From positions 163,804,001 to 163,868,000 of the forward strand of contig CM075977.1 in assembly GCA_038087875.1 (NCBI GenBank): a stretch of 64,000 nt of DNA, in the 5' to 3' direction. Positions within the stretch are counted from its first letter, which is position 1. The number at the start of each line of letters is the position of its first letter. The notes beneath the pieces are model-generated. The model ran no database searches. It was not told where the DNA came from and was given only the letters and a program-made list of their open reading frames with translations. Both the position numbers and the translations under genes were made by a program. Positions 1 through 64,000 of the stretch are shown one piece after another. Source of the stretch: Malacoraja senta. Taxonomy: Eukaryota.

Positions 1-581
1 CCCAGGTGTTTATGCTGCGCTGCATTTAATAGTGAAGATCATACTGTTGTACCGCTACCTGTAAAAATGTGAATATTTTGGTTTGTGTAATTGCATGAAA
101 ACAAGTAAATTTAAGAAGAAGACAACTTTCTGCAATGTCCAATTGGAGAAAATGAGCAACATAAATGAACATAGGGGGGATTTAAATCTGGAAGAAAACG
201 AATGTTGATTCATAGTCTTGGTTAAGAACAATAGGACAGCCACAAAGAACAATGTAAAATATTCATTGGCTATTTTTCGTCATTCTGCAGTTTTGCTCTC
301 AGAGGTAGAAAAATAAAGAACACTTCTTGGAGACAATTGTAGATAATCTCCTTCACAAACTAAAAAAATGTTCAAAGAGTAAACAAAAATCACTAACATT
401 TCTATATTTCTCATGATCATTCATTCTACGAACCTTTGGAAAAAAAGATGCAATTTTATAATTTTTCTGACAATACAGTATATGGTTTACACAGAGATGT
501 TAAATTAAACAGATGCCCCAGTTTCAGTATACTCAGCAGTGGCACAGGAGTAAGGAACTGAAGCAACTTGAGAATAAAATG

Positions 582-678
582 TGTAGGAAATGTGACTCGA
601 TCCGAAACGTCACCCATTCCTTCTCTCCAGAGATGCTGCCTGTCCCGCTGAGTTACTTCAGCATTTTGTGTCTACCTT
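582..678 (+). mobile_element. Short Penelope-terminus-derived insertion (partial hammerhead-like core)
   Basis: CGAAACGTCACCCATTCC...GAGTTACTTCAGCATTTTGTGTCTACC, flanked by an 18-bp direct repeat CAACTTGAGAATAAAATG (564-581 and 679-696). Confidence 0.85.
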
Positions 679-1999
679 CAACTTGAGAATAAAATGGTAC
701 CAAACGATTGGTGTTCTATTTAAGCATGCAGTCTTACAAAAGCCTTGTAAACACTCACGCTATCAAGTAGAGTGGCACCAATTTCAGAAAGAAAAGCCAG
801 ATCAGCCCCAAACATTAGTACTATTTTTGTTCTCGCCTCACATTTACACTGAATATCTGTTTGTTTATTTCTTTACAGAGAAAGTGATTCCGCTTCTTTC
901 CAATTATTAAGTATATTACGTTGAAGGGACCAAAAAAATAGGTAGATTTCCAGAACCGTTTAAATCACTGTTACTCACATTTGAACAGGCAATTGTGAAT
1001 AGTGTAAGGCACAGTGAACAACAGACAGAAATTGAAGATCAGCACCATTCTGTAAATGCTGTCTACAAACCAATACTGTCTTTAGATTTTGTCATATGCT
1101 TGGTTGGAATTACTACACAGTGGGCAGGAAATGTAAAGGGACATCTCCCACATGCCTTCCCAATTGATCCCTCCCAATAATTCCAAAGAGTACTTTTAAG
1201 ATTGCAGTGGGAATGTCTGTTCATTTCCACAATATTACTAAGGACAGAAGAACATGCATTAGGAAAATAATTTGTGAAGTGTGGCATTTTGCCATTACTA
1301 CACTCTCTGCAGAGTGCAATTATTGGCTGCAGTCTGCGGTGTCAATTTAAATGGAGCTGAACGCAGTGGCAATTACTTTTTTTTAAATTTGCTACCACTT
1401 GACATACCCACTGAAGGAGCTGGTGCCATCCCACACCACCACAGGATGATAGCGCATTCCAGTGCACAGACCCTGCTGGCCCTCAGTTGTGATTCAAGAT
1501 CTGTGGCTCTGTCATTTAGTGTAATAATGATGCAAATATGGAAATGGATGCAAAAGAATTTCCTCTGAAATAATTGCGTTGCTTTGCAGCATCTGGCAAT
1601 GAATATTACTTTGCTAAGATGGGCCACTTCTGTCACTAACCGGAAGATGACCCACTAGAAGAGGAAAGGAAGACCACGCAGTTTAAGCAGATTATTCCCC
1701 TGTTCATGGTGCTGGTGTTAGCTACTGGAAGATGCTCGAGGTTTAGGTGTGAGGAGATTCCTTATCCATTTCCTTTGATTTTTCTCTGCTATTAAATGTT
1801 AGGTCGCCTTTCTGGTGACTTTTGCTGACTTCACTACTCCCTGGGAATGCACAGGATTAATTTGGGTTCTTTTAATTTAGGACTATTGGAATCTGATGTA
1901 GATGTCAAACAAAAGTAAAAGTCAAAAGAGAGTGCAGTGGTAAAATAACAAGTTTAATGCTTTCAAAGAGCGAGCACATGGTGGATCAAAAAACATCCT

Positions 2000-2127
2000 G
2001 TGTAGGAAGGAACTGCAGATGCTGGTTTCAACTAAAGATAAACGCAAAAAGCGGAAGTAACTCAGTGGGACAGGCAGCATCTCTGGAGAAAAGGAATAGG
2101 TGATGTTTCGGGTCGAGACCCATCTTC
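2000..2127 (-). mobile_element. Short Penelope-terminus-derived insertion
   Basis: Matches 17023-17150. Imperfect flanking duplication CAAAAAACATCCTGT / CAAAAATATCATGT. Confidence 0.85.
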
Positions 2128-2243
2128 AAAAATATCATGTATTGTCTGACATATCCACCTTCTCAACTTGTTCCTCAATCCCTATACTTTCCAGATCTAT
2201 AACTAATTGTCCCTTGAGCCCACTTGCACTGGTGTGCTAGAAT

Positions 2244-2905
2244 CATAGAAACATAGAAAATAGGTGCAGGAGTAGGCCATTCGGCCCTTCGAGCCTGCAC
2301 CGCCATTCAATATGATCATGGCTGATCATCCAACTCAGTATCCTGTACCTGCCTTCTCTCCATACCCCCTGATCCCTTTAGCCACAAGGGCCACATCTAA
2401 CTCCCTCTTAAATATAGCCAATGAACTGGCCTCAACTACCTTCTGTGGCAGAGAGTTCCAGAGATTCACCACTCTCTGTGTGAAAAATGTTTTTCTCATC
2501 TCGGTCTTAAAGGATTTCCCCTTAATCCTTAAACTGTGCCCCCTTGTCCTGGACTTCCCCAACATCGGGAACAATCTTCCTGCATCTAGCCTGTCCAACC
2601 CCTTAAGAATTTTGTAAGTTTCTATAAGATCCCCCCTCAATCTTCTAAATTCTAGCGAGTACAAGCCGAGTCTATCCAGTCTTTCTTCATATGAAAGTCC
2701 TGACATCCCAGGAATCAATCTGGTGAACCTTCTCTGTACTCCCTCTATGGCAAGAATGTCTTTCCTCAGATTTGGAGACCAAAACTGTACGCAATACTCC
2801 AGGTGTGGTCTCACCAAGACCCTGTACAACTGCAGTAGAACCTCCCTGCTCCTATACTCAAATCTTTTGCTATGAATGGTAACATACCATTCGCTTTCTT
2901 CACTG
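2244..2905 (-). mobile_element. Young 5'-truncated CR1 LINE 3' end
   Basis: ORF 2335-2829 is the CR1 ORF2 C-terminus (RPHLEYCVQFWSP...RLRGDLIE...FFTQRVVNLWNSLP). (CTATGTTT)n tail. Confidence 0.95.
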
Positions 2906-3329
2906 AGGTAATTAGCAATAATTACCCAATCACCCTATTGAGTGTGAAATTTCTCCCTAGCTTCCAAGTTCCTCATTTATAATCAGATCAGAAGATTGCT
3001 TTGGAAATGAAAAGAAACAGAAAATGCTGGATACGGGTCAAGCAGCATCCGTAGAGAAATAAACTGAGTCAAAGTCTCAGGTCAAGGACTTTTCATCAGT
3101 TCATCTGAGCACTTCCAGCATTGTCTGCGTTCACTTCTCATTTTGATCTCTCATCTCTTAATGTAGGATGTTTTTCATCATAATGTGCAATTTGTTTAAT
3201 TTACTTTTTTAAATTCCTTTTATAAATGTTGTAATCTTGTAGTGTTCCTTTTACAGTGTCTCTTTCATCTGGATTTTGTGGATGTTAGTTTCAAATTCCA
3301 CAACATAATTCGCTCTTTCACCTCAATGT

Positions 3330-3585
3330 TTTGCGGAGGGGTGGTGCACCAACAAGGGTGGTTTAAGATGTTAAAATGTTCCCCATCTGATTCCACATAA
3401 GGATGTAAAAGATGCTGTGGCACTATTTGAAGATGAGAAAGGGAATAAGCCTTGCCCATGCTTACCTCTCCCACACTATCATTAAAGTAGAATAACTATT
3501 CATTATCTCATTTGTAGAACTGGCTGTGTGCAAATTCACATTTCATTACAACAGCAACTACACACCAAAGTAGTACTTAATTCAA
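3330..3585 (+). mobile_element. Ancient DeuSINE remnant
   Basis: GGATGTAAAAGATGCTGTGGCACTATTTGAAGA (Deu core) and GCTGTGTGCAAATT..CATTACAACAG..ACTACAC. Confidence 0.6.
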
Positions 3586-3666
3586 TATATTGATTAGATA
3601 TACTTCCTGATATACAGAGGTCATTTAAAGTACTTTGTAACTACACATTTATTGCTTTCCTTTTCA

Positions 3667-4175
3667 CAGAACATAGAACAGTGCAGCACAGGAACAGGCC
3701 CTTCGACCCTTTATGGCTGTGCAGAATATGATGCCACATTAAACTAATCTCCTCAGTCTGCACACAATTCATATTTCTCCCTTCCCTGCATATCCATGTG
3801 CCTCTTAAATGTCATTATTGAATCTGCCTTCATCACCATTCCAGGCGTGTTCCAGGCACCCACCATACGATGTATAAAAAAAACTCGCCACATGCATTTC
3901 CTTTAAACTTTCCCTCTCTCACCTTAAAGCTATACCCTCTAGTATTTGATTTGTTCATCCTGGGAAAAAGGTTCCAAATGTCTACCCTATTTATCTATAC
4001 CTCTCATAATTGTATACTTCTATACGGTCTACTCTCTGCCTCCAACAGTCCAGAGAAAGCAATAAATATTTATCCAACTTCTCCTTACAGCTAATACCCT
4101 CTAATCCAAGCAGTATTTCGGTCAACCTCTACTGCACCCTCTGCAAAATCTCCACATCCTCCGTGTAGCGAGGCA
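3667..4175 (-). mobile_element. Older CR1-type LINE 3' fragment
   Basis: AGAACATAGAACAGTGCAGCACAGGAACAGGCCCTTCG tail. TTCCAGGCACCCACCA is the reverse of the VVGAWN motif. Confidence 0.75.
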
Positions 4176-7071
4176 ACTATCATGAAACTTGCAGTGTTTG
4201 ATTTAATCAGTTTTACACCCCTTTATGCCTTCAGAGAGCAACAACAACTTTCCCATGTTACCAAAAGAGAGCAGTTTGAAGGCAATACTAATTCAATAAA
4301 AAACAGGAGGAGTATTTGTAATTTCTGATGCAGTGGGCTGTGGTGGGACAGCGATGGTAGGGGAGGAAGAGGAGGAGGGGGAGGGGGAGAGGAAGTGATA
4401 CTGGGTTGTATGAGGAATCGGTACCATTCTAATAAAACCAGATTAAAAAAAACAAAGCACAGCAAAAATCATTGAAGTTAAACATTTGAAATGCTGGCCC
4501 AGAATAGACGGTGCCTCAAACAAATGCCAATTCCACAGTGAAGAGGATTCAATTGTTTTCTGGTCTTTCAAGAAAGTGCTGCCTGACTGCCCTGGCAGCA
4601 TCAGTGAGTGGAAGCAAGCACTTGGGGAGATCAAAGCAACAACAGCGCGACTGACAGTGAGAACATAGTCTGCCACCCAGTTGGTCATGCAGCAGGCCGG
4701 ACCTTGAACAATGAATGAGTTTCCAAAACTTTCATTAATCGGTCCTTTACAAATCCAGGGTCTGAGGCAAACAAAACTCTATTCAGCAGCCCTGGCCAGC
4801 TAAGCTAGGTCAAAGCAAGGCATTCCTGGCCTACAGACCACGTTGTCCTTGTGTGTATCCAAGTATTTCACACAGCAGGTGGTCAACGACTTCACCTCCA
4901 AGCCTCTTGTGACTGAAATGAAAACTGAAAACTTGTCGGGGAGAGCAGACGCGATGTGACTGAATTCAGGGCAGCGATAAGCTTCCTATTCAAAGTCAAA
5001 AGCACTTTACATGTTTTGTTTTGTAAAATGACTTGCAGTTGGGGCTACAACCTCCGTTAGCAGACAGAAGTGGGACTCTTTAACCAAAGTGTTTCCCGCC
5101 ATGCTGCTACATTAATTACATTGAAATGGAGACGAGGGGACGCCCATGGTCACCCAGATAGTTAGAGGTAAATGGCATGCATTAATCAGCAGATAGCTCC
5201 CATCAAGATCCTTCCAAAGTCACTCCTAAACTGCGAGATGAGAGGTTACGGCTCCCTACTTTGTATACCAATCCACGACAGATGTACTCGCACTAAGACT
5301 CAGCAATATACCTCCCACCAAGGCACAACATCTGCTGCAAGTCCATGTAATCCAAGAAAAACTGCTCTCTAATTCATGCAGCAACCCTACGGATGTTGCC
5401 TTCCATTTATTCCTGTCGACCAATGTCTGTAACACACTAGGTTAAACATGAAGCTAATCAAATGCAACAATATAGAATGAACAGTAGATTGTTTTTTGAA
5501 TCCTTCAGGTTCAGCCACAAGGGGCAGGAATAAACAGATTCTCTAGGTCAGATGGAACTGGTGAAATCAATACGTTGTGAGAATATAGAGCTAGCACTAG
5601 TGTAGGTGACACCTCACTGAACTATCAAAAGAGTCAAATTACAAAGTCCAGAAGCAAGACAATTGCTGAAGTTTATCTCAGGTCAGTAATAGAGAAACCT
5701 CCGTTCATGTAGTTCCATCCACCTCCTGTACTTTCCAATATTCTCACTATATTAAACAAAAAACATTTTGCAGTCAGCTCACAGAAGGATATTTTAAAAT
5801 AAGGACAATGTGATGCATGACTGCTTCTTGTGTTTAATCTTTAAAATTCCTGCCATGCCATTTTTTACAAATACTTGAGAGAGAGAGAGACGAGTCTTCA
5901 ATTTTACACCTTATGGAAAAACAACCGAGCCATTTATATATCACCTTTCACAAGTACATGAAGTACAGTCACTGCTGAGCGACAGATGCTAATTTTCCCG
6001 TAACAGTGGATGATCTGGTAAACTAACGTCTATTGAGGAATCACCATAAGCCAAAATCCTAGAGGAAAAGGCCTTGTACCTCAGATTGCAAGGGGGACCT
6101 TTTATGGCTACCTGAGAAAGCAAACACACCTACAGTTTGTAAACTCTCCAAAAGTGTACCCTATATTGTTCAGAAGGAACCTGGAAAGATGGAGTGTTTC
6201 TGTATACAGAACTGAAGGAGTTATCACTGGATCAAGCTGCAGCAACAGAACCAAAACTGATCGATGTTGAACATAAAGTATCCAAATCAAATCAATGCAC
6301 CCACTCACGAGGATGACAACATATAATTTTCACTTCCTCCAACAATCAAGCAATTCACCATGCCCTTTACATATTTGTCATACCCAATGCAGAACAATAT
6401 ACATCTATAATGGATAATGAATTTCTTTGGTCAGCTTCTGATTATTCCTTGATAAATCTGCAATACCGACATCACAAGACATTATTAACCTCTTGTGAAT
6501 TTAGCAACACATCAAGGACCTGCCATACACACCAACTGCTGCTGCAAGCTCATTGGGAAAGCAGGATTAATATTAAACATTAAAGATGTATATAAGCAGG
6601 TTATTAGAGAATGAATAAAAAAATAAAGGCAGCTTCAAACAGGAATCCTAAATGTTCAGACATCATTTGCCATGAAAGAAAAATCCAGCAGCTGGCAAAC
6701 ACCATTTCACTCCTCTGCTTTGCTATGTTCTGCTTTAAACCTGGACATAGCGACTTCTGCAGGCTACTGCAGTCCCCGGTTCCATTTCTATCCTGCCAAG
6801 CCTCACACAAGAACAAGCTAGATTTTCAACCATGGAATATTAATACTAAGAGTATCCAGATAAATTCAGTTTCCAGGAGGGCTTCAAAGGAAAGAAATGC
6901 AGGAGTGGTACTGAGTGTTTCTCATTCCTATCAGATATAAATTATAATAAACCCTATCATTTCCCTAACCGGATCAGTAACTCAGGCCATTCAAAGGGCA
7001 TTCAAACTCTTCATACACACCCAGCAACACAACTCTATGTGGCTTTGTAATTTAGTGCAAGACATTCCATT

Positions 7072-7190
7072 TGGTCTGAAGAAGGGGTCTTTTACAAAGG
7101 GTCTTTAACTTTTACCCGAAACATCACCCATTCCTTCTCTCCAGACACGCTGCCTGTCCCACTGAGTTACTCCAAGATTTTGTGTCTAAC
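7072..7190 (+). mobile_element. Short Penelope-terminus-derived insertion with expanded stem II
   Basis: GGTCTGAAGAAGGGGTC...ACCCGAAACATCACCCATTCC. Confidence 0.8.
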
Positions 7191-7509
7191 TCTATTTGAC
7201 TAGTTTTTATTATTGATTGTATTGAAAACTGAATTTATCCGGATACTCAGAACTCACTATTAGGGCTTCCGTGGTTGAAAATCTAGCTCAGTATTATATG
7301 AGGATTGGCAGCACAGAAAGCTTTTCACTGTACCTCAGTACATGTGACAATAATAAGCTAAACTAAACTTAAACTTTGCAATGTTTGCGATAACAGAATC
7401 TACATTACAAATAAAATTTCCTTTTTTTTAATATCAGTGTCATTCTTCAAAAACTAACCTATTATTTTGTGTTTTATTGTTTATACTAGTCCATTTTTAG
7501 TTAGAAAGT

Positions 7510-7835
7510 AAATCTTGTATTTATGTAGCAGTATCCCAAAACAGGATAAAAGCTAGGAAAAGGGACTTTTCTGAAGTGCTGTGAAATGAATAATTTGCTT
7601 TCAGTAAACTCCCACAAACATCAAAGTATTAATGACTAAATAATTTATTTGGTGACAATGATTAAGAAATAAATATTAGCTCGGGCATCAGGAATAATTC
7701 GTCCCATTTCTCAAAATACAGTAATGCCAAGAGACAAACCACAACCATGCCATTAGAAAGACCTCAATTTATATTCTCATCCAAACAAAGGTACCTCCAG
7801 CAGTGTGCCATTCCTTCAGCGCTGCACTGGAGTAA
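7510..7835 (-). mobile_element. Ancient DeuSINE remnant
   Basis: CTCCCACAAACA, ATAAATATT and TCTCATCC..ACCTCC..CAGTG..CAG.GCTGCACTGGAGT are the reverse of SacSINE1-like blocks. Confidence 0.6.
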
Positions 7836-7884
7836 TTGCATTTTGTGCTGTTTTTATGGGGGAACACAAGGAACTCTAGATTCT

Positions 7885-8080
7885 GATTTACAAAAAAATG
7901 CACAAAGTGCTGGTGTAACTCAATGGGGCAAGCCGCATCTCTGGAGAACTTGGATAGGTGACATTTCGGGTCAAGATCCTTCTTCAGTCTGAAGAAGAGA
8001 CCCGACCCGAAACGTTGCCTATTTATGTGCTCCAGAGATGCTGCCTGACACGCTGAGTTACTCCAGTACTTTGTGTGTTA
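7885..8080. mobile_element. Palindromic inverted pair of Penelope termini
   Basis: Minus copy ends in CTTCTTCAG and is immediately followed by a plus copy TCTGAAGAAG...CCCGAAACGTT. Axis at ~7988. Confidence 0.85.
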
Positions 8081-8589
8081 TTTGTGGGATTTGATCCACA
8101 ACCTTTTCAACTCAAGCATACATGTGATATCATGAAGTGCTGGAATAACTCAGCGGGTCAAGCTGCATCTGTGAGGGGATTGGATAAGTGAGGTTTTAGG
8201 TTGGCACCTTTCTTCATACTGACACCAGCACTTTGTGATTTGCTCAAGATTCCAGCATCTGCCGTTCCTTGTGTCTACGTGTGCTATCAACTGAGAAGCA
8301 TTGAAACCAAGGAAGTATAGATTGAGGCAAAAAGGTAGCTATTCTAATTATATTTCCGAAGGATCTGAATGCACTCATATTCTCACCTATTTATCAATTA
8401 TTTGAACAAACGAACAGACCATTGTATATCAAAATTTATAGATGGCATTAAATTAGAATACGCAATGTAAGGTGTTAGATAAGAGAAAGAAGTTGCAAAG
8501 GGAATAGACAGATTACAAAATGCACAAAATCTCCATAATTGGTTAATAGTGACAACTGTGCTTTAGACCCAAAAAGATAAATTGTAAAA

Positions 8590-9200
8590 TGTTCTAATCT
8601 ATTAAAAAAAAAATTAGGAATGGCAGAAGAGTGAAGAGATTTGGGAGGCCAAAAATGCAAATTCTTTTTGGTCTACAGCTAAATGCAAATTGCAATTAGA
8701 TACTTGATTGAATGTTAACATTTATTTCAAGAATGGAATAAATTATATGTCAGGTGTTTAGAGGCTTGATGATACTTCATCCTGATGCCCGTGGCTGGCT
8801 TTTGACAGGGTACAGCACTGTTTCATCTGAAAAGGTAGACAACTTATATTCTTGTATTATCTTGAGCGTGCATTGGAGTTGAAATGTGAAAAGGAGGCAG
8901 TTGGAATAGATAGAGAAAAACTGCCTGCTAGTGAAGGAAGCAAGAACAGGGAATGTAATCTCAAACTTAGAGCTAAATTTGGGAAGGGATTGTGAAAATA
9001 ATATTTCATACAAAGTAAGTTGAAATTCTCCACTTGCATACCAACTGGAACAGTCAAAGTGTATGAAACTGAGATTGATGTTTTTTTATTGGGCAAAGAT
9101 AAACAATATGGTGCTGAGGCCTACTACAGCCATGATGTAACTGAACGAGGAATTGGCCTCATGGGGGCTGAATGGTCTAATCATATCTCGCTGCTCTTCT
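8590..9200 (+). mobile_element. Highly degenerate CR1 3' fragment
   Basis: Residual GAGATTGATGTTTTTTTATTGGGCAAAG and GGGGCTGAATGGTCT blocks typical of CR1 3' ends. Confidence 0.5.
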
Positions 9201-9574
9201 TTTGAAAATAGGAATTTGAAGTTCACATGTAACAAATGAAGGGTGGATTTTATATGCAATGATTAATGAGCTATGAGCTTATTATACGGTACAGGACTTT
9301 CAGGGTCCCTGAAGCTATTTAGATTACAGCCTGCTTTTACAATATTCTGGACTCAATGCCTGCAATCTTTCATAAATGTTACTCACTAATACTGTGAAGC
9401 TACCTAAGCAGATGATAAAAAAGTTAATTAAAATCTCATACTTCCTCTTATAAAGTTCATATGTATACACATATATGAAGAAACTGAAAAGTAAGAAATC
9501 CTAATGTGTAAAACCAAGTTGAATAAATTGAGACTATCGTATTTGATCAAACATGAAATTTAATTTTGTTTGGT

Positions 9575-9870
9575 TTAGTTTAGAGATACAGCGTGGAAAC
9601 AGGCCCTTTAGCCCACCATATCCAGCCCGACCGCACATTAACACTATCCCTACACCCACTAGGGACAATTTTACATTTACCAAGCCAATTAACCTACAAA
9701 CCTGTACTTCTTTGGAGTGTGGGAGGAAACTGAAGATCTTGGAGAAAAACCCACGCGGTCACGGGGAGAACGTACAAACTCCATACAGACAGCACCCATA
9801 GTCAGGATCGAACCCGGTTCTCCGGCGCTGCACTCGCTGTAAGGCAGCAACTCTACCACTGTGACTGCCC
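9575..9870 (-). mobile_element. V-SINE (HE1-like): tRNA-derived head, V domain, CR1-type tail
   Basis: Minus strand has B box GGTTCGATCC, V core TATGGAGTTTGTACGTTCTCCCCGTGACCGCGTGGGTTT, and tail GCCTGTTTCCACGCTGTATCTCTAAACTAAA. Confidence 0.88.
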
Positions 9871-9959
9871 TCATTCTCACTGCTCATGAACCCAGTCCAT
9901 TAAAACTTCCAAGCAGTGAGATTTAACCTCTACTCTGCTCCACCATCCCCAAAGGAGTT

Positions 9960-10680
9960 GGCTCTCATTCCCCTCCCCTAATGCTGATGAGGTTCTCTCT
10001 CTTCCAATTTCCTGAAGATGTTCCAAAAGCAAAACACTGCAGAGGCTGGAATTCTGAATTAAAACAGAACAGGCTTAAAATACAAAGCATGTCAGGCAGC
10101 ATCTGCAGAGAATTAAGGTTGTTCATGGTTCTGAGGGAAGCTCATCAAGTAGAAATATTAGCTCTGTTTCCATCTTCATGGATGCTGATGAACTGCTGAG
10201 CATTTCTAGCATTATCTGTTTAATCCTTGAAGATGTTAATTTACTCATTCTCCCTGAAAGTGTTTCACTCTTTCCCTTCCCCTTTAAATTGTCTATCCTC
10301 GCTGAAGTTGCTGACTCTCTCCAATCCATGAAAATGTAAACTCCTTTGCCATCACTAAAGATATTGACTCCCTCCCTTACCCTGAAGATGTTGTAAGGGG
10401 CCAACTTTCGATCACAGTCACCCTCATCCCTGAAGGTGCTGACTCTCTCCCTCCGCCTTGTAGGTGCTAGACCTCTCTCCACTCTCCCTGAAGATGCTGA
10501 CTCTCTCCACTCTCCTGGAAGTCCCAGATCCCTCTCCACTCTCCCTGAAAGTCTGGACCTTCTCCACTCTCCCTGAAGGTGCTGACCCTTTCTTGCGCTA
10601 TTTCTGAAGGGACTGGACCTCTCTCCTGCCCTCCCTGAAGGTGATAACACTCTCTCGTGTCCCATGACTGTGAAGATTTT
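9960..10680. repeat. Degenerate ~28-bp minisatellite (CTCTCTCCACTCTCCCTGAAGRTGCTGA), interrupted by a Penelope-terminus pair at ~10030-10222
   Basis: Recurring CCCTGAAG(A/G)TG units, clearest at 10473-10650. Confidence 0.8.
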
Positions 10681-11084
10681 TACTCAGGGAGGGGTTTAAT
10701 GGGTAGCCACCCTCCTCTATAGCTCAACTAGATTAGCTGCACTTAGCCAAAATGGATATTCTGCTTCTCCTGACCTTGAAGCTCACGGAGTCGGGGTGGG
10801 ATGTGAAAGGGGTGGGGGGGAGGGTGGGGGGGGGGGGGGGGGACGACACACACTCAGGCCCATTTGTTAGTGAACTTCACTACAAATACCACACAGCAGC
10901 GATGGACAGAATCACTCACTTTCTAGGTTCATTCTTGGCGAAGAATGGCAACTTCAGGGAAATGCAATGAGTGAAAAGTAACTGTTGGATTACTTGTGCA
11001 AGACACAAAGTGCTGAAGTATCTCAGCAGGTCAGCCCAGCATCTGTAGAAGGAATGGATAAGGCCAACGTTTTGGGTCAGGACC

Positions 11085-14000
11085 TGTCGGGGGAGACGAT
11101 GTTTCCAGTCCGAGCGGCGCGGCACGTCGGTGGCTCCAAAACCTAGAGATGGGACTCGACCGGCGAGACCGACATCGGGCAGAGCCATAGTGGTGGGTGA
11201 CTACATTGTCTGAGGAGGAGACAGATGATTCTGTGGCGGCAGACAAGACGCGAGGATGGTCTGTTGCCTCCCTGGTGCCAGGGTTCAGGATGTCACGAGC
11301 CGAATATAGAACATCCTCGAGAGAGAAGGTGAACAGCCGGCAGTAGTTAGTGCACGTAGGCACAAACGACATCAGGAAGAAGAGGAAGGAGGTTCTCCAA
11401 CATGAGTTCAGAGAGTTGGGAAGAAGACTGAAAGGCAGGACTTCTAGGGTGGTTATCTCTGGATTGCTTCCAGTACCTCGTGCTAGTGAGGACGGGAACA
11501 GGGAGAAAGGGGATCTGAATGTGTGGCTGAGGGGCTGGAGCAGGGAGCAAGGGGATTTAGATTTATTGACCACTGGGATCTCTTCTGGGGTAGGGGTGAC
11601 CTGTACAAAAGGGACGGGTTACACCTTAACTGGAGGGGGACTTACATTCTGGCAGGCAGGTTTGCTAGGGCTACACGTGTGGGTTTAAACTAAATAGTGG
11701 GGGGGAGGGATTGACAAATTGGGAGTATAAAGATGGAGTTAAAGGGGAAGTGACTACAGGAAAAATTACAAAAGATTCTCGAATTAATGGAAAGGAAAGT
11801 TCGAGAAGAGATAAAAAGAGTACGGTCAGGACCAATTGCAAGCGGTGCGAGGGGGACGTGAATACGGAGGTCAAAGTGTTGTATATGAATGCGCGAAGTA
11901 TAAGAAATAAAGTGGACGAGCTTGAGGCTCAGTTAGAAATTGGCAAGTATGATGTTGTGGGAATTACAGAGACTTGGCTGCAAGAGGGCCAGTGCTGGGA
12001 ACTGAATTTTCAAGGGTATACCTCCTCTCGAAAAGACAGACAGGTGGGCAGAGGGTGTGGGGTTGCTCTGTTGGTGAGGAATTAAATTCAGTCCCTTGCA
12101 ATTGAAACAGGAGATGTGGAGTCAGTATGGATAGAACTAAGGAATTGTAAGGGTAAAAAGACCCTAATGGGACTAATCTACATGCCCCCAAACAGTAGCC
12201 TGGACATAGGGCGCAAGTTGAATCAGGAGTTAAAATTGGCATGTAGCAAAAGTAATGCTGTGGTTGTTATGGGAGATTTCAACATGCAGGTAGACTGGGA
12301 AAATCAGGTTGGTACTGGACCCCCAAGAAAGGGACTTTGTAGAGTGCCTTTGTGATGGATTCTTAGAGCAGCTTGTATTGGAGCCTACCAGGGGGAAGGC
12401 AATTCTGGATTTAGTGTTATGTAATGAACTGGATTTGATAAAGGACCTCGAGGTTAATGAGCCATTAGGAAGTAGTGACCATAGCATGGTCAGGTTTAAT
12501 CTACAATTGGAGAGGGAGAAGGGTAGATCGGAGGTGTCAGTGTTTACAGTTGAATAAAGGGGACTATGGGGCCATGAGGGAGGAGCTGGCCAAAGTTGAC
12601 TGGAAAGATACACTAGCAGGGATGACAGTGGAACAAAAATGGCAGGTATTTCTAGGGAATAATACAGAAGGTGTAGGATCAGTACATTGCTAGGAGGAAG
12701 AAAGATTCCAAGGGGAGTACGGGGCGACCGTGGCTGACAAGGGATGTCAGGGACAGTATAAAAATAAAAGAGAAGAAGTACAACATAGCAAAGATGAGCG
12801 GGAATCAAGAGGATTGGGTAATGTTTAAAGAGCAACAGAAGATAACTAAAAAGACAATAAGGGGAGAAAAGATGAGGTATGAAGGTAAGCCTAGCCCAAG
12901 AATATAAAGCAGGATAGTAAAAGCATCTTTAGGTATGTGAAGAGAAAAAATTAGTTAAGACCAAAGTTCGACCCCTTGAAGACCGAAAAAGGTGAATTTA
13001 TTATAGGGAACAAGGAAATGGCAGATGAGTTGAACAGGTATTTTGGATCCGTCTTCACAAAGGAGGACACAAACAATCTTCCTGATATAGTAGTGGCCAG
13101 AGGATCTGGGGTGACGGAGGAACTGAAGGAAATCCACATTAGGCAGGAAATGGTGTTGGGTAGACTGATGGGACTGAATGCTGATAAATCCCCAGGGCCT
13201 GATGGTCTGCATCCCAGGGTATTGAAGGAAGTGGCTCTAGAAATCGTGGATGCATTGGTGATAATTTTCCAATGTTCTATAGACTCAGGACCAGTTCCTA
13301 TGGATTGGAGGGTAGCTACTGTTATCCCACTTTTTAAGGAAGGCGGGAGAGAGAAAACAGTGAAAAAAAAGACCAGTTAGCCTGACATCGGTGGTGGGGA
13401 AGATGCTGGAGTCAATTATAAAAGATGAAATAGCGGCACATTTGGAATAGCAGTAACAGGAACGGTCCGAGTCAGCATGGATTTACGAAGGAGAAATCAT
13501 GCTTGACTAATCTTCTGGAATTTTTTGAAGATGTAACTAGGAAAATGGACAAGGGAGAGCCAGTGGATGTAGTGTACCTGACTTTCAGAAAGCATTTGAT
13601 AAGGTCCCACATAGGAGATTAGTGGGCAAAATTAGGGCACATGGTATTGGGGGTGCTGACATGGATAGAAAATTGGTTGGCAGACAGGAAACAGAGAGTG
13701 GGGATTAACGGGTCCCTTCAGAATGGCAGGCAGTGACTAGTGGGGTACCGCAAGGCTCGGTGCTGGGACCGCAGCTATTTACAATATACATCAATGATTT
13801 GGATGAAGGGATTCAAAGTAACATTAGCAATTTGCAGATGACACAAAGCTGGGTGGCAGTGTGAACTGTGAGGAGGATGCTATAAGAATGCAGGGTGACT
13901 TGGACAGGTTGGGGGGGTGGGCAGATGTATGGCAGATGAAGTTTAATGCGGATAAATGTGAGGTTATCCACTTTGGTAGCAAAAACAGGAAGGCAGATTA

Positions 14001-14751
14001 CATCTAAATGGCGTCAAGTTGGGAAAAGGGAAGTACAGTGGGATCTGGGGGTCCTTGTTCATCAGTCTATGAAAGTAAGCATGCAGGTACAGCAGGCAGT
14101 GAAGAAAGCGAATGGCATGTTGGCCTTTATAACAGGAGGAGTCGAGTATAGGAGCAAAGAACTCCTTCTGCAGTTGTACAGAGCCCTAGTGAGACCACAC
14201 TTGGAGTATTGTGTGCAGTTTTGGTCCCCTAATTTGAGGAAGGACATTCTTGCTATTGAGGGAGTGCAGCGTAGGTTTACAAGGTTATTTCCCGGGATGG
14301 CGGGACTGTCATAGGCTGAGAGAATGAAGCAGCTGGGCTTGTACACTCTGGAGTTTAGAAGATGAGAGGGAATCTTATTGAAACATATAAGGTTGTTAAG
14401 GGTTTGGACACGCTGGAGGCAGGAAATATGTTCCTCCAATGTGGGGGAGTCCCGAACCAGGGGCCGCAGTTTAAGAATAAGGTGTAAGCCATTTAGAACG
14501 GGGACGAGGAAACACTTTTTCTCACAGAGAGTTGTGAGTGTGTGGAATTCTCTGCTTCAGAGGGTGGTGGAGGCAGGTTCTCTGGATGCTTTCAAGAGAG
14601 AGCTAGATAATGCTCTTAAAGATAGGGGATATGGAGAAAGGCAGGAACGGGGTACTGATTGGGATGATCAGCCATGATCACATTGAATGGCGGTGCTGGC
14701 ATCGAAGGGCCGAATGGCCTACTCCCTGCACCTGTAGTCTATTGTCTATTG
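11085..14751 (+). mobile_element. Near full-length CR1-clade LINE (SGNH-esterase ORF1 fragment plus APE/RT ORF2), frameshifted
   Basis: ORF1 motifs IVVGD, HVGTNDI, DGLHL. ORF2 motifs YMNARSI, GITETW, MGDFN, SDH, KSPGPDG, FADD (13831-13842), LVRPHLEYCVQFW. Ends in a (CTATTGT)n tail. Confidence 0.95.
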
Positions 14752-15384
14752 ACCCAATTACCTATTCCACATTACCCCCATTCTCCCATCCCACTAATCC
14801 CAACCCCATCCACAAACCTTTCTCACCAATACTCAATGACTTGCAGATAAGAAAATTTGAGATAATTGGTGGTGGTGGGGGGAGGGGGGGGGGGGGGGGG
14901 GGGGTGAAATAGCCATATCCATTCTTTTTATATTTCTCTAGTTAGAATTCCTGACCTAACCAACAACAATTAAACACATACTAGTCTGACAGAGATAACA
15001 GATCATTGCCAAAATTTCATAAGCAGTAAACTTCTTTTCTGCACATTCATTGCTCTTAAATCACCTTTGTTATGGCTTTTGGAGGCCAAGTGCATCAGCC
15101 ATAGCTTAATTTATTTTCAGGATGTGAGGGTTATTGGCAAGATGAGAATTTGGTGCTCAACCCCTACTTGTCTTTGAAGAGGGTAAATCTTCTTGAATGG
15201 CTTCAATCTTTATGGTGAATGATGAATGTTGGATGGAGAAATTCAGGTTTAAAACCCAGCAATGATGAAAGAACAGTGATATATTTGCAAATCAGGACAA
15301 TGTGTGTCATTTGGAAAGAAACCTACAGTTCCTAATAGTAGTGTATTCATCTCTGAATATTAGCTTGTGGCTTCATCCCAATCC

Positions 15385-15700
15385 AGTGACTTGAGCACGT
15401 AAACCTAGGTTAGCACTGCAGTGTTTTGATGAGATGCTGAAACCAATGAGCGAACTTTTCTCTCATGTGGATAAATGGCTGCAATCTAAAGAAAGTTAGG
15501 GTTATTATCCCTTGTATTCTGGCACTATGCATCCCTCAAACAAATGATTTTAAAATAGCATTTGGTCGTCAAATTACTATTTGAAGATCCAAGTTGATTA
15601 CACATTATTTATTACATAACAATATTACCTACATTTTGAAATGAATTTATTAGATGTAAAATTGTTTTGAACTGCCTGAGGTTATGAACAGAACTTTAAA
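15385..15700 (+). mobile_element. Ancient DeuSINE (SacSINE1/AmnSINE1-like) remnant
   Basis: GACTTGAGCAC...GATGAGATGCTGAAACC...ATCCCTCAA...TGAGGTTATGAA resembles the SacSINE1 consensus as recalled. Confidence 0.55.
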
Positions 15701-16282
15701 TCCTCTCTGCTTTTGAATATAGATAATGATGTGGTTCATGGTGCTGGCGGTGCTGGCTCGAAGGGCCGAATGGCCTCCTCCTGCACCTATTTTCTATGGT
15801 AAAAGAAACCCCTCAACGTTTATTTGGAATGGTATTAAATGGTGAAAACATTTTAAAAAACTATGTTCCTGACCAAAACAGCAACAGCATGTGTACGAGA
15901 TATTGTTCAAGTTTCCAAGACCCCTTCCATTCAATTTAAGCAAAATTAAACTTTTACACTGCCAGTGTGAAATTGAATGTTTATTAAAAATGTGTGTTAA
16001 GATATTTCATAGTTAGGTATGCAATCTATTTTCGTTACCTAATGGTAGGTGACTTTATTGGGAGACATGAGGGCTGTAGTTAGAATGCTATTAAAAAATA
16101 TGTACCAGACCTTCTTACAGATTCAATCGAACTACACCTTATTTGGATTATCCAGCACAATGACATATAAAAAAATATTCAATAGACAAACAGCCTTTAC
16201 CTGAAATACTTAAGTGAAGGGTTATTTTGGAGTAATCATATATTACATTTCAAATAGTACAACGCCAATCATTACGATATCA

Positions 16283-16480
16283 AAACACAAAGTGCTAGAA
16301 TATCTCAGCGGGTCAGGCAGCATCTGTGGAGGGAATGGACAGGCGACGTTTCATCAGACTTAGTGTGATGAAGAATTCCGAACCGAAACGTCACCCCGTT
16401 TATTCCCTCTGGAGACGATGCCCGACTCGTTAAATTAGTTACTTGTTTAACTCCAAGATTTCAGCATCTGCAATTTCTTA
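16283..16480. mobile_element. Palindromic pair of Penelope termini, older subfamily
   Basis: GACGTTTCATCAGACT...GTGATGAAGAATTCCGAACCGAAACGTCACC. Confidence 0.75.
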
Positions 16481-17022
16481 CATCATCATTAAGATATGCA
16501 GTGGCTGCACACACACCCCACCGCACAACACAATGGCCAAATAAGGCCCGTAACGTAGAAATATATAAAGGTTGCAAGAAGGAAAATATCACAAACAACA
16601 AGTGCACCATAAAATGATAACCATGGGAAGATGATCTGTATTTCATCTTCCCACTCTCATTTTTGAACATTTCAATAACGGGGCTCACAGCTCCAGGTCT
16701 CCGTCCTGCGATTGCTGTCATCCGATTAACACCTGCTCTACAGCAGTTTTTCTATTTGCAGGTAATGCAAACAGAATATGCCCAGACATATACCTCGACA
16801 ATGACAAAATACTTAGTGAACTTCAAGGGCTACGAAATCTCATACAGAGCACAAACTGCCAACAAATGAAGGCGGAAGATGAGGAAACGCAGTTGTTTTT
16901 TGCATTTCAACAGTAAAACAAAATAAATTTTAAAAAGCAATATATCTAGAAAATTCTGATTTCATTCTTGGTCCAATAGACAACCAATCATCAGAAATAT
17001 CACCAGGTTTACTAAACCAAGT

Positions 17023-18681
17023 GTGTAAGAAGGAAATGCAGATGCTGATTTAAACCGAAAATAGACACAAAAGGCTGGAGTAACTCAGCGGCAGAGGCAG
17101 CATCTCTGGAGAAAAGGAATGGGTGATGTTTCGGGTTGAGACCCTTCTTCAGACTGGTTAGGGATAAGGGAAACGAGAGATATAGACGGTGATGTGGAGA
17201 GATAAAGAACAATGAATGAAAGATATGCAAAAAGTACCGATGATAAAGGAATCATTGTAAGCTGTTTGTAGTGTGAAAATGAGAAGCTAGTGTGACTTGG
17301 GTGGGGGAGGGATAGAGAGAGAGGGAATGCCGGAGCTACCTGAAGTGAAAGAAATCAATATTCATACCACTGGGCTGTAAGTTACCCAAGCGAAATATGA
17401 GATGCTGTTCCTTCAATTTGTGTTTAGCCTCACTCTGACAATGGAGGAGACCGAGGACAGAAAGGTCTGTGTAGGAATGGGAAGGAGAATTAAAGTGTCC
17501 GGCAACCGGGAGATCAGGTTGGTTCACGAGGGCTGAGCGAAGGTGTTCCACGAAACGATTGAACAATGGATATAGTAGATGAGGTTGGAGGAGGTGCAAG
17601 TGAACCTCCCGCCTAACCTGAAAAGGATTGTTGGGGTCCCTGGACAGAGTCGTGGGAGGGAGGTATAGCGACAGGTGTTGCATCTTCTGCGGTTGCTGGG
17701 GAAGGTACCTGGGGAGGGGGTAGTTTGGGTTGGAAGGGATGAGTTAAACAGGGAGTTGCGGAGGGAACTGCGGTAAGGCGGAAAGGGGTGGAGATGGGAA
17801 ATGTGGCTAGTGGTGTGATCCCATTGGAGGTGATGGAAATTTCAGAGGATTGTGTGTTGTATGCGACGGCTGATGGGGTGGAAGGTAAGGACTGGGGGAA
17901 CTCTGTCTCTGTTACGACTAGAGGGAGGGGGAGCATGGGCGGAGCTGCGGGTTATCGAGGAGACATGAGTGAGGGCCTCATATATGATGGGAGAGGGGAA
18001 CCCCCATTCCCTAAAGAATGAGGACATCTTGGATGTTCTAGTATGGAACACCTCATCTTGGGCGCAGATGCGGCATAGACGGAGGAATTGGGAGTATGGG
18101 ATAGAGTCTTTGCAGGAAGCAGGGTGGGAAGAAGTGTAGTTGCAGATAGTTGTGGGAGTCAGTGGGTTTGTAATAGACATCACTCAATAGTCTATTTCTC
18201 GTGATGGAAATTGTGAGAAAGGGGAGTGAGGTGTCGGAGATGGTCCAAGTAAATTTGAGTGCATGATGAAAATTGGTGGTGAAGTTGATGAAGTCCATGA
18301 TTTCTGCATGGGTGCAGGAGGTGGCACCAATGCAGTCATCAATGTAACACAGATAGAGTTCGGGGATGGGCCAGTACGCCTGGAACAGGGATTGTTCAAT
18401 GTACCCAACAAAGAGGCAGGCATAGCTGGGGCCCATGCGGGTGCCCATAGCTACGCCTTGGCCTTGGAGCAAGTGAGAGGAGTCAAAGGAGAAGTTGTTG
18501 AGGGTGAGGACCAGCTCCCCTAGGTGGAGTAGAGTGTTAGCAGAGAGATCACGTCACCATCTATATCTCTCGTTTCTCTTATCCCTAACCAAACTGAAGA
18601 ACGGTTTCGAACCAAAACGTCACCCGTTCTCTCCAGAGATGATGCTGTCCCGCTGAGTTACTCCAGCTTGTTGTGTCTATC
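17023..18681 (-). mobile_element. Penelope-like retroelement (RT plus GIY-YIG C-terminus), 5'-truncated, with inverted terminal repeat
   Basis: Motifs QGVAMGTRMGPSYA, YIDD (18335-18346), YYKPTDSH, SSHP..KDSIPYSQFLRL, RFVEH..PVAGHF..EQHLIFRLG.LQPSGMN. Terminal repeat at 17023-17200 with an inverted copy at 18549-18681. TSD-like ACTA(A)ACCAAGT at 17011-17022 and 18682-18692. Confidence 0.92.
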
Positions 18682-20444
18682 ACTAACCAAGTAATTGGCG
18701 ATGTGTAATCAAGAAAATGTAAGTGGTTGGATATCTAACGTGTGGAATGAAGCTTAAAAAAGTGCTTTCAGTGTTGTGGACAAGGCAGATAAAGTTGCGG
18801 GAAAGTCAGATCTGCTTTCCATTAATTTCTGGAATTTATAAAAGTCAGTAAATAATGCGGTAGAGACGGTGAGAATAGGACAGATGATGAGTGGGGGCAG
18901 AGCGTTTGGGATCGGGTAAGTGACGCAGAGACCCAGGAGTGGGATAGAGGTCGGCCGGAGACTCGTGAGTGCAGCACTGCGGGATCAGCAAGCCGGACCA
19001 TGCGACCCATTGCAGTAGGCGCCTGATATTGCAGGGGAGGGGAGGGGAGGGGAGGGGCAGGGGAGCGCGATATTGCAAGGGACTCCCGATACTGCAGAGA
19101 TTGCCCGATATTGCAGACAACGCCCGATGCAGCACGTTCCGCGATGTCCTCAATATTGCAGTTTAAGTAGGGAACTCGTGGTGAGGAAATTTAATTTAAG
19201 AGTTTTGCAGAAAATAATTTGTAATTAGCACACATTAACAATGTCGTGGGGTAATTGATTGCCAGGGTGAAAGGTCAGGACTGGGAGCTGGTAAATGGCG
19301 GATTGGGATGTGTTCATATTGCATTCAGATCATTTCTTCAAGCACTGCTCAACAGAAGGGCGATATCCTAGTTGCCTCCATCTATTTAATTCCTCCTCCT
19401 CCTCTTGCCCCCACCCTACTCCACCACTGCTCAGTGATATTAAGGCTTTCCTTTCCTGCTAGCAAAGTTGATTAAGCCAATGTTGACTTTTGTTCTGCTG
19501 ACTACTTTTGCCGTGCCAAGGTGGATTAACGTAGTTGGCATAATAAACTGTCACGCACTGACCATGACTGCTGTCATGAAACTGGCCAGTGGATGCACAA
19601 CAGTTTGAGAGCAAGAGAAATCCCATTCACTTCCACAATAGCAGTTGACATGCAATGCCTGCAAAGGGATGCCAGAAATCCCAGTAAAACAGTAATATTT
19701 ATATATATATATATATATATTGAACCTTGCTGAGATTCAGATGAGAAATTTCCTTAAACGCGAAGGCAGTTATGCACGGCTGCTGAAACCTCCAATACTC
19801 AATTCCTTCTCCCTAATTCCGGCATCTTGTCCAGCTATCCATGCCCCATAGCAGAAGCATCCATGTAGAGGGGCTGGAAACTGGAAGTACCCTGAGCTAA
19901 TTCTGCTACCACCATCATCTATTGCGACAAGTGATGGCTTCCACTGATTGTCGCCGGAAGCTTGCGTCCTTTTCAGGACGGACGATGACAGCGAGTTCAA
20001 CATTTGTAACAAGATGGACACGAAAAGAAGAAATCTATGCCACTCATTCTCCTAATTGCATGGCAAATGCCTACAACTGCACCAATATTTGGGAGCAACT
20101 GATTAGTGCAGTCAGCAGTATCCTTCACTGCTTACCACATATCCACAGAGTTTTGCAACTTGAAACAAGTCCAGAAACACTTTACACCTGTGGAATTGTA
20201 AGAACGGCGGCCAGGAGAATCCTTATACATAGAACTGGTGCGGTATGGCTTTTGCAGGTGGAGGAGAGAGGGTATCTTCCCGTTGATAAATGCATATTCA
20301 GTCTTGTGAGGGTAATGAAAGTCATTGTTGAATTGGCCACATAAATGCATGCATGCTGGAATGCCAGTTTGTTCAAAAGACACTCCAAAACAATGCCACC
20401 AATTTCAGTTTGTCCTGTCCGACTTTTAGACAATCTGTAAGAAT

Positions 20445-20870
20445 CTAGAATCTAGAATAGTACAACACAGGAACAGGCCCTTCATGCACCATAATGTGAA
20501 TATAAACTAATCCCATCTCTCTGCACAGGATCCGTACCCCTCTCTCCCCTGACCAAATATCTAAATGCCTCTTAAATAATGCTGTTGCGTCTACTTCTAC
20601 AGCCCCGGGCAGAGTATTCCATGCACCTACCACACTGTGTAAAAAAAATTGCCTTGTTACTCTCCTTCTCTCACCTTAAACCTAAGCTATATAGTATTTG
20701 ACATTTCCACCTTGGGGAAGATATTCCAACTATCTACCTACCTATGTCTCCAATATTCATATATACTTCTATCAGATCATCCCTCAGCCTCCAGGGCTTC
20801 AGCGAAAACATGGACGTTTGTTCAACCTTTCCATACCATTTAATACCATTTAATCCAGACAGCAGCCTGG
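20445..20870 (-). mobile_element. Older CR1-type LINE 3' fragment
   Basis: Similar to 3667-4175. Translates as VGAWNTLPGAVEVDATALFKRHLD, a CR1 C-terminus. Confidence 0.75.
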
Positions 20871-21384
20871 TGTCTAGAGCCAAAGGGGAATACAGAAAGT
20901 AGAACTTGGAACAAAAAACAAACTGCTAAAATAACTCAGTGGATTAAGCAACATCTGTGGAGGCAAAGGAATGGTCACTGTTCTGAGTTGAGATTCTGTA
21001 TCAGGACTAGGAGTGTCGAGGGTAGATAGCCATGTACAATGTGAAAGGGGGAGATGAGGTGGGGATCGTAAGTGATAGGTGGACCCAGGTGTGATAAATA
21101 ATTAGGAAGATGGAGCTGATCACCAAGGATCCTTGTAGAACCACTCTGGTTGCAGACCTTCAGGCAGAACAACACCCACCACTACTTTATGTCCTCTATG
21201 ACCAAGTCTTTTGACTATGGACTGAAGTTTGGGTTTTTGTTTATAAATTATAAGAAATTTGAATATTTATTTTCACTTAATTATAGTTTCACAATATCAA
21301 CATCATCTGCACAGATGTTAGTCCAATGAGTTTTGATTAATTGATATAGTAGAACTTACACCCGAAGAAAAGTCAGAGAGACCC

Positions 21385-21745
21385 ACAGTATGAAAAGGGG
21401 CCCTTCAGCCAAATGAGACAACACCAAATATTAAACATACATTCACGCTATTTACATACCAGCATCTGCAGTTCCTTTCTATGCACATTAACACTGATCC
21501 TACATTAATCCCATGTTTATTCTTACAAAATGCCTATCAACTCCCTACAGATTCTACTACACATCACACTCGGGATAATAAACAGTGACCAATTAACATG
21601 CTAATCAGTATATCTTTGGGATATGCAAGCAGCCAGAACATCAGAGGAAATTCACGCTATCACACGAAGAACGAGCAGATGCACCAGGGGTCAGCTTTGA
21701 ACATGGAGCTTTGAGGCAGCAACTCAAGTTGGTGTGCCATTGTGC
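21385..21745 (-). mobile_element. Degenerate V-SINE just downstream of exon 5
   Basis: Residual CCAATTAAC, TCTTTGGGATATG, GAGGCAGCAACTC and TGTGCCA blocks. Confidence 0.55.
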
Positions 21746-21843
21746 CACACCAAAATGCCTGCATTTCTCTCATTGATTCTTACAACATGCTTCTTGAATC
21801 CCTGAAAGTGGATTTTCTTTTAATCCAATACTTTAGCACTTAC

Positions 21844-21975
21844 CATCATTGCGTTTCCTCTTGTTATTCTCATTATTAGATGGTGTGATTCCCAGAATTC
21901 CACTGATGGAATAGGAAGATCCCGCAGAATCATTGACAGCGGAAGGAACAGGAGTCACGGGCACAGTGCTTGGTG
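21844..21975 (-). CDS. pax5: Pax5 exon 5 (octapeptide and basic NLS-like motif)
   Basis: ccatag|CACCAAGC...AATGATG|gtaagt. 132 nt. Encodes (A)[51 protein letters not shown] is the Pax5 octapeptide. Confidence 0.96.
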
Positions 21976-22080
21976 CTATGGATGTCAATGATAAATACGA
22001 TTAGTTCATTTGGAGACATTGTAAACTAAATCTTAGTTCCCCACACCTTTCTTCTGTGGAACTCAGTCTGGATCTGTCTT

Positions 22081-22197
22081 GTGTAGGAAAGAACTGCAGA
22101 TGCTGGTTTAAATCGAAGGTAGACACAAAATGCTGGAGTTACTCAGCGGGACAGGCATCATCTCTGGAGAGAAAGAATGGATGACGTTTCTTCAGAC
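22081..22197 (-). mobile_element. Short Penelope-terminus-derived insertion ~105 bp from the exon 5 acceptor
   Basis: Matches the terminal repeat with stem II deleted. Flanked by CTGGATCTGTCTT / CTGGATCCATCTT. Confidence 0.8.
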
Positions 22198-24597
22198 TGG
22201 ATCCATCTTTGCTGACTTCCCAACAAGGGTTGAGTTTCAAGGACAGGGATCATACAAATCAATTTGCCACACTTGGCATGATCATAATTAATTCCTGACT
22301 AGGACTGTGAATATTCAACATTAGGGGAGAAAAGAAATAACTCTGACCTGTAGCCTTATAGATAATTTCAATTCCAATTTTTTTTATTATTGATTCACAG
22401 TACAGGAATATAGTCAGCCAAGTACATTGAGATATACAGTCATATTAGGAAATTTGAAAGTTGGTAAAATTTCTACTCTTCTTTACACACTAAATTTTCA
22501 ATAAGAAGCAATGTGTATTTTCCAGGCTTAAAGCCAAAGCCAACGAATGATTCCTAGCACATGACTGGTTCGCTACCATGCATTTTAGAGCATGTGTTCT
22601 CACCTCAATGACAGCATAAACATATCACCCATTGTAACATATCTGGTCAAAAAATCATCGAAGTATTTCTACAGTCTCGATACATATATTTTGGTACCAA
22701 AGTCTGTAACTATTTGACCTGTCCCCACATCTCTGTTTGATCTCTACGGTCATATTTACATTCTATTGTTTCACCCAATTGAACACAATCCCAGCAAAGT
22801 CAATTGGAAGTATTAGAAACCTGTGGCTATTTGCCTAATTGGAAGTTTATTGGTTTTGGTTGAACTCACCACCAGTCAGTGTTAATTGATTGACTGATTT
22901 TTTTTAGCATCCTGTGGATACAAGTTCATCAAACCCAAAAGAAGTAGTTTGTTATTAGCCCACTAAACCCCTGAGAACCATAAGGAAATTGGTCCATTGA
23001 GTTCTTGAGAAACTATTGATAATAATAGAATACACTTACTAGTTTACTCCAAGTCAATAACATACATGTACACAAATTGTCTTCTGAGGCCTGGTATCTG
23101 AGATTACATAAAAAATGGGACAGGGAATACAACTACCTGTGGAACTGCACCTCAGCATGGTCCACTGCAAGAACGAGGCATACGAACAGGGCAAGAAAGA
23201 ATGAGCTTTCATACACCCTTGCTAATGGAGTTATGAATTTTGACTCTATGTTGCGCATTATCATAACTCAGATGCAAATAATGGCCAAAATCCACACATT
23301 AGCAGGTCAGCTAGAGCATGCCTTTCAAATGCTCATCTGTACTGTGGATCATAAACTTTACACAAGCACTGAGGGTTATGCTTAAAATAAAGGTCAATTT
23401 AAAAAAAGTTCAATTTTGGTGGAAACTTAAATCACACACTGCAAATTGCAAAGGCACAATCAACACTGAATGGGAAACTGAGAAAGGGGAATTAAAAGAA
23501 AAGAATAAAACTTTCATAACTCCTTTGTGCTTAATGATGCAGAAAATGTAATATAGTTTCCTTTATGGATGTATTACTTTAATTACATCACATTCTATGG
23601 CCATTCTATTGCCACTTTAAATTTTGGATTTCAATTTTGTATTACAATGTGAAATCTTTTTATCAAAATAATCGTCAGACTTCAGAACCCAAGTTATATC
23701 GGTGAATTGCATTTAAACTATAAGTTGCTAAGGAACACCGAGGTGGTGGAGAAGTTGATGCATTTTCATTGTAAGACAGAGAAACCCAACAGTAATAACA
23801 ATCAGATTACATTACAGTTATTGCCCAGATGAGTGGTAACTAATTAGAGGTTAATCTTCTGTCCTGTTTGAGCTCCGATATAAACTGATCAAGAATGAAT
23901 ATAATAATGGCCTGATGTATATTCATATAAAAAGCAAAGCATGCCCAGGAGTAATAGATGAGGTTAACCAAATTAGTTCATGCTCTCTTTGTTCAGTAAA
24001 TAAATTAAAAGATGTGGCCCATAGATATTTGACCAGATTTAAAGTTATCAGTTCTAGAAAGAAATCAAAGTGACATTTTAAGTGAGGGGTAAAATCATTT
24101 TTATGTTGGATCAAATATAATACTTAGTCATACAAACATTGGAGAAAATCAAATGTTAAACTCAGTTCGCTAAGAATCAATTATATTCAGAATATTATGC
24201 ATCTGATTGAACAAAGAGAACAAACTCTGTTACATGACAACCAATGCGTTCTTGTTTCAAAAGGTCTACAGGTCTGCTGACAGTTTTACCAGAAAAACCT
24301 CAAACCCTTAAGAGCCACCCAACTCTCATGTGAAGAATGGGCACTTTCCCACAAACCCCAATCAGATAAGGAGCTATAATGAAAAATGACCAACATATGG
24401 GTAGAAGCTGTGGGGCCACAGGTTAGAAAATCACAAATAACAGTATAGAAAGGGACTGACAGAGAGAGCAAGAATTAATTTCTACTCTGATTAGTTGCTC
24501 TGATGCAGTTCATCATCAGATTAAATGCCAGGTATTTGAAATTTAGAGCAATATATCTCTGACATAAGTGAAACAACAGTTTTGCAATGATTCTTAC

Positions 24598-24662
24598 CGA
24601 TAGTATGGGATAAAACTGGTGATTGCTGATTTGGAGGCTGCTGCACCTTTGTTCGAATAATC
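24598..24662 (-). CDS. pax5: Pax5 exon 4
   Basis: tattcag|GATTATTCGA...ACTATCG|gtaaga. 65 nt, as in PAX5 exon 4. Encodes IIRTKVQQPPNQQSPVLSHTI. Confidence 0.96.
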
Positions 24663-25139
24663 CTGAATAAGAAGAACATTTTTTAAAGTGTTTTTACTCG
24701 AAATCATGTGACAGCCAAGACAAATGGAGCCATCCAATCTTTGGCTCCAAACTTACGGTAAGTAATATTGAGCTGGGCTGTTGAGGATGTGTGAGGGTTC
24801 ATTTACCATGAAGATATGATGAAAAAAAATCCTTCATATCTTCATGATTACTAAAATGCTTCAAAATGAATGAAGTATTTTTCAAATGTAGTCACTATTA
24901 TAATGTACACAAACACAACCATGTTGTACTCTTCTGCAGTTCACAAGCAGGAAATGGAATGAATGACCAGATAATTGTTTCCTTCAATATTACAGTATGA
25001 AACTTGGCCAGATAACCATTGAAACCATAAAATGTTCCATGGATCTTTTAGGTTCATTCCAAAAGAGGCTGATTATCTTTTCTTGTTTCATTTATTGCAC
25101 TGAAATGTCAGCTGAGATTATGTTGCTTATAATGTGGGA

Positions 25140-26000
25140 AATCCTTGTAAAGCAGATGAATGTGAGAATTTATAAGAAACTAGCAAAAGTAAATCTAAAA
25201 TGTTATAAAGATATAGAGTGAAATATCAATGAGCAATAAAAATTAAACAATTGCAAGATTTTTTACAAGGTATTTAAAAAGAAAGCAACCAGCAAAAAGA
25301 ATAATTTATACCTTAAATAATTGGATGGGTGAATTAATAACAAGAGATGGGGAAATAGCAGAAAAAATGTAAATTATATATAAATACAAATATATAATTT
25401 GGATCTGTTTACAGGAAAGGTGATGAAAAAAGCCACCAAAAAATGATCAGAAGCAAAAGGAAGGCAATAAAGTAAAGCATCATCATCACCAGAAAAGATG
25501 TATTAGGCAAACCAATACGTCTAATGACTGACAAATACGGGTGAACTGATCACCTGAATCCTGGGATTCTAAATGACTGTAAAGATTGTAGATGCATTGC
25601 CTATTACTCCATAATACAATTGCAATTACAAGGAAGATGTTGTTCATAGGTAGGGATATTTTGCTTCTGATGAACAGCATTTAGTGATGTGCCAGCTGGT
25701 ACACTGCAAAAGGAAAACTGTGCTAGCCATAGAGTCCAAGCAGACAATGTTCACTAGATTGGTCCCAGTGAAAGAGGAGAGAAATTAGCTTGGGCTGACT
25801 CTCTGGGATTTAGAACAATGAGAGGTGATTTTATTGAAAGAAGCCCATTTCTGAAGTGCAGATATGAGGAGAATGATTCCTCTAGCGAAGGAATCGAGAA
25901 TTTGGTTAGATTTTTAAACCTTAGAGGAATCAAGCATTAGTGGGGTTTAGGCCAAGATGAATTCAGTCTTTGTCTAATTCAGTCATTGAATTATGGAACA
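25140..26000 (+). mobile_element. Highly degenerate CR1 ORF2 remnants
   Basis: Patches such as TTTAGAACAATGAGAGGTGATTTTATTGAA (FRxMRGDxIE) and ATCACCTGAATCCTG (SPGPD-like). Confidence 0.45.
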
Positions 26001-26397
26001 TCTACGAGACCCCATAAAGCCTTCTTTTGTGCCCAAAAATTGGAATGAGGGGTTCAGAAGCCAATAAAAAGCTTCAGTGGGAACTGAACTGCCACTGATC
26101 CAAAGTCCTAACACACAGTGCCATTATTTCTTGTGAGATTCTTGAGAAAGGGATGTATATGCAAAATTACATCCAAATAGTGAGTGATTTATCACTGAGG
26201 CATTGATCTCTGTGGTACATTGTCCTTATCTAAAAATGCAGTTACTTGACTAAGGTCTTCCCACAGCAACTCCCAAATTGGCAGCCTCCAATTCTGAGAA
26301 GGACAAGGGTGACAGCAGCATGGGCGTACCTCTAACTGCGGTTCCCCTCCAAATCACACAACATCCTGATCAGACACTTACGTTGGAGGTGCAAAGG

Positions 26398-27140
26398 TAC
26401 TTTGGAGTGCTGGTGCAGGATTCCCAAAAGGTTAATTTGTAAATTGAATCAGCAGTAGGGAAGGCAAATGCAATGATAGCACTTATTTCAAGAGGACTAG
26501 ACTATAAAACAGAGATGTAATTCTGAGGTACACAAAAATGCTGGAGAAACTCAGCGGGTGCAGCAGCATCTATGGAGCGAAGGAAACAGGCAACAGGCTT
26601 TATTACGCATTTGGAGTATTATGCGCAGTTTTAGGCCCCATATCTGAGGAATGATGTTCTGGCTTTGGAGAGGGCCAGAGAAAGTTTACGAGAATGATCC
26701 CAGGGATGTTTGGGTTAACGTATGATGAGCGTTTGACGGTACTGGGCCTGTACTCGCTGGAGTTTAGAAGGATATGGGGGGACCTCATTGTAACTTACCG
26801 AATAGTGAAAGGCCCAGATAGAGTGGATGTAGAGAGCATGTTTCCACTAGTGGGAAGGTGTAGGACCAATGGGGACAGCCTCAGAATAAAAGGTGATGAG
26901 GAGAAATTTCTTAAGTCAGAGGGTGGTGAATCTGAGGAAATCATTACCACAGATGGTTGTGGAGGCCAAGTCATTGGGTATTTTTAAAGCGGAGATGACA
27001 GATTCTTGATTAGTTATGATGTCAAAGGCTATGGGGAAATGGCAAGAGAATGGGGTTGAGAGGGAAAGAGAGATCAGGCATGATTGAATGGTGGATTAGA
27101 CTCATTGGGCTGAATGGCCTAATTCTGCTCCTGTGGCTTA
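26398..27140 (+). mobile_element. CR1 LINE 3' fragment, interrupted by a Penelope-terminus fragment at ~26530-26594
   Basis: ORF 26694-26987 contains LGLYSLEFRRIWGDLI. CR1 3' stem region GGGCTGAATGGCCT. Confidence 0.85.
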
Positions 27141-29531
27141 CGAACTGATTTGGAACCTATTGTTCATCCTTTGATGCTGCTGGGTTTAAATCCTGAAACT
27201 CCATCTCACTATCATGTTGGTCCTTCACCACACTGCAGGAAAGAAGCTCATCATCACTTTCTCAAAGGCAATTAGAGAATGACAACAAATCCTCACCTAC
27301 TAGTGAGGTCTAGAACATAGAAAATTATTAAATATTATTTTAAAAAACAAGTCTAACATTTTTCTGGGGTTTGGGAAACTCTCTATTGTAAACCCAGGTC
27401 TTCAAAAATACGCAGTATATGTTTGCCTTTTGATGTAATTTGATGTTACTTTTCTGCAATAATAAAAGGTTTATTACAATTTGATGTGCAGACACCTTTT
27501 ATAATAAGCACATCACAAAGAATGGCTTATTAATGCTGCTAAATAAATATAGATCTCATTCTATTTATGAAAGTTCATTCATAGCCAGCTCTGTCGCAGG
27601 AAAATGTTACTGAGGTTAAACTATTCCTGCCTATGTGGCGAATTAGGTTTGGGATTTACATTCAATTGTACCATGTCTGTTTGTACCTACTTTAACACTT
27701 TTATAAATAACATTTAACTGATCTAAAATCTCTTCTAGATTCAATAATTTTATCATTTCTCTGTTATTCTCTAGGTTATTAAAATGAACAAACTAGTGCA
27801 TTTCAAGCGTTAAGTTTTTCATAACTTTTCATTGCATCAAGATGTCTTCACATTGGAACAAATCATTTTTTAATGAAAGAAAAAGCCTAGATTGTATTGC
27901 CTGTTATCTTAGATAGGTAAAACAGGAAGACGTTGCGCTTAGAGCAGCGTTAATCCTTTAATCTCAATTAGTGAGGGTAAACAAGGGAGATGTTATATTT
28001 GTTTTCACTTGTCTGGGTAAGAGAAGAAGTTATTCAATGTACCATTTTAGAAATTGAGGGTGGTTGCCAAGATTTCTCTACCTATGTTGCTCTGAGGTCT
28101 CTGTCAAGGGAGCAGTATAAATACATATTGTTTTTCCTCTGCAGATTATTCCTCTTCTAAACCTGGCTCCAATGTACAGTTCAACTCAAACATCAATTTC
28201 CATTTATATCACATCTTGAACATAAACAAAAAATACTCCGATGCTTTGCAGTGTATCATCAAAGAAAAAAATACCTTAAAGCACCATATTGAGCTATAGG
28301 ATGGACGGTTAAAGGGGTGACTTTCAAGAAAGACCTTAAAGGAGAAGAAAAAAAAACATGAAGCAAAGAAGAATGGGAAAGGAACAGAAGATTTGAAATC
28401 AAAATTAATAATTCCAAACTAGGATTATGAAAGTGATTCGTATAAAAGGAAAGAAGTATGACAAATGCAACCATTTTATCATTTTGAGAAACCAAAGCAA
28501 TCAGTTGAAGAAATAATGTGTGATATTTATCTTTAATTTCACCAGGGTGAAAATGAATGCAGTCTGAAGGGTATCAAGATGGCTTTTTTACACCACAGGA
28601 GAAAACTAAAGAGGAACTGGCCATAGTTGTATGCATAAAATAGAGAAAGGTTTATGGGAAATAATGAGTGGATGGTCACATTCTGTCTAGGACTGCCAGG
28701 AAGAAGCTTTTGGCGCAGTGTTTGAATTACTAGAAAAATGCAGTCAACCAGGAATAGAGAGCAATTGATGAGAAAGGAGGAAAACCAGTCCTGGGTTCTG
28801 TTGAGCAAGAAAAGTAAGTGTTCCTTCTGAACTCCTGGTGGATGATTTGACCGTAAGTGTGATTAAGGACAATCAATGCCTGGAGCCAATGCTGCAGATG
28901 GGAACAAGGAGTTGGAAGACAGAAGGGACTGTAGGTGCTAGAATATGGAACAAAACATAGAACACTGGAAGAACTCAGCAGGCCGATCAGCATCTGTCGA
29001 GGCAAAAAGTGCATGGAGATGTTTTTTGGATTAAGACCCTGTAGCAGATCTGTGAGGGAAGATAAAAGATTGCCAGCATACAGATGTACAAGGGGGTTGA
29101 GAATCAAATAAGCTGTAATAATGGGTCACTGGAACTAGGTGGGGGAGTGGGAGATGGGGAGAGGGAAGGGGTTGGGTAAACTGAACAAAGAGAGAAAAAG
29201 ATAATGACAAATGTGAGTATGTGGGGAGGAATAACAAACACAGTGGGTGTGAGTTACCTAAAATTTGAAAATTCAACATTTGTACCGTTGGGCTGTATGG
29301 TACCCAAGTTGAACATGTGATTTGTGCTTGGCTTCGCCTTAACAATGAAGAAGTCCAAGGACAGACAGATTTGGTGTGGAAGTGGGAAATAGAAGTGAAA
29401 TGGTGTGCAACTGGCAGCTTGAGATGATTATTATGGAAAGGGTGCAGGGTGCAAACTGCAAAAACACCACTTAGTTAATGCTTGGCTTCTCCAGTATAGA
29501 GGTCATCACCTAGTGAGCATGTGATGCAATA

Positions 29532-30329
29532 AGCGAGTTCAGTATACCGACTGCGCATGCCCAGGTCATAGGTCGACAGATGGCGCAATGGGCTAAGTGT
29601 TCAGCTGGCAACCGGAAGGTAGCCGGTTCAAATCCCGCTTGGAGTGCATACTTTCGATGTGTCCTTGGGCAAGACACTTCACCCACCTTTGCCTGCGTGT
29701 GAATGTGTGTGAATGTGTGTGAGTGATTGGTGGTGGTCGGAGGGGCCGTAGGCGCAAATAGGCAGCCACGCTTCCGTCAGTCTGCCCCAGGGCAGCTGTG
29801 GCTACAGAAGTAGCTTACCACCACCGAGTGTGACTGAGGAGTGAATGAATAATGCGATGTAAAGCGCCTTGAGTATTAGAAAGGTGCTATATAAATCCCA
29901 TCCATTATTATTATTATTATTATTATAGGTCATGCGCGATAAACATTCTCAGCAGCTGTGCTGCTGCATGGAAACAGACCTGCATTTCATCCGTAGACAG
30001 GATCGAACCCGGTTCTCTGGCGCTGCAAGCGTGTTGAATTGCTACTGGACGGTCCTCGTCCCCTCCCGAGTGTCCCATCCCTGTCCGGGGTGGTCGGAGA
30101 TGTCCGAGGTGACCCTGGACTGACGGGACACCGGCCTGGAGCAGTGGGGGCCCAGGCTTCCAGTAGCAATTCAACAGCGCTTGCAGCGTCGGAGACCCGG
30201 GTTAGATCCTGACTACGAATGAAACGCAGGTCTGTATCCATGCACAGCACAGCTGCCGAGAATGTTTATCGAGAGTGACATTTGACAAATCCCATGATTC
30301 CTTGCGTTTTTCAGAATACCGAACTCGCT
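29532..30329. mobile_element. Non-autonomous foldback/MITE-like DNA element
   Basis: Termini AGCGAGTTCAGTAT / ATACCGAACTCGCT flanked by TA. Internal ~113-bp inverted arms at 29937-30049 and 30159-30271. Confidence 0.75.
29575..29924 (+). mobile_element. Young tRNA-derived SINE resembling the teleost AFC family, with an L2-type tail
   Basis: A/B boxes TGGCGCAATGG and GGTTCAAATCC, GTGTCCTTGGGCAAGACACTTCACCC core, TGTAAAGCGCCTTGAG..GCTATATAAAT..(ATT)n tail. 7-bp TSD ATAGGTC at 29568-29574 and 29925-29931. Confidence 0.85.
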
Positions 30330-30971
30330 TATTGCCAGGTTGGAAGAGGTGCAGGCAAACCTCTGCCTCACTTGGAAATGCTGTTTAGGTACCTGGATGG
30401 TGGTGGGGCAGGAGGTGAAGGGACTGTGTAACACCTCCTACCAGTGGTGGGGAAATGTCGTGACAGATACCAAGAAACCTATATGGTAGAATAATTAAAG
30501 GAACTACATTTTATGAGCCCCATAATGCAAGGTAGGAATGAAAGTAAGAAATAATGGCCTTGATATATTGTACATCACAAGCAATCAAATTAAAGAAAGC
30601 TGATAAATGTAGCAGAACAAAGACACGACAGCTTTGGGGGCTGAGAGAAACGTGTTTCTGATAGGTAAAAAAGGAATACATTAAAAACAAGATAAAAATA
30701 CGTGGGAAACAGAGCAAAGAAAGGGTCACAACCTGAGGAATACTAGTGGAAGATCTGTCCCGTGGTTAGGATTCTAGCTCTTTGGAAAACGGAATGAAGA
30801 TGATGGAAACTAAATACAGTATTATCTTAAATTTTGTTTTCAGAGGAGATCTTTAAGCTATAGATCGATCTTCTCCAAATATATTTTGTAAAATTTAAAA
30901 CCTGCCTGAAACCGCCGCAATCAGCGGGTTAAGGGTGATTTATTGGTTAATGTTCGAAAGTTCACCGCCTA

Positions 30972-31265
<294 letters not shown>

Positions 31266-31406
31266 TCAAGAGGGTAACTCCTGTTCTAGTTAATCTGCTA
31301 CATTTGACCAATATTCAGTGCAGAATTCCACGTTCTATTTGAATAAGCAGCAGAAAAACGTTCCTCTAATTGAAAATACAACAAAGAACTATTAGTTATC
31401 TCGTTA

Positions 31407-31632
31407 GGGTCGGCACAGTGGCGTAGCTGTAACAGTAGTTTCAGAGACTTGAGTTCCATCTTGACTTAAGGTGCTGTCTGAACGGCTCCGTGACTGCGTG
31501 AGTTTTCTCCGGATGCAGGTTTGCAGGTTAATTGACGTCGTTAATGTGTAGGGTTGGAACTGGTGTACGGATAATCGTTGGTCGGTCGGTGGGCCGAAGA
31601 GCCTAATTCCACGCTGTATCTCTAAAACTAAA
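31407..31632 (+). mobile_element. V-SINE (HE1-like), internally deleted
   Basis: GGCACAGTGGCG head, CCGTGACTGCGTGAGTTTTCTCCGG core, GGGCCGAAGAGCC..CCACGCTGTATCTCTAAAACTAAA tail. Confidence 0.75.
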
Positions 31633-32139
31633 AAAAAACTAAATATTTAAGGAAATTTGGATGAGCAGAGCTGATCTGAGTATTGGTGTGAATGGACCGA
31701 CATTCCCTAGAGTATATGAGAATGCTATGCTATATTGAAACAGATGAGAAGAGGGGCAGGCAGGATAGATCCCAATCAAATGGCGTCGATTGGTGGTAGA
31801 CTCATTCCATCCACACCCGCTTGACTAATGGACACTGTTAAAGTGTGTGCGTGTGTATGTGGGTGTTTATATGGGATATATGGCATGTGTTAAGCATGTC
31901 TCTATATGTGTATATTAAACCATATGCATTGCTCCAATATACTTATCGCTCAGTAATTTTCCGAACAAGGAAATTACAAGTGAATAATTTGCACAGTGGC
32001 CACTTACAGGACACTTGAGGAGGTTAAAGACTCTCTTGTTTAATGTTTGCTGTGCTGATGTCACCGTGATAATACATGATAATCATGATCTAGCATTGGT
32101 ATTATCACTCTAAAAAAAAGGGCAACAAAATGCAATGAT

Positions 32140-32246
32140 CAAAACACAAAGTGCTGGAGGAACACCGCGGGTTAGCCAGCATCTGTGGAGGGAATGGATA
32201 AGCGACATTTCGTGTCGGGGCCCTTCTTCAGACGCATCTTCTTCAG
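32140..32246 (-). mobile_element. Short Penelope-terminus-derived insertion
   Basis: 10-bp TSD ATGCAATGAT at 32130-32139 and 32247-32256. Confidence 0.8.
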
Positions 32247-33732
32247 ATGCAATGATGACTTTAAAATATATATTTAATTCTGAAATAATAGCACATAATT
32301 GAAGCGAAGCACTTCCAGATAAAGAAACAGAGGAATATTCTGCCTGAAATACATGGAATGATCACAGTTTAACATGTTTTGCCATCATACATCAATATTT
32401 TTATCTTTATTATATAGGATTATTTCAGTACTTAAATGTTATAATGATTTAATACTTTAATACATATTTTATTTTAACGTTTCTATAGCTCTCCTATATT
32501 TTGCTTTGCAAAATTTGCTTTGCGACTCAGTCGGCTGGATATTTTAATCTTTGCTTATACATATCTAAAACAATCATCAGTGACCAAAGTAATGGTGAAG
32601 AGGGAGAGATTTATATAATAAATAGGGGGAAGACACGGACTGAGTGACGTGAAAAGCAGAGACTTAAATTAACCAAGCCATACACCGGGAGCTAGACACA
32701 AGATTTTCGCAAGAGTATAGAAAATAGGTTGGAAAGCCATTCAGTGACAGGAAAAGTATTGTTACACTATACACGTCGACATACCAAAATGTTAAAGGAC
32801 AGATGGGCGTGTGTACTAGTTCTAGCTGATATATATTAAAACTTGTGTTCGTAACATTAATAGCCTTCAAATCCTTGTCTGTGGAGGGCTCGGAACATTT
32901 CGGAGGGGTGTGATGCAATTTTTAGTGCAAAATTGCCCGCCCCACTCCCACCGTCATTTTTGTGTGTGAAGTAGGTATTGTCTACTTAAAGTGATTCTGT
33001 AAACTCTTTTGCCTGGTCACGGTTTTCATGAAAGAGAAAACATGGGAGAGAATTATCAAAAAATAACATTAGTGTTTGTGGTAGGAGTATACACAAATAA
33101 ACCTTATGTTTTTCAAAACTTCAACTGATTCTTGACATTTAAGTTGTAAAGGGGACGGCAGGACAAATTTTCTGACATTAAGATTTAGTTTGTACATTTT
33201 ATATACTGGTTTAATTAAAATAATAAATAATAAAATGTGTTATTTTAGGAAACATGTTATGCAAGATAACTGTATGGAGGACTGCCTCTGGCAAATCATT
33301 GGCAAATTTAAGAATGGATTTCATTCTTTACATCAAATGAGAAATAATTTATATACGGGAGAGGGACAAAATCAGATTTGCTTTTCCTTAGGAAAAAGTA
33401 CTACGGTCACAATTAACCACTCAACCTCAAGTTATAAGATAATTTAATTGTGTTGCAAGAAAGGTTTAGACCAAGACGACATGTTACCAATGTTTTCATT
33501 CATCCGAAGGCACATAAAAAGTTTCCTGAAGAATCAGCAGGTATCGCACTCTACCAATGACCACAGTACTGCCTTGTGGATTAACGTTATGCATTGTAAA
33601 TTTCCGGCACAAACCCACACCTTCAGATCCCAGCCATGGAAATATAAGCTCTCGCCAGGGTGAATGGGAGAACACCAGGATCTCACTGAAAATAACGTTT
33701 TGATTCCCTCATTCTTATCCTTGACATATCCC

Positions 33733-33995
33733 TGAGATACAGCGTGGAAATGGACCTTCCCAATACACGCCGACCATCGATCACCCGTTGATACGTGTGT
33801 GTGTTTCTCTATCACTCTCTACACACTACGGGCAATTTACAGAGGTAAATTAATCTACAACTTCGCTCATCTTTGGGACGAGTGGAGAAACTGAAGCATG
33901 CAAAGGAAACACACGCGGTCACATATGCAAACTCTACACAGATAGCACCCTAGGTCAGGATCGGACCTGGGATTCTTGCGCTGCGAGGCAGTGTT
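33733..33995 (-). mobile_element. V-SINE (HE1-like), diverged
   Basis: Collinear with 9575-9870 (GAGATACAGCGTGGAAA...CACGCGGTCAC...AGGTCAGGATCG). Confidence 0.8.
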
Positions 33996-35420
33996 TGTGC
34001 ACGTAGGCTTTAACTAAGTAATCGTTCAGAAACTTAACCCCAATTGCTAGTTGTTGTTTTAGTAATTGTTGATTGCGATATTCTCCTTCCATAAATCTGA
34101 CACAGTGGTAGTCCAGTTAAAGAAGATAAAAGATTAGGATAAAATCTAATGAATAAAGAAATTGAAATATTTAATTAGTTTAAATTTAAATGGGTCAAAA
34201 AAGCATGGGAATCTGATGCCACGAGTAAGCATTAGCGTACATAATGTGAAGCAGCAACACACATTCGAAGCTAAAATTATGTCCATTGTTATTATGTTTT
34301 AATCTTTTGATTGCCTTTTACTTTTGAAAAAAATGTTTAAGGACTGTAAACATATTCCCCTTTCATTTCTCTCTTCCCGCCCTATTTCTCTTTACTAGTG
34401 TTATTTTCCCAATTTAAGATGGCAATTTTAGCCATACACGTCCTCATCCACCAAATCCGGTCACTTCTCGATAGTTTTTTTATTTCTGTATGTGGGTTAT
34501 GTTTTGTTAATATTATTAGATTTTGCCTCGTGTGAGTTTGTCTGGGCTGTTGGCAGCAACATGGCGGTAATCTGGTCTTTGGCCCACTCGTGTGCATTTA
34601 TTTAGAAGAGTGAGCCTGAACATCCACTGTCAGCATTCTGGCCCTTGTCGTGATCCTGGTGATGGGCTAGATTCCAGTAGAAGGGTGAAAAGGGTCGCAG
34701 TAGCAAAAAAAACAAAAAAACAGGGGTACAGATCGAGAAACTCAGGGAAAAGACAGGACCTGGTAGAAGGGGGTGGGGGTGAGGAGAGAGATTGGGATAT
34801 AAAAATAACCAGCCCACGCTTCCAACAGATTGCCCACATGAATAAAGATTGGCAAATACTTGAACCCATTCAGCCAAAATAGGGGGTGTGGAGTTATCAA
34901 TAGCCTGAAGTCAAGGCTTGCAAATAAGTTACTTTGATTTCCACATTTTTTATGTTCATTTCGGTCATGGACAGCAAAGTAAGTGAACATCCACAAGGGG
35001 CTGAAGCACGTCCAGAAGACTAAAGGCTGGCTGGAAAGACAATTCGCCAAACAGAGACACCTTCAGGATGCTCCTGTTAACGGTTTACTACAACTGCTTT
35101 CCAGAACCAAGTCAGGTGCCTGTTACAAGCTCCGGCCTCAGCATACTGCTCCCTGTGAGCGGGAGCCGGGCACAGCCGGGCCAGGACATACACATAATCA
35201 CTTCCGGCAAAAAACGCCCATTCTTGTATAAACGGGAGGATTGAGCAGGCGAAACACTGCACTCTTTTCATCACTCTTACCCCTTCTTTTCTCCGATAAA
35301 CACAAGAACGTCGTATATTTCTTTCCGCCTATCCTTCTCTCTGCCTGAACAACCCTCTCGGCTTTTTTTCTGTGTTCTTGCGTCTCTTTCTTTTTGTCTG
35401 TCTGCCGCTCCACCCCCCCC

Positions 35421-35445
35421 TCCTCTCTCTCTCTCTCTCTCTCTC
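35421..35445. repeat. (CT)n microsatellite
   Basis: Read directly from sequence. Confidence 0.9.
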
Positions 35446-35904
35446 GTTCAAGGTCAGATTTATTTTCCATGGAGCACTGTCCAAGGACATGTTTCCGCAT
35501 TACTGATTTCAGCGCAGTGTTAAACTGAGATCCCTGTTGTGCAATGCGAGAGTGTGGAAGAAGATATCCTTTGAAACTGCAGCAATGTACATAGACCCCA
35601 AAAGAAAACAAATTGCCTCTGAATTAGTCCCATATTTATCTAGCTGGGTATTTAAGAATCAAAATTGTCTTTATGAACCCCTTGAAAGTCCGGAAAAAAA
35701 GATCTTAGACATGTCTTGTGTTCTATACACCCACGAGTGGATGTGACGCGTATGGTCTAACTGTTGGAGAAGCAGAAAAGTGGAAGTTTCCAAAGGAATA
35801 TTTAAAAATGCTTTTTTGCTTACTAAAGTGATTATGTACAGTAGCCTTACCATTGAGTAAGATCAATAAATCACCAAATATTTCAGAAAAACTATCACAA
35901 AATT

Positions 35905-36002
35905 ATCTGTCTGAAGAAGGGTCTCGACCCGAAACGTCGCATATTCCTTCGCTCCATAGATGCTGCCTCACCCGCTGAGTTTCTCCAGCATTTTTGTCAA
36001 CC
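35905..36002 (+). mobile_element. Short Penelope-terminus-derived insertion with intact hammerhead-like core
   Basis: CTGAAGA-A-GGGT-CTCG-ACCC-GAAAC-GTC at 35911-35938. TSD CACAAAATT at 35896-35904 and 36003-36011. Confidence 0.85.
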
Positions 36003-38913
36003 CACAAAATTGTGAACCTTCTTCTAAACAGACATCACGAGGCAAAGGCACTCTCATATCAATTGCTCCTATTCCTACAAGATGCGAATGGAGTGGATCC
36101 TCCGATATATTTTAAGCAGACATGCAATAGGATCGTGATGGTCTTAACACACCGTTAAGGGAATAAATGTATGTAATAGAGTGGGGGAGAAAATAACTGG
36201 TGGCAACTATGGACTGCTGGTTGTGCTTAAAGCTTAGTCAGTGGGGACCTGAATGCTAATTCCTGTTTCACTGCGCTCTTCACCCTCCACACTCTTTGCT
36301 TCTTCCTGGACATTTAATTTCTCTTTCTACGAGCGGTTGCTGCTGAGACGGATCTGAAGCCAACAGATTTCTATTATTGCTCAGGGTCTGGTGGGAAGAA
36401 GTTAGCGGTGGCGAGGAAATGGGAAAGTGGAGCGTGTTCAGAGTTTGTGGTGGAACAAATTATTCCTCCTTGTAGTTAGAACGTGAAACCTTGGCTAAAA
36501 ACATGTCCGAATTTCGCCCACACAGCAGACGATAGCTTTCAGTTAATTGTTAAATTAATTAGTAAATGACAGACTTCCTCTATTCGTGTCAAATTTATTA
36601 AGATTTATAACTCAAATGGAGCCGTTAGCAAATGTAAGCGTTGTAGTGGTCCGTTAATTTATTCCAGCGCCTGCCTATATCAACTCACCAAAATTTCATA
36701 ACTTACACATAAGAAACGTTCTGCCTTGATCTGCAACCTGGTCTAGAAAGTGTATCATTATTCTCTTGGTCAACTTTCAACTTGGTAAGGGAGTCAAATC
36801 AACTGCACGTCAATAGGTGCGTTGGAAATTGTGCAAGAACAAAAGCAAAAAGGGGGATGCACAGTACAATGAGAACCGCGATCCGGTTTAATCCAAGGAG
36901 AAAGACCTGATTTATCCAAGTTTGATTAACTATCGCAGGTGGCCTGGTTCCAACCGTAGCATCAACTCCACGGAGCTTTCCAGATCCCAGAGCCGCCAAA
37001 AACAACTGGCGTAGATTTCTCCAACATTTCGTTTAAATTATCTGATTATTGGCCACATTACGATTTTGTAATATTGTACTTTAAAATCGAAACTCGTTTT
37101 CGGATTTCCAAAGAGTCAATTATTTTTTAGGACAATATTTTCTCACCGGGACCTGTGATAAATCATTCACTCTTGTCCTGGCCGAACAAAATCAATGGGA
37201 GCCCGCAGTTTTCAAATCCCACCAAAATACAATGGAGCTCGTGCAAATGCAAAGGGAAGTAAGAATCAAGGTGCGAAAGTTAAAACAAAGTTTCCAATGA
37301 TCACTGACCCGGGCTATGGCAGGGCATCAATTAAAAAAAAGAGGTCCATCGCCCGCTTGTGCTTTGATAAATTGACCTGACTTGGGTAATGACGTCCCAT
37401 CTGTACCCCAGGCCCAGCGTTTCTGCACAAGCAATTGCTATTTCCAATCGTGGTAATATAAGATAATAGAAGGATTTAATCTGTTCAAAACCCACCATCT
37501 TACACAATATCTGCAATAATATTTTTCCATTATAGTATGTGATGGTTACCTCTCTCACCCCACAGTACAAACGGTGGAACTAGATGAATATTATTCCCTA
37601 ACATTAATAGTTTAGCAAATAATTAATAAAGGAACTTCTTACTTTAACAAGAAATTGACGATTTATTTTACAAAACGCAACATCATCAAAATATATGAAA
37701 TATGAAGGCAAATACATTTAATTAGCCCGAATGTAAGGAACAATGCACGGTGTTTTGCTGAATTCGCTTTTTAGCTCGAATTTGTGTGTTTGTTTTTCCT
37801 CTGTGTAAATAAGTAATGTTTGTTGGTTTCATGGCGGGGTGAGAGATGCATGTCCTGGAGCCGATGTGAGCAGATGTCCATGATTGTGGATGTTCGCATA
37901 CCACCAGCCATAATTTATTTTTGCTGTATATATCGAGGCAAAAAGCCTTGTTGGAAATGTTCGGCTCTATGTATGGGTATGATATTAGATGTTTATGTAT
38001 CCTCCTGCACCTGGATTCGACGCCCTCCTCTTTTGTACCAGGCAGCATGAATGCGAGTCCGTCTAAATACTGCCAGGGGCCAGGGTTGCGGTTTGAAGTG
38101 AGAGAGTAGGATGAGGGGGTAGAATGTGCTCTCGCTGTCACCCTGAAGAGTCTCTGTTTAAAAAAAAAAGTAACAGCAGACACTGACACTGAACAGCAGC
38201 CGTGTGTGTAATCACTGCCCTGCACATTAATGTGTTAACTGTGTCTATGCGTTTCCTAGGCATTTCTAATATTTATCTTTGTACCTACCAGCTATTTACT
38301 GTCTGTTCGGAGGGTTGACATATATTAAAGGATTATTTTGCTTTCTTATAACCTAGGGATTTCTTCTGTATTATGCATGGCTTTTACTTGCTGGGGTTTT
38401 GGCGAATCGTTTCCTGCTATTCTCTGATATCTGATTCTCTTAATTTAAGGATTACCTTGTTGTTATATCCTTTCTGATGGATTACCTGCAGGAAAGGCTT
38501 TGTCTGCGATATGTCGCTCTTGGATTATTTCTGCTTCTTATATCTGTAATGTTAGGTTTGAATTACTTCTGATTCTCTTGCCTCTAACCCTATTTCTCAT
38601 TATTACTTTCTAACCCATCAGATTGTTTCTATTATTACTATTCCACTGAACGCATTGCCCGATGATGAACGTCTTCATCCTTGCACTATAATTTCTAATT
38701 TATTTAGGGTTTTCGCTTCCCGCTCGGAATTCGGCTTTGCACACCAATGTATCATTTCTATCCATTTCCAAATTCACACTCTATTCGGATCATTTTTCAG
38801 GGTTGACTTTACTCTAAAATGAAATTGTTGCAGAGCTGTAAATATCAGTTTGGACCCCATTTGGTTCCAGGCAGATACCATGTTTGACATTTTTCTTTCC
38901 TCTTGGTTCTTAC

Positions 38914-39079
38914 CTGCCCAGTATCTTGCTAACGCAGCCGTGGCTCACTCTGAGCTGTCTGGAGATATCACAGGGTCTCACTCCTTGGTGGGCCAGTTCC
39001 ACAATTCGCTGCCGGACAACATCTGGGAGAGGGCGGCCATTCACAAACACACCCCCAAGCTGATTCACCCCGCCATGCC
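38914..39079 (-). CDS. pax5: Pax5 exon 2 (paired domain, PAI subdomain)
   Basis: tatacag|GGCATGGC...GGCAG|gtaaga. 166 nt, the known PAX5 exon 2 length. Encodes [55 protein letters not shown]. Confidence 0.98.
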
Positions 39080-41458
39080 CTGTATACGATGCACAAAACA
39101 GAGAGAGAAAGAAAAGAAACACTGCAGCTATACGGTAGGCACTCTGTCTCCCCCCGGCAGAATTATCGGCAATGTAAGGGCCAGCAAAAAATATAGGGAG
39201 AGGATTTCAGAACCCCTTGCTTTACACGGTCGGCGCAAGATACGATTGGGATGGGGTGGGGGCCGAGTCGGGTGGTCAACGGTTTTGGAATATAAGACAT
39301 GGGCTCGAGAAGTTAGGAGACGTTCGGTGGGGTGAGCAACCCGCGGCATTTAGTTAAGAAGGGGAACAGTTCCAGGGAGGCAAGGACACGGCAGCTTTCT
39401 GGGACACCCCTCAGATCACGTCCACTCGCTCTCAACCAACAACTGCCCCTCAGGTACACTCCATTGGATTATAAATGTAATTAAATATAGGCCAAGACTA
39501 TGTACAGTTACTGTTGGCAGCTTTGAATACGCACAGGAAGGATCATTGATGTGTGGCTGAGAAACGCGAGATGTTCACTGAAAGTGAAAATGACCCACTG
39601 AATTCGGAACAGAAAACGCGCCCCTTTCGATGAAACTTCAGCTTCCTGTGGCTCGGAGATCTGTGGACAGATATTAGTCCCGATCACAGTCTTCTGGGAA
39701 CAAGACATGTTCCATTTGAGTAATCGGTTGCAGAATTGTGAACGGTTGGATTCGCTCAGCGAATGTAACCGAATATTTAATATTTACCTTTGGGTTAGAG
39801 AGGTGGCTCACAGTACTTTTTATCCTCAGGCAATAGAACATTTCTGCTGCTTTGTAGAATGGGAAATGAAATGATAAATTCTGATTCGGGATGATATTTT
39901 TTTTTAAACTATATTCCAATATGGATTCAAAGGAATTAAAGTACGTCCCTAACTGGTAATAAATGAAAATCGGCAACAAAATTGTTTTCGGGAAAACTTG
40001 GAGTGTTTGACATAAATCCTCCCATATAAACCTCAGGGATTGTTTTTATTAGTCTGTGTCACAGCCGGAGGGAAGGAAAGTTATAACAAGAATAGATTGA
40101 TACCTGCAGCAGAGGGGTAATCTACACCGGGAGGTTCTTAGTCTCTTTCGTTGCTACCTTTACTGGATTTAGCACTAAATGAAATTAACGCTTTGCTAAT
40201 GAGTCAAAAATATGTATTACTTCCGTTTCGTTTTCAGTGAAATGGTACCTCAACTCAGTCTCTGGAACAGAAAAATTTCCACTTCCAAATTCGCAGATTT
40301 CTTTTTTTTCAAAAAATAATCATCCGATAGCACTCCGGATCGGAAAATTCCCTGTCAGTTCCTAGCTTGTGCCTAAGATTAACGCTTATTTTAAAACAGC
40401 ATACAATGAAGCTGTAGTTACTTCATATTGCGAACGGACCGGATTAAATATATAATTCAGTCTTGAAAGATTAACACTGAATATGATTCAAAAATACACG
40501 ACTTCGCTAACAAGATCTCTTCCTAAAAATCAATAATATTTGTTTCGATCTTTAAAGTTAGTGTATGCTCAGTTGCTCCACATCACTATGTTGTAACAAT
40601 TTTAAATCGATATATTTTGTTTTGTCGTCTGAGATATAAACTCAACCCTCTTTTACACTATGTAAACCTGGCCAGAGGTGGCATTCCTAAAGTAGGTCTA
40701 GATAGACCCTGGTACAATATGATTAGTTCGAGTTGATAAAGCATCTGTTTACAAGCTGTAGGTATAATAACACTTAACACACCGTGATAGGATGTGTCAT
40801 TTCATATAACATCGACCAAATGGACAAGTCCCAGCCAACTCTGTCAACCAAAACAAACGTGCTGGAGATTTCGGTGTCGCCCAACTCCATCAATGAAGAT
40901 TTCACTATTTTATCTCAGCTTATTATTCGCCACATACAACAGTAAACGTAATTTAGATAATGCGGAACGAAACCGTTAGGCGTCGAACCTATTTATTGCC
41001 TTGGTTAATACTCTTTTACAACTTACTGGCAACTAAATCATTTCATTTGTTTCAGGAATGTTAATTATCTTCTACTAAAGCCACTGACGTTCACGATAAA
41101 CATTGTTCATCACAAAAAGCAACAATGCCGTGTCTTATTTGAGTAAAGGTATATATAATTAAGATAATATTATAATTGGGTCCTCGAATGTTGCTGTTTT
41201 CTATTTAATTATGAGAATTAAAGAAATCGATTAATTAACTCGCTTTTAATTCGGAAAATCAGGAATGATAGTAAAATTAGACGTGCACGTGTGAGTCGGT
41301 TGTGATTTTCAGCAAAGCACGTTCCCTTTCAAGGACTTCGCGCTGCTCCGGGTCCAGGGACATCTGAACATCGGTCTATGAAACCGAGTGCTCCAGCACT
41401 CCTCACACACTCCCACCAGGAACCGCCACACGAGCCGGGGAAGGAGCTGCCTACTTAC

Positions 41459-41501
41459 TATGCATTGCTGCAAACGGGTCGTGCTTACAGTGGATTTCCA
41501 T
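41459..41501 (-). CDS. pax5: Pax5 alternative first exon 1B, coding part (MEIHCKHDPFAAMH + R)
   Basis: ATGGAAATCCACTGTAAGCACGACCCGTTTGCAGCAATGCATA|gtaagt. 43 nt, phase 1, nearly identical to mammalian Pax5 1B MEIHCKHDPFASMHR. Confidence 0.95.
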
Positions 41502-41899
41502 GAAAAGGCGCAGCCGGTCTTCAACTCCGAGAAAACCTCGATTTTCTGGTCTGGATTTAACCCCTTCACCTATACTCCCAAAACAAAAGAGGGTGAGCAG
41601 CGCCCCACGCAAACCCAGAAGAAGATCTCGATCCCAGCCACTAAATTGTAGGTTTTACAGCTTTGTGATCCTCAAGGTTTCAGACGGATTGTGCAAGAAA
41701 CGTGAAAGTTAAGTTTGTCAGATGCAATGCAATGCCCCCAAAAATGAATCCAATTGCTGCTCAGTGACAGCAGTGAATTTTAACTTCGAAATCGTTCACA
41801 CCCGGAAAAAAATCCTTTTAAAATTCCAGCTTCTCTTTTTTGGCGTTTTCCTGTGCAATTTGTCCGCTGTGTGTATGAAGGCGGGTTCCTGTTTCCCCG

Positions 41900-42220
41900 G
41901 AGTGCGCTGGCCCCCTGCTCTGTATTCAGTCGCGCTCAGTCTCCTCCATAGTGTTTAAATGTGGCTGAGCCCACAGTGATTCGGCGCTGATTCGCCCGAG
42001 GCTCAGCCCTGTGGGGATGGCGCACAGCCCCGGCCGCTGCCAATCACATCATCACCAGCCACTCAAGCACCCTTCGCCGCTCCCATCCACCAATAGCACC
42101 AACCATCCCAACGTCGTGGCCAATCTCCGTGAGGGCTGCTCATTCATTCACCAATAACCCTCATCCCCATCTGCGAAACTGGACCAATGGTATCGACTTC
42201 ATTTTCAACGTTCACCAATT
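41900..42220 (-). promoter_or_regulatory. pax5: Putative exon 1B promoter (CpG-rich, CCAAT array)
   Basis: GC/CpG-rich block ~400-700 bp upstream of the 1B ATG. Six CCAAT boxes at 42040, 42090, 42120, 42151, 42184 and 42215; TTTAAA at 41954-41959. Confidence 0.65.
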
Positions 42221-45200
42221 ATCTGCTAGTTGTATCGATACACGAGGCGGTCGTTTTAATAACTGGTTATCTCATACTGTATTCCGATTGGGCCCTTTTG
42301 TTAAACCCTAGAGGAGCGTCTCTCTATTAAAGGGAATTCATTCAGATGTCCAAAGCGGAATCTAATTTTTCATTTGAATAATTTTAGACAATTATATGCC
42401 ACCGCAAATCCTTTTTGCTTCTTTTTTGTTTATATACATAAGTCGTTCATTTCTATTCTAAGTTAAGGAGTCTGTAAAATGTCCGTGCCTGAATTCAGTG
42501 CTAATACCAGTTAAGAAAGCAATGTAAAAGTTGAACGATATTAGCTGGATTAATAAAATTGCGTTACGACAAATTTAAGATATTATTGGAAAATTGCTTC
42601 CACCATTATTCTGAGAAAGAACTAACTGAAATACTCCTAACAGTAAAGCGTCGATTTGTATGTCAATTTATATTGTCGAGATGGGATCTTAAGTATTTTG
42701 TTTTAATCTCTGACACTGTATAATAAATCTTTTGGAAATCTTTAGTCAAACTATCATTGCTTAGGCAGTTAACAGGTGTCCTGTATTTATAAAATGCTAC
42801 CCGTCCACTTTTCCTGCTGTGTTATTTGTGTGGAATGTACCGAAAATGTATTAATAATTTCCTGAACATTTATTGAACATAACATATTTGTTATATTGAT
42901 GGTACTTCGGGAAACGTCAATTCTGAAGTCTGAGAATTTATGAAAAAATCACTCCATGACGAATTAATGTAGTTCCATTTCCATATTAAAAAATACACTA
43001 TTTTAATAGTCAGTCACGCAGACTTGGTTGTAATCGTGGTTAGCACTACTCCGAAGGGCCATTTTATTGTTGAATATATACCTGCAGCTTGAGACCACCT
43101 GCGAACTGACATTTTTTCTGCACGTGCACTTGCAAACATGCACATCTGTATTTATACGCAGGGATTAATGCAGTAGTTATATTTGCACACTCGTTTGCAC
43201 TTATTTACACAGCGTGCGTACTTTTTTAATTTCTGGGTACCATGCTTTATTTGTATTGGAGCTGTTAGATAATTTCTGGACGATTTTGTTTTAATCAATT
43301 ACCGTAAATTACCGCGATTGTGTCCTAAAATTATTCTATCTGTGAATTCTACTTTTCAAATAAACAACAGCAGCAATTCATCAATGCATAGAAAGTGTAA
43401 TATGTATAATTCTATCCGGCTGTTAAAATTATAGCAAAAAAAGTCGCTTTGCTATTTTAAAATCAAGATCGTCAAAAGATATTTTAAAGGGTTTCAAAGT
43501 AAAAGACAATGAATAAAAACATATTGACAACATATTGAAATTTCAAACCAGAAGATAATCTACATTTGGCTTGCCATTAACCATAGTTGTAACTTACGCC
43601 CCTCATCAGACGACGGCTGCAGAATCGAGGTTATACTCTCTACTGATATGTTACTGATTGATCCGCAATTCTTTATATTTTATAAATACGCTAAAATATG
43701 AATGCAAGAAAAAGAAAAAAAGTCACCTTGACTAGCCGCGACCTCCTTGATACCTTTTTTTTATTCAAATACTTTCACAATTCTAAGGTACCTGAGTAAT
43801 CATAAAATTAAATCCAAATGTAGTTAAAATCCAGGTTACTATGACGCATTATAGGAGCAGAGTTGGCAGGGGAAAGGCTGAATTTCTTGAGGTATTGGAA
43901 ACTTTCAATTGAACTACTGGAACACAGTACATTTTCGAGGCTGGGTGTTACTGAACTGAAGAAAAGTAAAAACCAGACCAAACCAAAACCTTCAAATCTG
44001 AATAAAATGACTCTTGTGAGACATTGCAACCCACTTGCAGGATTAAATATATTTTCCTTGATCTAGTTTGGCGTTCCTGAGCCCAAATCCTGAATAATTT
44101 TAATATTCTGGTGGCGACCTTCGCCCATTTTAGTACTTTCGCTGAAGCAGTATGTTTAGTTATCACCTGCGGCTGTGCCTAAATGATTTTCAACTTTGTT
44201 TTCACATCAGCAAGCTTGCAGTTTCTTCTCTAACAGCAATCTAGCGTCAAACGCAAAGCGTTAGTGAACACAGTAAATAATTCGACAGTCATTTTTAACG
44301 TGAACTCTTCTGAAGTTATCTTTTTCAAAGGATTGTAAGCATGAATACAAGTAAATGTAAGCCTTTAATCGAGGCCTTGCTACCAAGCTAGTTTTCAAAC
44401 GGATCCGAGTGGGTCTACTAAAAGGCATTCTTTTCTCCATTTTTGTGTCTTTTTTTTCGGCAGACCTTCATGCAAGGTATTGCAGAAAGAACCCCATTCC
44501 TCTCTAAATCGTGAAACGCCTTCGTGTCCCACAGACATTTAATGATACCACCATCCAAGTAAAGCGGTAATGGCCTTCAAAAAATCCACGTGGTATCAAA
44601 TACAAACAAGTAGAGATGAGCTTTTCTATTTCAGTTGCATTGGCCGCTCGTCTTCCTGCAGCTGTGAAGCCCTCAGGCTCAAGTTGTGTACACATTTCAG
44701 CCCCACGCTCAAACTCCTTGGCCAACAGGTGCAGGGAGAGAAAGCGGCAGGATGGAGAGATTTGTCGCTTGAATGCCTTTGGATCGAGCTAAAGTCTCCA
44801 TCCACAGGTCCAGAATGCGTGAGATTCAATGGGAGGATCACTCTCACTACTCAAATACCTTATTTGGATCCTGTGATGGTCCTGGAGCAGGGCCGAGAGG
44901 TCTCAGCCTGTCTGCGCGGATCGCGGGATGAAATTATATAATTGGTAGGACACACTACATTATGAGTTATTATATTTTGCCATTTATAACACCCACTTGG
45001 AATAGGCAATGTGAGTATATTGTATTATTAGTAATCTCCGCCGTATCTCAGCATGAGTGAGTACAGCTATGAACATTGCTATACTTCCCGAACTATTTAC
45101 AGATAGAATTCCCATTCTATAAAGCAAAAACAATCGAACTTTTCTCCATCACACTAGGCGTTTTCAAGTGTTGGAAAACATCTGAAGATTCTTTTTTAAT

Positions 45201-46208
45201 CCCTAAAATTGTCGGTTTCAATTGTTTGAGCTCTGTATGCATTTAAGCAAATCATTTGAGCTCTCTAAACTTCACAATTGTCATTGACTAACACCGTTAT
45301 ATAATTTGTGATTTCTGACATTAAATATCTTGAATAATAGCCTACGGGTGTTGGATCACTGCTGGCAAAATCTCAAAGAGCAATAGAGTAATTTTATTTT
45401 TACGGGTTCAAATCTATCCCTTCAGGAGAGGCTGGTGTTCATATCGGAAGTATGTTGGGTAAATGCTTCGCATAATTTTCCGAGCATGAACATTGACTTT
45501 CATGTTCCAAATATCTTGCAGAAAATTGAATATGTCCAAGAAAATTTAATTCTAAAAATCATGGAAATAGCAGCAAACAACCCTTTCTGCCTCGGTTTTG
45601 TTGTTGCTGGACACGCACAAGCAACGGCAGCATAGAGGGGAGGGGACTACCCCTTTGTGCTGCGGGAGGCCATATAACCCTCATGCAGCGGATTTAGTGT
45701 CCCCCCGTGTCGGCACTGGATACTCATCACGGAAGATAGATAGACCAGACGGGAGTTGGCAGAATATACAGTCAATGGTGTCAATAAGAAAGCATTACAG
45801 TCTGTAAATAAACGTGCATGGAGTCTAGGATTGGTTCTGATTGTCAAAGGTCAGAGCATGAACGCTTGTTAACATTTTCAATGATTTGGGGAAGTTGAGT
45901 TTTTACTTATTTTATGGGTGATGGTGGCAATACTGAATTTGTTTCCCATCCAGAATAGCAGGTTGGATTACTGAGCAACTTCGCAATGCAGTTCAGAACT
46001 AAACTCCCGGTTGACAGGGTTCTGGGGTCGTACGTGAAAGCGGGTAGCTTCCATCCTTAGAAGAACAATAATGAACCAATTGTAATTGATGACAATGAAC
46101 TGTTATTGAACACTTCTATTATTTTTATATGGAGAGATTTAAAACAATCTATTTTAAAAGCCATATTAAAATATCAGTTCCGCTGGTCCCAGCCACGTAT
46201 GTCTAGAT

Positions 46209-46427
46209 CAGGGGTTCCCAACCCTTTTCGTCCCGTTTAACCCTGGCAACTTTAATAGCACATAACAATGTAATTTCACTTATTTATGAACAACTAATGA
46301 TGAACAGATACCGATATGCCAGAACCAAATACAGTCAGTCAATGAGAAAAAATATGTACAAATCCAGAATCAACAAATTTACCCCCTGTGTAGGCGAAAT
46401 TTACCCCCCTCAGGTTGGGAACCGTTG
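46209..46427. mobile_element. hAT (Charlie-type) MITE
   Basis: TIRs CAGGGGTTCCCAACC / GGTTGGGAACCGTTG. Perfect 8-bp TSD GTCTAGAT at 46201-46208 and 46428-46435, the NTCTAGAN target typical of Charlie elements. Confidence 0.9.
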
Positions 46428-47367
46428 GTCTAGATCATTGAATTGCAAGGTCAATAAGTTATAGCATTAGAATAGGAGTAGGCCATTGGGTTGTTCAATA
46501 CGACCATGGCTGTTAGTCTGCTACAATGCAATATTCCCGCTCTCTTCTCATATCCTTTGATGCCTTTTGCGTCCGGCTGCTATCCCATCGCCCCACAAAC
46601 CCATGGCAAACAAAAAGCAAAATAAATAGAGGTGCTGAAAATCCACAACAGACCAAGACAGCATCTCCAGAGAGAGAAACGGGGTTAATATTATCAATTT
46701 AATGACTTGTAATATTAATATTATCAATTTAATGACGTCGTTGACCTGAAACGTTAACTCTGCTTTTTTCACCGCAGTGACTGCGTACCCTGACTGTTTC
46801 CAACATTACTGTATTTTGAACCCCTGACAATTCCAAACACTCATCTTCAAATACTGCATTCATATTGCGTCTTAGCGGGGTGTGTGGGGAACTGTTTGTG
46901 GTTTTAGCCCGGAAAAGCGGCTGTCAGGCTCAGACTCCAGCTCAACGAGGGGCTGTCAGATCAGTCTGCCTTCCCAACACCCCAAACAAGAGATGTTTTA
47001 TTCGACAATATGAACAACCTCGTTTGTGTAATGGATAGAAGTCAAATTGTGTGGTCAATTTGCATCTTCATTCTGTGGCAGTGGTAACCATGCGTATGCA
47101 TTGCCGGGTTAAAGGAGAAATCGGAAGAAACTGAGGTCATAAATATTGTATATTATAGAATCATCTTGAAGGTCGTGGTAGGCATGCTTAGTGGTAAAGT
47201 GTGGCATAAATTGGGAGTCAAGTTGGGCATCTAGTTCCAGAAGATACGAAAGCTAGAATTGTGCTCTTGGCTGTGACACATTAAGCACAGAGGAAGTATA
47301 ACTCTAGCCGAGTTATTTTCAAAACACTGTTCGTTTGGGATCATTTTGACTTCAGAAACTTTTCATT

Positions 47368-47444
47368 CAGACCCAAAAAGCTGGAGTAACAGCGGTACAG
47401 GCAGTATCTCTGGAGAGAAGGAATGGGTGACGTTTCGGGTCGAG
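47368..47444 (-). mobile_element. Penelope-terminus-derived insertion abutting an assembly gap
   Basis: GGAATGGGTGACGTTTCGGGTCGAG followed directly by Ns. Confidence 0.8.
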
Positions 47445-47589
47445 NNNNNNNNNNNNNNNNNNNNNNNNNNNNNNNNNNNNNNNNNNNNNNNNNNNNNNNN
47501 NNNNNNNNNNNNNNNNNNNNNNNNNNNNNNNNNNNNNNNNNNNNNNNNNNNNNNNNNNNNNNNNNNNNNNNNNNNNNNNNNNNNNNNNN
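47445..47589. other. Assembly gap (N run)
   Basis: Run of Ns. Confidence 1.
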
Positions 47590-48902
47590 AATATGAACTT
47601 CCTAAGAACAATCAGCCATATTCGTATCCAAACATCTATCTTAGTTGTTAAATGCACTTCGAGTAGCGTATATTACAACAGAGATCTGAAACAGTTCTGC
47701 AAGGATGATTCTCATGTAACTTTAACCTCAGATAAAATAACCATATTATAGGAATTTATGTGCGCAGAATATCTGAACGTTAACGAATGCATTCCACCCA
47801 TGTAGGAGAAGATCGTACACATCCTCCATGAAATGGGTCTTTGTCAACCTGATTCTACATTCCGGTGTACATGTGGCTCCAGAGTGTAACATACTTTAGA
47901 ATGAGGGGACGTCTATTGCGCCACTTCCGTTTTCAGTTAGGATGCACGGATCAAGAGAGGCCTCTCGACCTTTCCTTTTAAACTCCCGTGTAATCGCTCA
48001 CATTGGGGTAGGGGGCAGGGTGAGAGTGATGGGTGGAATACAGCGCTAATGCAAAGCCGTACATTGGAACCTTCAACAGAGGACACCGACACTCGCCAAC
48101 AAAAGTTTGTCACTTTCTCTTTCCCGGTACCACTTCCCCTCCCCATGTTTCCTCAGACATCTCTCTCTCTAGCCTTCGGCACAATTTTCACTAGTTTTCA
48201 ATTTACCTTCTGTTATTCCTGCATCAATTCAACATGCCCAGTTTGTCCCAAGTAGTTGTTTTAATTGCATTTGATTACTATTCTAGCAATGTCACGTCAT
48301 TTTCGGGGGATGGAATATCGGAGTACAAATCAATGGGTTCTAACACCTTCACTTAACGGTTTAAAGATTAGTGTCGCGAACAGTGGGATCAAAAGGATGT
48401 GTTGCTGTTATTAACTAATTAAAGGCGACTTTATTTTGATCGTTACACTTTGCATTGAGCCAATCAATAAACAAAAGTGAGTACTATGCGGAAGTAATAT
48501 ATAAAATTTCGGCAACTCTTCACAGAACTGACATAAATGTCAAGCGCTTGGTTTTACATGTTGCCTTCGAACATCAACACATTCCGACATATTAATACAA
48601 ACTTAATTTGAACACAGATAGTTTCAGTGATGCAATTCACATCCCAGGTCGAAAATGAATCCGACAGACCAATGTGAGCGAGCGAATCAAATAAATATGT
48701 CATTTCACTCCAAATTCTCCTGAACAGAAATATTTTCTGTAAATTTAAACGATCCTTTATTTTCGCCAACCGAACCCTAATTCAAAGTAGGGATTCAGTG
48801 ATTATTGTAACAGTTACGAAAACATTAACCCGCTTTAGTAATCAGAAAGTATTTGTAATTGAACTTTGCTGGTAGTCAGGTCGCTGTTGGGGAGGCTTTT
48901 CC

Positions 48903-48936
48903 TGTTGTTGTTGTTGTTGTTGTTATTATTATTATT
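48903..48936. repeat. Compound (GTT)n(ATT)n microsatellite
   Basis: Read directly from sequence. Confidence 0.9.
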
Positions 48937-51900
48937 GGTGGGAATCCCGCACAGCTTAGAGCATAAGGCTTAGATAATGGCAGACCACGTTGGTTTCTGG
49001 TAATTTATTTGTTGGCATGTATTGTTACCGAAAAATATCGAAAATTTGCAGAATCATCTTAAAACAGTTACTCTTCTAACTTTAACAGTGAAAATGGCAA
49101 ACGTCCAATGCAAGTGATTGGACATTCACCTTTCACCTTTGACAGTGGCTCTTGCCCTCGAACTCACTCAGATCTACACGAGATGCACGATGCGAAAGAC
49201 AAGCTGTTTCAACCACCAACTTGTACCTTTATATAACCTTGTTGGCACTGGGTTCATGGGTCTGATGTTAGATCTCTGACCTGCTTTCCACTATTTACAA
49301 TGTTTCATATTGGAATCAAGTGGAACCGCGTAAAGAGGATGAATTATGGAAAGAATTGTGACGGGAGGTACATTTATTGATTATTTTTGTATAATATAGA
49401 GCGTACTTCGAGAGGTCTAGCTAACTCTTGTGTTTTCTTGCAGACTGACAGGTGACTGCCACCTCAAAAATCTAATCTTCCTACACCAAGAAACATATAA
49501 GACCATTGATTTAAGAGAGAGAGGCGCTGGGAATTGTCTGCGAGTGTGAAGATGGCCCAAAATGTTTTTTTTTGGTCTAAACTGAGAGACCTGGGACTCG
49601 CTGGAAACTCCAACTCGCAACGCTTCCGCACAGTTTACAATATCCGATTAAACGGCATGGGAAAATCGCTAACCCTTTCTTACAGCCCTAGTCTGGTAAA
49701 TTTAGCTGTAAACGAGCAAAAAGTGAAATTATACACTTCAAGGAGGCCCATTTTATTTCAAGTTACCTTGACACATTTTCACTCTTTTTCGGGTGGGTGT
49801 GTGGAGGGGGGGAGGGTGAAGAATTGGAGAAAGGGGATAGTCGTGTGTTAAATGGGCTTCATCTCACAGAATAGTTTTACTCCTTTCATCCTCTGGGAGA
49901 CATTTCTGCTGCAGGATTCCTGGCCGGAAATCTGGCGGTCGAAGGCCCACTGAGTCTAGTTTGACAGAGATGTGAGGTGTGGTTTTTTTTGGCCCTAAAC
50001 TCACTAATAGGAATTGATCTCCAATGTTTCATGTAGGAATCTCAATCGAAAAGTAACACCTGATCTACGTATTTAAAATGCTTCATTGCAAAACCAAACT
50101 CTGTTCATTCAAAAGGCATTTATCCTGTTAAGTGAACAATTTCGGCATCTGTACTGAATTCAGTTGTAGAAATCGTGATAATGACTTCTCAAGGATGCCC
50201 TGCTTGTGTTAAGTATGGAACAAGTTCCATGACGGGACGTAATTATTGCATTCTAACTACTAATTTTATTTCCAACGTTTGTGTATTATTATTGATGAAG
50301 TAAAGCAGCCCTGAAAAAAAGCACAGCTAAAATAGTGTGTTACAGGTACCTAGTTAGGGTTTATTTAATTTGTGATTATGCACGTAGATGATGTAAAGTT
50401 CATCATCAAAAGGGCAACTAATTAACTAAGAGACAGCACCTTAAAACAGGCCCGACCACACCGAACAAGCGTGACTCGCACGTGCTGATACAAAGGCTTT
50501 CAACACTGTCATCTGTCAGCCAGAAAGCTGAAAGTAAACAATGATATAGATTATTTCACGGGTCACAGACGGGAAAAGCAGCTAATGTCCTAGAATGGCA
50601 CAAATTCATTCTTGTGTGAGCCCGGCAACCAGTGCCCTTTATGATCGATAACTGGGCAGGGTCCTTTCGAAAGTTGAACCGGGGAAGGGTGGAGGGGTCA
50701 GTCAGGGGGTGAAGGGCGCAGGAACCCACACTCCATCTCTTTGTTTTCGATGATTCCACGTGAACTATGCGACAGATTTCAAATTAATACGCTGAGTACT
50801 TGAGGTCAATTTGTGGAATGTTTCCCTTTATATTGACACATTTTGGATCCATTCTGCGAATGGTCTATTCTGTTTCTTTTAGTTTAACGCATTGTCATTG
50901 AAAGGAAGAGCAATCTGTCCTGTTAAAAGAGCGCCCCGTAAATCAACTGACTGCAAGCGGCCTTGTGTTATTTTAAACATAGGAAGGGGCGATGGGCAAA
51001 CCGTGATGATACGAATGCCGGCGATCAGCGAGTTACATCGCTATTGGACTTCCTGAATTAAGAATTGGAAATCGGGATGGAGTTTCATTGAATTACTCAG
51101 TTCTCTCAACCTAAACTATCGCCTGTTATCGAGATAAAATAAAAAAAATTACAGGACGAAGGTAGAGGGAGGGGTGAGAGCAGTGGATGGCGAAGGCTTC
51201 GGGAAAATCTTTCTTTCTGAACCATGACAAGTGAAGTAATGGACGTTTGGGCTTGGGCTTGCAGAATGATGAACAAACCTGTTGAATTTATGTTTACATT
51301 AGGAAAAAAACGCGTCTTGCAATTCTCATAAACTCATATCCATTTCACACGGCGATGCCCCCGCCCCGCTATTTATCGCTAACTATATAACCTATTTCTT
51401 CCTCGTTGTTCTCAACAGAAAGATCTCAGCGTCCTGTGTTTAAGGTCGGTATATCACGGCGGTTATTATTGGTAACGATCTAACGCGAATCACTCATTGT
51501 TTTGCATAATTAGTTAGGTCCGCTGGTGAGATGATACACCGAAAATAATAAAATAATGTTTCACATTCTAAGTACAGAAGAAACAGACCCCAAATGCAAC
51601 TTTCCGCTGTATACTTGCAGCCCTATTTCCTGACCCCGAGACTGTATAAAGACACATTCAAACATTTCTAAGAAAATGGCACCCTTCAATTCAATACTTC
51701 GTTATTTTTGTATTGTATTTTATTAGGAAATAACCACAACCAAACAAAAAAAGTGCATTTATCGGAGCAAACCGGAATCGGCTGGGTGTTGCGTTTACAA
51801 ATTGATCCGAGGGCCGTGAAGGAACATGATTTGCCCTAAAGGTTCACTACGCCCTGGTGCTGTGACGAAAGTTATTGGCAAATCCATCCCCTTCAGTCAA

Positions 51901-53273
51901 AGTGCGCGATAAAAAAACATGGTTTCAAATTGCCGATAAAACGTTTAGTATTGTTCAAACGACGAATATTAACGAAAGAAAATAGGAGTAAATAAAAATT
52001 CAAAGGTAATTTTAATTCGGTTTCATTTTCTTAAGCGGCACTCGGCTGCACAAAACAAGAGCGTACATCTGAATGATCACAGTCTGCAGCGGGAGACGGG
52101 CCCGAAGATGTTCAGAGCAAAGGCCAGAACAGTTAAAATAAACATTTTAGCTATTTTTGCGTTTTGTCTTTTGAAAATGCTGTGATTTGAACATTTCATG
52201 CTAATATTCATCAACAAAATCGAACGGCTCTGTTAGTCGTTAACGAAGCCCCAAATCCTAATTTCACATTTCGTGTTTTTGTTTCGAAAGGGTGGCGGCA
52301 CTAAACTTAAGGGCAGTTGTTGGGTTGGGGTGGGGGAAGGTAGACATTCACCCACAGGTCAATCACACGGATTGTCTAATAATCTCCTAAAGAGAAGCCA
52401 CAGAATGAGCAATTTCCAGTATCTCCCCACCCGCAAAGAATCAATCGAACTGTACACATCTTTGAAAAAAATGCAGACAGGGCGCCGAAGTCAGCCATTG
52501 GACACATTTTAACTGTCTTTATATAGCGAAAGAGCATAAAATAGAACTCGGTAAATATCCTCGATCAACGAGAGAACAAGCGGACAGTCATGTACAGAGA
52601 CAATCAGGAGCTCAGCTCCATTCCCTCGCACACGAAAACACCACTTTGTGGCGTATTGCAGCTTTAAATTCTAACAATTTCGGGTGCAGGTCCGATTCCT
52701 ACAGCTTTCTGTTGTACAATGACAACCATCGCGTAATAAACATTAAACAGAACCCAATCGACTTTTGCAATTAAAAGTAAAGTGGTTTTGTTTTTTAAAA
52801 TAAAATGAACTGATTGCACCTCAGAAGTAACCCCTGACCTATCTTCACGGCACTCGGAATCGCCCACAAAGAGTTTTAAAAAAAGTTACAAAGCTGATAT
52901 TTGATAGGGACACTAATCTGAACCCAGAGGAAACCGAACACCTTCTGGAACCCGGACACTGCGGACAGTCCTTCGCCGTGAACCGTACAAGGAGATATGC
53001 TTTCCCTTGACTTCTGCTGAGCGTTCGTCCTAGGTTTTCACAGTGCATTGCATTTACTTTGAGCAGTTTCCAACACTTGAATTTTCATTAAGCCTCACTT
53101 GCTTAATTAAAAGTGTTCACTTTTTATAAAAAACAAAGTGTCTTAAGTCTTCATAGTCCTTTAAAGCACTGGGTACTGTTTAATTCTACAAGGAAATACG
53201 GGACTGTTTCCAATACAGCCGCTTCATGCTTTCGAACTATTTGTACATTTCACAGAAAAAAATATAAACCTAC

Positions 53274-53313
53274 CTGATCGGATACCCCTGATGGCGCTAC
53301 CGTTTTTTTCCAT
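53274..53313 (-). CDS. pax5: Pax5 alternative first exon 1A, coding part (MEKNGSAIRGIRS + G)
   Basis: Minus strand reads ATG GAA AAA AAC GGT AGC GCC ATC AGG GGT ATC CGA TCA G|gtaggt. 40 nt, phase 1, joins exon 2 as G-HGGVNQ. Resembles mammalian exon 1A MDLEKNYPTPRTSRTG, and the upstream leader resembles the human PAX5 5'UTR as recalled. Confidence 0.85.
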
Positions 53314-53760
53314 ACTAGTTTTGGTATTGCGAATCCTTTGTGAAAAGACTGGAAGAAAAGTTTCTATTTTTCGCTGTGTGTTAGTGTGTGTGTGTGTGTG
53401 TGTGTGTGCGTGTGTGTGTTGTCGGCTCCGGATAATTTGACTCTTCCGCTACCCCGTCGCGTCTTTGGTGCTGCCCATTGATCCGAAACTAAACGTTTTA
53501 GGTGGAGAAAAGGCTCTGAACAAACCGTGAAATGATTAAGGAACTAAAAGAGCTCGCTACATGTGAGATCATGTCCTGTTCGCTTAAAAAAATCGCCAAG
53601 TCCCTAGACGCAGCGAAAAGAAAGTAAAACTCTCACATCTGTCGAAAAATAACTCCTACCTATCGCTTTCTGTAACTTTGGGGTTGTCTCTTTCGCCTCC
53701 AGTCTCCACTCTGCGAATGTTTACAACGCCTGGCATTTACAAATACTTGCACTAGAGGAT
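53314..53760 (-). promoter_or_regulatory. pax5: Pax5 exon 1A 5'UTR and proximal promoter
   Basis: Blocks AACAGGACATGATCTCACATG, TTTAGTTCCTTAATCATTTC, CCACCTAAAACGTTTAGTTTC and GAAACTTTTC match my recollection of the human PAX5 leader. Forkhead motif TGTTTAC at 53718-53724. The TSS cannot be determined from sequence. Confidence 0.65.
53374..53419. repeat. (GT)n/(CA)n microsatellite in the predicted exon 1A 5'UTR
   Basis: Read directly from sequence. Confidence 0.95.
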
Positions 53761-56126
53761 CTGTATGGATGGGGATTCTGAAACACCGCATCACACGCCG
53801 ATTCAAGCACCACTCTCTAGCATTGAATAATTAAAGTCCTTTCTCACCATTTCACTCTCTAACCTTCCTTCCTCAAATTGGCACAAAAACATTAGGTAGT
53901 TTTATCTGTACCCGGGGAGAGAATTGGAGACACCCCCTCCTACTCTTCCCCACCCAGAAGCGACACCTTGTAGCGCACAGTTTTTCCGATTTCTTCTTAA
54001 ATACGGCGCTGCTGTTTACAATTTTGTGTCGAATTGTGTCGAATTAAAAAAAAAAACAATCGCTCATCACCCGTACCCCATCGTCCTACAGTTGTACTCA
54101 TTTGACATTTTCTAATATAAAATAAACTTTGCTCCAGTTATTGTCACATTTTTAAAATAAAATATTGACTGATTACTGTATCCATGGTTAGAAATTGGCG
54201 CAGCGAATGCACTCGGCCATATTTCTGTCTGCAACTTATGTTGAAATGATATCAAAATTGGACCACGAAAAATGTGCAGCATTTGCCAGGGCCGGCGGAA
54301 TGGACTTTTCCCACAGTTCAGATGTTCATTTCCCGCTGCACTTAACCTTTAACCGGTGACCGCAATACAACTTTACGGAAGTTTTAAATACTAATTGATT
54401 CGTGTCAATGGGAAGGTCTCGTTGAAATTCAAGTACCAACTTCAAATACCAAGTCAAGTGAATTTACACGATTCCGCCTGTCTCATATATACGTTTGGAT
54501 TTTGTTTGTACATGCTTGTATCATCTTGCAAGAACGCAAATGAATTAAATAAAACCTGAAGTTACAGAAACCTGGATCACTTTGACAACGCCTGCAGCTT
54601 TGATTTCCTCCATATATTTTACAGATTAACAGCAGCATCACATTAGGTCAAACTCATATTTAGGCAATACTTCGTCCTAGCTTTTGTTTGGGTATAACCA
54701 CACGAGAAAGCTCAAGGCATGATTTATAGCATAAATTCAACATCAGTATTGGACTTGTATCGCTCCAACTGGTTTTTTAAAAAACATATTGTTTGTTTGT
54801 TTTTAAAGCCTGGATATCCGGTATTAAAGTCCATGGTCAAAAACTATAATTATTGTCTTAATCCTAACGGATTTCAGTCCGAAAAATGATTTATCCGTTT
54901 TGCAGAAATGTTTGGAGTGTCTAGGATGTTCAGTTTAACGAGTTTCTGAAGTGACCTCGGCTTACAGATGAAATTCAAGGAACATAAAATGCCCAATATA
55001 ATGTTGTATTAGATACATTATAACCTACATGGAGGAAAGTGTCGCCAATGTTTCGTCATATAAGCATATATTCAGAACTACTATAATAAAATACTTTTGT
55101 TTATATTTTTCATCATATATTTAAATATTTGTGTTCATTCATAGACTAAATCAGGTGAGTTTAGTTAGACAGGGTCGCTTTTTACATATGGATTACCTGT
55201 AATGCTTTAATAAGTAAATTAATACCTTCAAATTATCATGAAGAACTTTTGGACGTAGAATTGGACTGTTTGCAAGTTTATGATATAACTAAATATTCAC
55301 ATGAAAATGTATGCACTATATCAAATACACACATTCAGATCACCGGAAGCCCAATTTAGACATTTTGATAAATGCAAAGTACTTAAACATCTATTTAAAC
55401 TTACATTTTTAAATATCGGAAGTAATCATTCCAAATAATATGAAATAATTTCAATTCCTTTGTTTTAGGATCATTCGCAATTCTACTAAAGGCTAATTCT
55501 ACCTAATGCACAAAGTCGCGAATATTTTATTTTTGGGTAAGGGGCAATTTAATGAAGTGGGGGGAAATGTTTACTTAAAAGTTAAATTGGACCCCTCGCA
55601 GTTAACCCGGAACATAATAAATAATCATGCCTAGTGCAATTTTATTGTGAAACAAATACCCTATGTTTCTCCATAGTTAGACGCTTCCACGGTGCACAAA
55701 CTAATCCTGATCCTGAAGCGTTCTTAGATTTTTGGTTCTGCTCACAAAACACGAAAATTAATTTCAAGTAAATATATAGAGAATATCCTTTGTAATAAGT
55801 TATTCAATTCCAAATTTCTCGCAGTTAATTTTTAATTTGGTATTCGATATATGTGCCATATTTCTTCAATTGTGATTACCTGTTTTAGCTAAATATTCAA
55901 AATATTACTTTGCCAATGTCTGGAATGTGATTAACAATAAGTTGTGCATCATTAGCCCACACCGCATTAAATGTATCGTGTATACTAACGTCTTGACAGA
56001 TATCAGTGCAGTAATTATATGAAACCATTGCCATCGCTGCTCCTTTCAATTCACTAATATGTTGTGAAACAGGCCTCACAGCTAACCTTTGCGAGCATTA
56101 TTTACAGTTCTATTAATAATGTTGGC

Positions 56127-56282
56127 NNNNNNNNNNNNNNNNNNNNNNNNNNNNNNNNNNNNNNNNNNNNNNNNNNNNNNNNNNNNNNNNNNNNNNNNNN
56201 NNNNNNNNNNNNNNNNNNNNNNNNNNNNNNNNNNNNNNNNNNNNNNNNNNNNNNNNNNNNNNNNNNNNNNNNNNNNNNNNNN
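56127..56282. other. Assembly gap (N run)
   Basis: Run of Ns. Confidence 1.
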
Positions 56283-56599
56283 TTTTACATTTCTTCAATG
56301 CAGTAGTTTGTAGTTTACAACTTTCATACACTTCAATTTATTTTCATAACTTTCAATATCCAAGTTGACTAAATCTAAGTGCTCACAATTAGCCATGTTA
56401 TGATGTTCGATAAAACCATACGGATTCATCAGCAGTCCCGGTTCTTCCTTCGGTTGTGTGATATCGGTTAACACTTCCGTAATAAACCTCCAGCTAACAA
56501 TAAAAGGTTATGAAAATATATTTAGCTGACATTTATTTCAAATATTTTGATGTACGCACATTTCTCCAGTTATTTGGTAAAATTAAAAAACGAAGTGAC

Positions 56600-56678
56600 G
56601 GAGCAAACGTCACCTATTCCTTCGCTCCATAGATGCTGCCTCATCCGCTGAGTTTCTCCAGCATTTTTGTCTACCTTT
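56600..56678 (+). mobile_element. Penelope-terminus-derived fragment
   Basis: AAACGTCACCTATTCCTTCGCTCCATAGATGCTG..., same subfamily as 35905-36002. Confidence 0.8.
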
Positions 56679-58874
56679 TACTTTTATGTGATGTACTTAC
56701 TTGATTACAAATACTGCCGACTATTAAAATAAACAGGTCTTTAATATGTTATTGATTCAGAGCGGTTTGCGCAATTGGAGGGGAATTGTGGCCGATCTGT
56801 ATTTGCGAAGTCCTGAATTCAGAGCTGACAAATGTCGTGTTTCACTTGGAATTCAACAATGAGTGCCAATCGCCAGGACCACTCACCTGTCACATATATC
56901 TTCAACTACTTCTCAAAATCACTTCCATATTTCTTCCGATAGTTCTTGTAGTTTCAAAAAAGTACCACCGATCCACTGATTTAGGCGCTAATATGACCTT
57001 TGATCTACTGCAATGTTTCCATTGGAGTTTTTCCTGACGGGGGATTCATAAACAGAACCAGAGGTGATAATTATAAGTAAAATATATAGATTTACATCGC
57101 TCTAAAAACAATCAACGAACCGGTGTCACCTGAAGTTGACAGCTGGAATAACCTATTGTACTCAGTCAATAAACAGTTAGGGGAAAATAGCAGTTTAATT
57201 GATAACTTACGGTTCCGTGAAAACAAAATAGGCGTATATACTGTCCAGGTTATTTTAAGGCGAATGTCCTCTACATTTGTTGATGCTGGAATGTCTTCAT
57301 TTTAAGTTGTAAACAATAGTCTTTTTTTTTTTTTAAAGCTATGTTTAGGGTTCTGAATTACCCTTTATATCTTTAACAATGAAATATATCACCAGAATGA
57401 ATATTAGTTTGCAGCCCGTCATTTAAATATTTTACTTTGTCAAAATGTAACTGCTACGTGGACAGAAGTTAACATTCAATGTTCTATAGTTGATGCAGCT
57501 AATCCTACTGATTCACAAGGCGTTCACCCACACAAAACGTTTCGTTGCATTTACTCTCAAAGGTACTATCAAAATATTGCACCTGTTAGATTTTTACGCT
57601 TTGGAAACCAGAACTCGGGATTTCAGGGGAAATCAGTGTTGGCGTTAAAACTCAGAACATCTCAACATCTTCTGTAAACAGTGGATCCAAGATTATATAT
57701 ATTCCCAAAACGTAAAATAGAATTTATTTTTAAAACATTGATATATGTGCACGTGTTAGCTTTCCACCAGATTAGACAATTTAGCAATCTGGTTCCTCGG
57801 CCTCCAGTGACACATACTCCTGGTGATACTTAGCGCTCAGAATTCGTTACATGGGAATCAATGACGAAGTCAAGAGAAATGTTCATGTTTGAATGTGTTG
57901 CCTTTCTATGATGGCATTAATTAATATATACACATCGACTGGTCGCTGATCTGTTGTACTTAATAAGGTACGAAATTGAAATTGCATTATTTATTATAAA
58001 TAGCTCAAACATATTGTACAATGTTGCAAGACAACGAACGATAAAGCTATTAATTTAAATGTAAATATAATGTGTTTTAAAAATGTTTATTTCCTGTCCA
58101 TCAGTTAAAACAAAGTTGACAGCAGATCAAATATGCAAAAAACATAATTGTCCAAGAAAATGTGAGGCAAAATGGCATTAACTATTAAATGACATAGTTA
58201 CAAAAACTTAAAAGGAAATGTCATAACGATAAAGTACTTGGGCAAATAATAAGATTAACAAATAAATGTTAAATAGACAAGCACGCGAGCGTTTAGATCA
58301 AGGCACTTGGTTAAACAGTGATCCACTAATCAATCAATCACCAAACTAAATAATGTCACAAACTGGAAAGAAAAACCGATCGGAAAATAAATCGAATGGA
58401 GGTAATTGAGCTTTAATTCTGTGATTTAAAGCTATACACCGCACAGGGAAATACACCTGTCCAGCGCAAATTCATGAAATAATACGGAAAATTAAAAACA
58501 AGTTTAATCCCTTTTACAGTAGAAAGTAAATCTCCATTAAGCGGCTACTCATTTTTTTTCAAGGTGTCCATTCCTTTCTTCCCTCCTCATGAAGAAGCAC
58601 ATGGCCTTTGCTCGGTTCCCCTTGTGTGTTGGCTAAATCGTTGTGAGAGCATGGGCACTTTTTCCATTATTAGGTGAAATCTTCACACTGCCAAATATCC
58701 CCAAAGAGTTATATATTTTTTAAATATCATCCTCTGTGACTATCTTTCATTAAGCTAATCGCTAAAAAGAATTATCAGCTTTCCATTAAATTCGTGTGCA
58801 CATAGATGTTTAAGAACATTTGTCGGTAAAGAAAAAAAGGTGGTATATGAAGTGCTGAAATAGAGGGAAAAAAA

Positions 58875-59062
58875 GACTTACAGCACCTTTCACTTTCCAT
58901 CAATAACAGCAATGTCGTCATATTTTGTGTTGGTGTATGTTGGGGAATAAATTATGTTTACTGGACTGAACTGTCGGCGTGACGGTTCAGTGTCCGTTCT
59001 GAAAGAAGCCTCCAGCAACAATGCAGCACCCCCTCAGCTCTGAATATGGAAATACCAGCCAA
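58875..59062 (-). mobile_element. Ancient DeuSINE remnant upstream of exon 1A
   Basis: CTGAAAGAAGCCTCC..ATGCAGCACCCCCTCAG and AGCACCTTTCAC correspond to the reversed SacSINE1-like head and tail. Confidence 0.5.
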
Positions 59063-59416
59063 TACCTGTTAGTTAGATGCTCAGGTACTCCCAGCAAAAA
59101 CATGGAATGCTAAATTAAACAGAGAGTGAAAGCTTGGCTCTATTCTGAAGATTTTCTGCAAAATGCCAATTATATCGGTCATCCTTAAACACAATTTAAA
59201 GTTATCTCAGTTGTAATTTATTAGAACTGATCTTATAAAGATTCTCTCAGCTATTATCGGGATCGGACATTTCGGCTCTTAGTTTTCAGGTTTTTTTTTT
59301 CCTTTTCCAGTCAGCCCACTAGTTAAAAGACTGGATCGGCTATTCGTTTCCAGGCCATTTCGAAATAATCGCTGGCAGATACCAAAATCTGACTGTCCTC
59401 TGATTTTTCTCTTTTT

Positions 59417-59442
59417 TGTGTGTGTGTGTGTGTGTGTGTGTG
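59417..59442. repeat. (GT)n microsatellite
   Basis: Read directly from sequence. Confidence 0.95.
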
Positions 59443-61894
59443 CCCATGGTACCTACGATCGTCACTGTTTTGCGTAGAGTTAATGCTTTAGGAATGTTGA
59501 GCTCCAAGTGACAGGCGAACACTTCATAGCATTGGTAGTAATAACTCACCGTGCTGCCTTCAGTTTCAATATGATAACATCTTAATAAAAATGTAACGAA
59601 AAACGAACAAAGGCAACAGTTTCTCGAGTTCAGCAGTAAAATCGTTAATATTCGCACATGTACGCAGAAGATCATCCGTATGACCAGTGTCTCTGCCCCT
59701 TACAAAAAGCCCAATAAATAAACATTTTTGAATTTTACCGACCAAGGAATTTCAGTGGAGTGTGCTATGAATTCATCCCAAGTCTGTAAGCTTCAATGAA
59801 CACAGAAAGTATATTTCACAAATATTTATTATGTAACCGATTTGAATTGATTTGGGGAGAAATATTTTGTTAACTTCGAAGCGTATTCCGTACACGATTT
59901 GGCTTATGTCACAACTGGCTGGAAAACTAAATCAAATAGTTCCAATGGTTGACTTTTGACCCGTGGGTAGGTGGAACGTACCTTTTTAAGCACGCTGCAG
60001 ACAGACACATATAGACTTAATAAAAAATAAATAAACTTTACTACAATTTACTGTTCAGTAAATATTAAGATACTAATAGATGAACATTCCTGTTTTACGC
60101 ACTGGATGACAAAGAACAATTAAAGTCGGATGTCATAAGATCTCAATGTAATCTTAACACACTTGTTCTATTGTTTTCATATATTTTGCATTCTTTCCTT
60201 AGAAATAAAGGTGATGTGGTGGGCTTCACTGGGTGATTGACAATCCGACCGATAGCGACGTGAACACACCTCACGGTCCGGTATCCAGCTTTACAGCAGG
60301 GTGTTTCGTCCTTTAACGCAGGAAGATTTTACGAACCCTCACTCCACATATCAGGCTGTGGTGGAGTGGGGGGGGGGGGGGGGTGCTACCCAGATCCACG
60401 GAATAGGAGTATCCCATTGATTATAGCGTAGAACTCAGACCCCGGCCGTCGGTCTCTTGTTCATCGAGATTGCATCTTCTGACTCAGGATGGAAATAACA
60501 TCCCTGAGCTAAAGACGCAGTCAAGAGGTCAGGTGATACCACAAATGACACTAGTCAAGCTTGTGGTTGTCATTAACATTACCTGAAACATAAGGTTAGA
60601 TTTACAATTTAGAAGTGACTCGTGTGTAGTTGCTTATTTTAATATATATACTCTGCCGAGATAATAAAGGACATTTTATTTCATTCTGTCCCTTCTTTGT
60701 TGCAAATGAGGAATATGTAAGATGTTGACATCCATACATTTCAAGCCATTAGTTGAATTTTTTTTTAAATGATGAGCATCTAGGCAATATCCTTATGGTT
60801 TGTTAAATAACAACCCACAACCCCCTGATAGAATCATAGAAATTGGCATGTAATATGAACATGTAAGATAATTTTGGTCCCCAGATCCTATTTTTTAAAC
60901 AAACCATTTCTCCATCATTAGAAAACTTGCTGACCCAACGTATCTCTGGATTTCAACAAAATTCAAATTCCAAATGATTTTATTTTGTTTAAATCTATTT
61001 ACGGGTCATCTTCTCCTTTTTCTATAACCATTTTCTGTCCATCAACCTCCAGGTTTCCAACCCTAACTTTCGGATTTGCCTTTGTACATATCGGAGCTTA
61101 CCTATTTACACATCCGAATTCAAAACTGCTTGATAATCCATATCTCCATACATTTCAGTTCATGAAGTCAAAGGTAGCTCACAAAACAATGCTCTTTAAA
61201 ATATATCTCTTTCATCTAGCCTTTTTTATCTATTGTAATATAGATTTAATGGGATGCTGTTCTAATAGGCACAGATCTGTCACTATATTATACCAGGCTG
61301 CAGTCCAGTTGTGTACAAATGTATTACTGTTTAACCTAGGTATGCAGCAGAGTGGCGAAATGCATCTCACATGCACTAACTGCAACTTCAAATGGTTTTA
61401 TAAATACTGGCATAGCACTGTGCGGTGCAAGAAAATTTGAACACCACACCTGTCTTGGACTATTTCTCAGATTTTACTCTTATTAACAGACCGGTACATT
61501 TGGATGAATGAGTTACACGTGGCAGTTCAAGGCTAATGATGGTGATAAGCACAGTTATCATCAATGACAATGGATAGGTAACAAGTGTGTCCAGCATCCT
61601 GATCAATGACAGCAATAAAAAAGGAGAAAGTTGTCAACAGCAAGCTATATTCTGATAAAATGTTTCTTTTCTGAAAGTCCTCTAATTTTGTTGTTGGAAT
61701 GATCTCGTTATAATAGGGCACACTGTAAGTATTGCAATTCTTTCAGAATTCATGATCAGGTAACTAATGAATCTTTTGTTTCCCCTTTCCTCTTTCCCCT
61801 ATTTAGTATAATTTCTCCCAATGTCCACGGGTACAGGAAATAATTTGGCTCGTTTAGCCAGTGGTGATCCATGGATCCACATTGAAAGAATAAT

Positions 61895-62480
61895 ACTTGT
61901 TCTGGAGAGAGAAACAAAAGTAAACGTTTCAGGTCAACGACCCATTATCATAATGTTATTAATGCAAGTACAGAAGGAGAGAAAGAGAGAACAAAATAAG
62001 ACATCTGTGAAAGTCTGGAAGACTGGATAAGTTGAACAACAAATGGGATGAAGGTTCAAGACAAAAGAATAGTAAGGGACAACTGAAGAAAGAAATGATT
62101 GTTCAAGAGACTGTAAATTGGAGAGTTATGAAATTGTTTCTTTTATGATATTGTGTTGAATCAGAAAACTGTAAAAACCCTAATCATAGATGAGATGCTG
62201 TGGTTCCAGCTTATGTTAAACTTAACTGGAACACAGTAGAAAGTCAAGGGCAGAGCAGAGTGAAAGGAGAATTAAATGACAGACAATGGGAAATTCAAGT
62301 TCATGTTGCAGATTGAATGAGGCCATTTCACTAAGCAACCACTCAGTTGGATTGGTGAGATGACAGCTTGGCCAGTAAATATTGTTGAAGGAACTACATA
62401 TAAATGGCTGTTTCACCAGGGAGCAAAGTTAGGAGCCTGCAAACAATGATGTAAAACTATAGGTCTGGCAGTTGCTTGGA
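61895..62480 (-). mobile_element. Degenerate Penelope-like 3' fragment
   Basis: GGAGAGAGAAACAAAAGTAAACGTTTCAGGTCAACGACCC terminal block. ATGAGATGCTG and GAAAGGAGAATTAAA match 17397-17495. Confidence 0.55.
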
Positions 62481-62569
62481 AAATGAGGTGGTAGGATGAA
62501 CACAAAAAAAATAGGAACACATGGAAGCTATCTCTTCACAACTGATCTGCCCAGATTTCAATTCATCTT

Positions 62570-64000
62570 CAGTGGCAGTCCCCTTAGCCTTCTTCCCAAT
62601 CTTTTAAAGATTACCTACCTCCTTTCTAAATACCCCCAGTAAGATTCCTTCCACAATTTCTGAAGTAGAGAATTTTAAAGATTTACTGTACACGCTGAGA
62701 AGAAATTCCTATCATCTCAGTTTTAAATGACTACCCCTTTATCTTACAATCATGCCCTTCTTTTGAAACTATCCCATGAATGGAAACATAGAAACATAGA
62801 AACATAGAAAATAGGTGCAGGAATAGGCCATTCGGCCCTTCGAGCCTGCACCGCGATTCAATATGATCATGGCTGATCATCCAACTCAGTATCCTGTACC
62901 TGCCTTCTCTCCATACCCGCTGATCCCTTTAGCCACAAGGGCCACATCTAACTCCCTCTTAAATATAGCCAATGAACTGGCCTCAACTACCTTCTGTGGC
63001 AGAGAATTCCACAGATTCACCACTCTCTGTGTGAAAAATGTTTTTCTCATCTCGGTCCTAAAAGACTTCCCCCTTATCCTTAAACTGTGACCCCTTGTTC
63101 TGGACTTCCCCAACATCGGGAACAATGTTCCTGCATCTAGCCTGTCCAACCCCTTAACAATTTTGTAAGTTTCTATAAGATCCACCCTCAATCTTCTAAA
63201 TTCTAGCGAGTACAAGCCGAGTCTATCCAGTCTTTCTTCATATGAAAGTCCTGACATCCCAGGAATCAGTCTGCTGAACCTTCTCTGTACTCCCTCTATG
63301 GCAAGAATGTCTTTCCTCAGATTAAGAGACCAAAACTGTACGCAATACTCCAGGTGTGGTCTCACCAAGACCCTGTACAACTGCAGTAGAACCTCCCTGC
63401 TCCTATACTCAAATCCTTTTGCTATGAATGCTAACATACCATTCGTTTTCTTCACTGCCTGCTGCACCTGCATGCCTACTTTCAATGACTGGTGTACCAT
63501 GACACCCAGGTCTCGTTGCATCTCCCCTTTTCCTAATCGGCCACCATTCAGAAGCATTGAAAACTTCTCAAGACCCATTACCATCTTATATATTTCAACA
63601 AACCAAACCTGATTAGCCTTCCTTGATATAACAATTCTCTAATCTTAGAAATGAATGTGCTTTTGCTTTGCCTCTAATGCATAAAAATCTTTTCTTAAAT
63701 AAGAAGACCAAAATTGTACAGAGTACTCCAGGTGTAGCCTCATCGCCACACCCAGTTTCATTGTAATACTACTCCCCTATTTTTAAATTCCAACTCATCT
63801 AAAATAACGGCCTAAATGCCATTTTCCTTTCTAATGATTTTCTGCATCAAAGCACAATTATTGTAAACTTGATACAAGCACAAAAATACCCTAGACCCCT
63901 TTATACTCCACTCATTTGATTCCTCTCTCCATTTAGACAATTGCCTTTTGATTATTGTTACCTCATATTTTTCTATATTAAATTCCAGTTGCCATGAGTT
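62570..64000 (-). mobile_element. Old degenerate CR1 fragment hosting the young CR1
   Basis: Both flanks of 62783-63552 are decayed CR1 3' sequence (e.g. GAAGAAATTCCT..CATCTCAGTTTTAAATG and GACCAAAATTGTACAGAGTACTCCAGGTGTAGCCTCA) and are collinear across the insertion. Confidence 0.7.
62783..63552 (-). mobile_element. Young 5'-truncated CR1 LINE 3' end, same subfamily as 2244-2905
   Basis: ORF 62886-63584 is the CR1 ORF2 C-terminus. (CTATGTTT)3 tail. Only scattered substitutions relative to the 2244-2905 copy. Confidence 0.95.

Follow-up and report, generated by a model that had tools for sequence, protein, structure and literature searches.

CiLINE2 is the partner LINE of the cichlid SINE family AFC (SINE2-1_AFC). 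AFC has been listed among the CORE-SINEs, and its type of core, CORE2, is common even to a bivalve SINE (PMC4824008). AFC proper is described as specific to East African cichlids (PMC9223172). The CmiSINEs (SINE2-1_CM) of the elephant shark are CORE-SINEs, too, and are tied to the LINE L2-2_CM; SacSINE1, known from sharks, skate and chimaera, is 76.6-77.5% identical over about 250 bp to LmeSINE1 of the coelacanth, a similarity which takes in head, Deu domain and tail and was read as vertical descent (PMC5499810). Stringent recognition of 3' ends with stem-loops was described for such LINE/SINE pairs, e.g. for UnaSINE1/2 and UnaL2 of the eel (PMC3747384).

The 64,000 nucleotides of the skate Malacoraja senta analysed in this study (the window) contain at positions 29575-29924 (+) a tRNA-headed SINE of 350 bp, read directly from the sequence. 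Within the CORE-SINE superfamily it is a new, AFC-like member, but not part of the AFC family proper, whose described range is limited to East African cichlids, the host here being a skate. In the literature searched, no description of this skate family was found. The element shares with AFC a tRNA-type head with the same 3' half, a CORE2-type core, a 97-nt domain, an L2-type tail and an ATT-rich end. It differs from AFC in its cartilaginous host, in the 5' half of the head, in a 31-bp TG tract present in the skate and in three compensatory stem pairs. Closest overall are the sparid-like and labrid families described below, with which it has in common the TG tract, the CORE (44/44 for the sparid-like consensus), the folded domain (88.7% for this consensus) and the ...ATCCATTATTATT end, whereas the heads are only 55-57% alike and the loops of the folded domain differ. 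We know of no published name for these sparid-like and labrid CORE-SINE families.

The same general plan of tRNA head, CORE and L2-derived tail is found in MIR, in other L2-tailed CORE-SINEs and in the CmiSINEs. The core and tail of MIR are those which we take to resemble the CORE and the TGTAAAGCGC...ATAAAT tail of the skate SINE. The CmiSINEs differ in that their core is 67-68% like the CORE consensus and in that they were not found in Leucoraja erinacea (PMC5499810), whereas the skate SINE is of the AFC 'CORE2' type. SacSINE1 and LmeSINE1 likewise exhibit whole-SINE conservation with an L2-type tail across the bony/cartilaginous split, but they possess a Deu central domain instead of a CORE and are documented in several chondrichthyan lineages. 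UnaL2 and the UnaSINEs provide the model of an L2-clade reverse transcriptase which recognises a structured 3' tail together with a short repeat at its end, both being common to the LINE and its SINE. In UnaL2 the known signal consists of one stem-loop with TGTAA repeats; the candidate signal of the skate SINE is a 97-nt three-way junction with tail and ATT repeats.

Structure and insertion site of the skate SINE

The element is flanked by target-site duplications read directly from the sequence, the 5' copy ATAGGTC at 29568-29574 (+) and the 3' copy at 29925-29931 (+), which match exactly over 7 bp. The span 29568-29931 given by the initial annotation therefore runs from copy to copy, and its 7-bp duplication was confirmed. 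The tRNA-derived head covers 29575-29658 (+) and contains a box A-like motif TGGCGCAATGG (29581-29591) and a box B GGTTCAAATCC (29625-29635). Compared with the Rfam tRNA model, the head reached 13.6 bits (E 6.8, gathering score 29) with the D-arm and the T-arm aligned, and ARAGORN called no tRNA in it. Such sub-threshold tRNA scores are usual for SINE heads. Weak Rfam matches of the SINE to mir-1238 and Plastid-ycf2 were rejected as chance.

Behind the head lie a CORE domain of the AFC type ('CORE2', 29659-29704, +) and a TG-rich tract (29697-29728, +; 31 bp compared with the AFC-type copy L010). These are followed by a GC-rich domain of 97 nt (29729-29825, +), for which a three-way-junction RNA with a 9-bp closing stem and three hairpins is predicted. 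The linker and the L2-type 3' tail extend over 29826-29903 (+), with TGTAAAGCGCC at 29858-29868 and GCTATATAAATCCCATCC at 29886-29903, the tail motif GCTATATAAAT beginning at 29886. The SINE ends in an (ATT)7 microsatellite (29904-29924, +), read directly, too.

No second copy of the skate SINE was detected in the 64-kb window by motif search, BLAST, nhmmer or a covariance model of the folded domain. The SINE contains 14 CpG sites, corresponding to an observed/expected ratio of 0.67 compared with 0.54 for the whole window. The initial annotation had described the copy as CpG-intact and young. It is indeed richer in CpG than its background, but not fully intact; for instance, the tail reads GGTGCT where the teleost copies have GCGCT. 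The exact duplications and the intact (ATT)7 repeat point to a fairly fresh insertion; however, the copy is about 3% away from its family sequence (see below), which possibly means tens of millions of years or more.

Positions 29929-30271, the 3' flank, form an inverted repeat of 343 bp that consists of V-SINE-like pieces. It is 78.6% identical to its own reverse complement, its pieces also match positions 9719-9840, and its edge is the exact insertion point of the SINE. No repeat of the 5' flank occurs in the window. The nesting in host repeats assumed in the initial annotation is thus found on the 3' side but not on the 5' side. A usable host exon was not found in the 64-kb window.

Related elements in teleosts

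Teleost copies were reached by translating the longest open frame of the skate SINE, which is antisense, and searching protein collections with it. The protein matches are spurious ORFs called on SINE copies. The profile search of about 15 billion predicted proteins, including many teleost genomes and fish-associated metagenomes, yielded 36 matches with at most 76% BLASTP identity to the skate translation over short stretches, and all matches inspected look teleost-type. No skate-type ORF was among them, so that this search cannot gauge the spread of the family in cartilaginous fishes. Exact look-up of the skate SINE ORF and of two L002-type ORFs returned no record, and a pattern scan of viral and prokaryote genome collections gave 0 matches.

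Four of the copies (L001, L006, L007 and L008) stem from one ENA assembly series and were combined to a 4-copy consensus, which we call sparid-like. The C2 gene next to L001 has 94% identity with the homologue in Pagrus major, and the named matches among the 120 listed are all percomorph. A 20-kb sample of Pagrus major contained no copy. L009 is a decayed copy from the labelled genome of the labrid Xyrichtys novacula. The AFC-type copy L010 lies on an ENA contig. Over 80 aa, the antisense ORF of this copy, P0142, shows 68% identity to the N-terminus of P0148 from the cichlid Maylandia zebra, a part derived from a SINE, and the two are nearly identical across the stretch from the folded domain to the CORE; in P0148, tail, folded domain and CORE have the same order as in the skate SINE. 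Both P0148 (UniRef A0A3P9C3A7, 'Serpin B6'), in its residues 1-80, and P0139 of Xyrichtys novacula (CAJ1075808.1), over its whole 147 aa, are antisense SINE translations. The N-terminus of the former and the latter 'hypothetical protein' are probably annotation artefacts.

From Archocentrus centrarchus, a labelled cichlid locus (L004) carries two CORE-SINE copies, L004a and L004b, which lack the 97-nt domain. They are located at 16718-16940 (+) and 1505-1792 (-) of this locus and represent a second CORE-SINE type with similar head, CORE and tail. A 20-kb sample of this species contained just this type. Because of the L004 type without folded domain, two related SINE lineages must be regarded as co-existing in cichlids.

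A pattern scan of JGI metagenomes gave two matches, L002 and L003, in which the same 97-nt domain and tail follow a head and body of V-SINE type. The L002 head matches a cichlid copy along its entire length, and the labelled relatives of the integrase neighbouring L002 are all teleost. L003 (JGI RepKanNP_BrdU_F12BDRAFT_1000724, 1-110) carries a fish SINE tail, truncated at the 5' side, that hardly differs from the one in L002. By its name this contig belongs to a Kansas native-prairie soil metagenome, and carry-over of fish DNA seems likely. The labels of L001, L002 and L010 are derived solely from neighbouring genes or protein likeness.

From head to ATT repeat, colinearity of the skate SINE extends to the AFC-type, sparid-like and labrid families. 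It matches bony-fish elements of the cichlid AFC type at about 80-87%, and its homology with the AFC-type CORE-SINEs of percomorph teleosts runs from end to end. The comparison comprises one copy on the skate side, four copies in the teleost consensus and a single AFC-type copy, not a curated consensus, for AFC. Against this AFC-type copy (L010), identity is 81.3% over 289 aligned bases of the 350 (69% counting gaps), the family threshold used for comparison being 80% identity over 80% of the length, with 73% in the head, 30/31 in the CORE, 82.5% in the 97-nt domain and 82% in the tail, the TG tract being absent from L010. The sparid-like consensus reaches 86.7% in the body (head 67%, CORE 44/44 with 2 gaps, TG tract 77%, 97-nt domain 88.7%, tail 79%). 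For the labrid copy L009 the overall value is 77% (head 64%, CORE 78%, TG tract 74%, 97-nt domain 85.6%, tail 81%). L002 does not share head and CORE, but is 81.9% identical over element positions 133-320 (TG tract 80%, 97-nt domain 92.8%, tail 72%). The TG tract is hence present in the sparid-like, labrid and L002 copies. Compared with the two labelled cichlid copies of L004, the CORE matches at 22 of 26 positions, and the ...ATCCATTATTATT end is also present in the teleost copies L007, L009 and L010.

Over the whole head, identity between skate and teleosts is 55-64%, with the lowest values (55-57%) for the sparid-like and labrid families. The 3' half of the skate head is close to L010, whereas its 5' half is unlike the opening stretch common to the AFC-type and sparid-like heads. 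A near-identical teleost sequence was not recovered, the best values being 87% for the body and 93% for the folded domain.

The sequence blocks of the cichlid AFC consensus listed in the initial annotation are all present in L010 in the same order, and the positions left open in these blocks are those at which L010 and the skate SINE differ. Its claim of a similarity exceeding the short core holds as well, as this similarity includes the 3' half of the head, the CORE, the 97-nt domain, the tail and the (ATT)n end. The L2-type tail it had described is colinear with the AFC-type, sparid-like and labrid tails at 79-82%. V-SINEs are characterised by an 80-bp V central domain. The V-type head and body of L002 match L004 and window positions 9719-9796, not the skate SINE. 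A reading of the skate element as a V-SINE was rejected for this reason; it shares just the 3' module with L002.

The 97-nt folded domain and the tail

The 97-nt domain has a predicted minimum free energy of -49.9 kcal/mol (z -4.35), and none of 200 shuffled sequences folded as well. Across 8 copies of the domain, 94.6% of the pair cells are standard pairs and 5 pairs are changed on both sides, a number reached by 2 of 500 shuffles. Three of these five are found in the AFC-type copy L010 (UA to CG, GC to AU and UA to AU). The covariation score of 0.126 is higher than in any of 500 shuffles and any of the slid controls, the latter giving at most 1 such pair.

Differences between skate and teleosts are concentrated outside the stems. 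In the comparison with the sparid-like consensus, differences affect 8 of the 23 unpaired positions but no more than 3 of the 74 in stems (p=3e-4); compared with L002, the values are 6 of 23 and 1 of 74, respectively (p=6e-4). The stems thereby differ at 1-4% of positions and the loops at 26-35%. Because the differences between skate and teleosts fall in the loops, the stems must be under strong selection. Loops, head and linker are 20-45% diverged between skate and teleosts, indicating that the split between them is old. This pattern speaks against any sampled teleost family having a recent ancestor in common with the skate SINE.

It is in keeping with the known 'stringent' mode in which reverse transcriptases of the L2 clade recognise structured 3' ends (PMC3747384). 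In L002, a V-SINE-type body is followed by the same folded domain and tail. As a result of this reuse, the combination of both can be said to behave as a LINE-derived module. No LINE carrying the tail of the skate SINE was detected in the window or in the fetched teleost loci. Irrespective of how the family reached the skates, a 97-nt three-way junction persists from skates to cichlids, showing compensatory changes, and is reused by several unrelated SINE bodies, making it a candidate recognition signal of one L2 lineage.

Descent or possible transfer, and age of the family

Between 42 and 81% of the sampled 31-mers of the skate SINE are present in sequencing runs of 8 organisms from 10 studies; these organisms are known by code only, and skates and teleosts cannot be distinguished among them. 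Some of these runs comprise just 91-186 million letters, and the presence of the 31-mers in such small runs indicates a high copy number. Most of these organisms share only the same 13 of the 31 sampled 31-mers, from which we read roughly 10 differences, about 3%, between the skate copy and the common family sequence. Rates of evolution are slow in elasmobranchs, so that 3% can mean tens of millions of years or more (PMC5499810). Since 8 organisms in 10 studies hold 42-81% of the 31-mers, the family is established and abundant and is not a contamination, and the skate SINE is one retroposed, fairly fresh copy of a family resident in the skate and its relatives. Teleost contamination or an assembly artefact, for which nothing speaks beyond the teleost likeness itself, was rejected as having hardly any probability: exact 7-bp duplications bound the SINE inside contiguous host sequence with V-SINE-like repeats adjoining, and its 31-mers occur in runs of 10 studies. 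The initial annotation had argued against contamination, too, and the flanking duplications, the contiguous host sequence and the runs of 10 studies agree with it.

With some reservation and at somewhat less than even confidence, we favour an old, vertical common ancestry of the skate SINE and the AFC-type CORE-SINEs of percomorphs. By analogy with the 'stringent' LINEs of the L2 clade we infer both the mechanism and the LINE partner. RNA polymerase III would transcribe the SINE from its head, in which box A and box B lie; the folded 3' domain, the tail and the ATT repeat would be recognised by the reverse transcriptase of a LINE of the L2 clade, and this enzyme would copy the RNA into the nicked target, giving rise to the 7-bp duplication. 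On this account the L2 lineage and its CORE-SINE parasites would predate the split of bony and cartilaginous fishes, and the high identity would be maintained by strong purifying selection on the CORE and on the stems of the 3' domain as well as by slow evolution of the skate lineage. Vertical descent fits the observation that identity tracks constraint (CORE 44/44; stems 1-4% and loops 26-35% different; covariation in the junction; heads 55-64% identical), the 5' half of the head being unlike the opening common to AFC-type and sparid-like heads, and the finding that none of the teleost ORFs among about 15 billion proteins is more than 76% identical to the translated skate SINE. It also fits the precedent of SacSINE1 and LmeSINE1 together with the slow rates of elasmobranchs (PMC5499810) and the occurrence of CORE2 in bivalves (PMC4824008). 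Against it stands that no chondrichthyan-wide CORE-SINE is documented and that the chimaera family was not found in L. erinacea (PMC5499810).

Furthermore, simple vertical descent predicts the skate SINE to be the outlier, whereas the distances of the body and of the 97-nt domain show otherwise. Body identities are 86.7% for skate and sparid, 81.6% for skate and labrid, and 81.2% for sparid and labrid. In the folded domain, the skate is 85.6-92.8% identical to three teleost types, the AFC-type 76-83.5% to the same types. By distance, with one skate sequence and no outgroup, the skate thus lies inside the teleost range for body and folded domain and slightly outside for the head. Under vertical descent, such distances could result from a slow skate lineage or from old teleost SINE lineages existing side by side. 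SINEs have no synonymous sites, and slow skate rates combined with constraint fit vertical descent equally well as transfer.

The position of the skate family within the distances between teleost families, in body and folded domain, together with the end-to-end colinearity including (ATT)n, may alternatively be due to an ancient transfer, an explanation which we consider possible but rather doubtful. According to it, an exchange of an L2-clade LINE between the skate lineage and one of ray-finned fishes took place tens to hundreds of millions of years ago, and the CORE-SINE either moved along or was rebuilt on the tail afterwards and then amplified in skates. A study of 2026 placed L2s of L. 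erinacea in the otherwise actinopterygian subclade 4A, termed this a 'possible ancient HTT', and found no L2 in galeomorph sharks, a hint of a patchy distribution of L2, and Crack and Daphne only in 10 teleosts, L. erinacea and lamprey (PMC13343379). The chimaera CORE-SINE that is not detectable in L. erinacea (PMC5499810) points in the same direction. However, nothing ties the skate SINE to an L2 of subclade 4A, there being no L2 with its tail in the window or the fetched loci. The distances are also explained by a slow skate and old co-existing teleost lineages, as cichlids carry two types with and without the 97-nt domain, and in its 5' half the head is unlike the sampled teleost heads. Moreover, horizontal transfer of L2 is reported to be rare and to occur almost exclusively from teleost to teleost (PMC13343379). 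The horizontal transfer proposed in the initial annotation is therefore sustained in its description, i.e. an AFC-like CORE-SINE with L2-type tail and a similarity going past the core, but not in the need for transfer, in view of the missing near-identical teleost copy, the identity in constrained parts and the vertical precedent of SacSINE1 and LmeSINE1. A recent transfer from an unsampled marine teleost with a near-identical family is very improbable. The copy looks fresh (exact duplications, intact (ATT)7, CpG 0.67), and a teleost might be among the holders of 42-81% of the 31-mers that are known by code only; but the recovered teleost copies reach at most 87% in the body and 64% in the head, the loops of the folded domain are 26-35% diverged, no ORF exceeds 76% among about 15 billion proteins, and the family is already present under 8 organism labels. 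A recent jump between classes has no support here. By template switching, skates and teleosts might also each have built similar SINEs from the same inherited modules (a tRNA head, a CORE of older CORE-SINEs and the 3' end of the respective L2), the colinearity of the whole element then not being due to common descent of one SINE. L002, in which the 97-nt domain and tail stand behind a head and body of V-SINE type, would be in accordance with such an independent assembly, as would L004a and L004b, with CORE and tail but without the domain, and the AFC-type without TG tract. We nevertheless consider it unlikely, since the order and the junctions of CORE, TG tract, folded domain and tail are common to skate, sparid-like and labrid elements, the 3' half of the head is common also to the AFC-type, and a single ancestor is more parsimonious than the same assembly happening repeatedly.

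Hardly any cases are documented in which SINEs passed horizontally between vertebrates. If the vertical descent favoured here is correct, the skate SINE represents an unusually well-preserved case of whole-element SINE homology across about 450 million years. Should the ancient transfer apply instead, which we hold to be possible with less confidence, no earlier case would be known of a SINE family passing from one vertebrate class to another, and the 'unexpected' little-skate L2s of subclade 4A (PMC13343379) would have their non-autonomous counterpart in this family. A SINE/LINE pair common to skates and percomorphs would provide a second, independent marker for the 'possible ancient HTT' of these L2s.

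Other retroelement remnants in the window were recognised by eye. Open fragments resembling ORF2 of CR1-like LINEs are located at 2335-2829 (-), 62886-63584 (-), 26694-26987 (+) and 12976-13380 (+); with their C-terminal ...LGLYSLEFRR... motif they look like several copies of one family. A 139-aa ORF at 18053-18472 (-) with a YIDD motif resembles a fragment of a Penelope-type reverse transcriptase. Runs of N are present at 47445-47589 and 56127-56282.
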